In this document: positions 1-64,000 of the stretch, in pieces
Position numbering within the stretch: the first letter of the stretch is position 1
Layout of the letters: each line of letters starts with the position of its first letter
Notes under the pieces: generated by a model
What the model was told of the DNA's origin: nothing
Database searches by the model: none
Seen by the model: the letters and a program-made list of their open reading frames with translations, nothing else
NCBI GenBank assembly: GCA_963746845.1
Contig: CAVVCZ010000005.1
Span: 352,001 to 416,000 of the forward strand
Origin: an uncultured Chloroflexia bacterium
GTDB lineage: Bacteria > Chloroflexota > Limnocylindria > Limnocylindrales > CSP1-4
Direction of reading: 5' to 3'
DNA length: 64,000 nt
Made by a program: the position numbers and the translations under genes

Positions 1-10
1 CGGCATCGCC

Positions 11-2827
11 GTGGGCACCCAGATCGCCGGGCGTCGCGGCGCCGCCATCGCCGCGGCCTCGGTCCGGGGAACGGACGGCCGTTCGATGCCCACGGACCGC
101 GAGCGTCTCCGCCGCCGTGCGGACCTCGCGACGATCGGCGCGCTGACCCGGATCGCCGCCGATCCGGAGACCCTCGACGAGGTCCTCCGCCAGGCCGCGA
201 TGGTCACGCGCGAACGGGGCGGATTCCGGACGGTGACGATCCACGAGCTCCGCCACGACCGGCTGGTCCCGCGGGCGAGCACCGCGTCGTCCTCGGCGCG
301 CCTGCCGGACCTGCCGCGGACCTACGGGGCGATGGGCGCGGCCCTCGAACGGGCCGCCTCCGCCGATCCGGGCCCGGTGGCCGGTGACGGCTTCGGCGGG
401 ATCGGCGACGGCGTCGGCGGGATCCGCGAGGTGACGATCGCGATCCCGGGCGACGAGCTGCCGTGGGGTGTCGTGACGATCGTCGCCGACCCCGACGGCG
501 ACCAGACCGCGATCGACCCGGACCTCCTCCTCGAGCTCGCCGCCGCGATCGGGGTCGTCGTCGAGTCCGCCGTCCGGATCGACGAGGCGGCCCACCGCCT
601 GCACCGGGCGGATGCCCTCCGGCGTGTCGCGGGCGACATCGGCAGCCGGCTCGATCTCGACCGGATCCTGTCCGGTCTCGTGGACCACGCGATGGTGCTC
701 TTCAACGGCGACCGTGCCGCGGTGTTCCTCCGGACACCGGACGGCAGGGCGAACGCCGAGGTCAGCCGCGGTCTCTCGGCGCGCTACCTGGAATCGGTTC
801 ACGACTTCCCGACCCGGTCGCTGCCCGCCATCGCCGCGGCGGCTCGTCGGCCGCTGTACGCCACGAACTACCGGAACGACCCGAGGGCGGCCGACGTGCG
901 TGCGACGGTCGTCCAGGAGGGGTTCGACACGATCTGCACGGCGCCGCTGTTCGACGGGCAGGACCTGCTCGGGCTGCTGAACGTCTACCACGACACCCCC
1001 CACGAGTGGACGACCGACGAGCTCGACACGATGGCCGCGCTCGCCGAGCAGGCGGCGGTCGCGATCAAGAACGCCCAGAACTTCGAGCGGATGGCGGCGT
1101 GGGCCGCCCAGCTCCAGTCGATCCAGCAGCTCGGCGCCCGGCTCGCCCGGCTGGGCGACGAGCGCGAGATCGGCATCGCGATCGCGACCGAGCTGCGCCA
1201 GCTGATCGACTACCACAACGTCCGCGTGTACCGGCTGCGGGGCCTCGACCTGATTCCCGTGGCCATGCAGGGCCAGGTCGGCGAGTACGTGGACGAGACC
1301 CCGGAGCAGCTCGAGGTGCGCTACGGCGAGGGGATCACCGGCTGGGTCGCCGAGCACCGGATCGCCCAGAGCCTTCCCGACGCCGCCGCGGATCCCCGCG
1401 CGAACACGATCCCCGGCACGGACGACGACATGGACGAATCCATGCTCCTCGCCCCGATGACCTTCGAGAACCAGGTGCTCGGCGTCCTCGTCCTGTCCAA
1501 GCTGGGCCTCCATCAGTTCGCCGAGGACGACCTCCGGCTGCTCGAGATCTACGCGAGCTTCGCCGCCCAGGCGTTCGCGAATGCCGACGCGACGAGCCTG
1601 CTCCGCGCGCAGTCCGACGCGCTCGGTCGGCAGCTCGCGAACCAGCGCGCGCTCCTCGCGCTGACGGAGTCGATCCTGACGACCCTCGAGCCGCAGGCGA
1701 TCCTCGACCAGGTCTCGGAGCGTCTGTCGGAGCTCGTCGGCTACGACAACCTGTCGATCGAGGTCCTCGACCGGCTGACGGGCCTCCTCCGACCGCTGAC
1801 CGCCAAGGGCGTCCATGCCAGGGAGTATCTCGAGCCGTGGCTCCCGGGCGAGGAGGGCCTCGCCACCTGGGTGGTCGCCCACAACGAGCCGGCCCTCGTG
1901 AGCGACGAGGCCGCCGACCCGCGCGTCAACCAGTTCCGCGACACCGGGCCCCTCGACGGCAGCATGATCTGCGTCCCGCTGCGTGGCCGGGACGGCGCGA
2001 CCGGCGTGCTGACGCTGGAGCGGCTCGGCCTCGAGCAGCGCTACACGGAGGAGGAGTTCGAGCTCGTCCAGCTCTTCGCCGCGCAGGTCTCGATCGCCCT
2101 CCAGAACGCGGAGGTCCACCGCGCGGTCGAGATCCGCGCCCAGACGGACGACCTGACGGGCCTCCTGAACCACGGCACGTTCCAGGGCTGGCTCGCCCGC
2201 GACGCCATGGCGCCCGACCCGTTCAGCCTGATCATGCTCGACATGGACGACTTCAAGAGCGTCAACGACCGGCTCGGTCACCAGGCGGGCGACCGGCTGC
2301 TCGCGGAGATCTCGACGGCGCTCGTGGCCGCCGGCCGCGACACCGACCGCGTGTTCCGGTACGGCGGCGACGAGTTCGCCCTGATCCTGCCGGGGGCGGA
2401 CAGCGTCGCTGCGCTCGGGGTGGCCGAGCGTGTCCGTACGGCCGTCCAGGAGATCGGCGGCCCGGGCTCGATCTGGCACGACGCCGGCGTCGAGGTCAGC
2501 GTCTCGATCGGCGTGGCGACGTTCCCGCGCGACGGCGTCACGGCCGAGGAGATCCTTCTCGCCGCCGACCGCGCGTGCTTCGTGGCGAAGCGGACCGGGC
2601 ACGCCCTGATCGCGACCGCCGACGAGGGCCTGGCGATCGCCCGCGACTTCTCGTTCAAGTCACCGACGCCGATCGACGTCGCCGATCCGATGCTGTCCGC
2701 CGGCCCCGGGCCGGCGTTCGACTGGCCGAGCGCCGACGAGTCGAGCGAGGAGGCGGCGACCCGCCGGCGCACGACCGGACGCGGCGACCGCTCCGGGAGC
2801 TCCACGTCATCCGCCCGGGTGCCGTAA
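11..2827 (+). CDS. Multi-GAF sensor diguanylate cyclase (GAF repeats + GGDEF); true start may lie at or before the window edge
   Basis: At least three GAF-like repeats ending in LAxQAAVAIxNA-type motifs; C-terminal TDDLTGLLN...DMDDFKSVNDRLGHQAGD...RDTD(I-site)...RYGGDEF...SIGVA. Confidence 0.92.
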   Translation: MGTQIAGRRGAAIAAASVRGTDGRSMPTDRERLRRRADLATIGALTRIAADPETLDEVLRQAAMVTRERGGFRTVTIHELRHDRLVPRASTASSSARLPDLPRTYGAMGAALERAASADPGPVAGDGFGGIGDGVGGIREVTIAIPGDELPWGVVTIVADPDGDQTAIDPDLLLELAAAIGVVVESAVRIDEAAHRLHRADALRRVAGDIGSRLDLDRILSGLVDHAMVLFNGDRAAVFLRTPDGRANAEVSRGLSARYLESVHDFPTRSLPAIAAAARRPLYATNYRNDPRAADVRATVVQEGFDTICTAPLFDGQDLLGLLNVYHDTPHEWTTDELDTMAALAEQAAVAIKNAQNFERMAAWAAQLQSIQQLGARLARLGDEREIGIAIATELRQLIDYHNVRVYRLRGLDLIPVAMQGQVGEYVDETPEQLEVRYGEGITGWVAEHRIAQSLPDAAADPRANTIPGTDDDMDESMLLAPMTFENQVLGVLVLSKLGLHQFAEDDLRLLEIYASFAAQAFANADATSLLRAQSDALGRQLANQRALLALTESILTTLEPQAILDQVSERLSELVGYDNLSIEVLDRLTGLLRPLTAKGVHAREYLEPWLPGEEGLATWVVAHNEPALVSDEAADPRVNQFRDTGPLDGSMICVPLRGRDGATGVLTLERLGLEQRYTEEEFELVQLFAAQVSIALQNAEVHRAVEIRAQTDDLTGLLNHGTFQGWLARDAMAPDPFSLIMLDMDDFKSVNDRLGHQAGDRLLAEISTALVAAGRDTDRVFRYGGDEFALILPGADSVAALGVAERVRTAVQEIGGPGSIWHDAGVEVSVSIGVATFPRDGVTAEEILLAADRACFVAKRTGHALIATADEGLAIARDFSFKSPTPIDVADPMLSAGPGPAFDWPSADESSEEAATRRRTTGRGDRSGSSTSSARVP

Positions 2828-2862
2828 CCGGCGCAACCGTCCGGCCGTCCCACCGCCGACCG

Positions 2863-3423
2863 ATGGCCGCTCACCCGACCGCACGCCGTCCCCTCGCTCG
2901 CCCCGGGCTTCCGTGCGTGGGCAGCCGCTCGGCACGTGCCGCGGCCGCCGCGCTCGCCGCGGTCTCCATCGCCGTCGCCGTCGCCGCCTGTCTGCCGCCC
3001 GTCGGTCGGGGCGATCCGGGGAGTGCGTCACCCGGCGTCTCCGCGACCCCGACCTCCCCGCCGACGCCGGTCTCGAGCGGCCCGACGCCCCGGCCGTCGT
3101 ACCTGGCGCCGACACCCACCCCGGCGCCGACGTTCGTCGTCTACCAGGTCGGGAAGGGCGACAGCCTGAACTCGATCGCGAAGCGGTTCGGGACGACCGC
3201 CCGCAGCATCGCCTTCTGGAACCGGGCGACGTACCCGAGCCTCGACCCCGAGTCGTCCGGCTACAAGCCGGACCTCCTTCAGCGCGGCTGGACGCTGCTC
3301 GTGATCCCGAACAGCGTCTTCGACGAGCAGACCCTGCCCGAACCGAGCGAGCTCATCGGCCCCTCGCCGACGCCGGCGCCGAGCTACGACGACGAAGAGT
3401 CGGTGGAGCCCGAGGCCAGCTGA
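2863..3423 (+). CDS. LysM peptidoglycan-binding lipoprotein
   Basis: 3' part of ORF 463..3423: hydrophobic signal ending VAAC, Pro/Thr linker, then YQVGKGDSLNSIAKRFGTTARSIAFWN...GWTLLVIP (LysM); start codon uncertain. Confidence 0.75.
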   Translation: MAAHPTARRPLARPGLPCVGSRSARAAAAALAAVSIAVAVAACLPPVGRGDPGSASPGVSATPTSPPTPVSSGPTPRPSYLAPTPTPAPTFVVYQVGKGDSLNSIAKRFGTTARSIAFWNRATYPSLDPESSGYKPDLLQRGWTLLVIPNSVFDEQTLPEPSELIGPSPTPAPSYDDEESVEPEAS

Positions 3424-3441
3424 GCCGGTGACGCGGCGGGA

Positions 3442-4272
3442 TCAGCGCCGGATCGTGACGCCCTGATCCTCGACGAGCCGGAGGAGCTCCGCCGCATTCG
3501 CCTGGCTCGCGGCGACGCAGATCCGCCCATAGGAATCCTCGTAGACCAGCAGCGCTCCGGGGTCGACCTCGCCGAACGTGCCCTGCCACGGCACGTCCAC
3601 GAGCTGGTCCGGACCGCCGGATCGGCCGGCGATGTCGAGGTGGAGCCGGTCGCCGGCCCGGACCGGGCCGATCGCGGCCTCCAGGTCGGCCCGCAGGCCG
3701 GCGAGCTTGATGTTGCCGAACGTGTCGATGTAGACCACCGAGGATCGGAGCGCGCCGTCACCGAGGATCGGGTCGGCGATCGGCGACGGCGCGAGACGGG
3801 CCGGGTCGAGAGCTCGGCCGAGGTCCTCGATCGGGACGCCGAGCGACAGGTGGGCCGCGGCCGGGGCGAAGATGTCTCGACCATGGAAGCTGGTGCTCAC
3901 CAAAGGGAGTCGGTAGGCCTCGGCCTCCAGGACGTGGACCCGGTCGATGCCCCCGAGTCGGCCGGCTGCCGCGACGAGAAGCCCGTTGTCGGGGCCGACG
4001 AGGACGTCGCCCCGGCCCGTCGCGATCGCCACCGACAACCGCCCCGTGCCGACACCCGGGTCGACGACCGCGACGTGCTGCCCGATCGGCATCCAGGGGA
4101 GGGCGCACCACAGGAGGAGCGCCCCGTCGCGAATGGCGTACTTGTGGACGTCGTGGCTGATGTCGACGATCCGGGCGTCCGGTGCGATCCCGAGGATCAC
4201 GCCGTGGAGGATCCCGGCGCTCGGATCACGCGCGCCGAAGTCCGTGAGCAGGGTGATCAGTGGCTGGGCCAT
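3442..4272 (-). CDS. SAM hydroxide adenosyltransferase (DUF62, SAM-dependent chlorinase/fluorinase superfamily)
   Basis: N-terminal LLTDFG, VVDPGVGTGR, VGPDNGLL, STSFHGRDIFAPAAAHL, YIDTFGN motifs; Asp-Arg-His triad of the hydrolase subfamily present. Confidence 0.9.
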   Translation of the reverse strand: MAQPLITLLTDFGARDPSAGILHGVILGIAPDARIVDISHDVHKYAIRDGALLLWCALPWMPIGQHVAVVDPGVGTGRLSVAIATGRGDVLVGPDNGLLVAAAGRLGGIDRVHVLEAEAYRLPLVSTSFHGRDIFAPAAAHLSLGVPIEDLGRALDPARLAPSPIADPILGDGALRSSVVYIDTFGNIKLAGLRADLEAAIGPVRAGDRLHLDIAGRSGGPDQLVDVPWQGTFGEVDPGALLVYEDSYGRICVAASQANAAELLRLVEDQGVTIRR

Positions 4273-4339
4273 CCGGCGCGATCCTACGGCGTCCCTGCCG
4301 GCACGTGTGCAGGCCCGGATCGAAGGGACGCCGGAGACG

Positions 4340-4385
4340 AAAACCCCGAAGCGGCGCCTGGAGGAGGGAAGGCGCCGCTTCGGGG
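4340..4385 (-). terminator. Intrinsic terminator of the small-ORF transcript
   Basis: 16-bp perfect stem (4344-4359/4370-4385) followed by TTTT on the minus strand. Confidence 0.8.
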
Positions 4386-4462
4386 AGGAGGCCGTGACGA
4401 CGGGAGGAGGGTTCCATCGTCACCGCGGGTGGAGTCCGGGCTGGGAGCGCAGCCGCTCCGTT
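4340..4462 (-). ncRNA. Candidate 3'-UTR sRNA: two stem-loops with CCUCCUC(C) loops, the last followed by UUUU (cuckoo/CcsR-like)
   Basis: Minus strand: GTGACGATGG-AACCCTCCTC-CCGTCGTCAC (4423-4394), linker GGCCTCCT, CCCCGAAGCGGCGCCT-TCCCTCCTCC-AGGCGCCGCTTCGGGG-TTTT (4385-4340). Confidence 0.55.
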
Positions 4463-4464
4463 GT

Positions 4465-4815
4465 TCAGTGCAGATGCGGATCCGCTGGCTCGGCGAAGTG
4501 ACCGGTGCGGTTCATCTCGCGGAGGAAGAGGAGCTGGTTGATCTGGCGGAGGGTCCAGTGCGTCTCGGCGACCGAGATCCCGGCGAGGTAGGCGGTGAGA
4601 TTGGCCGCCTCGTCAGGCGCCAGACCCCTCATGAGGAGGTTCCGGTACGTCGCCCGGGTGTGGACCTCCGGGCTCGAGGCCGGGCTGGACGACGTCATGG
4701 TGTCGGTGTCCGACCCAGACGCGACCGCGGAGGCCGCCGCGATGACTGGCCAGGACGAGGCGGCGCGAGACGATCGCCCCGTTCCCCGTTCCCCTCGACG
4801 CGCCTGGCCTGCCAT
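4465..4815 (-). CDS. Small hypothetical protein (77 aa from ATG 4698, or 116 aa from 4815)
   Basis: Protein-like core TRATYRNLLMRGLAPDEAANLTAYLAGISVAETHWTLRQINQLLFLREM with GC3-biased codons; followed by the hairpin/terminator. Confidence 0.7.
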   Translation of the reverse strand: MAGQARRGERGTGRSSRAASSWPVIAAASAVASGSDTDTMTSSSPASSPEVHTRATYRNLLMRGLAPDEAANLTAYLAGISVAETHWTLRQINQLLFLREMNRTGHFAEPADPHLH

Positions 4816-5025
4816 GGTTCACCCGATCCGTCCTGATGTCTCGATCTGCGGGCGTCCTGCTCGCGATTGGTCCCTTCGTGATCGATCCGGGGAGCGGATG
4901 GTCCGGGGTCCGCGGATCGAGCTGTTCGGTGTGGTGATCGGGATGGTCGATCGATGGTCGTGCCCGCACGATGACCCGTCGGTCCCCCTCCCCCCGGTAC
5001 TTGCGCCGACTCCGTCCAACGTCCG

Positions 5026-6261
5026 ATGCAGGGGGCCCCGGTAGACTCCCGATTCCACCCGACCCTGGAGCCTCGCGTGCGTGTCCGGACCTTCGAGCTG
5101 CGGCTGATCGGCCTCGTCCTCGCCGTGTGCTGGGTCGTGGCCGCCGCCGACGTCCTCATCGGCTATCGACCGGGCGGGCCGATGGACGTGGCCGTCGGGA
5201 TCGCCGCGCTCGTCCCCGCGCTTGTCGCCCTGGCCGGCGTCGTCTGGCCGCCGGTCGCCCGGGGCGATCGCGGCTTCGCGGCCATGATCTGCCTCGCCGC
5301 CGGCTGTCTCCTCCTCCTCGTCCCGTCGATCGCCGACGTCTCCGGCCAGCTGGGTGGCCGCGGGGCGCAGACCCTGCTGCCGTCCGTCGAGGCCGGCTAC
5401 CCGTGGGTCCTCGCGCTGATCGGGACGTGCCTGTTCAGCGGCTTCGGGATCGCCCGGCGGCTGCTCGGGCCGGCGGCCATGCGTCGCCACCGGATCTTCC
5501 GCGGGTTCGTCATCGCGTCGCTCCTGGCCGGCGGGAGCGCGCTGGTGTTCGCCGCCGCGGCCATGGCCAACGAGCTTGCGCTGCGTGATCGGATCGCCGC
5601 GGCGTCCCGGTTCGGACCGACCGAGCTCGACCGCGATCCGCCCTCGTGCGACGGAGCGATGGGGATCGGGACGTGGGCCGAGCTCGCGGTGCGTCTCGAT
5701 GGAACCGTCGACGGACGCTCGCTCGGCTCGGTCGACATCACGGGCGAGCGCTCGGTCGCTGACGTCCATTGGCTCGCCTACGTCGCGACCAACAACGAGC
5801 TGGGGTTCCATGGCACGGCCACCCTCGGCGACGGTGCGTGGATCCGCCTCACCTCGGGCGTCTGGCGGCGCGCGACGGCCGGCGAGGTCGGCGATCCGGA
5901 TCTCGACCTCACGGCCTTCCGGACCGCCCTCTCGCCGGAGGCCCGGGCAGCCGCGGAATCCCGCGGCGTCTCGATCGTCGAGGGCGCCCGCGCGCGGGAG
6001 TGCCGGATCGCGATCGACGGCCCGACGTTCAAGGCGGCGTTCCCGCAGGCCGCCTGGCTCATCGGCGACGCGGACCTCGCCCACTGGCGCGGCCAGCTCG
6101 ACTACTGGGTCTTCCTCGACGGGCAGATCGGGCGGATCACGGGCAGCGTCAACGGGGACGCGGCCGACATCGAACCCGGCGCGCTCCAGTCGACGATCCG
6201 CGTGGACCTGTCGGCGACGGATCGGAACACGCCGATCCACCTGACACCGCCGGCTCCGTGA
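5026..6261 (+). CDS. Hypothetical membrane protein (about 5 N-terminal TM helices + extracytoplasmic beta-rich domain, possibly LppX/LprG-like)
   Basis: Hydrophobic segments in the first ~180 aa; C-terminal ...LDYWVFLDGQIGRIT...IHLTPP pattern; start uncertain. Confidence 0.65.
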   Translation: MQGAPVDSRFHPTLEPRVRVRTFELRLIGLVLAVCWVVAAADVLIGYRPGGPMDVAVGIAALVPALVALAGVVWPPVARGDRGFAAMICLAAGCLLLLVPSIADVSGQLGGRGAQTLLPSVEAGYPWVLALIGTCLFSGFGIARRLLGPAAMRRHRIFRGFVIASLLAGGSALVFAAAAMANELALRDRIAAASRFGPTELDRDPPSCDGAMGIGTWAELAVRLDGTVDGRSLGSVDITGERSVADVHWLAYVATNNELGFHGTATLGDGAWIRLTSGVWRRATAGEVGDPDLDLTAFRTALSPEARAAAESRGVSIVEGARARECRIAIDGPTFKAAFPQAAWLIGDADLAHWRGQLDYWVFLDGQIGRITGSVNGDAADIEPGALQSTIRVDLSATDRNTPIHLTPPAP

Positions 6262-6313
6262 CGCGACGGAGCTGCCCGGGCGCGCCACCGACCTGCGCGG
6301 GCCCCGCCGGCCG

Positions 6314-7330
6314 GTGATCATGGCGACCATGGACGACGAGCGCGGCTCGGCGAAGCGGGACCGGCTGGCCCGGATGACCCGGATCCTCGCCCTGCTCAAC
6401 GCCCATCCCGACGGGATGAAGCCGGCGGAGATCGCCCACCGCGTCGACTCGTCCGTGCGCACGGTCTACCGGGACCTGCGCTCGATCGAGGGCGAGCTCG
6501 GGATGCCGCTCTGGTCGGATGCCGGCCGCTGGGGGATCGAGGCCGAGAACTTCCTGCCGCCCCTGAAGCTGACCCGGAGCGAGGCGATGGCGGTCGTGCT
6601 GTCGGCGCGGCTGATGGTCCGCTACGCGGTCACCTACGACCCGGACCTCGCCGCCGCTTTCGAGAAGCTCGCCGCGATCCTCCCGCCGGCCCTGCGCGAG
6701 CACGTGGATCGGAGCCTGGACGCGCTCTCGCGCCGACGAACCGACGAGGCATTCAGCCGCCACGTGCATCTCCTGACCCAGGCGTGGGCAGAGCGCCGGA
6801 TCGTCGCGTTCGACTACGCCCCCGCGCCGTATGCGCCGGAGGCGGCACCGCGGACGGCCCGCGTCCGCCCCTACCTCATCGAGCCGTCGCTCACGACGCA
6901 CGCGCTCTACCTGGTCGGCTGGGACGAGACCCGTGCGGCGATCCGGACGTTCAAGATCGAGCGGATGCTGGACGTGTCGATCACGCCCGAAGGGTTCCCG
7001 CCACCGGACGAGGATGTGGTCGCCGGGATGTTCGAGCGAGCGTGGGACATCATCGCGGACCAGGAGCCGATCGACGTGGTGCTGCGCTTCTCCCCGGCGG
7101 TCGCGAGCCGCGTCCGCGAGGCGCGCTGGCATCCGTCCGAGCGGGTCGATCCGACCGCCGACGGCGGCCTCACCTGGCGGGCGACCGTCGCCGGCCCGAT
7201 CGAGATCCGCCTCTGGATCCTGTCGTGGGGCGCCGACGTGGAGGTGCTCGAGCCGGCCTCGCTCCGTGACGACGTCGCGGCCACGCTGCGTCGAGCCGCC
7301 GCGCGCTACGACGCGGCGGAGGGACGCTGA
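6314..7330 (+). CDS. HTH + WYL + WCX transcriptional regulator (PafB/C-, DriD-like)
   Basis: HTH AEIAHRVDSSVRTVYRDLRSIE; WYL domain RVRPYLI...LYLVGWDETRAAIRTFKIERM; WCX tail WILSWGADVEVLEPASLR. Confidence 0.93.
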   Translation: MIMATMDDERGSAKRDRLARMTRILALLNAHPDGMKPAEIAHRVDSSVRTVYRDLRSIEGELGMPLWSDAGRWGIEAENFLPPLKLTRSEAMAVVLSARLMVRYAVTYDPDLAAAFEKLAAILPPALREHVDRSLDALSRRRTDEAFSRHVHLLTQAWAERRIVAFDYAPAPYAPEAAPRTARVRPYLIEPSLTTHALYLVGWDETRAAIRTFKIERMLDVSITPEGFPPPDEDVVAGMFERAWDIIADQEPIDVVLRFSPAVASRVREARWHPSERVDPTADGGLTWRATVAGPIEIRLWILSWGADVEVLEPASLRDDVAATLRRAAARYDAAEGR

Positions 7331-8730
7331 TGCCGCGTCATCCGTTCAGCGCGGTGAACCTGATCAGCGACCCGATCCACGGGTACGTCGAGCTGACGAA
7401 GCGGCTCACGCCCGCCGAGGCCCGCGACGCCGGCCTGCCGGACGAGGGCGCGGCGGAGGAGGACCTGCTCGACACCGCGTGGCTCCAGCGGCTCCGCCGG
7501 ATCAGCCAGCTCCAGAGCGCCCGCTGGGTCTTCCCGACGGCCGAGCACTCACGGTTCACCCACGGCCTCGGCGTGATGCACGAGGCCGGGCTGTGGGCCC
7601 GCTCGCTCTACCCCTCTCTCCGCGCAGCGCTGGCCGGCCGGGCCGAGCCCGTGCCGAGCGAGGGCCTGGTCGTCGAGACGCTCCGGATCGCCGGGCTCCT
7701 GCACGACGTCGGCCACGGCCCGTTCGCGCACTTCTTCGACGAGCACGTCCTGGTCGCCTTCGCGGCCCCGCCGGATCCGCGCCGGGCGGCCGGCAAGCGG
7801 CTCACCCACGAGGACCTGTCGCAGCTGATCATCGAGCGGGAGCTGGGGGCGTTGATCCGCGGGCTCCGCCGCGCGCCCGGCGCCCAACCGGAGCGAGATG
7901 CGTTCGCGACCGGTGAGGCGATCGACCCGCGCTGGGTCTCGTTCCTCGTGAGCAAGCCCGCCCTCGCCGACCCGGCGATGCCGGCCTGGGTCCGCTGGCT
8001 CCAGCCGCTGCTCTCGGGCGTCTTCACGGTCGACAACCTCGACTACGTCCGGCGCGACGCGTGGATGACCGGCGTCGCGATCGATGTCGACGTGGAGCGG
8101 CTCCGGCGCTACTCGTTCATCGGCGAACGTGGGCTGTCGCTGTACGAACCGGGCCTCGGCGCGCTGGAGCTGTTCCTTCGTGCGCGGCTGTTCCTCTATC
8201 TCCAGGTCTACTTCCACCGGACGGTCCGGGCGATCGACCTGGACCTGGCGGACGTGTTCGGCCCGTCCGTCCGGGCGATCTTCGGCGACGCCTCGCCGGC
8301 GGATGCGCTCAACGCCTACGCCGACCTCGACGAGTACGCGCTCGTCCATCGGGCGGCCCGCTGGACGCGGGGCGAGGACATCGCCGCGTCTCCGCGACCG
8401 GGCGACGGAACGGTGACGCCGGCGGTGGCCGAGGCCTGGCGGGCGATCCTGCTCCGCCGGCCGCGCTGGCGGTCCGAGGCGGAGATCCGCCTCGAGTACG
8501 AGGCGGGCGGCCTGCCCGAGGACGAGATCGCGGCACTCGGCATCAGCGAGCCCGGCCGCGTCCAGATCGACCTGGCGACGGTCGACGCCCGACCCGCGGA
8601 CGCGACGGCGACGGACTCCCTGCTCGCGGTCGAGGGCCGCGACGGCTCCGCGTTGTCGCTCGCCCGCTCGCTCGGACGGCTGCCCGCCTACGCGACGATC
8701 GCCCGGCGCTACCGACGCCAGGACGGCTGA
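7330..8730 (+). CDS. HD-domain phosphohydrolase, SAMHD1/YwfO-like dNTP triphosphohydrolase family
   Basis: ISDPIHGY, LQRLRRISQL, FPTAEHSRFTHGLG, GLLHDVGHGPFAH, HE, DNLDYVRRD, VYFHRT; ATG overlaps the WYL stop (TGATG). Confidence 0.9.
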   Translation: MPRHPFSAVNLISDPIHGYVELTKRLTPAEARDAGLPDEGAAEEDLLDTAWLQRLRRISQLQSARWVFPTAEHSRFTHGLGVMHEAGLWARSLYPSLRAALAGRAEPVPSEGLVVETLRIAGLLHDVGHGPFAHFFDEHVLVAFAAPPDPRRAAGKRLTHEDLSQLIIERELGALIRGLRRAPGAQPERDAFATGEAIDPRWVSFLVSKPALADPAMPAWVRWLQPLLSGVFTVDNLDYVRRDAWMTGVAIDVDVERLRRYSFIGERGLSLYEPGLGALELFLRARLFLYLQVYFHRTVRAIDLDLADVFGPSVRAIFGDASPADALNAYADLDEYALVHRAARWTRGEDIAASPRPGDGTVTPAVAEAWRAILLRRPRWRSEAEIRLEYEAGGLPEDEIAALGISEPGRVQIDLATVDARPADATATDSLLAVEGRDGSALSLARSLGRLPAYATIARRYRRQDG

Positions 8731-8798
8731 CCGCGAGGACCCGCCGTCACGACGACCGGATCCAGGCGGCTCCCGCGGCCAGCCGCCCGAACCGGACT

Positions 8799-9857
8799 TC
8801 AGGAGGCGGCGCCGGCCGCCTTGATCGCCTTCGCGATCGAGCGGGTCCGGAGGGCAACGTCGCCGCCGGGCAGGACCAGGAGCGGGTCGATCCGGGCGAT
8901 CTCGTGCTTCGGCACCTTCATCCGCTTGATGATGTCGGCGCGGACCCCGAACAGCTTCGTCTCGCGCGGGCTGAACAGCCCGTAGTGCACGTGGCAGCCG
9001 GACGCGTGGCCGGTTGCGCCCTCGTGGCCGATGAGCTGGCCGGCGGTGACGCGCTGCCCGGCCTTCACGGTCACGTCGCGGAAGTGGGCGTACATGCTCC
9101 GGTAGCCGTTGCCGTCGTCGATGACCACGACGATCGGGAGCTGGCCCCACAGATCGCCCGCGTCGAGCCGCCGGTAGTACGGTCGCAGGTCGCCGACCCA
9201 GCCGATCTCGTCGTCGAAGTGGCGGCCTGCCGCGAGGACGACGCCGTCGTGGGCGGCCGCGACCGGCGCCCCGCAGAACGACGCCATGTCGACGCCGTCG
9301 TGGAAGAGCTTCCCGTCCTTGCTGAACTCGCCGCCCGGGATCGCCTTGAACGGCAGGCTGATCCGGCCGTTCGGGATCGGCCACTGGTAGCCGGTCAGGG
9401 TCGCGATCGGCGGCGCCACGGCGTGGGCCGGCAGGGGACCGTCGGGGTCGGTCGCCCGGACCAGGGCCGTCGACGGCCCACCGGACGGGGACGGGGCATC
9501 GGATGGCGCGGGGGACGTGGACGGAGCAGCGGAAGGAGCCACGGACGCAGCCGCCGGACTCGATGACGACGGCGACGAAGGCGGGCCGGCCGATGGCTCT
9601 CCGACGGCGCCGGCGACGCCGCCGGCGAGCGGCATGAGCGGCGGCGCGGTCGATTCGAGCGCCACGCCGACCAGCGGGATCGAGACTGCGAGCGCGATGG
9701 CCACGACGGCCAGCACGAGGAGCCGGCGCACGGGCAACCCGCGACGCTCCCGCTCGGTGAGGGGCGTCAGCGGGTGGTGGCCGATCCACGACGGAGTGAC
9801 CTGCGCGGTCGTCACGGGACGGGCATGCGCGGGCCGTTGGTCAGCACGACGGGGCAC
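8799..9857 (-). CDS. M23 family metallopeptidase with membrane anchor and Ser/Pro linker
   Basis: HDGVD (HxxxD), YAHF, GATGHASGCHVH (HxH) zinc motifs; start uncertain. Confidence 0.88.
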   Translation of the reverse strand: MPRRADQRPAHARPVTTAQVTPSWIGHHPLTPLTERERRGLPVRRLLVLAVVAIALAVSIPLVGVALESTAPPLMPLAGGVAGAVGEPSAGPPSSPSSSSPAAASVAPSAAPSTSPAPSDAPSPSGGPSTALVRATDPDGPLPAHAVAPPIATLTGYQWPIPNGRISLPFKAIPGGEFSKDGKLFHDGVDMASFCGAPVAAAHDGVVLAAGRHFDDEIGWVGDLRPYYRRLDAGDLWGQLPIVVVIDDGNGYRSMYAHFRDVTVKAGQRVTAGQLIGHEGATGHASGCHVHYGLFSPRETKLFGVRADIIKRMKVPKHEIARIDPLLVLPGGDVALRTRSIAKAIKAAGAAS

Positions 9858-9908
9858 GAGCGGATGTGTACCACAACCCGCGCCCGGATGGGGCCGGGGT
9901 GGAGTCGA

Positions 9909-9936
9909 GCGCTCGGCCGGGGGGAGGGCCGAGCGC
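9909..9936 (-). terminator. Hairpin at the 3' end of the catabolic operon, C-rich loop (CUCCCCCC) on the mRNA strand
   Basis: GCGCTCGGCC (9909-9918) / GGCCGAGCGC (9927-9936), 17 nt after the amidohydrolase stop; no clear U tract. Confidence 0.55.
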
Positions 9937-9953
9937 CCGGGACGAGATGGCGG

Positions 9954-11357
9954 TCAGGCGGTGGCCTTGACCGGCAGCCAGCCCGGATCGGGCTCGCCGA
10001 ACTTCAAGAGGAGATAGTCGCGCGACGACTCGACGGCCTTGCGCGGCCCGTCGAGGGTCGCCACGAGCTTGTGGTCGCGCTTCAGGATCTGGCCATCGAC
10101 CAGGACGGTCTTGACGTTCGACACGTCCGCCGCGCAGACGACCGCGCCGACCGGATCGATGATCGGGGCGACGTTCACCGCCGACCCGTCGATGATCACG
10201 ATGTCCGCCTTCTTGCCGGGCGTCAGCGACCCGGTCCGGTCGGCGATCCCGGCGACCTCTGCGCCGCCGATCGTTGCCCACGACAGGACCTGGCGGGAGG
10301 TGATGAGCCCGGGCGACGCCTCGAGCCCGTCGAGATCCGCGTCCCATGCTTCCTCGTGCTTTCGTCCGCGCTCGGACCCGAAGATCGAGCGCATCTGGGT
10401 GAACTGGTCCGAGGGAGCCGTGGTGGCGACGTCGGACGACAGCCCGATCGGGACGTTGTAGTGGAGGGCCGTCACGGCCGGCGCCCAGCCGTGCCCCATC
10501 TGGACCTCGATCTGGGGCGCGAACGACACGTTGCCACCGGAGTCGCGGGCGAGCGCCCACTCCTCGTCGGTGAAGTGGGACGCGTGGACGTAGGTCGTGT
10601 TCGGATAGAGGAGGCCCATGTCGCGCAGGCCCGTGATCTGCATCTTCGTATAGCCGAACCGGTCCATCGCGACATGGACGGTGATGTTCAGCCCGAGCTC
10701 CTTGGCGAGCTCCCAGTCGTGCTTCACGACGTCGGCCTTGCAGAAGTTCGGGCCGCGGGTGGCGAGGGCCATCGTGATCAGGCCGTCATCCGAGTTGAAG
10801 TACTGCTTCCGGATCCTGCGCGCGTCCGGGCCGTCCGAGGTCAGCACGCTGCCAGCGTAATCCGGGCCGAACCACCAGTCCACGAGGGACGTGTTGCCGA
10901 AGCCATACGCGTAGACGGACCGGATCTTCGACTCCTGCAGCCCACGAATGCCGGCGTCGGCGTGGTCGGGGGTGTTGATGATGTGGGACCAGTCCACGAG
11001 CGTCGTGATCCCGGCATTGATGCACTCGAGGCTGCCCCACAGGTTGCCGGCATAGACGTCGTCCGGGCGGTAGTGCGGCGCGAACTTGTCGAGGATCGAT
11101 CCGAAGTAGGTGATCAGCGCGTAGTCCGGCGCGCACGTCCGGATCGACGTCTCCCACGTGTGTCGGTGGGTGTCGATGAAGCCGGGGATGACGATGTCGC
11201 CGGCGGCGTCGATCACCTGCGCGCCGTCGGCCGAGATCCCGGGGCGGACCTCGGCGATCCGATCGCCGTCGACCAGGACGTCGGCATCCGGCAGCTCGCC
11301 GATGCTGGGGTCCTGACTCAGGACGATCGCGTTCTTGATGAGGATCCGGTCGGCCAT
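9954..11357 (-). CDS. Amidohydrolase superfamily protein (MTA/SAH-deaminase-like)
   Basis: MADRILIKNA start with AAGGAG RBS; PGFIDTHRH (HxH), VHVAM, YVHAS, LSSD, TGSLTPGKKADIV. Confidence 0.9.
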   Translation of the reverse strand: MADRILIKNAIVLSQDPSIGELPDADVLVDGDRIAEVRPGISADGAQVIDAAGDIVIPGFIDTHRHTWETSIRTCAPDYALITYFGSILDKFAPHYRPDDVYAGNLWGSLECINAGITTLVDWSHIINTPDHADAGIRGLQESKIRSVYAYGFGNTSLVDWWFGPDYAGSVLTSDGPDARRIRKQYFNSDDGLITMALATRGPNFCKADVVKHDWELAKELGLNITVHVAMDRFGYTKMQITGLRDMGLLYPNTTYVHASHFTDEEWALARDSGGNVSFAPQIEVQMGHGWAPAVTALHYNVPIGLSSDVATTAPSDQFTQMRSIFGSERGRKHEEAWDADLDGLEASPGLITSRQVLSWATIGGAEVAGIADRTGSLTPGKKADIVIIDGSAVNVAPIIDPVGAVVCAADVSNVKTVLVDGQILKRDHKLVATLDGPRKAVESSRDYLLLKFGEPDPGWLPVKATA

Positions 11358-11430
11358 GGTTGCTCTCCTTGCTCGATCACGTCCCCACTGCGGGCTCCGG
11401 TCCGGCTCGATCCCTGGTTCCCCTCCTCCC

Positions 11431-12327
11431 CTACTGCCCGACGACCGCCCCGGCCCGGCGGGACCGGAGCTCGCCGGCGACGGTGGCGAAGTCGCGGTTC
11501 GCTCTTCCATCGGTCGCTGCTGCGCGGACGAGCTCGAGGTTGACGGCGGTCTGCGGGAGCGGCTGGCCGAGCGACTCGGCGGTCTCGGTGATCAGGCGCA
11601 GGTCCTTCTCGGTCAGGCCCAGCGAGAACGCGACTGGTGCCGTGTCCGGGTCGACGAACTGGGCCCGCTTGTAGCCGACGTACGGGGCGCCGGCCGCCCC
11701 GGACGCGATGACGTCGTACGCCACGGCGCGGTCGACGCCGGCCGCCTCGGCCAGGACGAGGCCCTCGGCCAGGGCGCCGTTCAGGCCGAAGATCACCGTG
11801 TTGACGGCCAGCTTCATCACCGCCCCCGCGCCGAGCGGGCCGAGGTGGAAGATCGCCTTGGCGAGGGACTCGAGCGCGGGACGGGCCAGCGTCAGGTCCG
11901 CCGCCTCGCCGCCGACCATCAGCGTGAGCCCGCCGGACTCCGCGAGGGTGACACTGCCGCTCACGGGTGCGTCGAGGATCCCGGCCCCGGTCGCCCTGAC
12001 CGCGCCGGCCACCGATCGGATCGTCGCCGGCAGGACGGTGCTCATGTCGACGAGCACCCCGCCGGGATGGGCGCCCGCGACGAGCCCGCCCGGCCCCGTG
12101 AACACGGACCGGACGGCCGCGTCGTCCGCGAGCATCGTGATCGCGACCTCGGCGGCGGCCGCGGCCTCGGCAGGCGTGTCGACGATCCGCGCCCGGATCT
12201 CCCCCGCCAGGGCCTCGCAGCTCGATCGGGTCCGGTTCTGGACGATCACGTCGTGGCCCGCGCGGGCGAGGGCGCGGGCCATGGCGCTGCCCATCCGCCC
12301 CGTGCCGACGATCGCGACCGTCGTCAT
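11431..12327 (-). CDS. NAD(P)-dependent beta-hydroxyacid dehydrogenase (3-hydroxyisobutyrate dehydrogenase family)
   Basis: MTTVAIVGTGRMGSAMA Rossmann motif, DMSTV, LDAPVSGS, catalytic MKLAVN, KDL. Confidence 0.9.
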   Translation of the reverse strand: MTTVAIVGTGRMGSAMARALARAGHDVIVQNRTRSSCEALAGEIRARIVDTPAEAAAAAEVAITMLADDAAVRSVFTGPGGLVAGAHPGGVLVDMSTVLPATIRSVAGAVRATGAGILDAPVSGSVTLAESGGLTLMVGGEAADLTLARPALESLAKAIFHLGPLGAGAVMKLAVNTVIFGLNGALAEGLVLAEAAGVDRAVAYDVIASGAAGAPYVGYKRAQFVDPDTAPVAFSLGLTEKDLRLITETAESLGQPLPQTAVNLELVRAAATDGRANRDFATVAGELRSRRAGAVVGQ

Positions 12328-12334
12328 CGCCGGC

Positions 12335-13321
12335 CTACTTCGCGTCCTCGAGCCGGCGGTGGATCGTCTCGACGATCCGCTCGACGGTCGGGATCGCGGC
12401 GTCCTCGAGGACCGGCGCCGACGGCAACGGGATGTGCGGGGTCGTGATCCGGACGAGCGGCGCGTCCAGGCCGTAGAAGCCCTCGTCGGCGACGATCGAC
12501 ACGATCTCCGCCCCCCAGCCGAGCGCGCGCGGGTTCTCCTCGACGGTGAACAGGCGGCTCGTCTTCGCGACCGACCGGAGCACGGCCTGGGCATCGAGCG
12601 GGATGAGGCAACGCAGATCGATCACCTCGGCGGAGATCCCGTGCTCCGCCCCGAGCCGCTCCGCCGCCTCGAGCGCTCGCGGGACCATCGAGGCGAGCGC
12701 GACGACCGTGCAGTCGGTCCCCTCGCGGAGGACCGCCGCCCGCCCGAGCGGCACGACGTGCTCGCCGTCCGGGACCTCGCCCTTCGTCGGCAGCAGCGCC
12801 TTCGAGGCGCAGAAGATCACCGGGTCGGGGTCGCGGATCGACGCGGCCATCAGGCCCATCGCGTCGGCCGGCGTCGACGGCGCGACGACCTTCAGCCCGG
12901 GGATCGCCATCGCCCAGTTCTCGACGGCCTGGCTGTGCTGGGCACCGAACCGGAGGCCGGCCCCGTTGGCGGTGTGGAGCACGAGGGGCAGCGACACCTG
13001 GCCGTCCGTCATGTAGCGGGTCTTCGCGATCTGGTTGATGACCATGTCCCAGGTCACCGCGAAGAAGTCGCTGAACATCAGCTCCGCGATCGGGCGGAGC
13101 CCGGTCATCGCGGCGCCCATCGCCGCACCGACGATCGCCTGCTCGCTGATGGGCGTGTCGCGGACCCGCTCCGGCCCGAACCGGTCGATCAGCCCCTCGG
13201 TCAGCTTGAACACGCCGCCGGCCGCCCCGACGTCCTCGCCGATCAGGACGACGGTCTCGTCGCGCGTCATCTCCTGGGCAATCCCGGCGGCGAACGCCGC
13301 GCGATACGTCAGTTCCGCCAC
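12335..13321 (-). CDS. 2-oxoacid/acetoin dehydrogenase E1 beta subunit
   Basis: GTG start overlapping the alpha stop; LIGEDVG, RVRDTPISEQAIVG, ELMFSDF, GAQHSQ, EVIDLRCL. Confidence 0.92.
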   Translation of the reverse strand: MAELTYRAAFAAGIAQEMTRDETVVLIGEDVGAAGGVFKLTEGLIDRFGPERVRDTPISEQAIVGAAMGAAMTGLRPIAELMFSDFFAVTWDMVINQIAKTRYMTDGQVSLPLVLHTANGAGLRFGAQHSQAVENWAMAIPGLKVVAPSTPADAMGLMAASIRDPDPVIFCASKALLPTKGEVPDGEHVVPLGRAAVLREGTDCTVVALASMVPRALEAAERLGAEHGISAEVIDLRCLIPLDAQAVLRSVAKTSRLFTVEENPRALGWGAEIVSIVADEGFYGLDAPLVRITTPHIPLPSAPVLEDAAIPTVERIVETIHRRLEDAK

Positions 13322-14316
13322 TTCGAGCCCCCGTCCGCCCAGACCTGGGTCTCGATCACGTCGAGGCTCGGCTCCGGTCCCTCGCGCGCCTCGACCTCCG
13401 CCGCGGCGACCTTCGCCTTGACCTCCGCCTCGATCGCGTCGAGCTCGGCCGGGTCCACGCCGGCCGCCTCGAGCCGCGCCCGGTAGGTCGGGATCGGGTC
13501 CCGCGCCAGCCACGCCTTGACCTCGTCGTCCGGCCGGTACGTGCCGGGATCGGCCCGGGAGTGGCCGCCGTGGCGGTACGTGATCGCCTCGACGAGCGAC
13601 GGCCCGTCCCCGCTCCGCGCCCGAGCGATCACCTCGGTCGCGATCGCGAAGACCGCGTCCACGTCGTTGCCGTCGACGACGATCGGCGCCAGGCCGTACG
13701 CCGATGCCCGGTCCGCCGCCGGCCGCGCGACCGCGGTCACCTCGCCGATCGCGGTGTACTCCATGTACTGGTTGTTCTCGCAGGCGAAGACGACCGGAGC
13801 CTTCCACACCGCGGCGAGGTTCAGCGCCTCGTGGAACGCGCCGATGTTCGTCGTCCCGTCGCCGAAGAAGCAGACCGCGACCTGGCCGGACTTGCGGTAC
13901 TGGGCGGACCAGGCCGCCCCGAGCGCGATGGGCAGGTGGGCGCCGACGATCGCGTACGAGCCCATCATGTGGTGCTCGACGCTCGTGATGTGCATCGAGC
14001 CGCCCTTGCCGCCCATCAGCCCGTTGGCGCGGCCGAAGAGCTCCGCGTAGAGCGGTCCCATCGGGGCCCCGCGAGCGAGGGCGTGGTTGTGGCCGCGGTA
14101 CGTCGCGAACGAGTAGTCGTCCTCTCGCATCGCCGCCGCGAAGCCCGCCGCGACCGCCTCCTGCCCGACGCCGAGATGGGTCGTGCCCCGGACGAGGCCC
14201 TCGAAGAAGAGCTCCTGCGCGCGCGCCTCGAACGTCCGGCACTCGACCATCGTCCGGTAGAGGCCGAGACGCAACCCGACGTCCGGCGCCCGCACGCCGG
14301 GCTTCGTCGCGGCCAT
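13309..14316 (-). CDS. ThDP-dependent dehydrogenase E1 alpha subunit
   Basis: HLGVGQEA, TYRGH, GKGGSMH, ThDP motif FGDGTTNIGAFHEALN...ENNQY, TYRHGGHSRADP; ATG overlaps the M24 stop. Confidence 0.92.
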   Translation of the reverse strand: MAATKPGVRAPDVGLRLGLYRTMVECRTFEARAQELFFEGLVRGTTHLGVGQEAVAAGFAAAMREDDYSFATYRGHNHALARGAPMGPLYAELFGRANGLMGGKGGSMHITSVEHHMMGSYAIVGAHLPIALGAAWSAQYRKSGQVAVCFFGDGTTNIGAFHEALNLAAVWKAPVVFACENNQYMEYTAIGEVTAVARPAADRASAYGLAPIVVDGNDVDAVFAIATEVIARARSGDGPSLVEAITYRHGGHSRADPGTYRPDDEVKAWLARDPIPTYRARLEAAGVDPAELDAIEAEVKAKVAAAEVEAREGPEPSLDVIETQVWADGGSKWRN

Positions 14317-15563
14317 CAGTACGCGTTCGCCACGAACAGCTCGGCCGACGGGAAGCGGGTGATCACGTGCGGCCCATCGGCCGTGATGACGACCTCCTCC
14401 TCGATCCGGGCCGCCGAGACGCCGTCCTTGGCCGGGCAGTAGGTCTCGAGCGCGATGACCATCCCCTCCTTCAGCTCGACCGGGTGCTCGAGCGAGTTCA
14501 GCCGGCTGATGATCGGTCGCTCGTGGAGGAACAGCCCGACGCTGTGGCCGAACTGGAGGCCGAAGCACTCCATCTCGTTGGCGAACCCGAACTCCTCGGC
14601 CTTCGGCCAGACCTTCGCGACCTGGTCCGTCCCGACGCCCGGGCGCATGAGCTCGATCGACGCGTCGATCCACTCGCGAGCCTTCTTGTATGCGTCGCGC
14701 TGGGCGTCCGTCGCGGTCCCGACGACGAACGTCCGGTAGTAGCAGGTCTTGTAGCCGACGAACGTGTGGATGATGTCGAAGAAGGCCTGGTCACCGGGGC
14801 GGATGATCCGGTCGCTGAAGACGTGCGGGTGGGGCGAGCAGCGCTCCCCGGACACCGCGTTGATGTTGTCGACGTGCTCCGAGCCGAGATCGAACAGGAA
14901 GTGGGTCACGTTCGCGACGAGCTCGCTCTCGCGGATGCCGGGCTTCAGCTGCTCGGCGAGCATCTGGTAGGCGCCGTCGACCATCGAGCAGGCGGTGTTC
15001 AGGAGCATGATCTCGTCGATCGACTTGACCTCGCGCGCGTCGAGCATCACCTGCTGGGCGTCGCGGACCGTGATCCCCTCGACCTCGAGCGCGGCGATCA
15101 TCGGGGGCTCGACGATGTCGACCCCGAGCGGCATGTCGAGCACGCCCTCCGCCTTGAGGATCTCGCAGATCTCGCGGGCGGCCCGGCGGAACAGACCGGC
15201 ATCCGGGGCGACGGCCCCGCGCAGCCCGACCATCCCGGCGTGAATGTTGTCCTGGCGCAGCCACGGGCAGTTGAGCCGATGGTGCTTCGCCGCCGACCCG
15301 AAATCCCAGATGTGGGGCGTGCCGCCCCGCGTCTGGAGGGCATAGCGGGTCATCTTGTCGCGCGCCCACTCGCCGATGTGGGTGCTCGTGACGTACCGGA
15401 TGTTGTTGAAGTCGAACAGGAGGACGGCGCCGAGGTCCGATGCCTCGAGGGCGGCCTTCGCGCGACCGAACCGATACGATCGAAGACGGTCCGGGTTGAC
15501 GCGCTCTTCCCAGTCGACGGTCTGCGCACCGGGAGAGGCATACGGTCGCGGCATCGCTGACAC
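14316..15563 (-). CDS. M24 (Xaa-Pro peptidase/creatinase/DddP-like) hydrolase with Cys at the second metal-ligand position
   Basis: LLFDFNNIRYVT N-domain; FDIIHTFVGYKTCYYRTF, FGHSVGLFLHE, ALETY, RIEEEV. Confidence 0.88.
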   Translation of the reverse strand: MSAMPRPYASPGAQTVDWEERVNPDRLRSYRFGRAKAALEASDLGAVLLFDFNNIRYVTSTHIGEWARDKMTRYALQTRGGTPHIWDFGSAAKHHRLNCPWLRQDNIHAGMVGLRGAVAPDAGLFRRAAREICEILKAEGVLDMPLGVDIVEPPMIAALEVEGITVRDAQQVMLDAREVKSIDEIMLLNTACSMVDGAYQMLAEQLKPGIRESELVANVTHFLFDLGSEHVDNINAVSGERCSPHPHVFSDRIIRPGDQAFFDIIHTFVGYKTCYYRTFVVGTATDAQRDAYKKAREWIDASIELMRPGVGTDQVAKVWPKAEEFGFANEMECFGLQFGHSVGLFLHERPIISRLNSLEHPVELKEGMVIALETYCPAKDGVSAARIEEEVVITADGPHVITRFPSAELFVANAY

Positions 15564-15701
15564 CCTCAGGACCTGTCGAGCCGTGGTCGGCCAGCGGAGG
15601 CGGCCGGCCGGCGTCGATGCGTGGCGTTCAATGATGCTACACGCCGTCGCGGCGCCGCAACCCGCGGGCTACCATGGCCACCGAGCAGCACGGAGGCAGC
15701 G

Positions 15702-16388
15702 GTGGCTCGCAGCGGAAACGGCTCGGCGCCGGAATACCGGCCCTTCGGCGGCCACCTGCGCGAGGTCCGGCAGGCCCGAGGCCTGAGCCTTCGTGCCCTC
15801 GCCGAACGCGTCGGCGTGTCGCCCAGCCTGATCTCCCAGGTCGAGACGGGGCGGGCCAGGCCGTCGGTCCGAACGCTCTATGCGATCGCCAGCGAGCTGC
15901 AGATGTCCCTTGACGAGCTGCTGTTCCTCGATGCGCCGGCGGAGCCGCTCGAAGCGCCGTCCGACGGGAGTGCTGGGCCCTGGATCGAGATCCACCTGCC
16001 GCAGGATCCGGTCCAGCGAGCGGCGGACCGGAAGACGATCCGGCTGGCCTCCGGCGTCGTCTGGGAGCGGCTCACGACGGCCTCGATCCCGAGCGTGGAC
16101 TTCCTCCGGGTGACCTATGAGGTGGGCGGAGCGTCAAGCCCGGAGCGCGAGTTTCAGCGGCACGCCGGCCAGGAATGGGGCTATGTGGTCAGCGGGACGC
16201 TCGGCGTCACGATCGGCTTCGACGAGGTGGTGCTTGGCCCCGGCAATTCGATCGCGTTCGACTCGACGACCCCGCACCGACTGTTCAATGCCGGATCGGA
16301 GCCGGTACACGGCATCTGGTTCGTGCTCGGGCGGCGCTCAAGCGCGTTCGATCCGGGCCCCCACGCCGAGGCCGCCTCAGCCGGCTGA
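15702..16388 (+). CDS. XRE-family HTH + cupin transcriptional regulator
   Basis: GGAGG RBS then GTG 15702; LREVRQARGLSLRALAERVGVSPSLISQVETG; cupin RHAGQEWGYV...FDSTTPHRLFN. Confidence 0.9.
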   Translation: MARSGNGSAPEYRPFGGHLREVRQARGLSLRALAERVGVSPSLISQVETGRARPSVRTLYAIASELQMSLDELLFLDAPAEPLEAPSDGSAGPWIEIHLPQDPVQRAADRKTIRLASGVVWERLTTASIPSVDFLRVTYEVGGASSPEREFQRHAGQEWGYVVSGTLGVTIGFDEVVLGPGNSIAFDSTTPHRLFNAGSEPVHGIWFVLGRRSSAFDPGPHAEAASAG

Positions 16389-16403
16389 ATCCGTCCCCTG
16401 GCT

Positions 16404-16422
16404 TGTACAGTGGCACTGCACA
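16404..16422. promoter_or_regulatory. Near-perfect inverted repeat, candidate XRE operator upstream of the bicupin gene
   Basis: TGTACAGTG-G-CACTGCACA (1 mismatch), less GC-rich than surroundings, 24 nt upstream of ATG 16447. Confidence 0.5.
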
Positions 16423-16446
16423 GCAGTCGAACTGGCGGAGGAGCCC

Positions 16447-17364
16447 ATGCACCACGTCGGCCGGATTGACTGGTCGTTCGCCGCGCAACCCCAGCCGGCG
16501 TCCATGCGCTCGTCCGGGCTCGCCCGGCAGGTCCTCGTCGGCCCGGCCCAGGGCGCCGTCCACACGGAGCTCGCGGCGGGCGCCTTCGCCCCCGGCGGCT
16601 GGCTGAACCGCCACGTCCACTCGTTCGAGGAGGCGCTGTACGTCCTGTCCGGTGAGCTCGTCATCGACATCGGCGGCGCGGTCCATCGACTCGTGGCCGG
16701 TGACTTCTGCCTGATGACGATCGGGACATGGCACGCCCTCGCGAACGGTTCCGACGGCGAGACCCGCTGGCTGTCGCTGAACACACCGCAGCGGCTGCCC
16801 GTGGACGGCGACCGCAGGGACACGTTCTTCGCCCGGGCCGCGTTCGACCCGGCCGGCCTGATCGCACGCGCCACCCGGCCGCGGTTCGGCGATCCGGCGG
16901 TGCGCTTCGTCGGCCACTACGACGGCACGCCGCCCCAGGTCGAGGCGCTTCGCGTCAGCGATCCGGCCCGCGGCCGCAAGCCGGCCGGCATGGACACCGC
17001 GATCCTCGCGTACAGCGGGATCTCCGTGAAGATGCTCGTCGACCGGGTGTTCGGCTCGGACCTCCTGACGATGTTCACCGTCGACTACGAGCTCAACGGC
17101 TCGGCCCAGCAGCACGACCACCCGTTCGAGGAGACCTACGTGTTCCTCGCGGGCGAGGTCGAGGCCGAGCTGGACGGCGAGATCCACACGCTCCGGCCGG
17201 GCGACGTCGTGTTCGCCGGGGTCGGGAGCGTCCACGGCTTCTACAACAACGGCTCCGAGAGGGTCCGGTGGCTCGAGACCCAGGCGCCGCAGCCGCCCGT
17301 CCGCCATGCGTATCGCTGGGCGCCCACCTGGACGAAGTTCGCGGAGGACAACGATGTCGAATGA
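16447..17364 (+). CDS. Bicupin metalloenzyme
   Basis: GGAGGAG RBS; two intact cupin metal motifs HVHSFEE...WHALAN and HDHPFEE...VHGFYN. Confidence 0.88.
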   Translation: MHHVGRIDWSFAAQPQPASMRSSGLARQVLVGPAQGAVHTELAAGAFAPGGWLNRHVHSFEEALYVLSGELVIDIGGAVHRLVAGDFCLMTIGTWHALANGSDGETRWLSLNTPQRLPVDGDRRDTFFARAAFDPAGLIARATRPRFGDPAVRFVGHYDGTPPQVEALRVSDPARGRKPAGMDTAILAYSGISVKMLVDRVFGSDLLTMFTVDYELNGSAQQHDHPFEETYVFLAGEVEAELDGEIHTLRPGDVVFAGVGSVHGFYNNGSERVRWLETQAPQPPVRHAYRWAPTWTKFAEDNDVE

Positions 17365-18061
17365 CGGGGCGGTGGTCGTCGTCGGGGGCACCCGGGCGAT
17401 CGGGCTGGAGCTCGTCAGGCACTATGCGAACCTCGGTCACGAGGTCGTCCTGACCGGCCAGTCGGCCGCGAACGTCGAGTTTGCCGTCGCGGCCGCCGGC
17501 GCCGGCGGCCGCGTCCGCGGAGTCGTCTTCGACCTCGCCCAACCCGAGACGATCGCCCCCGCGCTCGCGGACGTCGGGCCCGTCCGGCGGCTCGCCCTCG
17601 TCGCGATCGACCGCGACCAGAACACCGTCCGCGACTACGACCTGACGCGGGGCCTCCGGCTCGTGACCCTCAAGCTCGTCGGCTACACCGAGACCGTCCA
17701 CACGCTGATCGACCGGTTGACGGACGACGCGTCGATCCTCCTCTTCGGGGGGATGGCGAAGGAGCGGCCGTATCCCGGCTCGACGACCGTCACCACGGTC
17801 AACGGCGGCGTGGTCGGACTGACCCGGACCCTCGTCGAGGAGCTGAAGCCGCTCCGGGTGAACTCGCTCCATCCCGGTGTCGTCGGCAACAGCCCGTACT
17901 GGGCCGAGAAGCCGGCCGCGATCGAGCGCTACACGTCGGAGACGCCGATGGGCCGGCTGGCGACGATGGACGAGATCGTGGACGCCGCGGTCTTCCTGCT
18001 CGAGAACACCGCCGTCAACGGGGTCGACCTGATCGTCGACGGCGGCTGGCACTGCCGCTAG
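17354..18061 (+). CDS. Short-chain dehydrogenase/reductase, atypical (no YxxxK)
   Basis: VVVVGGTRAIG, LRVNSLHPG, PMGRLATMDEI, VNGVDLIVDGG; catalytic region reads STTVTTVN. Confidence 0.85.
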   Translation: MSNDGAVVVVGGTRAIGLELVRHYANLGHEVVLTGQSAANVEFAVAAAGAGGRVRGVVFDLAQPETIAPALADVGPVRRLALVAIDRDQNTVRDYDLTRGLRLVTLKLVGYTETVHTLIDRLTDDASILLFGGMAKERPYPGSTTVTTVNGGVVGLTRTLVEELKPLRVNSLHPGVVGNSPYWAEKPAAIERYTSETPMGRLATMDEIVDAAVFLLENTAVNGVDLIVDGGWHCR

Positions 18062-18064
18062 GCG

Positions 18065-19381
18065 TCAGAGCAGTGGCGAGATCGCCGACATCACCGCGTT
18101 GATCGCCCGCTCCTTCCGGCCCACCGGCATCACGGCCGGTGTCGCGATCTCCATGTCCCGGTCGAACAGCTCGCGCGCGAACCGGTCGGCGACGGCCGGA
18201 TCGACGATCCGGAGCTGGAGCTCCCAGTTCTGGCGAAGGCTCAGGGCGTCGAGGTTGGCCGTGCCGGCGAGAACGGTATCGTCCGATAGGACGACCTTCG
18301 CGTGGGCCATCTCGGGATGCTCGCGCAGGTCGACCCCGGCGTCGCGCAGCGCCCGGAACCAATGCCGGACCGAGCCGCTCGCGGGCAGCGAATGCGGGTT
18401 CGACGGCACGATGACCCGGACGTCGACGCCGCGCTCGCCCGCGTCGATGAGACCGCGCAGGATCCCGTGATCGGACAGGTACGGCGAGATGACATAGAGC
18501 CGTCGACGCGCGTCGCGGACGGCCGCCCGGAACGCCTCGGTGATCGGGTGATGGCCTTCGCCGGGATTGTTGAGAAGGATCTCCATCGGGACGCCCGCGG
18601 CGTCGGCCGCGTCCGCGCCGGCGACCTCCGCAGGAAAGAATCGATCGAGGCCGGCCGGCGCCGGGGGCAACGGCCCGCCCTGGAACCGCCACGACAGCAG
18701 GAACACCGCCTGGAGCTGGGCGACGATCGGTCCCTCGAGGCGGAGCATCAGGTCGTGCGTGCCGGTCGCGTAGTGGTCCTCGATCCCCGGTCCGCCGACG
18801 TAGCCGACCCGCCCGTCGACGATGACGACCTTGCGGTGGTCGAAGTGGCCGAAGTCGTCGAACCGCCAGTCGATCCGGCGCTGGCCGAGGAGCCCGTCGA
18901 GATCGACGAACCCGCCCTGGTTGGCCACGACCTGGACGCCACCCGCGACGAGTGATGCGTAGAACTCCTTCGAGCCGAGACCGGGCTGGCTGAACGCCGC
19001 CTCGGTGATGACCCGGACGCCCACGCCGGCCTGCGCCTTGCGGACGAGAAGATCGCGGAACTGGTTGCCGATCTCACCGGCCTTGAAGCCGAAGATCAGG
19101 ATGTGGATGTCGGTCTCGGCGGTCTCGATGTCGGCGAGCATGCTCGGAAAGAACGACGCTCCGTCGATCAGCAGGTCCCAGCGCGTCGCCCGGGCCGGCG
19201 CGAAGTCCAGGGTCAGCTCGCTGCGGCGCGCGCGCCTGCCCAGCGAGGCAGCGACGATCGCGCGCGCCTCGGGCGGGGCGACGGGTGGCGGCGGAGGGGC
19301 GTGCCGCGGGCCGATCAGGCGGCGGGCGGCCAGCGCCGCGCCGACACCGGCTGCAGCAGCGGCGACGATGCGGGGTCTCAC
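18065..19381 (-). CDS. Phospholipase D / cardiolipin synthase-like protein
   Basis: Two HKD motifs DHRKVVIVD and AHAKVVLSD...GTANLD. Confidence 0.9.
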   Translation of the reverse strand: MRPRIVAAAAAGVGAALAARRLIGPRHAPPPPPVAPPEARAIVAASLGRRARRSELTLDFAPARATRWDLLIDGASFFPSMLADIETAETDIHILIFGFKAGEIGNQFRDLLVRKAQAGVGVRVITEAAFSQPGLGSKEFYASLVAGGVQVVANQGGFVDLDGLLGQRRIDWRFDDFGHFDHRKVVIVDGRVGYVGGPGIEDHYATGTHDLMLRLEGPIVAQLQAVFLLSWRFQGGPLPPAPAGLDRFFPAEVAGADAADAAGVPMEILLNNPGEGHHPITEAFRAAVRDARRRLYVISPYLSDHGILRGLIDAGERGVDVRVIVPSNPHSLPASGSVRHWFRALRDAGVDLREHPEMAHAKVVLSDDTVLAGTANLDALSLRQNWELQLRIVDPAVADRFARELFDRDMEIATPAVMPVGRKERAINAVMSAISPLL

Positions 19382-19468
19382 GATGGCGAAGCGTACGTCG
19401 TGCGGAGGCCATCGAGTCGGGCGATCGAGTCGCTACTCTGTGGAGGGCTGCAACGCAGGGCGGAGGCC

Positions 19469-20665
19469 ATGGGACCGAACACCGATCCAGACGGCGCTGC
19501 GGACGGCGCCGTCACGAGCGACCCGGCCGGAGACCACGACGCGGCGCCGGCCGCGACCGATCCGGACCTGCCCGCGGATTCCGACGAGCCCGGCGGGTCC
19601 GGCCCGGCGGCCCCGTCGCGCAGGGCGGCGCTGCTGCGGTCCGGGTTCATCGTCCTGGTCCTGTTCATCGTCTTCGGCCTGATCCTGCCGCGCTTCGTCG
19701 ACTACCAGGAGGTCGCCGCGTCGCTGGCGGCCCTCACGATCGAGCAGATTGCCGTGATGACCGTCCTCGGGCTGATCGCATGGTTCGTCTGCGGCCAGCT
19801 GTTCACGGTCCTCATCCCCGGGATCACCCCGATCCGGGGGAACGTCGCCTACCTCATCCTGTCGGGGATCGGTTCCAGCATCCCGTTCGGGCCGTGGAAC
19901 ATGGGCGTGGTCTGGGTCGTGCTGCGCGGCTGGGGGATCCCGCTGCCGGACGCGACAACCGGCATCGCGCTGTACGGGATCATCAACACCCTGGCCCGGT
20001 TCGCCCTGCCGGTCCTGGCGATCGGCGTGATCCTCGCGACGGGCGACCTGAACGGTGGCCGGCAGGCCGCACTGGTCATCTCGATCATCAGCGGCATCAT
20101 CTTCGTGGTGGCGGTCGTCGTGATGCTGTCGGTCGTTCGGTCCGACGCCGCTGCCGATCGCGTGGCCCGGATCATCACCCGGTTCGTCACGTGGATCCTC
20201 ACGAAGTTCCGGCGGACGGAGCGTCCGGACGTCGACGGCTCCATCCACCGCTTCCGCGACAGCGTCGGCGAGGTCGTGCGGCAACGCGGTCTCCTGGGCC
20301 TCGGCGTGACGCTCTTCGCCCAGGTTCCGTGGTCGATCGCCTTCGTCACCGCGCTGCGCTTCACGGGCGTACCCGCGGACGTCATCTCGGCCGGCGAGAT
20401 CATCGGCGTGTTCGCGCTGGTCGCCGTCATCACGATCATCCCGATCGCGCCGGGCGGCGCGGGCGTGCCCGAGCTGCTCTACATCGCCGGCCTGACGGCC
20501 ATCGCCGGGCCGGGCTGGGAGGCGCAGATCACGGCCGGCGTCTTCCTGTTCCGCCTGTACGTGTGGTTCCTGCCGATCCCCCTCGCCTGGATCCTCCTGA
20601 AGATCGTCCGGCGCGGGAAGCCGATGCTGCCGACGACGGTCGAGCTTCGGTCGTACGCGGCATAG
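19469..20665 (+). CDS. Lysylphosphatidylglycerol synthase TM (flippase-like, UPF0104) membrane protein
   Basis: GGAGG RBS before ATG 19469; multiple TM helices; IPIAPGGAGVPE...VFLFRL motif. Confidence 0.8.
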   Translation: MGPNTDPDGAADGAVTSDPAGDHDAAPAATDPDLPADSDEPGGSGPAAPSRRAALLRSGFIVLVLFIVFGLILPRFVDYQEVAASLAALTIEQIAVMTVLGLIAWFVCGQLFTVLIPGITPIRGNVAYLILSGIGSSIPFGPWNMGVVWVVLRGWGIPLPDATTGIALYGIINTLARFALPVLAIGVILATGDLNGGRQAALVISIISGIIFVVAVVVMLSVVRSDAAADRVARIITRFVTWILTKFRRTERPDVDGSIHRFRDSVGEVVRQRGLLGLGVTLFAQVPWSIAFVTALRFTGVPADVISAGEIIGVFALVAVITIIPIAPGGAGVPELLYIAGLTAIAGPGWEAQITAGVFLFRLYVWFLPIPLAWILLKIVRRGKPMLPTTVELRSYAA

Positions 20666-20695
20666 GCGACGGACCGCGACGGCCGGAGTCGTGAC

Positions 20696-21838
20696 GTGAC
20701 CGCCGACCTCCCGCCTCGCCCGACCGGATCCGGCCCGTCGCTCGTCCCGCGCTGGGTCCGCGGAAACACGAACCTCTTCGCGATGCTCGTCACGGCCGTG
20801 ATGGTCGGGATCGGGCTCTTCCTGATCGGCTGGCTCGCCCCGGTCCTCGCGCCGATGGGCCTCGGCCTGTTCATGGCCGCGCTCGCGGCCCCGCTGTTCA
20901 CCCGGCTCGAGGCACGTGGGCGATCGGCGGGGCTGGCCCTGGTCGTGACGATCGGCGTTCTCCTCGCGGTTGCCGTCGGCCTCGTCGCGCTGGCGCTGAC
21001 CGGCGGGCGCGCGCTCATCGACGGGATCGCGACCTACTCGAGCGAGCTGCAGTCCCGCTATCCCTCGGCAACGGAGACCCTCGCGACGAGCGGGGTCCTG
21101 GCGCTCCTCCGCGACATCCTGCCGCCCGAGGTGCTCACGAGCGTCCTCGGGGCGGTAGCCGGGATCCTGATCACGATCGGGCAGAGCCTCGTGTTCGCCA
21201 CGATCGTCGCCGCCCTGTTGCTCCTCGACGGTCAGCGTCTGTCACGCCTGGCGTCCGGTGGGTTGGGCAGCCAGAATCCGGTCTTCCGCGAGACGCCGGC
21301 GATCGCCCGGGCCGCGGTCACGTACTTCGTGGTCCGGATCCGCGTCAACGCGGTCACGGCCGCGGGCTTCCTGATCCTGCTGCTCGTGCTCGGTGTGGAC
21401 GACGCCCTGCTGTGGGCCGTCTGCGCCTTCTTCCTGAGCTTCGTCCCGTACCTCGGTCTCGTGCTCGCGATGATCCCTCCCGCCGTCCTCGCGCTGGCCG
21501 AGTCCGGGCCGCTGGCGGCCGCGACGGTCGTCGCCGGCGTGACGGTCCTCAATCTCGTCGCGGAGAACGTGCTCGAGCCCACCCTGACCGGCCGAGCGCT
21601 GCACCTGTCCACCTGGCTCGTCTTCACGATGTTCTTCTTCTGGGTCTGGCTGATCGGACCCGTCGGAGCCCTGCTGTCGATGCCGATCACCGTGCTCGTC
21701 GTGCTCGTCCTCCAGCACAACCCGCGGACGGAGTGGCTCGCCGCCCTGCTCGCCAACGCGCCGGAGCCCGATCAGCCGGGCGGGGCGCCGGTGTCTCCCG
21801 CCCATCGCCCGGACCGTCCGGAGGCGCAACGCGATTAG
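20696..21838 (+). CDS. AI-2E family transporter
   Basis: About 8 TM; SFVPYLG, ENVLEP, WLIGPVGALLSMPIT. Confidence 0.88.
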   Translation: MTADLPPRPTGSGPSLVPRWVRGNTNLFAMLVTAVMVGIGLFLIGWLAPVLAPMGLGLFMAALAAPLFTRLEARGRSAGLALVVTIGVLLAVAVGLVALALTGGRALIDGIATYSSELQSRYPSATETLATSGVLALLRDILPPEVLTSVLGAVAGILITIGQSLVFATIVAALLLLDGQRLSRLASGGLGSQNPVFRETPAIARAAVTYFVVRIRVNAVTAAGFLILLLVLGVDDALLWAVCAFFLSFVPYLGLVLAMIPPAVLALAESGPLAAATVVAGVTVLNLVAENVLEPTLTGRALHLSTWLVFTMFFFWVWLIGPVGALLSMPITVLVVLVLQHNPRTEWLAALLANAPEPDQPGGAPVSPAHRPDRPEAQRD

Positions 21839-21847
21839 GCTGCCCCC

Positions 21848-22972
21848 ATGACCCAGCCATCGATCGATCCCCGGTTCCACATGCCGGCCCGCCGCGTCCT
21901 GGTGCTGGGGCTGTTCATCGTTGCCGTGTTCTGGTTCGCCCGGCCCGTCCTCCTCCCGTTCATCGTCGGGGCCCTGATCGCCTACGCGTTCTCGCCCTAC
22001 ATCGATCGGGTCCAGGCCCGGACCGGCCGGTCCCGGCTGCTGATCGTGGCTGCCTGCTATGGGGCCGGCGTCGTCATCCTGGTCGCGATCGTGGCCGCGT
22101 TCGCCGGGCCGGTCTCGCGCGAGGTGGGGCTCCTCATCCGGAGCGGGCCGGACGCGCTCGAGACGGCGCTCCGCCAGCTGTTCGGCGGGGACAGCGTCAC
22201 GATCGGCGATCGGACGCTGACGGTGGAGGAGCTCGCGACCCAGCTCCAGACTGCGGTCAACGCCTTCCTCCAGACGCCGGAGGGCGCCCTGCGGGCGGCC
22301 GAGCAGCTCCTCCATGGAACCCTCGACGTGCTCCTGACGGCGATCGTCACCTTCTTCCTGTTGCTCGACGGCGGACGGTTCGGCGCGACCGCGTTGCGCT
22401 TCGCGGACCCCGCGGACCGGGTCCAGATGCAGGAGGTGGCGGCACGGATCCATGTGGTCGTCGGGCAGTGGCTGCGGGGCCAGCTGGTTCTCGTGGTGTT
22501 CGTCGCCGTGGTCGTGACCCTGGTCCTCGGGCCGATCCTCCACCTCCCGAATGCCGCCGCACTCGGGGTGATGACCGGCGTGCTCGAGGTGATCACGTTC
22601 ATCGGCCCGTTGATCGCCGGCGCGGTTGTCGGGATCGTCGCCCTCTCGAGCGGCGGTCCGACGGTCGCGATCGCGGCGATCGTCTTCCTGTTCGTGCTCC
22701 GCCAGATCGAGGATGTCCTGATCATGCCGAACGTGCTCGGCCGGGCGGTCCACCTGCACCCGCTGGTCGCGCTGTTCGCGGTCGTCGTCGGCTCGACGGC
22801 GTTCGGCATCGTCGGGACGTTCCTGGCCCTGCCGGTCGCGGCAGGCATCAACGTCGCCCTGCACGAGTTCTTTCCGGAGGAGCTCGGCGCCCTCCCGGAC
22901 GGACGCGCGAAGGCCGAACTCGCGAATCCGGACGACGGAACGACGATCACGGAGCCTCGGTCGGCGACCTGA
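21848..22972 (+). CDS. AI-2E family transporter
   Basis: WLRGQL, ITFIGP, RQIEDVLIMPNVLGRAVHLHP, FGIVGTFLALPVA. Confidence 0.9.
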   Translation: MTQPSIDPRFHMPARRVLVLGLFIVAVFWFARPVLLPFIVGALIAYAFSPYIDRVQARTGRSRLLIVAACYGAGVVILVAIVAAFAGPVSREVGLLIRSGPDALETALRQLFGGDSVTIGDRTLTVEELATQLQTAVNAFLQTPEGALRAAEQLLHGTLDVLLTAIVTFFLLLDGGRFGATALRFADPADRVQMQEVAARIHVVVGQWLRGQLVLVVFVAVVVTLVLGPILHLPNAAALGVMTGVLEVITFIGPLIAGAVVGIVALSSGGPTVAIAAIVFLFVLRQIEDVLIMPNVLGRAVHLHPLVALFAVVVGSTAFGIVGTFLALPVAAGINVALHEFFPEELGALPDGRAKAELANPDDGTTITEPRSAT

Positions 22973-23024
22973 ACCCGGCCGGAGCCGGGTGGTCGGGCGC
23001 CCGACTCACGCCGGGAGGGTGGTT

Positions 23025-23063
23025 GCGGGCCGGGCCGTGGGAGGAGGACCCGGCCCGGCCCGC
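23025..23063 (-). terminator. 13-bp hairpin after araA with GGUCCUCCUCCCA loop on the ara mRNA strand; lies between convergent genes
   Basis: GCGGGCCGGGCCG (23025-23037) / CGGCCCGGCCCGC (23051-23063); plus-strand loop TGGGAGGAGGACC. Confidence 0.65.
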
Positions 23064-23071
23064 TGGGACGT

Positions 23072-24604
23072 TCAGAGCCCGTTGGCGAGGTGGTAGTAGA
23101 CGTCGTTCCAGCGGAGCTGGTCGCGGAGCCGGTCGAGCCGGGTCTCCTCGTCGATCAGGACGAACTCGACGCGGGACATCGAGGCGAAGTCGGCGAGCTG
23201 CTCCGGAGTGACCGCGTAGCCGAAGCCCGTGTGGTGCGAGCCGCCGGCGTAGATCCAGCCGGCAGCGTTGGTCGCGAGGTCCGGGCGCGGCTTCCAGACC
23301 GCCCGGGCGACCGGCAGACGCGGCAGCGGCTCGGGCGGGTCGATGACTTCGACGACCGTCGCCACGAGCCGGAACCGCTGGCCGAGATCGACGATCGACG
23401 CCGCGACCGCGGCCCCCGGGTGTGCGTCGAACACGAGCCGGACCGGGTCCGCCTTGCCGCCGATCCCGAGTGGGTGGATCTCGATCCGGGCCTTGCGCGC
23501 GGCGATCGACTCGCAGACCTCGAGCATGTGGGCGCCGAGGCTGAGGTCCCCGCTCGGGCTCATGTGGTACGTGTAGTCCTCCATGAAGGACACCCCGCCG
23601 GGCAGCCCGCTCGACATGACCTTCATCGCCCGGACCATCGCCGCGGTCTTCCAGTCGCCCTCGGCGCCGAAGCCGTAGCCGTCGCGCATGAGGCGCTGGA
23701 CGGCGATGCCGGGGAGCTGGGTCAGGCCATGGAGGTCCTCGAACGTCGTGGTGAAGCTCGAGAAGCCACCGGCGGCGAGGAAGCGGCGCAGCCCGACCTC
23801 GATCCGGGCCGCGTCGCGCAGCGAGCCGGCACGCTCGGCGCCGGGACAGAGCACCGGGTCGATCTCGTACTCGTCGATGTATGTCGCGATCAGCCCGTCG
23901 ACCTCGGCGTCGGTGGTCTCGTCGATCACCGCGACGAGGTCGCCGACGCCGAACGTGTCGACCCGGAAGCCGAGCCGGCGCGTCGCCTCCACCTTGTCGC
24001 CCTCGGTCACGGCGACGTCACGCATGTTGTCGCCGAACCGGGCGATCCGGCCGGTCTCCCAGTCGCGCTTCGCGGCCGCGGCCCGGGCCCATGCGCCGAC
24101 GCGCTCGTGCACATCGGGCTCGGTCCAGTGACCGGCGACGACCTTGTGCTCGATCCGCATCCGTGCGGCCATGAACCCGAACTCGCGGTCGCCATGGGCG
24201 GCCTGGTTCAGGTTCATGAAGTCCATGTCGATCGTGTCCCACGGGATCTCGCCGTGGTATTGCGTGTGCAGGTGAAGGAGCGGCCGCTGGAGCGACGCCA
24301 GACCGCCGATCCACATCTTGGCCGGCGAGAACGTGTGCATCCAGGCGACGATGCCGATGCAGCGCGGCGAGGCGTTGGCCTCGAGGAACAGGGATCGGAT
24401 CCCGTCGGCAGCGGTGACGACGGGCTTCGCCACGACCCGGACGGGGATCGCCGCGGCGGCGTCCAGGGTCGCCGCGACGGACGCGGCGTGCTCGGCGACG
24501 GTCTGGAGCGTCTCGGGCCCGTACAGGTGCTGGCTGCCGGTGACGAACCAGACTTCGTACGCCCCGAGGTCGATCATGCCGGGAGGCCTCCCCTCGCTGC
24601 TCAT
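23072..24604 (-). CDS. araA: L-arabinose isomerase
   Basis: VWFVTGSQHLYG, WMHTFSPAKMWI, MNLNQAAHGDREFG, GFGAEGDWK, SFMEDY, GAHMLEV, AGGSHH; ATGA overlap with araD (alternative start 24577). Confidence 0.96.
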   Translation of the reverse strand: MSSEGRPPGMIDLGAYEVWFVTGSQHLYGPETLQTVAEHAASVAATLDAAAAIPVRVVAKPVVTAADGIRSLFLEANASPRCIGIVAWMHTFSPAKMWIGGLASLQRPLLHLHTQYHGEIPWDTIDMDFMNLNQAAHGDREFGFMAARMRIEHKVVAGHWTEPDVHERVGAWARAAAAKRDWETGRIARFGDNMRDVAVTEGDKVEATRRLGFRVDTFGVGDLVAVIDETTDAEVDGLIATYIDEYEIDPVLCPGAERAGSLRDAARIEVGLRRFLAAGGFSSFTTTFEDLHGLTQLPGIAVQRLMRDGYGFGAEGDWKTAAMVRAMKVMSSGLPGGVSFMEDYTYHMSPSGDLSLGAHMLEVCESIAARKARIEIHPLGIGGKADPVRLVFDAHPGAAVAASIVDLGQRFRLVATVVEVIDPPEPLPRLPVARAVWKPRPDLATNAAGWIYAGGSHHTGFGYAVTPEQLADFASMSRVEFVLIDEETRLDRLRDQLRWNDVYYHLANGL

Positions 24605-25245
24605 TGGCCGTACTCGCTCGTGTAGCGCCGATGGAGCCGCTCCACCGCCGCGTCGGGCAGGACCTCGGGGGTCCCGATCTGGAGCGCGGCCCAGACGGTC
24701 GCAGCGATATCCTCGACCATGACGGCGGTCTTGACCGCCGCCTCGGCCGTCGGGCCGACCGTGAAGACGCCGTGCTGCTTCAGCAGGATCGCCGGGCCGC
24801 CCCCGAGGCCGGCGACCACGAGCTCGCCGATCGCGTCGTCGCCGATGAACGCGAAGTCCGCGCACGGGATCTCCCCACCGAGCTCGTCGGCCTGGGCGGT
24901 GAGGTAGACCGGGATCGGACGGCCGACGGCGGCGAACGCGGTGGCGTAGCGCGAATGGGTGTGGACGATCCCGTGCACGTCGGGCCGCTGCCGGTAGATG
25001 TGGAGATGGCTGGCGGTGTCCGACGACGGATGGAACGTCCCCTCGACGATGCGGCCGTCGAGGTCGAGGACGACCATCGACTCGGCGGTCAGGTCCGCAT
25101 AGCGCACGCCGGACGGCTTGATCGCGACGAGGCCCGTCGCGGGGTCACGGACGCTGACGTTGCCGCCCGTCCAGACCACGAGGCGGTGACGCGGCAGCTC
25201 GGCGTGGAGTCGGACGAGCTCCTCGCGGAGCTCCTGCAGGCGCAT
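24601..25245 (-). CDS. araD: L-ribulose-5-phosphate 4-epimerase
   Basis: WTGGNVS, IKPSG, PSSDTASH, VHTHS, QHGVF, C-terminal YGQ; context. Confidence 0.93.
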   Translation of the reverse strand: MRLQELREELVRLHAELPRHRLVVWTGGNVSVRDPATGLVAIKPSGVRYADLTAESMVVLDLDGRIVEGTFHPSSDTASHLHIYRQRPDVHGIVHTHSRYATAFAAVGRPIPVYLTAQADELGGEIPCADFAFIGDDAIGELVVAGLGGGPAILLKQHGVFTVGPTAEAAVKTAVMVEDIAATVWAALQIGTPEVLPDAAVERLHRRYTSEYGQ

Positions 25246-25246
25246 G

Positions 25247-26941
25247 TCAGGCCGGCACCGCGACGGGCCGGGCGGCCATCGCCCGGGCGCGCAGCCCGCG
25301 AAGGACCTTCATCACGTCGTTCTCGCCCCGACCGAAATAGTCGTGGAGCCGGACGTACTCGTGGAACAGGATGTCGTAGACCGCCTGGTTGGCGGGGATC
25401 GGCTCGTAGACGATGTCCTTGAGCCGGGCCATCGACCGGGCGGCGTCGGCGATCGTGGCGGGCCCGCCGGCCTCGACCCCCGCGGCGACCGCCCCGAACA
25501 TCGCGGACCCGAGGGCCGGGGTCTGGTCGGACGCGCTCACCCGGAACGACCGACCCGTGACGTCGGCGTAGACCTGCATCACGAGCGGGCTCTTCTCGGC
25601 CAGACCGCCGCACGCGACCACGTCGTCGATCCGGATCCCGCTCGCCTCGAAGGCGTCGATGATCACGCGCGTCCCGAAGGCGGTCGCCTCGATCAGGGCG
25701 CGGTAGATCTCCTCGGGTGTGGTCGACAGCGTCGCGCCGACCAGCAGGCCGCCGAGCGCGGCGTCGACGAGGATCGACCGGTTCCCGTTCCACCAGTCGA
25801 GGGCGAGCAGCCCGGACTCGCCGGGGGCCTGGCGGCCCGCCTTCTGCTGCAGGAGAGCGTGGATGTCCATCCCGCGGTCGCGGGCCTCGTCGTGGTAGGC
25901 GCCCGGCAGGCAGTTGTCGACGAACCAGCTGAAGTGGTCGCCGACACACGACTGACCGGCCTCGTAGCCGATGTATCCCGGGATGATCCCATCCTCGACC
26001 CGGCCGCACATCCCGGGCACCGTCCGCTCGTCGGCGGACAGGACCATGTGGCACGTCGAGGTGCCCATGATCATCACCATCCGGCCGGGCTCGGTGACCG
26101 TCGCCGCGGGCACCGCGACGTGGGCGTCGACATTGGCGACGGCCACCGCGGTTCCGGGCAGGAGGCCCGTCCAGGCGGCCGCCTGGGCGCACAGCCCGCC
26201 GGCCCGCTCACCCTCCTGGTGCAGGTCGCGCCGCATCTTCTGATCGACGACGTCGGCGAACGCCGGGTCGAGAGCCGCGAAATAGGACCGGTCCGGGAAG
26301 CCATCGCGCTGCGACCACATCGCCTTGTAGCCGGCCGTGCAGGCGTTGCGTGTCTCGACCCCGGTCAGCTGCCACACGACCCAGTCGGTCGCCTCGAGGA
26401 GGCGGTCGGCGGCGGCGTAGATCTCGGGCGCCTCATCGAGGATCTGGAGGGCCTTCGCGAAGAACCACTCCGCCGAGATCTTGCCGCCGTACCGGCTGAG
26501 CCAGGGCTGCCCGGTTTCGCGGGCGACCTCGTTGATCCGGTCCGCCTCGGGCTGCGCCGCATGGTGCTTCCAGAGCTTGACCCAGGCGTGCGGGTTGGCG
26601 TGGTACGCCGGCAGCATCGACAGGGCCGTGCCATCGGCGGTCGCCGGGAGCATCGTGCACGACGTCACGTCGACGCCGATCCCGATGACGTCGGCCGGCT
26701 CGACTGCGGCCTCGCGGATGACGGCGGGGACGGCGGTCTTCAGGACGTCGAGGTAGTCGGCCGGGTCCTGGAGGGCCCAGTCGGGCGGAAGGACGACATC
26801 CGTGTCCGGGAGACGCTGGTCGATGACGCCGTGACGGTACGGTGTGACCGCCGTCGCGACCTGCCGGCCGTCGCCCACGTCCACGAGCACGGCACGGCCC
26901 GACTCGGTCCCGAAGTCGACTCCGATCGCGTACCGGCTCAC
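25247..26941 (-). CDS. araB: L-ribulokinase
   Basis: IGVDFGTESGRA, WKHHAAQ, YGGKISAEW, AGYKAMW, MGTSTCH, DWWNGNRS, ATAFGTR. Confidence 0.95.
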   Translation of the reverse strand: MSRYAIGVDFGTESGRAVLVDVGDGRQVATAVTPYRHGVIDQRLPDTDVVLPPDWALQDPADYLDVLKTAVPAVIREAAVEPADVIGIGVDVTSCTMLPATADGTALSMLPAYHANPHAWVKLWKHHAAQPEADRINEVARETGQPWLSRYGGKISAEWFFAKALQILDEAPEIYAAADRLLEATDWVVWQLTGVETRNACTAGYKAMWSQRDGFPDRSYFAALDPAFADVVDQKMRRDLHQEGERAGGLCAQAAAWTGLLPGTAVAVANVDAHVAVPAATVTEPGRMVMIMGTSTCHMVLSADERTVPGMCGRVEDGIIPGYIGYEAGQSCVGDHFSWFVDNCLPGAYHDEARDRGMDIHALLQQKAGRQAPGESGLLALDWWNGNRSILVDAALGGLLVGATLSTTPEEIYRALIEATAFGTRVIIDAFEASGIRIDDVVACGGLAEKSPLVMQVYADVTGRSFRVSASDQTPALGSAMFGAVAAGVEAGGPATIADAARSMARLKDIVYEPIPANQAVYDILFHEYVRLHDYFGRGENDVMKVLRGLRARAMAARPVAVPA

Positions 26942-27029
26942 CGATGCTCCTCTAGACTCGTCCGAGGCCGTCGCCAGCAGGGAGTCGAACGTCGCCGGCG
27001 ATCGCCACTTGTGATCCGGCCCGGCTCCC

Positions 27030-27054
27030 GTTACCGTTCCCGCTAACGTTCACA
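27030..27054. promoter_or_regulatory. Candidate LacI-type operator array between araB and the LacI gene
   Basis: Minus strand GTGAAC-GTTAGC-GGGAAC-GGTAAC hexamer array; same units as the array at 28355-28383. Confidence 0.6.
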
Positions 27055-27111
27055 TCGGCGGTACCGTACCATCCGGGCCGACGTGAGGCAAGGCCGCAGT
27101 CGATCTTGGGG

Positions 27112-28215
27112 ATGTCAGGCGTGCAGGATCAAAGCCGGATCACGATCAAGGAGATCGCCCGCATGTGCGGCGTCTCGACGCAAACGGTGTCGCGGGTCAT
27201 CAACAAGCGACCCGACGTCTCGCCCGAGACGCGGCGCGCGGTCGAGGCAGCGATCGCAGCCACCGGCTTCCAGCCCAGCGCGGTCGCCCGCAGCCTGGTC
27301 CAGCGCCGATCCCAGACGCTCGGCGTCATCGTCGCGGGGCTGCGCTATTTCGGCGTCGCCCAGACGCTCAACGGGATCACCGAGGAATCGCAGGCGGCGG
27401 GCTACGGGGTTTTGCTGCGCGAGATCGACAGCACCGAGACGGTCGACATCGGTCCCGTCGTCGAGTTCCTGGTCGCCCACCGGGTCGAGGGGATCATCTT
27501 CGCCGTGCCCCAGCTCGGGAACAACGTGGCGACCGTCCGCGCTCAGCTCCCGAGCGCGTCACCGCCGGTCGTCTTCCTGAAGTCCGACGCGTCGCCGGCG
27601 TTCTCGACGATCGGCATCGACAACTACGGCGGCGCCCGGATGGCGACCGGGCACCTGCTTGCCCTCGGTCGGACGCGGATCGGCCACCTGGCCGGACCGA
27701 TGAACTGGCGCGAGGCCGAGGATCGCCACGACGGCTGGCGTGACGCGTTGCGCGAGGCCGGCGTCGAGCCGGGCCCGATCGTCGCCGGGAACTGGACCCC
27801 GGCCAGCGGCGAGGCCGCGTTCGACCGGCTCCTGGCGCAGGATCCGGAGCTGGACGGGATCTTCGCGGCGAACGACCAGATGGCGCTCGGGTTCCTGTAC
27901 GCGGCCCACGCCCGGGGCGTCTCGATCCCGGACGACATCGCCGTGGTCGGGTTCGACGGCCTCGACGAAGGGGCTCATTTCACGCCGTCGCTGACCACGG
28001 TGGTCCAGCCACTGCGCGAGCTCGGAGAGCTGGCCGTGCGCGAAGTGTTGTCGATCTCGGGAGCTGCACACGAGGAGGGATCCGTCCGGAGCCTGATGCT
28101 CGGGACGGAGCTCGTCGTGCGGGAGAGCGCGCCGACGGTGGCGCGCCCGGCAGGATCCGGTCCTGTCCGGTTCGTTCGCGTCACGCGGGCTGCCCGCCGC
28201 ACCGAGTCCGGTTAG
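27112..28215 (+). CDS. LacI family transcriptional regulator (arabinose regulon)
   Basis: ITIKEIARMCGVSTQTVSRVIN HTH; IFAANDQMALG, VVGFDG, PSLTTVVQP; divergent from araBDA. Confidence 0.93.
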   Translation: MSGVQDQSRITIKEIARMCGVSTQTVSRVINKRPDVSPETRRAVEAAIAATGFQPSAVARSLVQRRSQTLGVIVAGLRYFGVAQTLNGITEESQAAGYGVLLREIDSTETVDIGPVVEFLVAHRVEGIIFAVPQLGNNVATVRAQLPSASPPVVFLKSDASPAFSTIGIDNYGGARMATGHLLALGRTRIGHLAGPMNWREAEDRHDGWRDALREAGVEPGPIVAGNWTPASGEAAFDRLLAQDPELDGIFAANDQMALGFLYAAHARGVSIPDDIAVVGFDGLDEGAHFTPSLTTVVQPLRELGELAVREVLSISGAAHEEGSVRSLMLGTELVVRESAPTVARPAGSGPVRFVRVTRAARRTESG

Positions 28216-28319
28216 CCGGCAGGATCCGCGGCTCCCGGACGACGGGGCCGGGGATCTCCTCGAGGACCCTGGCGCCGGTTCCCGGGCGCCGATCCCCGGT
28301 CCTCGGTCACCAAAAGTCC

Positions 28320-28348
28320 TTGACGGACGTTGCGCCCGGTGCTAGGTT
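28320..28348 (+). promoter_or_regulatory. Sigma70-type promoter of the sugar ABC operon
   Basis: TTGACG (28320-28325), 17-bp spacer, extended -10 TGcTAGGTT (28340-28348). Confidence 0.75.
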
Positions 28349-28354
28349 GCAGCG

Positions 28355-28383
28355 GTTCCGTTAGCGATAACGGGAACGATCAC
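28355..28383. promoter_or_regulatory. LacI-type operator just downstream of the promoter
   Basis: GTTAGCGATAAC near-palindrome with central CG, within GTTAGC-GATAAC-GGGAAC-GATCAC array. Confidence 0.7.
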
Positions 28384-28473
28384 AGCGACATCGCGTTCGA
28401 CAGGAGCGAGGGCTCCGCCTCGGGCGATCCCCGTCCATCGATGGGTCGCGAGGCGGCGTTGGAGGAGGTGCCA

Positions 28474-28494
28474 ATGGTGTCCGGTAGCGCATGA
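28474..28494 (+). other. Candidate 6-codon leader uORF (MVSGSA)
   Basis: Strong SD GGAGGAGGTG at 28461-28470, ATG 28474, TGA 28492-28494. Confidence 0.45.
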
Positions 28495-28613
28495 GCCACC
28501 GAGTCGATGTCCTCCGAACCTGGTCGCACCGACTCGGTGTCGGCAGCGGACCAGCTCACCCGGGCGAAGCCCGAGCGTCCGTCCCCCAGGCACAGCACAT
28601 GGAGACGAGGAAC

Positions 28614-29690
28614 ATGACGAAGACAGGGATCATCCCGCGGATCGGAACGACGCTGGCGATCACCGCACTGTTGGCTGCCTGTTCGACGGCCAGCTCACCG
28701 TCCGCCTCGAGCGGCGGGGCTCCGAGCGCCGCGGCCCCCAGCGCGGCCGCTCCGAGCGCCGCGGCCCCCAGCGCCGCGGCGGCCGCGAAGACCTACAAGG
28801 ACATGTCGGTCGGGTTCATCCAGACCGGATCCGAGAGTGGCTGGCGTGCGGCCAACACGTCCTCGTTCAAGGAAACCGCCACACAGCTCGGCATCAAGCT
28901 CAACTTCTACGACGCACAGAACAAGCTGGAGAACCAGGTCTCGAGCTTCCACCAGTTCAACCAGGACCCGTCGATCAACGTGATCATCCTCGCGGCGCTC
29001 GACGTCACGGGCTATGACGACGTCCTCAAGGAGGCCCAGACCGCGGGCAAGGTCGTCGTCCTCGAGGACCGGCGCATCGACGCGGATCCGAGCATGTACT
29101 TCACCTACATCGGGTCCGACTTCGACCTCGAGGGCCAGAAGGCCGCGAAGGCGATGTGCGGCCTGCTGACGGCGAGCACCAAGAAGAACGTCGTCGAGAT
29201 CTCCGGCGCCGTCGGCGCCTCGGCGGCGATCGACCGGGCCAAGGGCTTCCGCGAGAAGATGGGCGAGTGCGGGATCGTCATCCCCGACGGGATGACCCAG
29301 ACCGGCAACTGGGGCGTTCCCGAGTCCAAGGCTGTCATGGAGGCCTTCCTCAAGAAGAGCAAGGACATCCAGGGCGTCTTCGCCCACAACGACGAGGAGG
29401 CGATCGGCGCCATCCAGGCGATCAAGGAAGCCGGCCTCGTCCCGGGCAAGGACATCCAGGTCATCGGCGTCGACGCGACGGCCGACGGCTTCAAGTACCT
29501 CATCTCGGGTGAGCTCGGTGCCGACATCGAGTGCAACCCGCTGCTGGCCCCGCAGGTCTACAAGGCGGCCCTCGCGGCCCTCAACGGCGACACCGGGATG
29601 CCGAAGTGGGTGCCGTCCGAGGAAGGCCAGTTCTTCGCCGCCCAGGGTGCGACAGAGCTGCAGACCATCCTGGCCACTCGCAAGTACTAG
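28614..29690 (+). CDS. Sugar ABC transporter substrate-binding lipoprotein (YtfQ-like, probably arabinose/galactofuranose)
   Basis: Lipobox LLAAC; GFIQTGSESGWRAANT, FAHNDE, IECNPLLAP; GAGG RBS before ATG 28614. Confidence 0.9.
   Translation: MTKTGIIPRIGTTLAITALLAACSTASSPSASSGGAPSAAAPSAAAPSAAAPSAAAAAKTYKDMSVGFIQTGSESGWRAANTSSFKETATQLGIKLNFYDAQNKLENQVSSFHQFNQDPSINVIILAALDVTGYDDVLKEAQTAGKVVVLEDRRIDADPSMYFTYIGSDFDLEGQKAAKAMCGLLTASTKKNVVEISGAVGASAAIDRAKGFREKMGECGIVIPDGMTQTGNWGVPESKAVMEAFLKKSKDIQGVFAHNDEEAIGAIQAIKEAGLVPGKDIQVIGVDATADGFKYLISGELGADIECNPLLAPQVYKAALAALNGDTGMPKWVPSEEGQFFAAQGATELQTILATRKY
28721..28785 (+). repeat. 15-bp tandem repeat encoding the (PSAAA)x4 linker
   Basis: ccgagcgccgcggcc-like units repeated in the lipoprotein linker. 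Confidence 0.75.
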
Positions 29691-29699
29691 GCGCACACC

Positions 29700-29736
29700 C
29701 GAGGGCGAGGAGCGGCGACGCCGCTCCTCGCCCTCG
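29700..29736 (+). terminator. Intra-operon hairpin after the SBP gene (stabiliser or attenuator)
   Basis: CGAGGGCGAGGAGCGGC-GAC-GCCGCTCCTCGCCCTCG, 17-bp perfect stem, no U tract. Confidence 0.7.
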
Positions 29737-29852
29737 ACCCATTCCACGACCAGTACCCTTCGTCACGCCCTCCCCGATCCACGACGAGTGATCGCGGCGA
29801 GCGTTGCTGCCCGATCGATCCGGTCCAGGCACCCGCGATCCTGAGGTCCGTG

Positions 29853-31374
29853 ATGTCAGACGCTGACGCCGACATCGTCGTCATGAGCGGCATCGACAAG
29901 TCCTTCCCCGGCGTCCAGGCGCTGCGCGGGGTCGACTTCTCCGTCAAGCGCGGCGAGATCCATGCCCTGCTCGGCGAGAACGGCGCCGGCAAGTCCACGC
30001 TGGTCAAGATCCTCACCGGCGTCGAGCCGCCCGACAGCGGGACGGTCACCTTCGACGGCGCCGAGGTGGCGATCCGCTCGCCGCTCGAGGCCCAGGCGAT
30101 CGGGATCAGCACCGTCTACCAGGAAGTCAACCTCTGCCCGAACCTGACCGTGGCGGAGAACATGCTGATCGGGCGCGAGCCGCGACGCTGGGGCCGCGTC
30201 GACTGGGGCGCGATGAACCGCCGGGCGCGGGAGGTCCTGAAGGGCCTCGACATCGACATCGACGTCACCCGTCCGCTCGGCTCGTACTCGGTCGCGATCC
30301 AGCAGATGACGGCGATCGGCCGGGCGCTCGTGATCTCCTCGGCGAAGGTGCTCGTCCTCGACGAGCCAACGTCGAGCCTCACCGTCCACGAGACCGAGCA
30401 GCTCTTCCGGGTGATGCGCCGGCTCCGCGACGAGGGCATGGCGATCGTCTTCATCACCCACTTCCTCGACCAGGTCTACGAGGTGACCGACCGCCTCACG
30501 GTCCTCCGCAACGGGGCCCTGGTCGGCACGTACCAGACCGCGACGTTGCCCCGGATCGAGCTCATCCGCCTCATGCTCGGGCGCAGCCTGACCGCGCTCG
30601 ACGAGATCGGGCGGCATCGGATGGAGACCGGCAAGCAGATCGGCGAGGACGTCCTGCTCGCGGCGGACGGGCTGGGCCTGGCCGGCTCGATCGAGCCGTT
30701 CGACCTCGTGCTGCACGCGGGCGAGGTCGTCGGGCTGGCCGGCCTGCTCGGCTCGGGACGGACCGAGGTCGCCAACCTGCTGTTCGGCATCGATCGGCCC
30801 GACCGAGGGAACGATGTCGATGGACGGCGAGGTCGTCCGGGACTTCTCGCCCCTCGGCTCGATCGAGCGCAAGGTCGCCCTCTGTCCCGAGGACCGCAAG
30901 GCCGAGGGGATCGTCGGCGAGCTCACGGTCCGGGAGAACATCGTGCTCGCGGTCCAGGCGAGCCGCGGCTGGTTCCGCCGCCTCGACTCGGCCCAGCAGA
31001 ACGCGATCGCCGACCGCTACATCAAGCTGCTGAACATCGCGACGCCGACCGCCGAGCAGCCGATGAAGAACCTGAGCGGCGGCAACCAGCAGAAGGTGAT
31101 CCTGGCCCGCTGGCTCGCGACCGAGCCGCGCCTGCTCATCCTCGACGAGCCGACGCGCGGCATCGACGTCGGGACGAAGGCCGACATCCAGCAGCTCGTC
31201 CTGTCCCTCGCCGGCGACGGCATGTCCTGCATCTTCATCTCGTCCGAGCTCGACGAGGTGCTGCGGACCAGCCACCGGATCGTCGTGCTGCGGGACCGGG
31301 CCAAGGGCGCCGAGTTCGTCGGCGAGGTCGACGAGAAGGCGATCATGGAAGCGATCGCCGGGGGTGCGGCGTGA
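29853..31374 (+). pseudogene. Sugar ABC transporter ATP-binding protein (YtfR/MglA-like) split by a +1 frameshift near 30806-30811
   Basis: First NBD GENGAGKST...LDEPT in one frame; CPEDRKAEG...LSGGNQQK...LDEPTRGIDVG in the +1 frame; removing one base from GACCGAGGGAACGATG restores D-R-G-T-M-S-M-D-G. Confidence 0.85.
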
Positions 31375-32465
31375 CCGGCATCCGCCGCCGGATCAGCTGG
31401 AGCCGGTTCACCGAGAGCCAGGTCTTCCTGCCGCTGGTGACCCTCCTGCTGATCCTGCTGTTCGACTTCATCTTCATCCCGGGCTTCTTCGACCTCGAGG
31501 TGAAGGACGGGCACCTGTACGGCAGCCTCGTCGACATCCTCCGCAACAGCGCGCCGACGGTCATCCTCGCGATCGGCATGACGCTCGTCATCGCCACCGG
31601 CGGCGTCGACCTGTCGGTCGGCGCGGTCATGGCGATCACCGCATCGGTGGCCTGCATCCTGATCGACCCGCGGATCGTCGGCGTCAGCCTCTCCGGCGAC
31701 ATCACCGCGGTGGTCGGCGATCCCACGTTCAGCTTCGCACCGATCCCGCTCGTGATCATCGTGCCGCTGATCGTCGGCCTGCTGTGCGGCGCCTGGAACG
31801 GCGTTCTCGTTGCGTACCTGCGGATCCAGCCGATGGTCGCGACGCTGATCCTGATGATCGCCGGCCGGGGCATCGCCCAGCTGATCACGAACGCGATCAA
31901 GATCATCATCTTCAACGACGCGTTCGCCTACATCGGCAACGGCTTCGTCGTGCTGCCGGTCTCGCTGTTCATCGTCGGCGGGGTGTTCGTCGCGGCCTGG
32001 CTCCTGACCCGCCGGACCGCGATCGGCCTGTTCATCGAGTCGGTCGGGATCAACTTCCGGTCCAGCTTCTACAGCGGCATCAACGAGAAGCGGGTCAAGC
32101 TGTTCGCCTACGCGTTCTGCGGCCTGTGCGCGGGGATCGCCGGTCTCGTCGCCGTCTCGAGCATCCGGACATCCGACGCGAACCAGATCGGCCTGTACAC
32201 CGAGCTCGACGCCATCCTGGCGGTCGTCATCGGTGGGACGGTCCTGGGTGCCGGCGGCCGGTTCTCGCTCCTCGGGAGCGTCCTCGGCGGCCTGATCATC
32301 CAGGCCACGACGACGTCGATGTACCACGTCGGCGTCGCGGCGAGCGCGATCATCGCGGTCAAGGCCGTCGTCGTGATCCTCGTGATCGTGCTGTACTCGC
32401 GACAGACCCAGGACGCCGTCCGCAGGCTCGTCAGCCGGACGAAGCGGGACGAGGTGACGGCGTGA
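31371..32465 (+). CDS. Sugar ABC transporter permease (YtfT-like)
   Basis: GTGA overlap with the ATPase stop; AIGMTLVIATGGVDLSVGA, IQPMVATL, ELDAILAVVIGGT. Confidence 0.92.
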   Translation: MTGIRRRISWSRFTESQVFLPLVTLLLILLFDFIFIPGFFDLEVKDGHLYGSLVDILRNSAPTVILAIGMTLVIATGGVDLSVGAVMAITASVACILIDPRIVGVSLSGDITAVVGDPTFSFAPIPLVIIVPLIVGLLCGAWNGVLVAYLRIQPMVATLILMIAGRGIAQLITNAIKIIIFNDAFAYIGNGFVVLPVSLFIVGGVFVAAWLLTRRTAIGLFIESVGINFRSSFYSGINEKRVKLFAYAFCGLCAGIAGLVAVSSIRTSDANQIGLYTELDAILAVVIGGTVLGAGGRFSLLGSVLGGLIIQATTTSMYHVGVAASAIIAVKAVVVILVIVLYSRQTQDAVRRLVSRTKRDEVTA

Positions 32466-34078
32466 CCCAGGCTCTCGCCGCGCGGGTCGCCAGCAAGCAG
32501 CGGTTCCTGCCCCTCGCCGCGACGGCCCTCCTCTTCCTGATCGCCTACGGGATGGGGGCGCTCGCGTTCCCCGCGATGCGCGACGGGCAGGCGTTCTTCA
32601 ACCTGCTCGTCACGACGCCGTTCCTGCTGATCGCCGTCGTCGGCCAGACGTTCGTGATCATCTCGGGCGGGATCGACCTGTCCGTGAGCGGCGTCATCGC
32701 CCTGACGACGGTCGCCTCCGCGGCGCTGATCCAGTCCGGCTGGAACCCGTGGATCGTCATGCCGCTGATGCTGCTGATGGGCGTGACCATCGGCGGGGTC
32801 ATGGGGTTCTTCATCGCCTACCTCAAGGTCCAGCCGTTCATCGCGACCCTCGCCGGGATGTGGTTCGCCCGGGGCCTGTCCTACGTGATCAGCGACAGCG
32901 AGATCCGGATCCACGATCCCCTGTACCGGCTGTTCGTCGGCACCCGCATCCTCATCCCGGGCCTCGCCGATCCGGTCACGAAGAAGGGCGACTACATCAC
33001 GATTCTCGTGGTCGTGGCGCTGATCGTGCTCGTCGCCGGGATGTTCATCGCGCAGTACACGCGCTTCGGCCGGACGGTCTACGCGATCGGCGGCAACAAC
33101 GGGGCGAACGAGCAGTCGTCACGGCTCATGGGCCTGTCCGTGGACCGGACGAAGGTCAAGGTCTACATGCTCAACGGCTTCTGCTCGGCCCTCGCCGGGA
33201 TCGCCTACAGCATCTACGTCGGGTCCGGGCACGGCGGGCATGCCCTGGGGTTCGAGCTCACCGTGATCGCCGCCGTCGTCATCGGCGGGACGGCCCTGAC
33301 CGGCGGCGAGGGCTACGTCATCGGGGCGCTGTTCGGGGTCCTGATCACCGCGCTGATCCAGAGCATCATCCAGTTCAACGGACAGCTCAGCTCGTGGTGG
33401 ACCAGCATCGTCATCGGGGGTCTGATGCTGGTCTTCATCGGCGTCCAGGCGGTCCTCACGACGATCAACTCGAGACAGCTGGCTCGGGCACGCCTCGGCG
33501 GAACCGCCGTGCGGTCCGGCTCGCGCCGACGACCGTGGTGGCGCGACCGGCGGGTCGCGTTCGGGGCCGGCGCGGTCATCGTCGCCGTCCTCGTGTACCA
33601 GGCCGTCGGGTTCGCGGGGGGCGGCCAGGCGGGAACGGCCGCCAATCCGTCGGCGGCGGCAGGGTGCGCGCTGAAGCCGCTCCGCCAGGACCAGGCCGCG
33701 GGCCTGATCAAGGACGGCGCGATGATCGTCTACGAACGGAACGGCGGTGGCGCCTGCGTGGACGAGCTCTATGCGATCTATGCCGACGGTCGGATCACCG
33801 CCGACAACGGCACGCAGAAGCTCGAGAAGCAGATCAAGCCAGATGACGTCACGGCGCTCGTCGGCGCCATCGACAAGCTCGGCTGGTTCACCGACAACAT
33901 GTACTCCACGTCGCACCATCCATGCGGGCAGTGCTTCACCTACTTCACCAACGTGACCCTCAACGGGACGGCCAAGAACGTCCAGGCCGTCGACGGCGGT
34001 GCGGACGCACCGCCGAACTACTGGCTGGTGTCCGGCAAGCTGTCCGAGATCCTGCCCCGGTTCGACGGGGCGAAGTGA
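32462..34078 (+). CDS. Sugar ABC permease (YjfF-like) fused to an extra TM helix and a ~140-aa extracellular Cys-containing domain
   Basis: GQTFVIISGGIDLSV, QPFIATLAGM, ELTVIAAVVIGGT; then RRRPWWRDRR + TM + YERNGGGAC...IYADG...HHPCGQCFTY. Confidence 0.88.
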   Translation: MTQALAARVASKQRFLPLAATALLFLIAYGMGALAFPAMRDGQAFFNLLVTTPFLLIAVVGQTFVIISGGIDLSVSGVIALTTVASAALIQSGWNPWIVMPLMLLMGVTIGGVMGFFIAYLKVQPFIATLAGMWFARGLSYVISDSEIRIHDPLYRLFVGTRILIPGLADPVTKKGDYITILVVVALIVLVAGMFIAQYTRFGRTVYAIGGNNGANEQSSRLMGLSVDRTKVKVYMLNGFCSALAGIAYSIYVGSGHGGHALGFELTVIAAVVIGGTALTGGEGYVIGALFGVLITALIQSIIQFNGQLSSWWTSIVIGGLMLVFIGVQAVLTTINSRQLARARLGGTAVRSGSRRRPWWRDRRVAFGAGAVIVAVLVYQAVGFAGGGQAGTAANPSAAAGCALKPLRQDQAAGLIKDGAMIVYERNGGGACVDELYAIYADGRITADNGTQKLEKQIKPDDVTALVGAIDKLGWFTDNMYSTSHHPCGQCFTYFTNVTLNGTAKNVQAVDGGADAPPNYWLVSGKLSEILPRFDGAK

Positions 34079-34097
34079 TGCGCGGATCGATGCTCCG

Positions 34098-35012
34098 ATG
34101 AGCGCTCGTGGTCTGGCCCTGGCGGCGATCATCTGCGCGCTGACGCTCGGGGCGTGCGACTACATCGTCACGCCCGCCGACGAGAGCGGCCCGACGCCGG
34201 TGACGGCCGGGGTCTGGACCGGGATCGCGACCGGCATCTCGCAGACGCCGGGCGGCGATCTGCACGTCGATCTGGCGATCCGGAACGACACCGGCGACTG
34301 GAGCGCCATGCAGCTCGCCGACGGCGGCTCCGTCGCCCTCACTGGTGGCGACGGGAAGACGTCGGCCTGCGCGACCGCGGTGGTCGGGACCGGCGGCCAT
34401 CGCCTCGCGCCGGGGTTCCAGGTGCGCGGCTACACGGGCGGCACGGAGGCAGCGCCCGAGCCGGAGACGCTCTCGGTCGAGTGCGCCGGCGCCACGCCGG
34501 CGGCGGGCCAGAAGCTGTCGATCGACTACTCGTACGTCACCGGCGACTTCAACTACTACACGCCGTCGAAGCCGATCAAGGCCAGGCTCGTGGTCGATCT
34601 CGACAAGCCGGCGGCGGATCTCGCCTTCCCGGTCGGCAAGCCGATCGACGGGGTCGTCCAGAAGGCCTCCGACCCGATCGAGGCGATCAACAAGTGCGTG
34701 CTGACGCTCACGTCGACGAAGCGGACGGCGGACGGGCTCGAGCTCGGCTGGCACACGGAGAACCCGACCGACTACCCGACCTACGTCCACATCGGAACGC
34801 CGCCGGTCGTCGGCTCGGACGGCGTCATCTACGGCTTCTACGAGAGCCCCCACCTGGCCGACACGCCGATCACACCGGCCACGGGGAGCGCCGACTGGAC
34901 GACCGAGGTCGCGGTCCCGAAGGACGTGACCGGGCTGTACATCCTCGTCAGCGTCGAATCGAAGCAGCAGAAGACGTTCGTCAGCCACGCGATCGACATC
35001 ACCGGCCAGTAG
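34098..35012 (+). CDS. Hypothetical lipoprotein (two beta-sandwich-like domains)
   Basis: Signal MSARGLALAAIICALTLGAC (lipobox); GC3 codon bias; last gene of the ABC operon. Confidence 0.8.
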   Translation: MSARGLALAAIICALTLGACDYIVTPADESGPTPVTAGVWTGIATGISQTPGGDLHVDLAIRNDTGDWSAMQLADGGSVALTGGDGKTSACATAVVGTGGHRLAPGFQVRGYTGGTEAAPEPETLSVECAGATPAAGQKLSIDYSYVTGDFNYYTPSKPIKARLVVDLDKPAADLAFPVGKPIDGVVQKASDPIEAINKCVLTLTSTKRTADGLELGWHTENPTDYPTYVHIGTPPVVGSDGVIYGFYESPHLADTPITPATGSADWTTEVAVPKDVTGLYILVSVESKQQKTFVSHAIDITGQ

Positions 35013-35075
35013 CCCTCGCCCGGGGCGGCCGGTCTCCGAAGGCGTTCGGAACGCGGTTGGTATCATCGCGTCCGT

Positions 35076-35152
35076 CCGCCCGTAGCTCAGTGGATCAGAG
35101 CGACTGACTTCGGATCAGTAGGTCGGGGGTTCGAATCCCTCCGGGCGGGCCA
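35076..35152 (+). tRNA. tRNA-Arg (anticodon TCG)
   Basis: Acceptor CCGCCCG/CGGGCGG+G+CCA; D arm GCTC/GAGC; anticodon arm ACTGA-CTTCGGA-TCAGT; T arm GGGGG-TTCGAAT-CCCTC; -10 TATCAT at 35061-35066. Confidence 0.96.
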
Positions 35153-35249
35153 CTGCCTCAGGCGCGTGCGCTCGACCGTCCGAGCGTGAGAGGCGGGACC
35201 GAGGGGGAAGGTGCCGGCCGTGAGGCGGGCACGGAGGGGTGACTAGCCG

Positions 35250-35856
35250 GTGATCCTGCGCGTCGTCAAGGGCCGGATTCCCGTCGGACAGCTCGAGGCG
35301 GTGCGCCGCGACCTCGAGCGCCACTATGTCCCGGCAGCCGACGCGTGCGCGGGTCTCGAGCGCTACGTCGTCGCGATCCGGCCGTCCGCGGACGGCCACG
35401 ACATCGCGCTCGTGACCGTGTGGACCGACGTCGAATTCGGCGCTCACCGCCTACGCGGGGGATCTCGCCAGATCCGGCACGCTCGACGGGAAGGGCCACG
35501 GCGAGATCCTCGACCACGTCGACTACTACGAGGTCGATGTCGGCGAGGCTCGGCGGCGACCCGGGACGCCCCGGTTCCTGCGCCTGTCGGCCGGGTCGGT
35601 CGGGCGGGGCCTCGACGCGGACATCCAGCGCGATCTGCGCGAGCGGCTCGCCGAGCTCGGGCCGGAGGCGGTCGACGCCTACGTCGGTCGCCGGGTGAAA
35701 GGTGCCCAGGTCGAGATCGCGTTCGTGTCGGCGTGGTCCGGGCCGCCGGCCGGCGCCTCGCTCGAGGTGCCGATCTGGCCACACCTGTCGGGGTACTTCG
35801 ACACGTTCGGGATCCATGTCCACGACGTGATCCTGCACGGAACGCCACGTCCCTGA
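35250..35856 (+). pseudogene. Tandem dimeric alpha/beta-barrel (ABM-like) hypothetical protein with a +1 frameshift near 35433-35437
   Basis: MILRVVKGRI...IALVTVWTDVE then the +1 frame continues SALTAYAGDL...DYYEVD...FLRLSAG...EIAFVSAW...TPRP* (stop 35854-35856); the two halves resemble each other. Confidence 0.7.
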
Positions 35857-35968
35857 AAGCCGAACGCCGGCCGGACATGACCGGCTGTCGCGAGCCCGCG
35901 GGTACCTTCGGCGAACGGGCGTCGAACTGACGCTGTTCAGCCGGCGAGCGCCCGCGGAGGAATCCCCG

Positions 35969-36568
35969 ATGCCGACCACCGCCCGCCGTTCCTCGAACGG
36001 CAAACACGCCCGCGTCTCGCCCGAGCCGCGGCTCGGCCAGCGAGCGGCCGAGCTGCAGGCCTTCGGCGCACTTCGCCAGCTGCCGATCGCCCTGTCCGCC
36101 GAGGCGCGCGGCGAGAGCTGCCAGCTCCTCAACGCGATCCTCGCGGACACGTCCGTCCTGTCTGCGCTCTACAAGAAGTCGCACTGGAACGTGGCCGGCC
36201 CGACCTTCTACCAGCTGCATCTCCTGTTCGACAAGCACGCGGAGGAGCAGCTGGAGCTCGTCGACATGCTTGCGGAGCGGGTCCAGATGCTCGGCGGGAT
36301 CTCCGTCGGCGATCCACGGCACGCGGCGGAGCTGACCACGATCCCGCGGCCCCCCGACGGCGCCGAGGAGGTGCCGGTGGTCCTGGATCGCCTGCTCGAC
36401 GCCCATGAGGTGATCATCGAGAAGGTCCGGGCGGCGATCGACGCCACCGAGGAGTCGGAGGACTGGGGCACGAACGACCTCCTGATGGGCGACGTCCTGC
36501 GCCGTCACGAGATGGAGGTCTGGTTCCTCTCGGAGCACGTCGTCGACATCCCGCTCGTCGAGGCCTGA
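35969..36568 (+). CDS. dps: DNA starvation/stationary phase protection protein Dps
   Basis: KKSHWNVAGPTFYQLHLLFDKHAEEQ...DMLAERV ferroxidase signature; C-terminal WFL. Confidence 0.93.
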   Translation: MPTTARRSSNGKHARVSPEPRLGQRAAELQAFGALRQLPIALSAEARGESCQLLNAILADTSVLSALYKKSHWNVAGPTFYQLHLLFDKHAEEQLELVDMLAERVQMLGGISVGDPRHAAELTTIPRPPDGAEEVPVVLDRLLDAHEVIIEKVRAAIDATEESEDWGTNDLLMGDVLRRHEMEVWFLSEHVVDIPLVEA

Positions 36569-36607
36569 CCCGCGGGCCGAGCCGCGCCGCCTGCTACGCT
36601 CGGCGGC

Positions 36608-38326
36608 GTGACCGCCCGACCGCGAACCGCCGCCCAGCTGCTCGTCGAGTGCCTCGCGGCCGAAGGCTGTGACTACGTCTTCTCGGTGCCCGGCGAGGAG
36701 ACGATGGACATCCTCGACGCGCTCGGCGGTGCCGCCGCGAGCGGAGCCCCGAACGCGCCCCGCCACATCACGACGCGGCACGAGCAGGGTGCCGCCTTCA
36801 TGGCCGACGTCCATGGCCGGCTGACCGGCCGGGCCGCCGTCGCGATGGCGACCCTCGGGCCGGGCGCCACGAACCTTGTCACGGGCGTCGCGGACGCGTA
36901 CCTGGATCACGCGCCGATGGTCGCGATCACGGGGCAGGCGAGCTCGGACAAGCTCCACAAGGAGGCCCACCAGGTCGTGGACATCGTCCGGATGATCGAG
37001 CCGGTGACGAAGTGGAACACCCGCGTCGAGCGGGTCGAGGCGATCCCGGAGATCGTCCGAAAGGCGTTCCGGCTGGCGACCCTCGAGAAGCCCGGGCCGA
37101 CGCACATCGAGCTGCCGGAGAACCTGGCCGCGGCCCCGGTCGCCGACACCGCCCGGCCGCTCACGCCGGGCCACTGGGACTTCCCCGAGCCGACCGACGA
37201 GGCGATCGCCGAGGCGGCGGAGCTGATCGCGACGTCGCAGCGACCGCTCGTCCTGGCGGGAAACGGGGTGCTCCGCCGCCGCGCATCCGGGGAGCTCCGC
37301 GCGTTCGCCCGCGGGCTCCACGTCCCGGTCGCGGTGACGTTCATGGGCAAGGGCGCGATCGACGATCGGTCGCATCTCAGCCTGATGGCCGTCGGCCTGC
37401 AGGCCCGCGACCACGTCCTGTCCGGGTTCGATCGGGCCGACCTCGTGATCTGTGTCGGCTACGACCTCGTCGAATACGCGCCGGCCCGCTGGAACCCCGA
37501 CGGAGGCAAGCGGATCGTCCACATCGACACGGCGCCGGCCGAGGTCGACGCCCAGTACGGCCCGGAGATCGAGCTCGTCGGGGACATCGACGGGACCCTG
37601 CGCCGGCTCCTCGCCGCGGTCCAGCCCCGGGGGATCAGCGGGCGCGACGCCGGGGAGCGGCACGAAGCCCGCGAGACGCTGGTCCACGCCGATCTCCGGA
37701 CCGCCCTCCTGGAGGAGCTCGCGGGGAGTGCCGGCACGTCGGACGGCGACCCGCTGGTCACGCCCCAGCGCGCGATCGCGGACCTGCGCGAGGCGCTCGG
37801 CCCCGACGACATCGTCGTGTCCGACGTCGGCGCCCACAAGGTCTGGGTCGCCCGGCTGTACCAGGCGTACGAGCCCAACACGGTGATCATCTCGAACGGG
37901 TTCGCGGCCATGGGCATCTCCGTCCCCGGCGCGATCGCGGCGAAGCTCGTCCACCCGGATCGCAAGGTCGTCGCCCTGTGCGGCGACGGTGGCTTCCTGA
38001 TGAACAGCCAGGAGCTCGAGACCGCGACGCGGATCGGCGCGAACATCACGGTCGTGATCTGGCGCGACGACGGCTACGGCCTGATCGACTGGAAGCAGCG
38101 CAACGAGTTCGGCCGGCCATTCGGGGTCGAGTTCGGCAACCCGGACTTCGTCGCCTATGCGGAGTCGTTCGGGATCGCCGGGTTCCGGCCGTCGACCGCC
38201 GCCGACCTGCTGCCGACGCTCCGGCGAGCGCTGGACGTCGACGGCCCGGCCCTCGTCGAGGTCCCGATCGACTACCGCGAGAACCTGCGCCTGACCGAGC
38301 ACCTCGGCGCGCTGTCCGGCGCCTGA
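36608..38326 (+). CDS. Acetolactate synthase large subunit-like ThDP enzyme
   Basis: FSVPGEE, TRHEQGAAFMA, TLGPGATN, SNGFAAMG, GDGGFLMN; no small subunit nearby. Confidence 0.9.
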   Translation: MTARPRTAAQLLVECLAAEGCDYVFSVPGEETMDILDALGGAAASGAPNAPRHITTRHEQGAAFMADVHGRLTGRAAVAMATLGPGATNLVTGVADAYLDHAPMVAITGQASSDKLHKEAHQVVDIVRMIEPVTKWNTRVERVEAIPEIVRKAFRLATLEKPGPTHIELPENLAAAPVADTARPLTPGHWDFPEPTDEAIAEAAELIATSQRPLVLAGNGVLRRRASGELRAFARGLHVPVAVTFMGKGAIDDRSHLSLMAVGLQARDHVLSGFDRADLVICVGYDLVEYAPARWNPDGGKRIVHIDTAPAEVDAQYGPEIELVGDIDGTLRRLLAAVQPRGISGRDAGERHEARETLVHADLRTALLEELAGSAGTSDGDPLVTPQRAIADLREALGPDDIVVSDVGAHKVWVARLYQAYEPNTVIISNGFAAMGISVPGAIAAKLVHPDRKVVALCGDGGFLMNSQELETATRIGANITVVIWRDDGYGLIDWKQRNEFGRPFGVEFGNPDFVAYAESFGIAGFRPSTAADLLPTLRRALDVDGPALVEVPIDYRENLRLTEHLGALSGA

Positions 38327-38346
38327 CCGAGGACCGGACCGGGACC

Positions 38347-39075
38347 GTGGCCGCCCTCCGCTCGTTGATCGGCCGGATGTTCACGATGCCGTCGTACCCG
38401 CCGGAGCCGGCGGATCTCCGGACGTTCCGCCTCGCCGGGCTCGAGCTGCCGGTCCGCTCGACCGTCGTCGTCGTCGTCACGATCCTCGTCGTCATCTTCG
38501 ACTTCCAGCGGACGCTGATCCCGGACGACCTCCTCCGCTACGACCGCAATCCGGGCGAGCAGCGGCTCCAGGCGCTGAGCCGCGTCGTCCTGTTCTTCGT
38601 CGTGCCGATGCTGGTGGTGCTGATCGGGTTCCGCGACAGGCCCCGTCGCTACGGGCTGCAGCTCGGCGACTGGCGGTGGGGCCTCGGGCTGGCCGTCGTC
38701 GGGGCGGCCGTGATGACGCCGATCGTGCTGATCCTCTCGGGCCAGCCCGACTTCCGCGCCTACTACGCGCCCTCGAACGAGCCCCTGCCCGGGCTGCTCC
38801 TGACGAACACGCTCGACCTGTTCTCGACCGAGTTCCTGTACCGCGGCTTCCTGATGCTCGCGCTTGCCCGCTTCTTCGGGCCGGTCGCGCTCGTCATCGC
38901 GCTCTTCCCGTTCACGTTCACCCACCTGACCAAGCCCGAGACCGAGCTGCTCTCGACGTTCGTGGGCGGCGCGATCTACGGCTGGCTCACGTGGCGGACG
39001 CGCTCGATCGTGTGGGGTGCCGCGGCCCACGTGTACATCGTGACCCTGGTGATCGTGGCGGCCGGGAACGGCTGA
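38347..39075 (+). CDS. CPBP family intramembrane glutamic endopeptidase (CAAX/Abi)
   Basis: TM helices; STEFLYRGFL, FTHLTKP, WRTRSIVWGAAAH; alternative start ATG 38377. Confidence 0.85.
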   Translation: MAALRSLIGRMFTMPSYPPEPADLRTFRLAGLELPVRSTVVVVVTILVVIFDFQRTLIPDDLLRYDRNPGEQRLQALSRVVLFFVVPMLVVLIGFRDRPRRYGLQLGDWRWGLGLAVVGAAVMTPIVLILSGQPDFRAYYAPSNEPLPGLLLTNTLDLFSTEFLYRGFLMLALARFFGPVALVIALFPFTFTHLTKPETELLSTFVGGAIYGWLTWRTRSIVWGAAAHVYIVTLVIVAAGNG

Positions 39076-39078
39076 GGC

Positions 39079-39813
39079 TCAGAGGCGGGGCGGCCCGTCG
39101 AACAGCTCCCCGTCCCGGAGCTCGAGGACCCGGTCGGCCACGTCGAGCATCACCGGGTCGTGGGTCGCGACGATCGCGGTCACGCCCTCGGTCCGGACGA
39201 CGTCCCGGAGCAGCATCATGATCACGTGGCCGGTCTCCGAGTCGAGCTGGCCGGTCGGCTCGTCGGCGAGCAGGATCCGCGGCCGGTTCGCGAGCGCCCG
39301 GGCGATCGCCACGCGCTGCTGCTCGCCACCGGACAGCTCGTGCGGCCGGTGCTTCATCCGCCCGCCGAGGCCGACCATCTCGAGGAGCTCGCGGACCCGC
39401 TGGTCGCGGACCTTGCCGTCGGTCTTGACGAGCCGGAGCGGAACCTCGACGTTCTCGGCCGCCGACAGGATCGGGACGAGCCCGAACGCCTGGAAGATGA
39501 ACGCGACGGACCGCCGGCGCACGTCCACCAGCTCGTCCTCGCTCATCGCGCTGACCTCGTGGCCGTCGATGACGACCTGGCCGGAGGTCGGGTGGTCGAG
39601 GCCGCCGAGGATGTTCAGGAGCGTCGTCTTGCCGCTTCCCGACCTGCCCCGGACGGCGATCAGGCGTCCGGCGTCGGCGGTGAGGCTCACGCCCCGGAGC
39701 GCGTGGATGATCGTGTCGCCCGACGGGTAGTCGCGGACGACGTCGATCGCGCGGAGGATCGGATCGGAACCGGCGCCACCGGTGGCCGGGTGGGCCATGT
39801 CGAGGGTCGTCAT
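39079..39813 (-). CDS. ABC transporter ATP-binding protein (LolD/MacB-like)
   Basis: GRSGSGKTT, LSGGEQQR, LADEPTGQLD, ATHD. Confidence 0.93.
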   Translation of the reverse strand: MTTLDMAHPATGGAGSDPILRAIDVVRDYPSGDTIIHALRGVSLTADAGRLIAVRGRSGSGKTTLLNILGGLDHPTSGQVVIDGHEVSAMSEDELVDVRRRSVAFIFQAFGLVPILSAAENVEVPLRLVKTDGKVRDQRVRELLEMVGLGGRMKHRPHELSGGEQQRVAIARALANRPRILLADEPTGQLDSETGHVIMMLLRDVVRTEGVTAIVATHDPVMLDVADRVLELRDGELFDGPPRL

Positions 39814-40922
39814 CGGTCGGCCTCCCGGTCGGCCGGCCGGGCGGGCGGCGGCGCGTCCGCGTCCGGCCAGATCTCGACGTGGTCGTCCTCGAGCCGCAGC
39901 CGGACCCGGTCCTTGAGCCCGAGGGCCGCGACATGGGCCTTCGGGAGCTGCAGCCGGCCGGCCCGGTCGAGGACCGCGAACTCCTCGCTGATCAGGGTGT
40001 GCTCACCGGTCTCGGAGACCGAGCGCCGGCGGACCGTCTCGGTCGAGGTCCGGCCGTCGCGGATCGCGACCGTCCGCTGGACCTGCTCGGACACGAGCGG
40101 GTCGTGGGTGACGATCACGATCGTCGTCCCGAGCTCCTCGTTCACCCGTCGGAGCAGGCCGAAGATCTCGTGGGACGTCGTCGTGTCGAGCTCGCCCGTC
40201 GGCTCGTCGGCGAACAGGACCTCGGGCTCGTTCGCGAGGGCGACCGCGATCGCGACCCGTTGCTGCTCGCCGCCGGACAGCCGTTCCGGGCGGTGGTCGA
40301 GACGCTCGCCGAGCCCGACGAGCTCGAGCAGCAGGCGGGCGCGCTCCGGGCGCTTCGGCCGCCCGTCCAGGGTCATCGGCAGCTCGACGTTCTCCTGCGC
40401 GGTCAGGTACGGCAGGAGGTTCCGCGCCGTCTGCTGCCAGATCATCCCGACGACGCGCCGGCGGTAGCGGGTCCGCTCGCGCCGGCCCAGCTGGCCGAGG
40501 TCGTGTCCGGCGACGACCGCGCGCCCGGCGGACGGCGTGTCGAGCCCGCCGAGGATGTTGAGGAGCGTCGACTTGCCGCTCCCCGACGCGCCGACGATCG
40601 CGATCATCTCGCCGACGCCCACGACGAGGTCCAGGCCCTGGAGCGCGACGACCTCGAGGTCGGCGACCTTGTAGATCCGGACGAGCCCCTCGCACACGAT
40701 CTGGCGACCGTCGCCGGCCCGGGCGATCGTCCGCTTCCGGCCGGGCGCCGCGAGGCTGGGCAGCGTGGGCGCCACCGGCGCGGCCGGATCGATGACCGGC
40801 GCGTCGCCGAACCGGCCGGTCCCGACCGTCGAGCCGGGGGCGACCGCCGTCCCGCCGGACCGTCCGCTCGGCGGCAGGTCGACGATCTCGGCCCGGCCGA
40901 GGGGTTCCCGATCGTCGGTCAT
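39810..40922 (-). CDS. ABC transporter ATP-binding protein with C-terminal AbrB-like domain
   Basis: GASGSGKST, LSGGEQQR, ADEPTGELD; tail EEFAVLDRAGRLQLPKAHVAALGL...VEIWP. Confidence 0.9.
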   Translation of the reverse strand: MTDDREPLGRAEIVDLPPSGRSGGTAVAPGSTVGTGRFGDAPVIDPAAPVAPTLPSLAAPGRKRTIARAGDGRQIVCEGLVRIYKVADLEVVALQGLDLVVGVGEMIAIVGASGSGKSTLLNILGGLDTPSAGRAVVAGHDLGQLGRRERTRYRRRVVGMIWQQTARNLLPYLTAQENVELPMTLDGRPKRPERARLLLELVGLGERLDHRPERLSGGEQQRVAIAVALANEPEVLFADEPTGELDTTTSHEIFGLLRRVNEELGTTIVIVTHDPLVSEQVQRTVAIRDGRTSTETVRRRSVSETGEHTLISEEFAVLDRAGRLQLPKAHVAALGLKDRVRLRLEDDHVEIWPDADAPPPARPADREADR

Positions 40923-40952
40923 GACGTCCTCACGCTGTCGACCATACCCGCC

Positions 40953-43745
40953 TCACTCCATTCCACGCCGGAGCGCCGCGACCGGCGCGCCGCGGCGCTG
41001 GGCCCACGCGGCCAGGGCGATGCCGATCGCCGCGATCGCGAGCACGCCGCCGAGGATCAGGGCGAGCTGGAGCGGATCGGCGGACAGCGGCACCTCGAGT
41101 CGTGCCCCGACGAGCGCGTCCAGCCCGAGCCCGGGCTCCAGCAGGGCGAACAGCCCGAGCCCGAGCGCGACGCCGACCAGGAAGGCGATGAGCACGGTCG
41201 GGCCGTGCTCGAGGATGGCCAGACCGGCGGCGTCGCGTCGCGACAGGCCGACCATCCGGAGGTGGGCGACCTCGGTGGCCCGTGACGCCCCGGACAGTGC
41301 CAGCGCGGCGGTGACCGCGAGGGCGGCGTAGACCGCCGCCACGAGCGCGGCAATCGCGATCCCCGCAACGATCGCCGCCGTCACCGGGGAGTCGGTGAAC
41401 GCGGTTGCGAACGTCGCCCGGCTCTCGACCACCGCCGACGGCACCTGGGCGGTGACCGCGGCACGGAGCTCGGCGCCGTCGCCGTCCGGCGCCTGGAGGA
41501 ACAGGCTCGAGAGGGCGAGCGGCGCATCCGGGTGGACGGCCTTAAGCTGCTGGCGCGACACGATCGCGAAGACCGCGTCCGGGTCCATCGTCGGGAAGGT
41601 CGCCCGCGTGTCGACCCCGCGGACCTGGTAGTGGTAACCCTCGACGACGATCTCGAACGGCTTCCCGACCGGCGCGCCGTCGGTGCGATCGGCGACGGTC
41701 CGGGACAGGAGGATCGGGACGACCTTGTCCGCGGGCAGGTCACCGAGCATCGCCGGTGGTGCCGCGGGGTCCGCCGGCGTCCCGCGGACGATCGACTCGT
41801 ACGCCGCGAGGTCCACGGCGAGCAGCTGGATCCGGAGGTTCCGCGGACCCACCGGCACGAGCGTCTTGAACAGCCCGGCCGCCGCGGTCACACCCGGCAG
41901 CTTCAGCGGATCGACGGTCGTCGGCAGGGTCCCGACCTGGGCCGTGGCCCGGAACGGGGCCCCGATCGCGTGCCACGCGGCCGCCGTGCTCGCACGGTCG
42001 AGATGGACCAGCGCGGCCGACGAGAACGCGCCGATCGAGGCCGTCGCGAGGAGCACGAGCAGCACCGCGGCCGTCGTCCCGCCCACGGCGGCCCGGCGGA
42101 ATGCGAGGATCGGGACGAGGCCGAGCCGGCGCGCCCCGAGCCGGCCGAGGAACCGGAGCGGGATCGGCACCAGGACGATCGCGGCCAGCCCGACGGCGAT
42201 CCCCGCGAGCGCGGGCACCGCGGCGATCAGCGGGTCGGCGGAGGCGAGCGAGCCGGTGCTGCTCGCGCCCTTGACCCCACGCTCCCGGAGCAGGTACGCC
42301 CCGGCGCCGGCGAGCACGACGACGACCCCGTAGAGGATCAGCCGGCGCGCCGAGATGCCCCGGGGCGGGTCGTCGTCCCGCGCGCCGCGGGCGGCGGCGC
42401 CCACGCCCCGGACGGCGGTCACGATCAACAGCCCGATCGCGATCGCCCCGACCAGGGTCGCCGCGATGACCGTCGACCGGTTGCTGCCGGTGGGGATCAG
42501 GAGGATCGACAGGAGGATCGCGAGACCGACTGCCGGGATCGCGATCACGCAGCCCTCGAGGAGGACCGCCCGGACGATCTGGCCGACGGTCCCGCCACGG
42601 CCCCGGACGAGCGCCAGGGCCGGCCGGCGACGCCGCGCGGCCATCATCGCCACGAGCCCGAGCGCGGCGAACGCGACGATCGCCGGGCCGATCGCGACGA
42701 CCGTCAGGATCGCCGACGCGGACGCCCAGCGCGCCTGGTGGGTGACGAGGAGTGGCAGCAGCCCGCTCCGCATCGCGGCCCCGGTGAGGGCGTTCGTCGT
42801 CACCTGGGTCTGCGGGAAGGTCGTCTCCAGGCGCCGCAGGTCGAGGATCAGGGGATCCAGCTCGGCCGCGGCGAGCCGATCCGTCGCGAGGAAGTGCCGC
42901 CAGGCGTAGCGGAGCGGCGCGCCGGCGCTCGCGATCGCCTGGACCATCCCGTCGTAGGCGTCGTCGGCCATCAGCGCCCCGACGTCGATGAACTTCGCGT
43001 CGCCGCCGGGTGAGCGGATCGAGACGTCCGCGATCGACTGGTCGTCGTACCAGAACGGGTCGGTCGGGTCATCGACCTCGAACACGCCCGTGATCTCGAT
43101 CGCGGCGAGTCCCTGGACCCGCGACGACAGCGGGTCGCGCGGGTCGATCGACAGGAACAGGACGTCGCCGGCGGACGCGTCGATCTGATGGGCGGCCGGG
43201 GCGGCGATCGCGGCCTGGAGCACGAGCACCTTGACCGGCTCCGTCGAGGGCGGATCGGTCGGGGGCACGAGGTGGGCGAGGTCCGGCGGCAGGTCGACCG
43301 TCCGGGTCGTCGCCGTCGGCGCCGACCCCGCCACGTAGTGGATCCGCGTCGATGCGCCGGGCTGGATCCGGAAGCGGATGAACGACGGGTCCGGGGTCGT
43401 CGCCTGGATCGAGAACCGCGGTGTGTCGATGACGACCTTCCGCTCGCCGATCAGGCCCTGGACGGCCGCCGGCATCCGCCCGTCGAGCCGGTCGCCCTCC
43501 TCGTCGACCTGTCGGAGCGGCTCCGACGGGTCCGCCGACAGCCCCGTCTCCTCGACGAGGGAGACATTCCGATCGAACGCCGACGCTTGCGCCACGACGC
43601 CCCGGAGCGCGTCGTCGGCGACCCGGTCGAGCAGGCGCGGCGCGATCCCGAACACCGTCGCGGTGACGAGGATGAGCAGGCCGAGCCCGAGCGCCGGTGC
43701 CCGGTCGTCGCGGAGGCGGCGGAGCGCGACGAGGATCGATGACAT
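40953..43745 (-). CDS. Large FtsX-like ABC transporter permease
   Basis: Two FtsX modules (ALVRGRGG; AHLRMVGLSR) with large extracellular loops. Confidence 0.87.
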   Translation of the reverse strand: MSSILVALRRLRDDRAPALGLGLLILVTATVFGIAPRLLDRVADDALRGVVAQASAFDRNVSLVEETGLSADPSEPLRQVDEEGDRLDGRMPAAVQGLIGERKVVIDTPRFSIQATTPDPSFIRFRIQPGASTRIHYVAGSAPTATTRTVDLPPDLAHLVPPTDPPSTEPVKVLVLQAAIAAPAAHQIDASAGDVLFLSIDPRDPLSSRVQGLAAIEITGVFEVDDPTDPFWYDDQSIADVSIRSPGGDAKFIDVGALMADDAYDGMVQAIASAGAPLRYAWRHFLATDRLAAAELDPLILDLRRLETTFPQTQVTTNALTGAAMRSGLLPLLVTHQARWASASAILTVVAIGPAIVAFAALGLVAMMAARRRRPALALVRGRGGTVGQIVRAVLLEGCVIAIPAVGLAILLSILLIPTGSNRSTVIAATLVGAIAIGLLIVTAVRGVGAAARGARDDDPPRGISARRLILYGVVVVLAGAGAYLLRERGVKGASSTGSLASADPLIAAVPALAGIAVGLAAIVLVPIPLRFLGRLGARRLGLVPILAFRRAAVGGTTAAVLLVLLATASIGAFSSAALVHLDRASTAAAWHAIGAPFRATAQVGTLPTTVDPLKLPGVTAAAGLFKTLVPVGPRNLRIQLLAVDLAAYESIVRGTPADPAAPPAMLGDLPADKVVPILLSRTVADRTDGAPVGKPFEIVVEGYHYQVRGVDTRATFPTMDPDAVFAIVSRQQLKAVHPDAPLALSSLFLQAPDGDGAELRAAVTAQVPSAVVESRATFATAFTDSPVTAAIVAGIAIAALVAAVYAALAVTAALALSGASRATEVAHLRMVGLSRRDAAGLAILEHGPTVLIAFLVGVALGLGLFALLEPGLGLDALVGARLEVPLSADPLQLALILGGVLAIAAIGIALAAWAQRRGAPVAALRRGME

Positions 43746-43751
43746 CGGTCG

Positions 43752-46700
43752 TCAGCTCTCCCGCGCGCGCAGGACGCCGCTGATCCGGATGTCCGGCAGC
43801 TGCCGGCGGGTGAGCCAGAGGCTGATGACGAACAGGACGAGCGCGGCCACGTAGACCGGCAGGATCGCCTCCCACGGGATGACGACGACCGGTGCAGGCA
43901 CCGGCGCGAGCCCGGTCTGGGCCAGGGTCGCGAACGGCAGCACGAGCCACGCGAGGAGGAGCCCGAGGAGCGTCCCCGCGACGAGGCCCACGACGAGCAG
44001 GAAGACGCTCTCGATCGAGAGCCACAGCGACAGCTGGCTCGTCGAGAGGCCGAGCGCCCGGAGCAGCGCGAACTCGCCGACCCGTTCGCTGGTCGACACG
44101 GTCGAGCTGACGAGGAAGCCGATCCCGGCGAAGAGCATCGCGGCGATCGACCCGAGGCCGAGGACACCGATCAGCCCGAGCGGCACGGGATCCGTCGTCA
44201 GCGCGCGCGTCAGCTCCGTGCGCCCGATGACGCTCGACGTGCCGGCCGACTGGCTCCGGAGCGCGGCGAGGACCCCCGGCTCGGAGCCCGGGGCGACCCG
44301 CAGCCACCACTCGTCGGCCCCGGACGTCTGTCCGGTCGCGATGAAGCGGGACACGTCGACGTCGGCGATCAGGGCGATCGCGATCGGCTTGTCCGGATCG
44401 AACGGGGCGAACATCGGGGTCGTGCCGACGATGCGGACGTTGACCGGCCGGCCGAGGCTGGACAGCTGGAGCTCGTCGCCGATCGAGCTGCCGGTCCGGG
44501 TCATCAGCGCGTCGGACGCGATGATCGGGATCGAGACCTCGTCCGGGTCGCCGGACCCACCGAAGCCGGCCGGGCCCGCGAAGAGTCGGTACACGACCCC
44601 GGAGCTGCCGCCCCCGAAGAACGGCTGGCTGTTGCTCACGGCGATCCGGTTCGGACGCGCCGGCACCGGCCGGAACGTGTCCGTCCGCTCGGCGTCGATC
44701 CGCGCCCACTGCCAGCCGTCCGCGGCGGCGTCGATCGTCACCGGGGCCCAGCCCGTCTCCCCCGTTGCGGCGTCCGTCACCTCGAGTCCGGTGATCTCCG
44801 CCGCCCCGAAGATCGGGATCTGCTCCGTCGGCGCGATCGACAGCTCGACGGCCTCGAGTGACAGAGGCGCCGTCGGCAGGAGCCCGGGCGCCGACGGGTC
44901 GCCGAGATCGATGACGATCCGCTGCGGCGGACCGGACAGCGAGCCGGCGACGGCGGCGGTCCGCCACAGGCGGCCGTCGCCGTCGCGGAGCACCGCGTCC
45001 GCGCTGAACCCGGCGGTCCCCGGCGGGAGGTCGGTCGCCGTCGGCTCCTCGGTCGTGGTGTCGATCTGCTGGAAGGCGACGTCGACGGTCAGGGCGATCC
45101 GAGCCGGCCGGCCGGGCAGGGCGATCGCCGGCGATGGCGATTCGGCGGCCCGCAACGGACCGAGTGCGTCGGTCGCCGCCGTCCAGTCCGAGCCGCGCGG
45201 CGGTGTCGTCGCGATCTCGCCGGCAGCGGTGGGATCCACCCCGACCAAGGTGCTCTCGCGGACGGTCCGACCGATGTCGAACGGTGACGTGATCAGGGGC
45301 GTGGCGGCGGTCACGCCGGGGATCGCCCGGTATGTCGGCCCGGCGGCCCATGTCGGCAGCGAGGTGTAGTCGGACGGCAGCGCCCGAACGTCGCCAACGG
45401 CCTGGTACGCGGCCTGATCGGCCTGCGACCGGGTCCACGTCGCGGCGTGCGCGGCGGCCAGCGTCCCGAGCGCGGCCGCGAGCATCAGGAGCAGCGCGGC
45501 TCGCGTGTAGCGCAGGGGCCGGCGGGCCAGCTGTCGACCGCCGAGCGACCCGACGAGCCCGCGGCCACGGACGAGGAATCGCTCCCCGAGCTCGGCGACG
45601 CGGGGCACGATCCGGAGGGCAAGGACCGCGCCCGCGATCAGCCCGATCGCCGGCGCCGCGACGAGCAGCGGGTCCAGGCCGAGCGTGCCGCGCGCGTTCA
45701 CCGTCAAGGGCGCGCCGTACAACCGGAGCTGCCACAGCGCCACGGCCGCGACCGCCACGAGGGCGAGGTCCAGCCCGAGCCGCTGCGGCAGGGTGGTTCG
45801 CGCCTGTCGCCCCTGGGCGGCGCGCGCGCCGGCCGGGCTGGCGGACACGAACAGTGTCGGCAGCGTGAGCGCGACGATGCACGCGAGCCCGGCGACGATC
45901 GACACGACGATCGCCGTCTGGCTGATCGCGGCGTTGTCCGCCAGCCCGAGCCCCGCCGTCGGACCGACCGAGCCGAGCACGTTCACGATCGCCAGGGCGA
46001 GCAACGGCGCCAGGATCGCCGCCGGCACCGCGAGGAGCGTCGACTCGAGGACCGCCATCCGCGTGAGGTGGCTGCCGCTGGCCCCCCGCGAGCGCATCAG
46101 GGCGATCTCCGACCGGCGTCGCTCGACGAGCAGGCCCGCCACGAGGATCACCGCGTAGCCGGCGAGGATCGCGAACTGGATCGTCAGGAGGATGACCCCG
46201 CTCCGGCTGACCAGCACGCTCCGTCCGACACCGTCGAGCAGCTGCGGCAGGGTCGTCGTGACCCGCGGGCTCGTGCCGGCCGGCAGGAGGCCGCGCAGGC
46301 GCGCAGCCAGGTCGTCCGCGCCGGCCCGGAGGGCGTCGACATCGTCGACCCGCAGCGACGCCACGTCCGGGAGCCCGCGCCAGTCGATCGCGAGCCGACG
46401 CCCGCCACCGAGCGTGACGAGGTCCGCCTCGCGGATCACCAGCGGACCACGGGAGGTGTAGGTGCCGCTGCCGCTCGTGACTCCGGTCGTCTCGAGCGTG
46501 TCGCCCAGGAAGAGCGCATCACTCGGGTCCACCTGCCAGATGCCGACGATCGCAACATCGACGTGGAGCGAGGCATCCAGCCGGCTCACGAGCGACAGGC
46601 GATCGCCGACGGTCAGGTGCATCTGACGGGCGGCGGCATCGGAGACGACCGCCTGGAGCGGCGTTCCCCCGGCCGTCGGCCAGGCGCCCTCGAGCAGGGT

Positions 46701-47099
46701 CGCGCGACGCTCGATCCCGTCGACGCTCGCGAACTCGGTCAGGTCGTGCACCTGATCCGGAGGGGTTGCCGCGTCGGCGTACGAGCCGGACGCCGTGATC
46801 CGGTAGACCGATCCTCCGGTCGCAGCCATCGCCCGGTCGAGCTCGGGACGGACGATGGCGTCGAGGCTCTCGAGCCGGTCCGGCTCGGACGACAGGGACA
46901 CGACCATCGCGCGCGTGGCGGGCGGCGCGGCGAGGATCGCGCGGTGGAGACCGCCTGCGGCCACGGCGTCGCCGTACACGACGCCCGTCGCGAGGAGCGT
47001 CGTCGCGCAGATCAGCAGCACGAGCGCGGCGAGCACGACCGGCCAATCGGCGAGGCTGCGCTGCACGACCGCGCCTGCCAGGCCGGTCCGGGGGGTCAC
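43752..47099 (-). CDS. Large FtsX-like ABC transporter permease
   Basis: ERRRSEIALMRSRGAS and ERVGEFALLRALGLS FtsX motifs. Confidence 0.88.
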   Translation of the reverse strand: MTPRTGLAGAVVQRSLADWPVVLAALVLLICATTLLATGVVYGDAVAAGGLHRAILAAPPATRAMVVSLSSEPDRLESLDAIVRPELDRAMAATGGSVYRITASGSYADAATPPDQVHDLTEFASVDGIERRATLLEGAWPTAGGTPLQAVVSDAAARQMHLTVGDRLSLVSRLDASLHVDVAIVGIWQVDPSDALFLGDTLETTGVTSGSGTYTSRGPLVIREADLVTLGGGRRLAIDWRGLPDVASLRVDDVDALRAGADDLAARLRGLLPAGTSPRVTTTLPQLLDGVGRSVLVSRSGVILLTIQFAILAGYAVILVAGLLVERRRSEIALMRSRGASGSHLTRMAVLESTLLAVPAAILAPLLALAIVNVLGSVGPTAGLGLADNAAISQTAIVVSIVAGLACIVALTLPTLFVSASPAGARAAQGRQARTTLPQRLGLDLALVAVAAVALWQLRLYGAPLTVNARGTLGLDPLLVAAPAIGLIAGAVLALRIVPRVAELGERFLVRGRGLVGSLGGRQLARRPLRYTRAALLLMLAAALGTLAAAHAATWTRSQADQAAYQAVGDVRALPSDYTSLPTWAAGPTYRAIPGVTAATPLITSPFDIGRTVRESTLVGVDPTAAGEIATTPPRGSDWTAATDALGPLRAAESPSPAIALPGRPARIALTVDVAFQQIDTTTEEPTATDLPPGTAGFSADAVLRDGDGRLWRTAAVAGSLSGPPQRIVIDLGDPSAPGLLPTAPLSLEAVELSIAPTEQIPIFGAAEITGLEVTDAATGETGWAPVTIDAAADGWQWARIDAERTDTFRPVPARPNRIAVSNSQPFFGGGSSGVVYRLFAGPAGFGGSGDPDEVSIPIIASDALMTRTGSSIGDELQLSSLGRPVNVRIVGTTPMFAPFDPDKPIAIALIADVDVSRFIATGQTSGADEWWLRVAPGSEPGVLAALRSQSAGTSSVIGRTELTRALTTDPVPLGLIGVLGLGSIAAMLFAGIGFLVSSTVSTSERVGEFALLRALGLSTSQLSLWLSIESVFLLVVGLVAGTLLGLLLAWLVLPFATLAQTGLAPVPAPVVVIPWEAILPVYVAALVLFVISLWLTRRQLPDIRISGVLRARES

Positions 47100-47260
47100 G
47101 TCTGCTCGTCTCCCGCTCGTGTCAGACGTCGGATATCAGTGCATACACCGCTCGGAGCGGCGCGGGTTCACGTCAGGAAACGAGCCCGCGAAGGGTAGCG
47201 CATGCGGCGTGTCCGCCCGCCAGGCCGGGTTCGGGGGACGGCGACGCCGGCAGACAACGA

Positions 47261-47288
47261 CGCCGGCCGACCCGAAGGCCGACCGGCG
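47261..47288 (-). terminator. Terminator-like hairpin with a C(UUCG)G tetraloop after the F420-oxidoreductase gene
   Basis: Minus strand CGCCGGTCGGCC-TTCG-GGTCGGCCGGCG followed by TCGTTGTCT. Confidence 0.7.
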
Positions 47289-47330
47289 CCGAGGTTCCCC
47301 CCTGGGCGACGGGCGCTGCCCGCCGCGAGA

Positions 47331-47975
47331 TCAGTTGCGGCTGTCGCCCGTCGTCGCGGCGTCGTCGGGTCCGACGATGACCCACGCGTCCTGCCACGTG
47401 CCACCGGCGAGGGCCCGCTGGATGTTGAGCCAGGCCATGCCCTCGAGGGTCCGGGCCGAGGCGAGCGTCCCGGCGTCGACCGGGCGGAAGCCGACCGACT
47501 CGACGACCGATAGGACCGCCTGCTTGGCCGCGTGGTCGTCGCCGGCCACGAAGCCGTCCGCGGCGACTCCGTCGACGAGCGGCTGCGCCTGGCGCGAGGC
47601 GAACGCGGTGTTGAAGGCCTTCACGACGGAGGCCGACGGGAGCTTCGCCTGGAGCTCCTCGGCGATCGAGGTCGGCGAGCCGTCCGGCGACGGGGTCGGG
47701 CGGTTCGAGACGTCCACGACGATCTTCCCGTCGATCCGCGAGCCGAGCTCGTTCGCGACCTGGTCGAAGGCGGTGGCCGGGACGGCGAGGACGACGAGGT
47801 CGGCCGCCGAGACCGCCTCGGTATTGGTGACCGCCGCTCGGGCGCCGGTCTGCTCGGCCGCTGCGCGGGCGTGCTCGGGATGGGCCGCCGACAGGGTGAC
47901 GTCGTGTCCGGCCCTGGTGAGCGAGCCTGCGAGCGCGCGCCCGACGTTGCCGGCCCCGATGATGGCGATCTGCAT
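47331..47975 (-). CDS. NADP oxidoreductase, F420-dependent family (F420_oxidored)
   Basis: IAIIGAGNVG, VVLAVP, VDVSN, VVKAFNT, VAGDD, VDAGTL...RTLE; GGAGG RBS. Confidence 0.88.
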   Translation of the reverse strand: MQIAIIGAGNVGRALAGSLTRAGHDVTLSAAHPEHARAAAEQTGARAAVTNTEAVSAADLVVLAVPATAFDQVANELGSRIDGKIVVDVSNRPTPSPDGSPTSIAEELQAKLPSASVVKAFNTAFASRQAQPLVDGVAADGFVAGDDHAAKQAVLSVVESVGFRPVDAGTLASARTLEGMAWLNIQRALAGGTWQDAWVIVGPDDAATTGDSRN

Positions 47976-47995
47976 CAGGTGATCCTCCGGGATCT

Positions 47996-48071
47996 GCTTG
48001 ACATTGTTGCTGTGGTCAAGCGATATTTGTTGATAGCGAAACCGTACGACGATAGTTTGCTGTTGTCAAGC
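47996..48071. promoter_or_regulatory. AT-rich divergent promoter/operator region
   Basis: Minus-strand TTGACA (48069-48064)-17 bp-TACGGT (48046-48041); inverted repeat GCTTGAC/GTCAAGC (47996-48021); direct repeat TTGCTGT(G/T)GTCAAGC at 48007 and 48057. Confidence 0.7.
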
Positions 48072-48094
48072 ACTGTTTGTGGAGAACCAGTCCC

Positions 48095-48676
48095 GTGGCC
48101 ATCGAACCCCCCGTCGAGCACGGCGCCCGTCGCGCCCCCGCGGTCGGCCGGCAGGTCCGGCGCTGGCGGACGGACCGCGGCCTCACCCTCGCCCGCCTGG
48201 CGGGTGCCACAGGGCTGAACATCGGCTACCTGTCCCAGATCGAGAACGACAAGGCGTCGCCGTCCCTGACCTGCCTCTCGTCCCTCGCGACCGCCCTGGA
48301 CGTGCCGATCGCGTGGTTCCTCGTCGACGAGTCGGCCGAGCCGGAGGTCGTCCGCCACGCAGATCGTCGCTGGCGGACCTCGGCGGCCGGCCGTGCGAGC
48401 CGGGTCGACGGAGGCGCCTCGAGCGACATCGCGATCGTCGAGCTCGAGGCGGTCCCGGGCCAGCCCACCGGGCTGCACACCCATCCGGGCGACGAGCACC
48501 ACTACGTGACGGCGGGCCGGTTCCGGATGACCCAGGGCGACCACGTCGTGGAGCTGGGGCCCGGCGATTACCTCCGCTGGGACGGACTGATCCCCCACGA
48601 CGCCGAGGCGATCGGCGACGCGCCCGCCTCGATGCTGATCGTGCGGCTCACCCGCCACGGCGAGCCGCACGACTGA
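48095..48676 (+). CDS. XRE-family HTH + cupin transcriptional regulator
   Basis: VRRWRTDRGLTLARLAGATGLNIGYLSQIENDKASPSL; HTHPGDEHHYV...IPH. Confidence 0.9.
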   Translation: MAIEPPVEHGARRAPAVGRQVRRWRTDRGLTLARLAGATGLNIGYLSQIENDKASPSLTCLSSLATALDVPIAWFLVDESAEPEVVRHADRRWRTSAAGRASRVDGGASSDIAIVELEAVPGQPTGLHTHPGDEHHYVTAGRFRMTQGDHVVELGPGDYLRWDGLIPHDAEAIGDAPASMLIVRLTRHGEPHD

Positions 48677-48687
48677 CGGCCGACATG

Positions 48688-48718
48688 CCGAACGGCCGGC
48701 GCGAGGCCGGCCGTTCGG
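48688..48718. terminator. Hairpin between convergent genes
   Basis: CCGAACGGCCGGC-GCGAG-GCCGGCCGTTCGG, 13-bp perfect stem. Confidence 0.7.
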
Positions 48719-48739
48719 AGGAGCGAAGCGCGAGGTCCG

Positions 48740-49288
48740 TCAGTTCACGCGGCTGACCGTGAACGGGTTGGTCAGCGGATGGTGGTTGCCCCGCCCGACC
48801 CAGATCCGCCCGATCGGCAGCTTCGAGGCGCCCATCGAGCCCCCGAAGGTGACGTGGCGGGCGCAGCTCGTCCGGAAGTTCAGCCCATCGATCCGGCCGT
48901 AGTTCGTGAACCGGTAGGTCAGCGTCTTGTGGTCGGCGCTCAGGGCGATGAAGTCGCTCCCCTCGAGGTGGACGGCCCGCGCGTCCGTGATCGCGGCGCT
49001 CGACACGATCCGCCCGCTGAACACGACCTTGCCGGTCCCGCGATGGGTCACCCGCAGATGCCAGCCGGTCGCGTCATGCCAGATGTAGTCCCCGGCCGAC
49101 GCGCCCGCGTGCCATGCCGTCGGCACGCCCTGGACCGAGGCCGGCCAGTGGCCGTCGGTGCAGGCGGCCGTCGCGGCGGCAGCAGTGGGCCCGGGCGAAG
49201 CGGCGAGCGTCGCGGCGGGTGCGACGAGAGCGGCCGTGAGGGCGACGAGGCCCATCAGGGTTCCGAGGATCGGGCGTCGGATCGTCAT
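48740..49288 (-). CDS. Secreted hypothetical protein
   Basis: Sec signal peptide; beta-rich domain YIWHDATGWHLRVT...DGLNF; GGAG RBS. Confidence 0.75.
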   Translation of the reverse strand: MTIRRPILGTLMGLVALTAALVAPAATLAASPGPTAAAATAACTDGHWPASVQGVPTAWHAGASAGDYIWHDATGWHLRVTHRGTGKVVFSGRIVSSAAITDARAVHLEGSDFIALSADHKTLTYRFTNYGRIDGLNFRTSCARHVTFGGSMGASKLPIGRIWVGRGNHHPLTNPFTVSRVN

Positions 49289-49491
49289 TCGAGCATCTCC
49301 GTAGGCGTGGAGTGGTCGAGGGCACCCTCGTGGGCCCGCGTACGACCGTCGACCCGGAAACGTCAGGAGGACGTAAGACCGGCACGCAACCGCAACCCGC
49401 GGCGCGCCACGCTCCCGCCCGACGATCGGTATCCTTCACGCGTCCCGCGGACGGACCACGCTCCGTCGATCACACAGGTCAGGTGGTGCCC

Positions 49492-50640
49492 ATGAAGGTC
49501 GGCGTCGCCAAGGAGACCGCGCCCGGCGAGCGGCGCGTCGCCCTGGTACCCGAAGCGCTCGGCAAGCTCACGACGGCCGGGCTCGAGATCCTCGTCGAGA
49601 CCGGCGCCGGCGCCGGATCGGCAATCCCGGACAGCGCGTATGCGGATGCTGGTGCGACCGTCGTCTCGACCGACGATCTGTACGCCCGGGCCGATGCGAT
49701 CCTTCGGGTCCAGAAGCCGAGCGCGACCGAGGTCGGACGGTTCCGGAAGGGCCAGGCGGTCCTCGGCCTGCTCCAGCCGCTGATCGATCCGGCCGGCGCG
49801 AAGGCCCTCGCCGACGCGGGCGTCACCGCGATCAGCCTGGACGCGATCCCGCGCACGCTGAGCCGGGCCCAGACGATGGATGCCCTGAGCTCGCAGGCGA
49901 ACGTCGGCGGCTACAAGGCCGTCCTGATCGCGGCCAACGCCTATCCCCGCTACTTCCCGCTGCTGACGACCGCGGCCGGGACGGCCAAGCCGGCCAACGT
50001 CCTGATCCTCGGGATCGGCGTCGCAGGGCTGCAGGCGATCGGCACGGCCCGGCGGCTGGGCGCGATCGTCCATGCCTACGACGTCCGGCCCGAGACGCGC
50101 GAGCAGGCCGAGAGCCTCGGCGCGAAGTTCGTGAAGCTGAAGACGACGATCGACGCGACCGGGGCCGGCGGGTACGCCCGCGAGCTGACGCCCGAGGAGC
50201 GTGCCGCTCAGCAGGCGGAGCTGAACGAGGCGATCGGCGGGATGGACGTCGTGATCACGACGGCCCAGGTCCCGGGGCGCAAGCCGCCGGTCCTCGTGAC
50301 TGCCGCAGCCGTCGAGCAGATGAAGCCGGGCTCGATCATCGTCGACATGGCGGCCTCGACTCTCGGTGGCAACTGCGAGCTGTCACGGGTCGGCGAGACG
50401 ATCGAGACGTCGAACGGCGTGACGATCATCGCCCCGGACAACCTGCCCGCATCGATGCCGGCGGGGGCCTCCGCGTTCTACGCGCGGAACATCTCGACCC
50501 TGCTGCTCGGGATGGTCAAGGACGGAGCGCTCAACCTCGACTTCGAGGACGAGGTGACCAGGGCGACGGTCATCACCCGTGACGGCGCCGTCGTCAGCGA
50601 ACCCGTGAACAAGCTGCTGAACCCCGGAGGCGCGGCGTGA
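49492..50640 (+). CDS. pntA: NAD(P) transhydrogenase subunit alpha part 1
   Basis: MKVGVAKETAPGERRVALVP, RAQTMDALSSQ, GIGVAGLQAI, GGYA, ITTAQVPGR, GGNC. Confidence 0.95.
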   Translation: MKVGVAKETAPGERRVALVPEALGKLTTAGLEILVETGAGAGSAIPDSAYADAGATVVSTDDLYARADAILRVQKPSATEVGRFRKGQAVLGLLQPLIDPAGAKALADAGVTAISLDAIPRTLSRAQTMDALSSQANVGGYKAVLIAANAYPRYFPLLTTAAGTAKPANVLILGIGVAGLQAIGTARRLGAIVHAYDVRPETREQAESLGAKFVKLKTTIDATGAGGYARELTPEERAAQQAELNEAIGGMDVVITTAQVPGRKPPVLVTAAAVEQMKPGSIIVDMAASTLGGNCELSRVGETIETSNGVTIIAPDNLPASMPAGASAFYARNISTLLLGMVKDGALNLDFEDEVTRATVITRDGAVVSEPVNKLLNPGGAA

Positions 50641-50975
50641 TCCCGCAGGACATCCTGGACCTGCTCAACAACCTGACCGTCTTCACCCTGGCGATCCTCG
50701 TCGGGTTCGCGGTGATCAGCAAGGTCCCGGCGACCCTTCACACCCCGCTGATGTCGGGGGCCAACTCGATCCACGGGATCGTCCTCGTCGGCGCGATGCT
50801 CATCGCGGCCGAGGTGAATGACGTCGCCGGCTACCTGCTGGCCCTCGTGGCGGTCGGGTTCGCGACGATGAACGTCGTCGGCGGCTACGTCGTCACCGAC
50901 CGGATGCTCCAGATGTTCCGGAAGAAGCCCGCGGCTCCGAAGCCCGCCGAGGCGGACGCGGAGGGCGGGGCGTAA
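50637..50975 (+). CDS. pntA: NAD(P) transhydrogenase subunit alpha part 2 (membrane)
   Basis: KVPATLHTPLMSGANSIHG, NVVGGYVVTDRMLQMF. Confidence 0.93.
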   Translation: MIPQDILDLLNNLTVFTLAILVGFAVISKVPATLHTPLMSGANSIHGIVLVGAMLIAAEVNDVAGYLLALVAVGFATMNVVGGYVVTDRMLQMFRKKPAAPKPAEADAEGGA

Positions 50976-50978
50976 CCG

Positions 50979-52412
50979 ATGGATACCCTCGGCTACATCG
51001 AAGTCCTCGTCCGCATCCTGTGGATCGCGGGCGCCGTCTGCTTCGTCCTCGGCCTCGTCCAGATGAACTCGCCCGCGACGGCGCGGAACGGCAACCTGCT
51101 GTCGGCCGGCGGCATGGCCGTCGCGATCGGCGCGACCGCGGTCCTGATCCTCGCCCGCCAGCTGCTCGGCGAGGGGTTCGTCGCGACGGGCTGGATCATC
51201 ATCCTCATCGGCATCGCGATCGGCGGCGGGCTCGGCCTGTACACCGCGCGGACCGTGAAGATGACCGCGATGCCGCAGCTGGTGTCGCTGTTCAATGCCG
51301 TCGGCGGCGGCGCGGCAGCCCTGATCGCAATCGAGGACTACCTGCGGCTGTCGTCCGCGGGTGCGAACGTCCGGCTCGACACGAACATCTTCATCGTGCT
51401 CGACATCATCATCGGGTCGATCACGTTCTCGGGCTCGCTCATCGCCTCCGGCAAGCTCCAGGGCCTGATCCCGGGCAAGCCGATCATGATCCCGGGCGGC
51501 CGGCTCGTGACCGCGGCGCTCGCCCTGATCACGGTCGTCGCCGCGGTGGTCCTGTTCGCGACGGGCACGCCGAACGTGGCCCTGATGCTCGTGATCCTCG
51601 CGGCCGCCCTCGTCTTCGGCGTGACGATGACCCTGCCGATCGGCGGTGCCGACATGCCCGTCGTCATCAGCCTGCTGAACTCGTTCACGGGCACCGCCGT
51701 CGCGATGGCCGGCTTCGTCATCGACAACCCGGTCCTGATCATCGCCGGCGCCCTCGTCGGCGCGTCCGGCGCGATCCTCACGAAGCTGATGGCCGACGCG
51801 ATGAACCGCTCGGTGCTGAACATCATGATCGGCGGGTTCGGTGGCGGCGACAGCACGGGCGCCGTCGTCGGGGCCGAGGGCGGCTCCGTCCGGGAGATCG
51901 GCGTCGACGATGCCGCGATCCAGCTGGCGTACGCCCAGTCGGTGATCGTCGTCCCGGGCTACGGCCTCGCCGTGGCCCAGGCCCAGCACGCCGTCCGCGA
52001 GCTCGCCGAGCTGCTCGAGAGCCGGGGCGTCGACGTGAAGTATGCGATCCACCCGGTCGCCGGCCGGATGCCGGGACACATGAACGTGCTGCTCGCCGAG
52101 GCCAACGTCCCCTATCCCCAGCTCAAGGAGATGGACGACATCAACCCGGAGTTCGAGCGAGCCGACGTGGCCCTCGTGATCGGCGCAAACGACGTCACCA
52201 ACCCGGCCGCCCGCCGCCCGGGCTCGCCGGTGTCCGGCATGCCGATCCTCGACGTCGACCACGCGAGGTCGATCGTCGTGATCAAGCGCTCGATGGGCAA
52301 GGGCTACGCGGGCATCGACAACGAGCTGTACACGAACCCCAAGACGGGGATGCTCTTCGCCGATGCGAAGGACGGCCTGGCGTCGCTGACGGCGGCGGTC
52401 AAGGCCCTGTAG
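50979..52412 (+). CDS. pntB: NAD(P) transhydrogenase subunit beta
   Basis: MTAMPQLV, IGGADMPVVISLLNS, VPGYGLAVAQAQ, HPVAGRMPGHMNVLLAEA, GANDVTNPAA. Confidence 0.96.
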   Translation: MDTLGYIEVLVRILWIAGAVCFVLGLVQMNSPATARNGNLLSAGGMAVAIGATAVLILARQLLGEGFVATGWIIILIGIAIGGGLGLYTARTVKMTAMPQLVSLFNAVGGGAAALIAIEDYLRLSSAGANVRLDTNIFIVLDIIIGSITFSGSLIASGKLQGLIPGKPIMIPGGRLVTAALALITVVAAVVLFATGTPNVALMLVILAAALVFGVTMTLPIGGADMPVVISLLNSFTGTAVAMAGFVIDNPVLIIAGALVGASGAILTKLMADAMNRSVLNIMIGGFGGGDSTGAVVGAEGGSVREIGVDDAAIQLAYAQSVIVVPGYGLAVAQAQHAVRELAELLESRGVDVKYAIHPVAGRMPGHMNVLLAEANVPYPQLKEMDDINPEFERADVALVIGANDVTNPAARRPGSPVSGMPILDVDHARSIVVIKRSMGKGYAGIDNELYTNPKTGMLFADAKDGLASLTAAVKAL

Positions 52413-52450
52413 GGGGGCGGCGGTCGGATCGGCCGCCGAGGGGGGGTCCG

Positions 52451-53446
52451 ATGCAGAAGATCCTCAACGACCCGGAGCGGTTCGTCGACGAGATGCTCGC
52501 GGGCATCGTCGCGGCCCACGGGGGCGAGCTGCGCCGGGTGGGGCCGCGGGGGATCGTCCGCACCACCGCCCCGGCGGCCGGCAAGGTCGCGATCGTGACC
52601 GGCGGCGGCTCCGGGCACCTGCCGGTCTTCATGGGCTACGTCGGGAGCGGGCTGCTCGACGGGGCGTCGATCGGCGAGGTCTTCGCGTCGCCGAGCGCCG
52701 ACCAGATGCTCGAGGTCACCGAGGCCGTGTCCGCGGGCCGTGGCGTCCTGTACCTGTACGGGAACTACGGCGGGGACGTGATGAACTTCGACCTCGCCGC
52801 CGAGCTGGCCGGCGCGTCCGGGATCGAGGTCCGGTCGTTCCTGGCCGCCGACGATGTCGCCTCGGCGCCGCCCGAGCGCGCCGATCGCCGGCGCGGGATC
52901 GCCGGGATCTTCCTGCTCTACAAGGTCGCCGGAGCCGCGGCGGACCGCGGGGCCACCCTCGACGAGGTGGTCGCCGTCGTCGCGCGCGCCGCGGACGGCC
53001 TGCGCACGATGGGGGTGGCGCTCTCGCCGTGCACGATCCCGGCGGCCGGCGTCCCGACGTTCGAGCTGCCGGACGGCCAGATGGAGATCGGGATGGGGAT
53101 CCACGGCGAGCCGGGCGTGCGGCGTGGCGCCCTGGAGCCCGCCGACCGCATTGCCGACGAGCTGGTCGAGGCGATCCTCGACGACCGGCCATACGCGCCG
53201 GGCTCGCGGGTCGCGGTGCTGGTCAACGGCCTCGGCGCGACACCGAAGGAGGAGCTGTACATCCTCTACCGGCGCGTGGCCGAGCGACTCGACGAGCGGA
53301 AGCTGGCGGTCCATCGGGTCTGGATCGGCGAGTACGCGACGTCCCTGGAGATGGCCGGGGCATCGGTCAGCATCATGGCCGTCGACGACGAGCTGGCGGC
53401 CCTCCTCGACCATCCCGTCGCGACCCCGTTCGTCGTTCAGGCGTGA
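52451..53446 (+). CDS. dhaK: Dihydroxyacetone kinase subunit K (DAK1)
   Basis: MQKILND, TGGGSGHLP, GEVFASPS, NYGGDVMNF, MGIHGEPG, VNGLGATP, TSLEMAG. Confidence 0.9.
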   Translation: MQKILNDPERFVDEMLAGIVAAHGGELRRVGPRGIVRTTAPAAGKVAIVTGGGSGHLPVFMGYVGSGLLDGASIGEVFASPSADQMLEVTEAVSAGRGVLYLYGNYGGDVMNFDLAAELAGASGIEVRSFLAADDVASAPPERADRRRGIAGIFLLYKVAGAAADRGATLDEVVAVVARAADGLRTMGVALSPCTIPAAGVPTFELPDGQMEIGMGIHGEPGVRRGALEPADRIADELVEAILDDRPYAPGSRVAVLVNGLGATPKEELYILYRRVAERLDERKLAVHRVWIGEYATSLEMAGASVSIMAVDDELAALLDHPVATPFVVQA

Positions 53447-54087
53447 CCGCCGGGCCCACGCTGGGTGACGCCCTCGTCGCGATCGCGGCGGCGCTCGTCG
53501 ACGAGCGTGAGCCGCTGAACCGCCTCGACGGTGTCGCGGGCGATGGCGACCTCGGGTTGACCGCGGGGCGCGCCGCCGACGCCCTGGTGGAGCTCGCTCC
53601 GACGGTCGACGCCATGGACCCGCCCGCCGCCGCGAAGTCGATCGGGATGGCGCTTGCCCGCCGGGCGCCGTCCACCGGCGGCACCCTCATCGCCTTCGCC
53701 TGCCTGGCCGCGGCGAAGGTCGAGCCGATTCCCGGCGCCTCGCCGACCAGGACCCTCGCGGATCTCGTCGAGGCCGCGCGCGACGAGATCGCGACCCGCG
53801 GCAAGGTGGAGCCAGGCGATCGGACGATCCTCGATGCGATCGGCCCGGCCGCGGCAGCGATCCGGGCCGCGGCGGAGGCCCACGCCTCCGTGGCCGAGGC
53901 CCTGGCGAGCGCGGCCGCGGCGGCCGACGACGGGGCGCGTGCGACGACCGGGATGGCGGCAACGACGGGCCGGGCCGGCTGGCTCGCCGACCGGGCGCGC
54001 GGGCACGAGGACGCGGGTGCGCGGCTCGCGGCGATCGTGTTCGCGGCCGCCGCATCGGCCACCCGACCGGCGGATCCCACGTCGTAG
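53443..54087 (+). CDS. dhaL: Dihydroxyacetone kinase subunit L (DAK2)
   Basis: LNRLDGVAGDGDLG, GDRTILDA, GRAGWL, DAGA; GTGA overlap with dhaK. Confidence 0.85.
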   Translation: MTAGPTLGDALVAIAAALVDEREPLNRLDGVAGDGDLGLTAGRAADALVELAPTVDAMDPPAAAKSIGMALARRAPSTGGTLIAFACLAAAKVEPIPGASPTRTLADLVEAARDEIATRGKVEPGDRTILDAIGPAAAAIRAAAEAHASVAEALASAAAAADDGARATTGMAATTGRAGWLADRARGHEDAGARLAAIVFAAAASATRPADPTS

Positions 54088-54141
54088 ACTGCCGTCGTCG
54101 CCCGGGCCGATCGTCCGGGACGGGGGAAGGAGCAGTCCGAC

Positions 54142-54900
54142 GTGTCGTCGTCCGAACCGCCGTCGGGGCCCGCGGGCCCGTCCGAGCCTGAGGTCCCGGC
54201 CACACCACCGGCCGCGGCGGTCCCGCTGCCGGCCATGCCGCCTCCGCCCGCGGCGCCGGCACCCCCGGCCGGCCCGTCGCCGGAGGTCCCTCCGCCGCCT
54301 CCCGGATACCCGGTGAGCGTCGGTGTCCCGCATGACCCGGGTCAGAGCCGGCTGTGGGGCATCCCGCTGATCGGGATCTGGATCCGCGCGATCCTCGTCA
54401 TCCCGCAGGTCATCGTGCTGATCGTCCTGTGGTTGATCGTCGCCGTGCTGTTCCTCGTCAGCTGGATCCCGATCCTGTTCATGGGCCGCCAGGCGGGGTT
54501 CATCTACCAGATGGTCGGCGGCCTCCTCCGCCTGTCGATCCGCACGGCCCTGTACGTGACGCTGATGACCGGGAAGTACCCGCCCTTCGGGCCGGGCGAC
54601 GAGCACGCGATCACCTTGACCTTCGATGAATCCGAGGAACAGAACCGGTTGTGGGGCATCCCGATCATCGGGATCTGGGCCCGGGTCATCCTCCTGATCC
54701 CGCACTTCATCGTGCTCTGGGTGCTCGGGATCGGCGTCGGCCTGATCGCATGGGTGAGCTGGATCCCGGTCCTCGTCAACGGCCGCCAGGCCGATGCGAT
54801 CGTCGACTACGTCAGCGGCGTCTATCGCTGGTCGACGCGCGTCGGCTCCTACGCGTTGCTGTTGACGGGCACGTATCCGCCGTTCCGTCTCGGCGAATAG
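54142..54900 (+). CDS. DUF4389 domain membrane protein (two internal repeats)
   Basis: Repeat RLWGIP..IWxRxILxIP..IVL...LxTGxYPPF occurs twice; Pro-rich N-terminus. Confidence 0.8.
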   Translation: MSSSEPPSGPAGPSEPEVPATPPAAAVPLPAMPPPPAAPAPPAGPSPEVPPPPPGYPVSVGVPHDPGQSRLWGIPLIGIWIRAILVIPQVIVLIVLWLIVAVLFLVSWIPILFMGRQAGFIYQMVGGLLRLSIRTALYVTLMTGKYPPFGPGDEHAITLTFDESEEQNRLWGIPIIGIWARVILLIPHFIVLWVLGIGVGLIAWVSWIPVLVNGRQADAIVDYVSGVYRWSTRVGSYALLLTGTYPPFRLGE

Positions 54901-54925
54901 GGCCGAGTCGCCAGGGCGCCAGGCC

Positions 54926-56041
54926 CTACGCGCTCGGCACGACCGCCGCGGTCCGTGGAACGACGTTCACGTCCGCGATCTCGAGCGGCGCCAGCGTCCC
55001 CAGCGATTCGGCGACCACGACCGCGTCGTCACCCGGCTGAAGGACGAAGTCCGTCTCCGGGTTGACGAACGCGTGTCCCCCGCGGTTGACCGACAGGAGC
55101 GTGGCCCGATGCTCGGACCGCAGGCGGGCCGAGACCTCGTCGATGGTCATCCCACAGTATTCGTCGGGCAGGCTGATCCGGTACAGCTCGGAGCCCTCGC
55201 CACCGGACACGATGTCCGTGATCAGGCCGGTGAGGCCCGGGTAGAGGGCGGATCGCGCCAGCAGGTGCGAGGCGACCTTCGAGGTCACGAGCACCTCGTC
55301 GACCTCGGCGCGCCGGAAGTGCGGCTCGTGGCGCGGGTTGTTGACCTCGGCGACCGTCCGGACGTGGGGGGCGATGTGCTCGATCGCCATGATCGTCAGG
55401 ATCGAGTTCATGTCGGCCGCGTCCGATGAGTCGAACGGGAAGATCAGGGCGGCGGCCGCCTCGGTGATCCCGGCTCGCTCCAGGTCCTCGGCGTTCGTCG
55501 GGTCCCCGCGGACGAAGTACACGCCGTTGCCCGCCGGGTTCTTCTCGACGTCCGCGATCAGGACGACCTTCGACTCGTAGTCGTCGCCTTTCAGCTCGTC
55601 GATCAGGTCGCGGGCGGTCGTGTTCCAGCCGCAGACGATGATGTGGTCCGTGTAGCCCGACGCACCCAAGCCCTGGCCCTCCTTGAGCAGGAAGTCGATG
55701 ACGAGCGCAACCAGCGCCCCGGTGAGCGTCCCGATGATCGCGACGCCGAACAGGCTGAAGAACCAGCCAACGATCCAGCCGACCGGGCTGGTGACATACG
55801 ACGAGTCGCCCTGCCCGAGGATCGTCTGGACGCCCCAGTTCAGCGACGATCCGAGGGAGCTCAGCGTCAGCGGCTTCTCGACGAGCGTGATGAGCAACGC
55901 CGCGACCAGGACGAGGGCGAACGCGCCGAACAGCAGCTGACCGAAGAACCGTCGGTCGACGGCACCGCGAACCCGGGACAGGTGCCAGCCGACGCGCCGG
56001 AAGACGGGGCTGCTGAAGAGTGGGGCGAGGAAGCGCTGCAC
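54926..56041 (-). CDS. Potassium-channel-like protein (2 TM + pore + TrkA-N/RCK) with non-canonical filter
   Basis: WGVQTILGQGDSSYVTSPVG pore segment; HIIVCGWN, FVRGDPT...LERAGI, RTVAEV RCK motifs. Confidence 0.85.
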   Translation of the reverse strand: MQRFLAPLFSSPVFRRVGWHLSRVRGAVDRRFFGQLLFGAFALVLVAALLITLVEKPLTLSSLGSSLNWGVQTILGQGDSSYVTSPVGWIVGWFFSLFGVAIIGTLTGALVALVIDFLLKEGQGLGASGYTDHIIVCGWNTTARDLIDELKGDDYESKVVLIADVEKNPAGNGVYFVRGDPTNAEDLERAGITEAAAALIFPFDSSDAADMNSILTIMAIEHIAPHVRTVAEVNNPRHEPHFRRAEVDEVLVTSKVASHLLARSALYPGLTGLITDIVSGGEGSELYRISLPDEYCGMTIDEVSARLRSEHRATLLSVNRGGHAFVNPETDFVLQPGDDAVVVAESLGTLAPLEIADVNVVPRTAAVVPSA

Positions 56042-56092
56042 GATCGCGCCTCATCGTGCCACAGCCCCGTGACCTCCCGGACCCTCAGCGCG

Positions 56093-56788
56093 TCAGCCGA
56101 TCTCGACCGCCGCCTCCAGCACCTCGACGTCCGGGATCTCCGTGATCGCGTTCAACAGGTCGTCGGTCTGCGTGCCCGGCCGGATCCGGACGTTGAGGTC
56201 GATCTCGTAGTGGTTCTGGTGCGTGCGTTCGGTGCTGATCCCGGTGATCACGATCCCCCGATCGGCGAGCATCTTCGACACCTCGCCGATCGCCTCGAGC
56301 CGCCCAACGGCCAGCCGGAAGCCCACGGCGCGACCGCGCTTCGGGAAGATCCGCCGGACGAGCGCGGGCAGCGGGCCAAGCGAGAAGACGACCAGGCCCG
56401 TCGCGACGATCGCCAGGAACCACTCCCCGACTCCGGCCGCCATGCCGACGGCCGCCGTCACCCACAGGCTCGCGGCCGTCGTGAGCCCGCGGATCGAGGT
56501 GCCGTACTTGATGATCGCTCCGGCGCCCAGGAACCCGATCCCGGTCACGATCTGGGCCGCGACCCGGGACGGATCCACCGGGGCCGTCCCGTCGATTCCG
56601 AGCCCCGTGAAGCCATAGATCGAGAGCACCGTGAACAGCGCGGACCCGAGCGAGACGAGCAGGTGGGTCCGCGTTCCCGCCGGGTGCTCGTGGAACTCGC
56701 GCTCGACCCCGATCGTCGCGCCGAGGGCCGCGGCCAGGAGCAGCCGCAGACCCAGGTCCACCTGGAGCGCGAGATCGACCGATGGCAT
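56093..56788 (-). CDS. MgtC/SapB family protein with C-terminal ACT-like domain
   Basis: IGVERE, PAGTRTH, DPSRVAAQIVTGIGFLGAG, GLTTAASLW. Confidence 0.92.
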   Translation of the reverse strand: MPSVDLALQVDLGLRLLLAAALGATIGVEREFHEHPAGTRTHLLVSLGSALFTVLSIYGFTGLGIDGTAPVDPSRVAAQIVTGIGFLGAGAIIKYGTSIRGLTTAASLWVTAAVGMAAGVGEWFLAIVATGLVVFSLGPLPALVRRIFPKRGRAVGFRLAVGRLEAIGEVSKMLADRGIVITGISTERTHQNHYEIDLNVRIRPGTQTDDLLNAITEIPDVEVLEAAVEIG

Positions 56789-56851
56789 GCGGTGCTGCCC
56801 CTCCGGCTCGGACGGAGACTCGAACGTCAGTCTAGGGCGGGACGGTCGCGC

Positions 56852-57358
56852 TCAGTCGTGCGTGTGGTCATGGGGGGAGTCGGGGATGCTGACATCCGCG
56901 ACCCGTGCGCCGAGGCCGGCGATCAGGTCCGCCGGTGCCAGGTGGAGGTTGATCCCGAAGCCGCCGCCGCCGATCGCGACGACCGGCTCCTCGACGATCG
57001 CCGCGTCGGCGATCACCGGCCAGGTGGTCGTCGCCCCGAACGGGGTGATCGTGTAACGCTCGTAACCGGTCACGGCGCGGGCCTCGTCGGCATCGGGGAG
57101 GGTCATCCGCCGGACGCCCAGCACCTCACGAAGCTTCGGCCAGTCGAACCGGCGGCCGGCCGGCACCAGCACGAACAGGTAGTCGCCCTCGCCGCGCCGG
57201 ACGACGATCGTCCGCAGCAGCTGTCGGGTCTCGATCCCCTGGAACACCGCCGACTCCTCGGCCGAGGAGGCGCGCTCCGTCCGCACGACGCGGTGTCGCA
57301 GGCCGGCAGCGCGGACCGCCTCGATCGCGGGCGTCGTCGCCTCCGGTGGGTCGTCCAT
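56852..57358 (-). CDS. YbaK/EbsC family aminoacyl-tRNA deacylase
   Basis: LLRTIVV, VLVPAGRRFDW, VTGYERYTITPFG, IGGG; ATG 57358. Confidence 0.87.
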   Translation of the reverse strand: MDDPPEATTPAIEAVRAAGLRHRVVRTERASSAEESAVFQGIETRQLLRTIVVRRGEGDYLFVLVPAGRRFDWPKLREVLGVRRMTLPDADEARAVTGYERYTITPFGATTTWPVIADAAIVEEPVVAIGGGGFGINLHLAPADLIAGLGARVADVSIPDSPHDHTHD

Positions 57359-57444
57359 CGATCGATGGTAGGCGACGCCCGACAGGCCCGCCGCGGCACG
57401 GCCAGGGCTCGGGCTGAGGCCTCGTCTTCTCCTCGATCGGCACG

Positions 57445-57770
57445 GTCTGTGAGGCCGAGTCCTGGACGACCGGCTCATCGGACGACAGCAGCCGGAGGTT
57501 GCCGCGGTGACGTCGTTCGCGGCGCGCTTCGGCGAGACAGGCGTTGACGATGAGTCGATGTGCCCATGCCTCGAACCGATCCGGATCCCGGAGCCGTGGC
57601 AGGTTCTGCCACGCGTCGAGCAGCGCTCGCTGCGTGGCGTCCTCGGCCAGGTACGGGTCACGCAGGAAACGTCGCGCGACCGAGTGGAGGTGGCTGCCCA
57701 CGCGTTCGATCAAGGCGTCGAACGCCGCTTCGTCGCCGCGCATCGCTCGCTCGACGAGTCTTCGCTCCAT
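57445..57770 (-). pseudogene. Truncated ECF sigma factor (region 2 only)
   Basis: MERRLVERAMRGDEAAFDAL...AEDATQRALLDAWQNLPRLRDPDRFEAWAHRLIVNAC; no region 4 HTH seen before the YbaK gene; 3' boundary approximate. Confidence 0.75.
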
Positions 57771-57867
57771 CGTTCTCCAACCTGGCCGACCCCGGTCCGG
57801 GAGCGGTTCGGCGAGTATGAGTCGCGGTCGTCGCGAATCATTCAATGCAGATCCGGCGAGCCCCGGA

Positions 57868-59319
57868 TCAGTCGCCGAACGCGACCTCCAGGAACTGGTT
57901 GGCCCAGCGACTCCAGGCGGCGGGACACCGATCGATGACCTGGCCGTGCGCGCCGTTGCCGGTCGTCACCCCGGGGCAGTAGTGGAGCTCCACCGGCACG
58001 CCGGCGGCCAGCGCCGCACGGAAGTTCCGCTCGGCGGCCTGGTCCGGCGGATCGATCCGGTCGGTGGTGCTGTGAAGGAGCAGGACCGGGCGAGCGCCGA
58101 TCTCGGTGATGGTCTTCACGGGGTCGACCGAGCGGACGTCCTCGCCGGCACGCAGCTGGACGCCGGTCAGGATCGCGAACGCGCCGGGCACCGACGGCAG
58201 CCCGTGTTCGGTCTCCAGGACGTTCCCGACGGACAGCTCGATGTTCGCGTGCATCGAGTCGAGGATCAGCGCTCCGATCCGAGGGTCCGTCCGGGCTTCC
58301 GCGAGAACTGCCGCCGCGCCCATCGAGTTGCCCATCGCCGCAATGGCCTTCGGGTGCTTGGTCAACGCAAGCCAGTCGACCATCGCTCGCACGTCCCATT
58401 GCTCGTGCAGTCCGATCGTGACGTCGGCCCCCTCGCTGCGGCCCTGGTCGCGGAGATCGGCGAGCACGAGGTTGTCGTGCTCGTGGAAGGGCGGCGCGTA
58501 CTTGAGCACCTCGCTCTTGTTCGACTTCCAGCCGGGCACGATCACGACCGTGGGAGCCGTCGGGCCGGCGCCGTCCGCGGCGGGGATGTACCAGCCGGCG
58601 AGGCGCACGCCATCCCTGGCCTTCACGGCGTCACCCGCCGGCGTCCCCTGCGACGCGCAGTTGGTCATGTCGGAGTTGGCGGCCACGAGCGCGGCGTCGT
58701 CCGCCTGGTCGTAGTTGATCGCCTCGTAGGTCCACCCGAAGCGGGACATCGGCGTGTCGCACCCCGGCCAGCCCGAAGCGGGATGTGTGTACTCCTGTGA
58801 CCCGATGGCACCGACGTAGGTCGTGAACCCGGTCAGCCCGACCAGCACGATCGCGGCGGCTGCGACCAGGATGATCCGCCCGGTGCGCGACGGCCGACGC
58901 GCGGGTTCGCCGACGGCGGCGCGCGGCCGGTCGCGCCAGACGATCCGGGTCCCGACGGCGAACGTGGCCGCCGTGAGCACGATCCCGATCAGCGCGCCCA
59001 GCACCCAGAACGGACCCTGGTCCCGTGGGAGGCCGAGGGCGATCGCAACCGCGTACGTCGCGATGACGATGACCGGGGCGATCCAGACGAACGCGAGCTC
59101 CCCGGCGATCGACCCGGCAACCAGCCCGGCGACGATCCAGAGCAGCCACGACCAGGGCGACGCACCGAACGCCGCGGTCCCGATCGAGACCACGGCCAGG
59201 CCGACGAGGAACGACGCGACGAGACGCCCCGGCCGAGGCCCGGAGCGCGCGATCGCCGGCGGTACCTGCGGGCCCGCGCCGATCGGGACGGGATCCGACG
59301 GGGTTCCTTCGGAGATCAT
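57868..59319 (-). CDS. Membrane-anchored alpha/beta hydrolase
   Basis: About 5 TM helices, then LAGWYIP, DLRDQGRSEG, nucleophile GNSMG, HSTTD, catalytic GAHG; start uncertain (59319 or 59382). Confidence 0.85.
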   Translation of the reverse strand: MISEGTPSDPVPIGAGPQVPPAIARSGPRPGRLVASFLVGLAVVSIGTAAFGASPWSWLLWIVAGLVAGSIAGELAFVWIAPVIVIATYAVAIALGLPRDQGPFWVLGALIGIVLTAATFAVGTRIVWRDRPRAAVGEPARRPSRTGRIILVAAAAIVLVGLTGFTTYVGAIGSQEYTHPASGWPGCDTPMSRFGWTYEAINYDQADDAALVAANSDMTNCASQGTPAGDAVKARDGVRLAGWYIPAADGAGPTAPTVVIVPGWKSNKSEVLKYAPPFHEHDNLVLADLRDQGRSEGADVTIGLHEQWDVRAMVDWLALTKHPKAIAAMGNSMGAAAVLAEARTDPRIGALILDSMHANIELSVGNVLETEHGLPSVPGAFAILTGVQLRAGEDVRSVDPVKTITEIGARPVLLLHSTTDRIDPPDQAAERNFRAALAAGVPVELHYCPGVTTGNGAHGQVIDRCPAAWSRWANQFLEVAFGD

Positions 59320-59421
59320 CGCGCACCTCCGCTCGTCACGGTGCGCCGGGTGGACCGTTCCGGCATGTCGGGGCGCCGACATCCGGCGCGTCGTCGGAGT
59401 GACGCTCGAGCGGAGGGTCCG

Positions 59422-60168
59422 TTACGGGTCGACGAGCTCCATGCGGATGCGCTTGTTGATCCGGCCCTTCGATTCGTAGCCGGTCACCCGGATCGATCCC
59501 ACCTCGCTCGTGTTCGAGACGTGCGTGCCGCCGTCCGCCTGGAGGTCGAGCCCGACGATCTCGATCGTCCGGATCTCCTCGATCCCCTCGGGGAGCAGGT
59601 TGATCTTCGTGCGGATCAGGTCCGGGATCGCGAACGCCTCGGCGCGGGGCAGGACATTGACCCGGACGTCGCGCTTCGCCGCGAGCTCGGCGTTGACGGT
59701 GGCCTCGATGCCCGAGACCAGGTCGGCGGACATCCGCTCGAACTCGAAGTCCATTCGTCCGCCGCCCGGCTCCATGTTGCCGCCCGTGACCTGGGCGCCG
59801 TGGTCGCGCCAGACGACGCCGCACAGCGCGTGGAGCGCGGTGTGGGTCCGCATCAGCGCATACCGCCGCGCCCAGTCCAGGTCGACCGTGAGCACATCAC
59901 CGCGTGCCGGCGCCCCGTGCTCGGCCGGCTCGAGCTCGTGGACGATGTCGCCACCGGACTTCCGCGCTGCGCGCACGGTCCACGATCGGCCGTCGGCGGT
60001 CCGCAGGAGCAGCCCGCGATCGGACGGCTGGCCACCACCGCCCGGATAGAAGACGGTCCGGTCGAGGACGACCAGCGGCGCCTCGCCGCTCTCGTCGACC
60101 AGCTCGACCCGTGCCTCCAGGGTCCGCGCGTAGGCGTCCCCGTAGCAGAGCTGCCCGCGCGCGTCCAT
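59422..60168 (-). CDS. Alanyl-tRNA editing protein (AlaX family)
   Basis: LDRTVFYPGGGGQPSD, MRTHTALH (HxxxH), DLQADGGTHV. Confidence 0.92.
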   Translation of the reverse strand: MDARGQLCYGDAYARTLEARVELVDESGEAPLVVLDRTVFYPGGGGQPSDRGLLLRTADGRSWTVRAARKSGGDIVHELEPAEHGAPARGDVLTVDLDWARRYALMRTHTALHALCGVVWRDHGAQVTGGNMEPGGGRMDFEFERMSADLVSGIEATVNAELAAKRDVRVNVLPRAEAFAIPDLIRTKINLLPEGIEEIRTIEIVGLDLQADGGTHVSNTSEVGSIRVTGYESKGRINKRIRMELVDP

Positions 60169-60191
60169 CGAGCCTCCGATCGGTCCGCTGC

Positions 60192-60767
60192 CTACTGGGT
60201 GGTCAGCGTCCCGAGCATCGTCGTGGGATGGACGACGCAGAAGTAGGTGTAGGTACCGATCGGCAGGGCGGGGACGCCGTAGTCCCGGGTTCCCGGGCCC
60301 TGGAAGAACGGCGTGTCGCCGGTCAACGCGACGGCTGTCCCGCTCGCGTCCTTCAGCTCCACGTTGTGCGGCGCCTGATTGTCCTGGTTGTCGAAGTGGA
60401 TCGTGAACGGCGTGTTCGCGGCCGTCGAGAGGGTGGTCGGCTGGTAGCCGGACGTCGCCGCGCCCACGGGCGCCGTGATCGTGAGGACGGCACCCGAGGC
60501 CGCTGGGCTGCCACCCGCGGACGGCGCAGTGGACGGCCCGGCCGAGGGCGCCGTGGACGGCGCCGTTGACGGCGCCACCGACGGAGCCGTCGATGGCGCC
60601 GCGGAGGCCGCGCCCGACGCCGCCGGAGATCCGGATGCCGCACCCGAGGGAGCCGGCGTGATCGACGGCGCCGGCGCGTAGGTCCAGCCGGGCGCCGCGC
60701 TCGTGGACGAGCAGGCGGCGAGGGCGGCGGCGAGGATCGGCAGCAGGAGGACGGACAGTCGGCGCAT
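60192..60767 (-). CDS. Cupredoxin (plastocyanin/azurin-like) lipoprotein
   Basis: Lipobox LAAC, APST-repeat linker, PHNV and YFCVVHPTTM type-1 copper ligands. Confidence 0.88.
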   Translation of the reverse strand: MRRLSVLLLPILAAALAACSSTSAAPGWTYAPAPSITPAPSGAASGSPAASGAASAAPSTAPSVAPSTAPSTAPSAGPSTAPSAGGSPAASGAVLTITAPVGAATSGYQPTTLSTAANTPFTIHFDNQDNQAPHNVELKDASGTAVALTGDTPFFQGPGTRDYGVPALPIGTYTYFCVVHPTTMLGTLTTQ

Positions 60768-60853
60768 GACGGCAGGTGACCTCGAATGTTCGTCAGGTGG
60801 TCGGATCGGGGGACGATCCGCTGCGGCGACGGGCGGGTCGCGTGCTGCCGAAT

Positions 60854-63800
60854 CTACCGCCCGAGTGCCGTTCCTGCCGCGGCAGTATCGGTCAGCCCGA
60901 GCCGGATGGCGACGGCCGCCGCCTCGACGCGGCCGGACACACCCAGCTTCGAGAGGATGTTGCCGACGTGGACGCCCACCGTCTTCTGGCTGATGAACAG
61001 GCGCTCCCCGATCTCGCGGTTCGTCCGGCCCTCGGCGATCAGCGCCAGGACTTCGCGCTCACGGCGCGACAGGCCGAACGTGTCCTTTCGCGCCGCTGAC
61101 GCGTCCCCGACGACGCCGCGTGTGACCGGCGAGCGTGGGTCGTCCGGTTCGGGCGGCTCGCCCAGCCCCGGTCCGACGGCGACCAGCGCCGGGCCTTCGT
61201 GCCCGTTGGGACCTGCCGGCACGGCCGTGACGTCCAGCGGCTCCAGCCTCGTGTCCTCCAGGAGCGGGATCCGGATCATCGCCCGACCGGCGAGATGGCT
61301 CACCTCGCGGAGGAGCGGACGCGCGCCGAGCTCGAGGGCGATCCGGGCCGCCTCCTCGAGTGGGGCGCGGGCGCGGGCGCGGGACGGCCGGCCCTCGCCC
61401 GAGCCGAGGATCGCCTCAGCCTGATGCCAGCGGGCCTTCGCCAGCTCGTACGGGTTGGCGAGGGCGCCCCACGCGGCGGCGAGCCGGTTCCAGGTCGCCG
61501 GGTCGTCGTGTCCCTCCAGGCGCTCGCGGTGGGCCCCGGCCTGGGCGAGCCAGGCGTCCGCCTCGCGTCGCGAACCGATGGTCGAGCCGACACCGGATCG
61601 CTCCACCGCCTTCCGGGCCGTCCGGACGACGTCGCTCGAACGCGACCGGATGGCGGCGAGCGCCGCCAGGTCGCGCCGGGTGCCTGCGTCGGCCGCGGAT
61701 GCCGAATCGACCTCGGCCACGGTGGAGGCCATCTTCGCGATCAGGCTCCAGTCGCCGGTGCCCTTGACGAGGTCCCAGCCGCGTGCGGCCGCGCGGGCTG
61801 CGTCGACGTGGTCGCCCTGCCACAGCGCGAGCGAGGCGGCGGCGCGATAGATCGGGACCGCGTGCTGCGCGTCGCTCACGGTGTCGAGACCGATGAGGAT
61901 CTGGCCGAGCTGACGCCCCGCGGCCTCCCCGGCGTTCGTCTCGATCTCGACGACGGCGAGCGTGTCGATCGGGCGGGCGATCGCCCCGCCGGGGCTCCAC
62001 TCCAGTGCGGTCGCGCTGATCGCGCTCGACTCGGCCCATCGGCCGAGCAGGTACAGCGAGTCCGAGGCGTTGGCCCGCAGGAAGTTCCCGAACACGGCCT
62101 CGAGGCCCTCGCGACGGGACACCTCGACGCCCTCGTAGGCGACGTTCACGGCCTCGGCCCGCCGGCCGACGAGGTCGAGCACCGTCGTGAGGTTCGCGTA
62201 GACCCGGAACAGCTCGTCGAGGTCGCCCCGGGCCTCGGCCATCGCCAGGGCCTCGCGCAGCAACGCGACCGCCGTCTCCGGCTCGTCGCCCCAGCCGAGA
62301 GTCACGCCCAGCGTGGTCGTCGCATGGAGCCGGACGGCGTCGCCGGCCGGCCCGAGATCGGTCGCCATCGCGATCGCCTCGCGGGCCAGCTGCTCGGACC
62401 GATCGAAGGAGCCGTCGATCATCCGGACCTGGGCGAGGGCCGCCAGGACGCCGGCACGCTCCACGCTGGCTGTGGCCGGGACCAGATCCACGGCCCGCTC
62501 GAACGCCGCCAGCGCCCCGACGCGATCACCCGCCGCCCGGCGGTACCGCCCGAGTCGTTCGTACAGCACGCCCAGCGTCATCCGGTCGCGACGCTCGTCG
62601 AAGCGGTACACGAGGGCCTCGACGTAGGCCGCGGCACGGGACGGGCGCTCCGCCGCGAACGCGGCCTCGGCCGCGCGGAGCTGGAGCGTGATCGTGACCT
62701 CGTCGGCGTCGCCCGACCGGGTGCGTTTCCCGGTGCGGGTCGTGGCGCGACCCGCCGTCGCCGGCCCTGGCTCGAACAGGGCGAGCGCCAGCTCGAGCGC
62801 CGCGAGGGCATCCTCCGGAGCGTGAGCGGCCTCGGCCCGGCCGGCCGCGTCGACGGCCGCCGCGAACCCGCGATCCGGCACGTTCGCGGCCACCCAGTGA
62901 CGCGCCGCCTCGCCCGGATGCGCGAGCAGCCCGGTCGCGAGCGCCAGGTGGTGGCGTCGGCGCAGTCGGGGCAGGAGGTCGGCCGCGGCGGCTCGCCTGA
63001 TGTGGTCGTGGCGGAACGCGATCCCGTCCGCGTCGTCGACGAGGATCCCGTGCTCGATCGCCTCGTCGAGGCCGGCGCTCAGGTCCGGGTCGAGGGCGCC
63101 CTCACCCCGCCGTGGCCGGGTCGACGATCGCGGCGGGAGCCGATCGGCCGTCAGCTCGAACGTCGCGGCGGTGTCCGCGAGCTCGTCGCGGTCGACGGGG
63201 CGGCCCGACAGCGCGAGCAGGCGGAGCACCCGCCGGCACTCGGGTCCGCGCCGGGCGAGCCGCGCGATCACGAGGTCGTCGAACGAGCTGGTGAGGCTCG
63301 CGTCGGAGACCTCGCGTCGGGCCGCCAGCAGCTCCTCGGCAACCAGCGGAAGGCCGCGGGACCGGTCAGCGACCAGGACGAGCGCCGCGCCCGTCGGTCG
63401 TTCGCCCTCGACGGCCTGGACGAGGTCCGCCAGCTCCGACCGCTCGAACGGGTCGATCCGGATGTGGACGGGTCTGGACGACTCGCCCCCGGTTGCCTCG
63501 GCCAGCGTCGCGTTCAGGGGGTGATCACGGGTCAGCTCGTCCGATGCCCAGGTCCCGATGAAGCACACCCGCTGATGGCGACGGACGCGGCTCAGGAAGG
63601 TCACGAGCGCGCGCGTCCCCGCATCCGCGTCGTGGAGGTCCTCGAGGACCACGAGCACCGGCCCCTCCTCGGACAGGCGGCCGACGACGCCGAGGATCGC
63701 CTCGAGCACCCGGCTCTGGCGACGCTCTGGCGCAGTGATCGTCGGCCGCGCGGGCAGCACGCCGGCGTGCCCGAGCCTCGCCTGGATCTCCGGGAAGAGA

Positions 63801-64000
63801 CGGGCGACGTCCTCGACCGCCGGCCCGACCAGACGCACGAGCTCCTCGTCGTCCACCGCGCGGAACACCGGCCGGAGCGCCCGGATGATCGGACCGTAGG
63901 GATCGTCGGCGCCGGGGAGGAACGATCGACCGCGGATCACGGTGAACGGCTCGCTGAGCCCGCCGATCCGCCGTGCAACCTCGCCGACGAACCGGGTCAC
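60854..64000 (-). CDS. LuxR-family large ATP-binding transcriptional regulator (AAA + TPR-like + LuxR HTH), 5' partial
   Basis: VVLEDLHDAD Walker B, RSRGLPLVAEEL, FRHDHIR, C-terminal LSRREREVLALIAEGRTNREIGERLFISQKTVGVHVGNILSKL. Confidence 0.92.
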   Translation of the reverse strand: MTRFVGEVARRIGGLSEPFTVIRGRSFLPGADDPYGPIIRALRPVFRAVDDEELVRLVGPAVEDVARLFPEIQARLGHAGVLPARPTITAPERRQSRVLEAILGVVGRLSEEGPVLVVLEDLHDADAGTRALVTFLSRVRRHQRVCFIGTWASDELTRDHPLNATLAEATGGESSRPVHIRIDPFERSELADLVQAVEGERPTGAALVLVADRSRGLPLVAEELLAARREVSDASLTSSFDDLVIARLARRGPECRRVLRLLALSGRPVDRDELADTAATFELTADRLPPRSSTRPRRGEGALDPDLSAGLDEAIEHGILVDDADGIAFRHDHIRRAAAADLLPRLRRRHHLALATGLLAHPGEAARHWVAANVPDRGFAAAVDAAGRAEAAHAPEDALAALELALALFEPGPATAGRATTRTGKRTRSGDADEVTITLQLRAAEAAFAAERPSRAAAYVEALVYRFDERRDRMTLGVLYERLGRYRRAAGDRVGALAAFERAVDLVPATASVERAGVLAALAQVRMIDGSFDRSEQLAREAIAMATDLGPAGDAVRLHATTTLGVTLGWGDEPETAVALLREALAMAEARGDLDELFRVYANLTTVLDLVGRRAEAVNVAYEGVEVSRREGLEAVFGNFLRANASDSLYLLGRWAESSAISATALEWSPGGAIARPIDTLAVVEIETNAGEAAGRQLGQILIGLDTVSDAQHAVPIYRAAASLALWQGDHVDAARAAARGWDLVKGTGDWSLIAKMASTVAEVDSASAADAGTRRDLAALAAIRSRSSDVVRTARKAVERSGVGSTIGSRREADAWLAQAGAHRERLEGHDDPATWNRLAAAWGALANPYELAKARWHQAEAILGSGEGRPSRARARAPLEEAARIALELGARPLLREVSHLAGRAMIRIPLLEDTRLEPLDVTAVPAGPNGHEGPALVAVGPGLGEPPEPDDPRSPVTRGVVGDASAARKDTFGLSRREREVLALIAEGRTNREIGERLFISQKTVGVHVGNILSKLGVSGRVEAAAVAIRLGLTDTAAAGTALGR

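Follow-up and report, generated by a model that had tools for sequence, protein, structure and literature searches.

Behind the stop codon of sp116, a small orphan gene, the minus strand of the window (the whole 64,000-nucleotide stretch of DNA analysed here) carries a group of hairpins with C-rich loops. Does this group constitute a regulatory RNA, and how would it act? The original prediction likened it to the cuckoo/CcsR RNAs of Alphaproteobacteria and placed it in a non-alphaproteobacterial host. The host is indeed a member of Limnocylindria (Chloroflexota) with a genome from soil, as the labels of its protein matches and of related contigs read Candidatus Limnocylindrales or Chloroflexota. 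Limnocylindria are abundant, uncultured Chloroflexota of soil and freshwater. We consider it moderately probable that the conserved RNA of ~105-130 nt described below is a trans-acting sRNA that occludes SD sequences and needs no Hfq. The features of the locus are collected in Table 1.

Table 1. Features of the sp116 locus (positions in the window)
Feature	Position	Strand	Basis
sp116: 116-aa orphan ORF, ATG start, stop codon 4465-4467	4465..4815	-	ORF listing
HP0: GGAGCG-GCUG-CGCUCC, 6 bp, loop GCUG; 5 nt past the sp116 stop; tentative part of the RNA	4444..4459	-	
RNA core (linker, HP1, HP2 and tail)	4337..4443	-	covariance model R1, 88.8 bits, E = 4e-20
HP1: 10 bp including one U-G pair, apical loop AACCCUCCUC, anti-SD-like	4394..4423	-	
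HP1-HP2 linker GGCCUCCUCC; third CCUCCUCC motif overlaps the foot of HP2	4384..4391	-	
HP2: 16 bp at 4385-4344, loop UCCCUCCUCC, then UUUU at 4343-4340; intrinsic-terminator-like 3' end	4340..4385	-	
SAM hydroxide adenosyltransferase / (R)-SAM hydrolase-like gene (SAM_HAT), downstream neighbour	3442..4272	-	Pfam PF01887 1.3e-45, PF20257
mem411: divergent upstream neighbour, 411 aa, without Pfam family; synteny anchor	5026..6261	+	

Fold of the RNA at the window site

The short hairpin, the 10-bp hairpin and the 16-bp terminator hairpin with UUUU that had been predicted 3' of the ORF are all present on the minus strand, and both large-hairpin loops of the window RNA bear CCUCCUCC, the complement of the ribosome-binding site. 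A 141-nt stretch folded at -73.4 kcal/mol, as against -50.6 +/- 3.7 kcal/mol in 200 dinucleotide shuffles (z = -6.1), none of which folded as well (0/200). Three anti-SD motifs had been counted here; alignments of relatives revealed that the two loop motifs are conserved, whereas the linker motif is particular to this genome.

HP0 lacks the CCUCCUCCC loop motif in the window, and in many relatives a hairpin of differing sequence is found at its position. As a supported helix it was rejected: the mean was -17.1 kcal/mol vs -15.7 kcal/mol in shuffles, with an advantage of more than 3 kcal/mol in just 15/79.

Conservation of structure and loop motif

RNAalifold analysis of 18 same-genus sequences detected compensatory changes in 14 of 25 pairs. 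The pairing statistics were extended to 78 distinct sequences, in an alignment that was fitted to the covariance model: 95.6% of cells were paired vs 29-52% with partners slid, and double changes were present in 18 of 22 base pairs. The observed values were reached by none of 500 shuffles. For HP2, 99% of cells were paired and helices 4-5 had compensatory changes in 11 of 14 pairs; the HP1 stem likewise contained compensatory changes. The motif CCUCCUCC was found in loop 1 of 67 out of 79 sequences (CCUCC or CUCCUC in 77/79) and in loop 2 of 77/79. Homologous loci, checked for the hairpins, the loop motif and covarying stems, have thus kept all three, with compensatory changes, and the RNA exists as a selected structure. 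U-tracts are poor in many relatives, which counts against a trans-acting sRNA, as does the consideration that a terminator such as HP2 would be required anyway.

Distribution and copies

Family genomes at least 85% complete (n = 141) were searched with the covariance model. The RNA was found in 90 of them, representing 29 of 39 genera; the 51 genomes with no match count against the trans-sRNA reading. Matches in other families of the class were weak (<= 31 bits), and the five inspected were either coding sequence or ordinary terminators that lack the pair of loops. The model matched none of five genomes (0/5) of the small-genome sister family. The RNA is confined to one family-level lineage of Limnocylindria.

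Within the 3.56-Mb genome, searched on both strands, the pattern CCTCCTCC-N20-60-CCTCCTCC occurs at just two sites, the window site and a paralogous copy, which lies on another contig at an unlinked locus and scores 55.5 bits. A phylum-wide scan for CCTCCTCC-N20-50-CCTCCTCC matched 220 of 401 genomes, the listed matches being mostly coding-like or simple repeats. Its built-in control was identical, the pattern reading the same backwards, and the scan is uninformative on other anti-SD sRNAs.

Linkage to sp116 and possible action in cis

The RNA is located directly 3' of sp116 homologs at 78 of 80 loci, and 61 of 66 sp116-bearing genomes also carry it. Carrier genomes without sp116 make up 29/90. 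In the predicted module of a small protein and an anti-SD sRNA, gene and RNA are thus tightly linked, though not obligatorily. At five loci a divergent neighbour gene begins just ~105-165 nt upstream of the RNA, and in four of these five genomes sp116 is absent genome-wide. Where the RNA stands beside a divergent gene, as in some genera, its own promoter is required.

These observations bear on a reading in which the structure acts in cis only, as a bipartite 3' end that terminates and stabilises the sp116 transcript and insulates the leaderless SAM-hydrolase promoter close behind it, its C-rich loops serving termination or exonuclease resistance. The structure does end nearly every sp116 gene, and HP2 with its UUUU is terminator-like. 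Several other genes in the genome also end with single terminator-like hairpins having CCUCCUCC loops (e.g. window 23025-23063), so that C-rich loops may partly be a local terminator style; C-rich stem-loops have been hypothesised to be alternative terminators in high-GC bacteria (quoted in the available part of PMC6486639). Against such a role, genomes that lack sp116 have retained the RNA with a divergent gene alone upstream, and an entire second copy is present at an unrelated locus. Termination does not require HP1, whose loop motif and pairing are nevertheless conserved, and an extra hairpin with a CCUCCUC loop has been gained in 3 of 79 sequences (and also in L002 and L016, possibly the same genomes). 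We regard action in cis only as quite unlikely.

The downstream SAM_HAT gene

The SAM hydroxide adenosyltransferase gene is outside the RNA. It is syntenic, ~70-130 nt downstream, in 13 of 25 related loci examined, which would suit a 5' leader or attenuator governing read-through into this gene. It is not downstream in the remaining 12/25, nor at the second copy, and no riboswitch or leader family was among the Rfam matches of the window site and 20 related loci. Furthermore, a TAGGAT -10-like box (4281-4286) is situated 8 nt before the SAM_HAT ATG, and in relatives a conserved TAnnnT box lies 6-8 nt ahead of the start codon. A -10-like box so near the start codon suggests a leaderless SAM_HAT mRNA with its own promoter, and an attenuator is very improbable.

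The sp116 protein

Homologs of sp116 numbered 947 at E<=1e-3 and formed 497 clusters at 50% identity. Differences among 20 same-genus genes were distributed over codon positions 1/2/3 as 1448/994/3341. sp116 is a real orphan protein family. Its N-terminal part is Arg-rich and disordered and is followed by a conserved core of three helices (residues ~49-103), which AF2 predicted with pLDDT ~87-94 (helices 49-62, 67-77 and 89-103). The protein belongs to no Pfam or NCBIfam family; at E <= 1 Pfam gave chance-level matches to other families alone. DUF1127 was not among them, in agreement with the original prediction, and DUF1127 (PF06568) had no match anywhere in the 92%-complete genome. Foldseek against the PDB returned nothing at E <= 0.001, the best rows (E 1.5) being weak, homeodomain-like three-helix ones, and the best Z of 5.8 in VIA-align wide is within noise for helical models. 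In the ESM Atlas sp116 matched unnamed Chloroflexota clusters only.

Two further ideas were abandoned. A signal peptide at the sp116 N-terminus was dropped because distant homologs are without that N-terminal region. Pairing of the RNA with its own mRNA was rejected, GGAGG being absent from the conserved sp116 5' region, where the start context is ..ACAGGACGGAAC-GGUGCACC-AUG.

Expression and processing

Contigs of relatives from soil RNA libraries span 4341-4429 and parts of the ORF; such contigs show neither ends nor abundance. One of them bridges the 3' part of the ORF and HP2, in libraries that may contain DNA. Three of four contigs over HP2 end at 4341-4353, contig ends not being RNA ends. 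Query-word shares in the soil RNA runs were 0.04-0.11, and contig-free parts of the stretch are uninformative.

The genome search detected RNase Y and RNase J, and neither Hfq nor RNase E/G. Since RNase E/G was not found, 3'-UTR processing of the RNase E type known from CcsR cannot apply as such. We propose instead that the window RNA would be the 3' end of the sp116 mRNA, perhaps released via RNase Y or RNase J. In genera without the sp116 gene it must have a promoter of its own.

Proposed mode of action and candidate targets

As a trans-acting sRNA, the RNA would use its exposed C-rich loops to pair with GGAGG SD sequences in some of the mRNAs, thereby blocking ribosome loading; the second hairpin would double as an intrinsic terminator. 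By analogy, this pairing would dispense with an Hfq-type chaperone, a property demonstrated for mycobacterial 6C and suggested for cuckoo/CcsR. A crude scan located ~284 GGAGG-led ORF starts, with the full GGAGGAGG at 15, and ~246 leaderless-like starts vs 69 for a control motif. Candidate targets with GGAGGAGG 4-13 nt before the start include the genes for three ABC substrate-binding proteins, an amino-acid permease, a formamidase and an amidohydrolase, together with one resembling glutamine synthetase. CCUCC would fit hundreds of SD sites, which on target specificity weighs against the trans-sRNA reading.

The 16S rRNA 3' end is GGAUCACCUCCUUUCU, and its CCUCC core is identical to that of the loops. 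An RNA mimicking this anti-SD could also be a decoy, whose loops titrate a factor or bind sp116 itself; in one variant it would compete globally for SD sequences and favour leaderless mRNAs, in a genome that appears to mix both kinds of start. sp116 has an Arg-rich tail and nearly always comes with the RNA, and there is the precedent of CcaF1, a small protein described in the accessible part of PMC8034643 as binding its 3'-UTR cuckoo RNAs. Persistence of the RNA in carriers without sp116 speaks against such a protein-binding or decoy function, as does an sp116 fold for which the structural searches gave no recognisable RNA-binding relative, and we hold it to be improbable.

A bolder proposal concerns the protein. 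sp116 may represent a novel type of small protein that binds, and matures or stabilises, its own 3'-UTR anti-SD RNA, which would make the locus a second, independent module like DUF1127/CcaF1-CcsR in a phylum without Hfq/RNase E. We consider this rather unlikely. If true, the RNA, being abundant and resembling the 3' end of 16S rRNA, could moreover change how translation is divided between SD-led and leaderless transcripts.

Significance

Our literature searches found no described regulatory RNA for Limnocylindria, and the RNA would be a well-supported Rfam candidate. Hairpins that expose the exact SD complement, frequently downstream of a gene for a small basic protein, have apparently arisen here independently of Alphaproteobacteria and Actinobacteria. 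The presence of this design without Hfq or RNase E bears on the generality of chaperone-free anti-SD regulation, and an orphan protein family of nearly five hundred clusters thereby gains a testable hypothesis.

Comparison with known RNA families

A search against Rfam placed the RNA outside the cuckoo models: scores were far under the cut-offs (CcsR1 20.4/65.3 bits, ar14 22.1/58.8), the CcsR1 match being confined to HP2, and none of 20 related loci (0/20) reached an Rfam gathering score. The predicted cuckoo-like architecture of two hairpins with CCUCCUCC loops and a terminator is nevertheless present and strongly conserved. Cuckoo RNAs are described in the available part of PMC4615179 as groups of 2-4 neighbouring hairpins, each 24-50 nt long and with an aSD-like loop of 9-27 nt; HP1 measures 30 nt and HP2 42 nt, each with a 10-nt loop. 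The CCUCCUCCC that characterises every cuckoo hairpin loop is also found, the ninth C in HP1 usually being the first stem base. Like Cuckoo/CcsR1-4 (RF02791) and ar14/NfeR1 (RF02344), the RNA thus has adjacent hairpins of 30-42 nt with ~10-nt loops containing CCUCCUCC(C) (PMC4615179, in part). According to the portions available of PMC4615179 and PMC8034643, it also shares with cuckoo RNAs stems that drift via compensatory change, multiple copies per genome, extra-hairpin variants, and a main locus situated in the 3' UTR of a gene for a small Arg-rich protein.

The differences are equally clear. A 2015 screen of 2,680 genomes placed all 321 cuckoo RNAs in 78 alphaproteobacteria, as stated in the part of PMC4615179 available, whereas the Limnocylindria RNA belongs to another phylum. 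In the CIN1 subgroup (CcsR) the neighbour is DUF1127, to which sp116 has no match, and the RNAs are released by RNase E and bind Hfq, neither of which was found here. The likeness to alphaproteobacterial cuckoo RNAs is probably convergent.

CcaF1 (DUF1127, PF06568) resembles sp116 in its small size, its Arg-rich region and the position of its gene, which immediately precedes aSD-loop hairpins and is apparently co-transcribed with them. The two have no sequence relation, sp116 being a predicted three-helix domain without a clear structural relative.

The best Rfam match was Scr3202 (RF02833), a Streptomyces sRNA, with 39.6 bits and E = 9e-4 against a gathering score of 52 and all 95 model positions aligned. 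It likewise consists of a pair of hairpins with C-rich loops, of which the second is a terminator, a resemblance that lies mainly in GC-rich stems and C-rich loops and stays under the gathering score. A whole-genome Scr3202 search gave nothing above the cut-off and also missed the window's own site. No reported function of Scr3202 was found in the literature, including the available part of PMC8388888.

The 6C RNA of Actinobacteria (RF01066) was matched neither in 3900-5300, even at E <= 1, nor, at gathering level, in any of the 20 related loci. It differs in having a run of six or more C, where the present RNA has the exact SD complement CCUCCUCC, and in genomic context. It shares with our RNA a high-GC organism and hairpins exposing C-rich loops, and according to the accessible part of PMC6486639 these loops pair with G-rich ribosome binding sites in a chaperone-free manner. 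By analogy, 6C is the best mechanistic model for the Limnocylindria RNA.

Results

Locus layout and host organism

On the minus strand, directly 3′ of a small protein gene (sp116), the original prediction had placed three hairpins, HP0, HP1 and the terminator-like HP2. Checks of sequence and folding confirmed this observation, its coordinates and structures being correct (Table). The fold energy of 4330-4470 is -73.4 kcal/mol against -50.6 ± 3.7 kcal/mol for dinucleotide shuffles (z = -6.1, n = 200), and 0 of 200 shuffles were as stable as the native sequence. The 8-mer CCTCCTCC occurs 466 times in the window's own genome (G000; 3.56 Mb, 71% GC, 12 contigs); pairs of it 20-60 nt apart occur only twice, at the window site and at a paralogous copy on contig C2. 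Two genes upstream from the locus there is a gene for a WYL/WCX/HTH (PafBC-like) regulator.

Table. Positions of the features described (window coordinates unless a contig of G000 or G595 is named)
Feature	Position	Strand	Details
sp116 ORF	4815-4465	minus	116 aa, ATG start
HP0	4459-4444	minus	6 bp, GGAGCG/GCUG/CGCUCC; short linker, then HP1
HP1	4423-4394	minus	10 bp, loop AACCCUCCUC
HP1-HP2 linker	between HP1 and HP2	minus	GGCCUCCUCC
HP2	4385-4344	minus	16 bp, loop UCCCUCCUCC; then UUUU 4343-4340
Region upstream of sp116	4816-5025	minus	conserved in genus
Start of SAM hydroxide adenosyltransferase gene with TAGGAT box	4270-4286	minus	box (4281-4286) 8 nt before ATG
WYL/WCX/HTH regulator gene	6314-7330	plus	PafBC-like
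Single CCUCCUCC-loop hairpin	23025-23063	minus	starts 8 nt past stop codon
Single CCUCCUCC-loop hairpins	G000 C2:272329-272367, C4:242348-242396, C6:345473-345508, C12:9033-9059		
Second RNA copy	G000 C2:193301-193417 (L025:1501-1617)	plus	full-length, 55.5 bits
Second copy with upstream ORF	G000 C2:193157-193417 (L025:1357-1617)	plus	
RNase Y	G000 C4:707000-707566		
RNase J	G000 C4:825892-826194		
Dispersed repeat, example	G595 C1:1130499-1411387		genome of another Chloroflexota family

Close homologs of sp116 carry the NCBI name 'Candidatus Limnocylindrales bacterium', and 76 of the 80 best related loci in species-representative genomes are labelled Chloroflexota, Chloroflexi, Chloroflexia, Limnocylindr* or Anaerolineaceae. 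The own 16S rRNA gene ends in ...GGAUCACCUCCUUUCU, the canonical anti-Shine-Dalgarno (anti-SD) sequence. These names, labels and the 16S 3′ end show that the genome is not alphaproteobacterial, as had been suspected. The remaining four loci (L060, L064, L086, L130) come from bins labelled Acidimicrobiales, Verrucomicrobiia, Methylomirabilota and Saccharimonadales, and are probably mis-binned contigs holding this Limnocylindria-specific gene-RNA locus. In the own genome (92% complete) RNase Y and RNase J were found and searches for Hfq and RNase E/G gave no match; the RNA decay set is therefore of the Gram-positive type.

Conservation of the RNA

In a DNA search of 41 related genomes, 23 of the 24 further members of the genus contained the locus, as did one of the 16 from the sister family. 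In each of the 20 fetched loci, of which the window's is one, the ORF is followed by the hairpins. The simple two-hairpin form is present in 18; the other two (L002, L016) have an additional hairpin with a CCUCCUCC loop nested inside the HP2 loop. L074, L086 and L132, which may come from the same genomes, likewise have an extra CCUCCUC(C)-loop hairpin there, giving a three-motif variant. For the 18 simple sequences RNAalifold predicted HP1 and HP2 with 25 pairs, and at 14 of these, two-sided changes were seen in at least one sequence.

A covariance model (R1) built from the linker, HP1 and HP2 scored 88.8 bits at the window site. In a class-wide draw it matched 28 of 35 genomes from the window's family, none of five from a small-genome sister family, and 1/39 and 7/40 genomes of two other families, where matches were weak (at most 31 bits). 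Five of these other-family matches were inspected and rejected as true copies, being coding sequence or plain terminators. When the draw was limited to family genomes with a completeness of 85% or more, R1 matched (E ≤ 1e-4) in 90 of 141 genomes, representing 29 of 39 genera.

Pairing was analyzed in 78 distinct sequences, namely the window and loci reached through the protein. Standard pairs fill 95.6% of pair cells (29-52% with the 3′ partners slid by 1-3 columns) and compensatory changes occur at 18 of 22 pairs, both counts being inflated by kinship among sequences in an alignment fitted to R1. None of 500 column shuffles matched the observed value on any of five measures, and the independent MAFFT/RNAalifold result on 18 sequences agrees in direction. 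Among 79 sequences, the HP1 loop has CCUCCUCC 67 times and either CCUCC or CUCCUC 77 times; for the HP2 loop the counts are 77 for CCUCCUCC and 79 for CCUCC. The hairpins sought in the homologs' 3′ regions are therefore there, with conserved loops and compensatory changes in the stems. Overall, the RNA is a conserved, selected two-hairpin structure with a terminator-like 3′ end, and its exposed loops hold the exact complement of GGAGGAGG.

Three anti-SD motifs had been proposed; both loop motifs are conserved, and the third, in the window's HP1-HP2 linker, is not kept in aligned relatives. Many relatives have hairpins of differing sequence at the HP0 position, with energies no better than shuffles (mean -17.1 vs -15.7 kcal/mol), and HP0 is only tentatively counted as part of the RNA.

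None of the conclusions rests on any single unpublished genome. G010 (= L005) supplies one of 18 rows of A1/A2, and hence of R1, and one of 35 rows of the sp116 alignment A3; G212 was counted as positive in the family draws with R1 and with the protein profile; G122 gave one weak match in the class-wide R1 draw; and G423, G507, G570, G307 and G390 appear only in an uninformative phylum-wide double-motif scan.

The sp116 protein

A 90%-identity collection contained 947 sp116 homologs at E ≤ 1e-3, and no Pfam domain was found on the best 120 of them. The sp116 profile found 497 clusters at 50% identity, nearly all of 55-230 aa. Core differences among 20 same-genus genes are distributed 1448/994/3341 over codon positions 1/2/3. 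sp116 is a genuine gene, and its family is an orphan. As originally judged, the protein is not DUF1127: it has no Pfam or NCBIfam family, DUF1127 was absent even among matches at E ≤ 1, and the whole own genome gave zero DUF1127 matches.

In A3 a conserved N-terminus (MAGQARRG.RG.GRSSR) is followed by an Ala-rich stretch, a variable Ser/Thr/Pro linker and a core of about 55 residues, Y-R-x-L...G-L-x-P-x-E-A-A-N-L-T-A-x-L-x-G...W...L-L-F-L-R; the more distant homologs, 82-107 aa long, have just the core. AlphaFold2 predicted a disordered N-terminus and a confident three-helix core (helices 49-62, 67-77 and 89-103; block pLDDT 87-94). No functional lead came from Foldseek against PDB (best E 1.5), VIA-align (best Z 5.8) or ESM Atlas, where only unnamed Chloroflexota clusters matched.

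The region upstream of sp116 is conserved within the genus, with motifs GGGTCATCG, CCGAACATCC and ACCACACCGGAG and the start context ACAGGACGGAAC-GGTGCACC-ATG. It lacks GGAGG, in the window and in relatives, and has no Rfam match. CCGAACATCC resembles the CCGAATATCC linker 5′ of HP1, and a CCGAACAUCC motif in this region is similar to the CAACYGAAUA form of that linker.

Linkage of the RNA to its neighbours

A full-length R1 match lies within a few tens of bases 3′ of the ORF in 78 of 80 loci found through the protein. The exceptions are L073, whose contig stops 7 nt past sp116, and L125, with merely a partial HP2-like match (21.7 bits). When the 141 family genomes were searched with both R1 and the sp116 profile, 61 had both, 29 the RNA without sp116, five sp116 without the RNA, and 46 neither; these genomes are related and not independent, so no statistic was drawn. 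From these counts the protein gene is almost always accompanied by the RNA, which is the more widespread, autonomous partner. The proposed module of small protein and anti-SD small RNA (sRNA) is thus frequent and at the same time facultative.

Among 25 family loci the usual gene order is mem411 (a divergent gene), sp116, RNA and SAM hydrolase gene; sp116 is present in 15 and the SAM hydrolase gene lies downstream in 13. In five loci without sp116, from four genomes of one genus and one of another, the divergent mem411 gene begins about 105-165 nt 5′ of the RNA; sp116 is missing from the whole genome in four of the five, which are 93-97% complete. With sp116 missing and mem411 divergent, the RNA must, judging from sequence, have its own promoter there. 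Hexamers resembling a -10 element, e.g. GATACT, are found directly upstream of HP0 in these loci. The RNA is partly autonomous from its upstream gene.

The RNA could instead be a leader of the SAM hydrolase gene. This is very improbable, since that gene is not downstream in 12 of 25 loci and a conserved TAGGAT/TACGAT box precedes its start by 6-8 nt. In the window the box is TAGGAT, and relatives keep TACGAT, TACCAT or TAGGAT, which suggests a leaderless mRNA.

A second full-length RNA copy is unlinked to the first (Table), and most genomes of this genus have two R1 matches apiece. Its HP0 loop is UCCUCC, the linker ACAACUGAAUA, the HP1 loop rich in CUCCUCCCUCCUCC and the HP2 loop CCCUCCUCCUCC. 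No sp116 paralog is nearby; the copy lies directly 3′ of a different small ORF, which in its 40-aa version (MDPLG...LDLAALQLGG plus an Arg-rich tail) comprises a hydrophobic helix and that tail. This ORF has no Pfam family. It is conserved in all three same-genus genomes tested; of 78 other genomes of the family, four gave matches, all of them weak.

Elsewhere in the own genome there are single long hairpins of 8-17 bp with CCUCCUCC in the loop, which may act as anti-SD-loop terminators or represent additional small RNAs. Those that follow genes, as at 23025-23063, together with the terminator-like form of HP2, would fit a purely cis role of the RNA as 3′-end structure or terminator. We regard such a role as unlikely, given the stand-alone and duplicated copies and the conservation of HP1.

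In G595 the pattern CCTCCTCC-N-CCTCCTCC occurs 82 times in 2.7 Mb. The units resemble copies of a dispersed repeat, CCUCCUCCC being paired with arms rich in GGGAGG, a phenomenon different from the Limnocylindria RNA.

Expression

The only RNA-library runs to turn up were from soil and shared few of the query words; four of them, from four studies, were compared at 85% identity or more. Contigs of relatives span 4341-4429, hence both hairpins, and differ there over 89 nt at 6 positions and by one gap; they also cover parts of the ORF, and a 226-nt contig joins the 3′ part of the ORF with HP2. Of the four contigs that reach over HP2, three stop at 4341, 4346 and 4353, and one extends 111 nt beyond. 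The pattern fits an RNA co-transcribed with the ORF and terminated at HP2; as evidence it is weak, since contigs do not show RNA ends and RNA libraries can contain DNA.

Proposed mode of action

The loops would pair with SD sequences of mRNAs and so occlude ribosome binding. In a crude GC3-based scan of the own genome, GGAGG preceded about 284 ORF starts (control 5-mers, 110-322), full GGAGGAGG preceded 15, and a leaderless-type TAnnnT box stood 6-8 nt upstream of about 246 (69 for a control motif). Both SD-led and leaderless initiation thus seem to be used, which would leave SD-led mRNAs as the only possible targets. With looser filters GGAGGAGG preceded 51 starts, of which 20 with a short upstream in-frame extension were chosen by eye and 19 scanned against Pfam (L196 was left out). 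Candidate targets on this by-eye list include three ABC substrate-binding proteins, an ABC ATPase, an ABC-2 permease, an amino-acid permease, a glutamine-synthetase-domain protein, a formamidase, an amidohydrolase and a CO-dehydrogenase flavoprotein.

The CAACYGAAUA linker 5′ of HP1, kept in many relatives and degenerate in the window, is the sole A/U-containing single-stranded stretch and a plausible endonuclease site. That the RNA is instead a protein-binding or 16S-mimic decoy, possibly involving sp116, appears improbable.

Comparison with known RNA families

The highest-scoring Rfam model under permissive thresholds was Scr3202 (RF02833), matched full-length with 39.6 bits and E = 9e-4 against a gathering score of 52. 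Membership of the alphaproteobacterial cuckoo family was not upheld by Rfam: ar14 scored 22.1 bits (gathering score 58.8) and CcsR1 20.4 bits (65.3), matching HP2 alone. None of 20 related loci, second copy and stand-alone forms included, reached the gathering score of any of 4,227 families, and 6C gave no match at E ≤ 1. Full-text literature searches returned nothing pairing 'Limnocylindr*' with 'non-coding RNA' and nothing relevant on Chloroflex* with anti-Shine-Dalgarno and sRNA.

Passages of the cuckoo survey (PMC4615179) define the family by 2-4 adjacent hairpins with CCUCCUCCC in every loop and place all 321 members in 78 alphaproteobacteria among 2,680 prokaryotic genomes screened. The Limnocylindria RNA has the architecture described in those passages, but differs from cuckoo RNAs in homology and context; the idea of a convergent cuckoo-like element was largely right for architecture and failed for family membership. 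The extra HP2-loop hairpin of a few relatives recalls the two-, three- and four-hairpin cuckoo variants. CcsR is described in part of PMC8034643 as Hfq-bound and RNase E-processed, whereas Hfq and RNase E/G are not detectable in the Limnocylindria genome. Mycobacterial 6C is therefore the closest model with experimental grounding; its C-rich loops bind G-rich ribosome binding sites and need no chaperone for this (PMC6486639). We class the RNA with the anti-SD-loop sRNAs, a kind already known.
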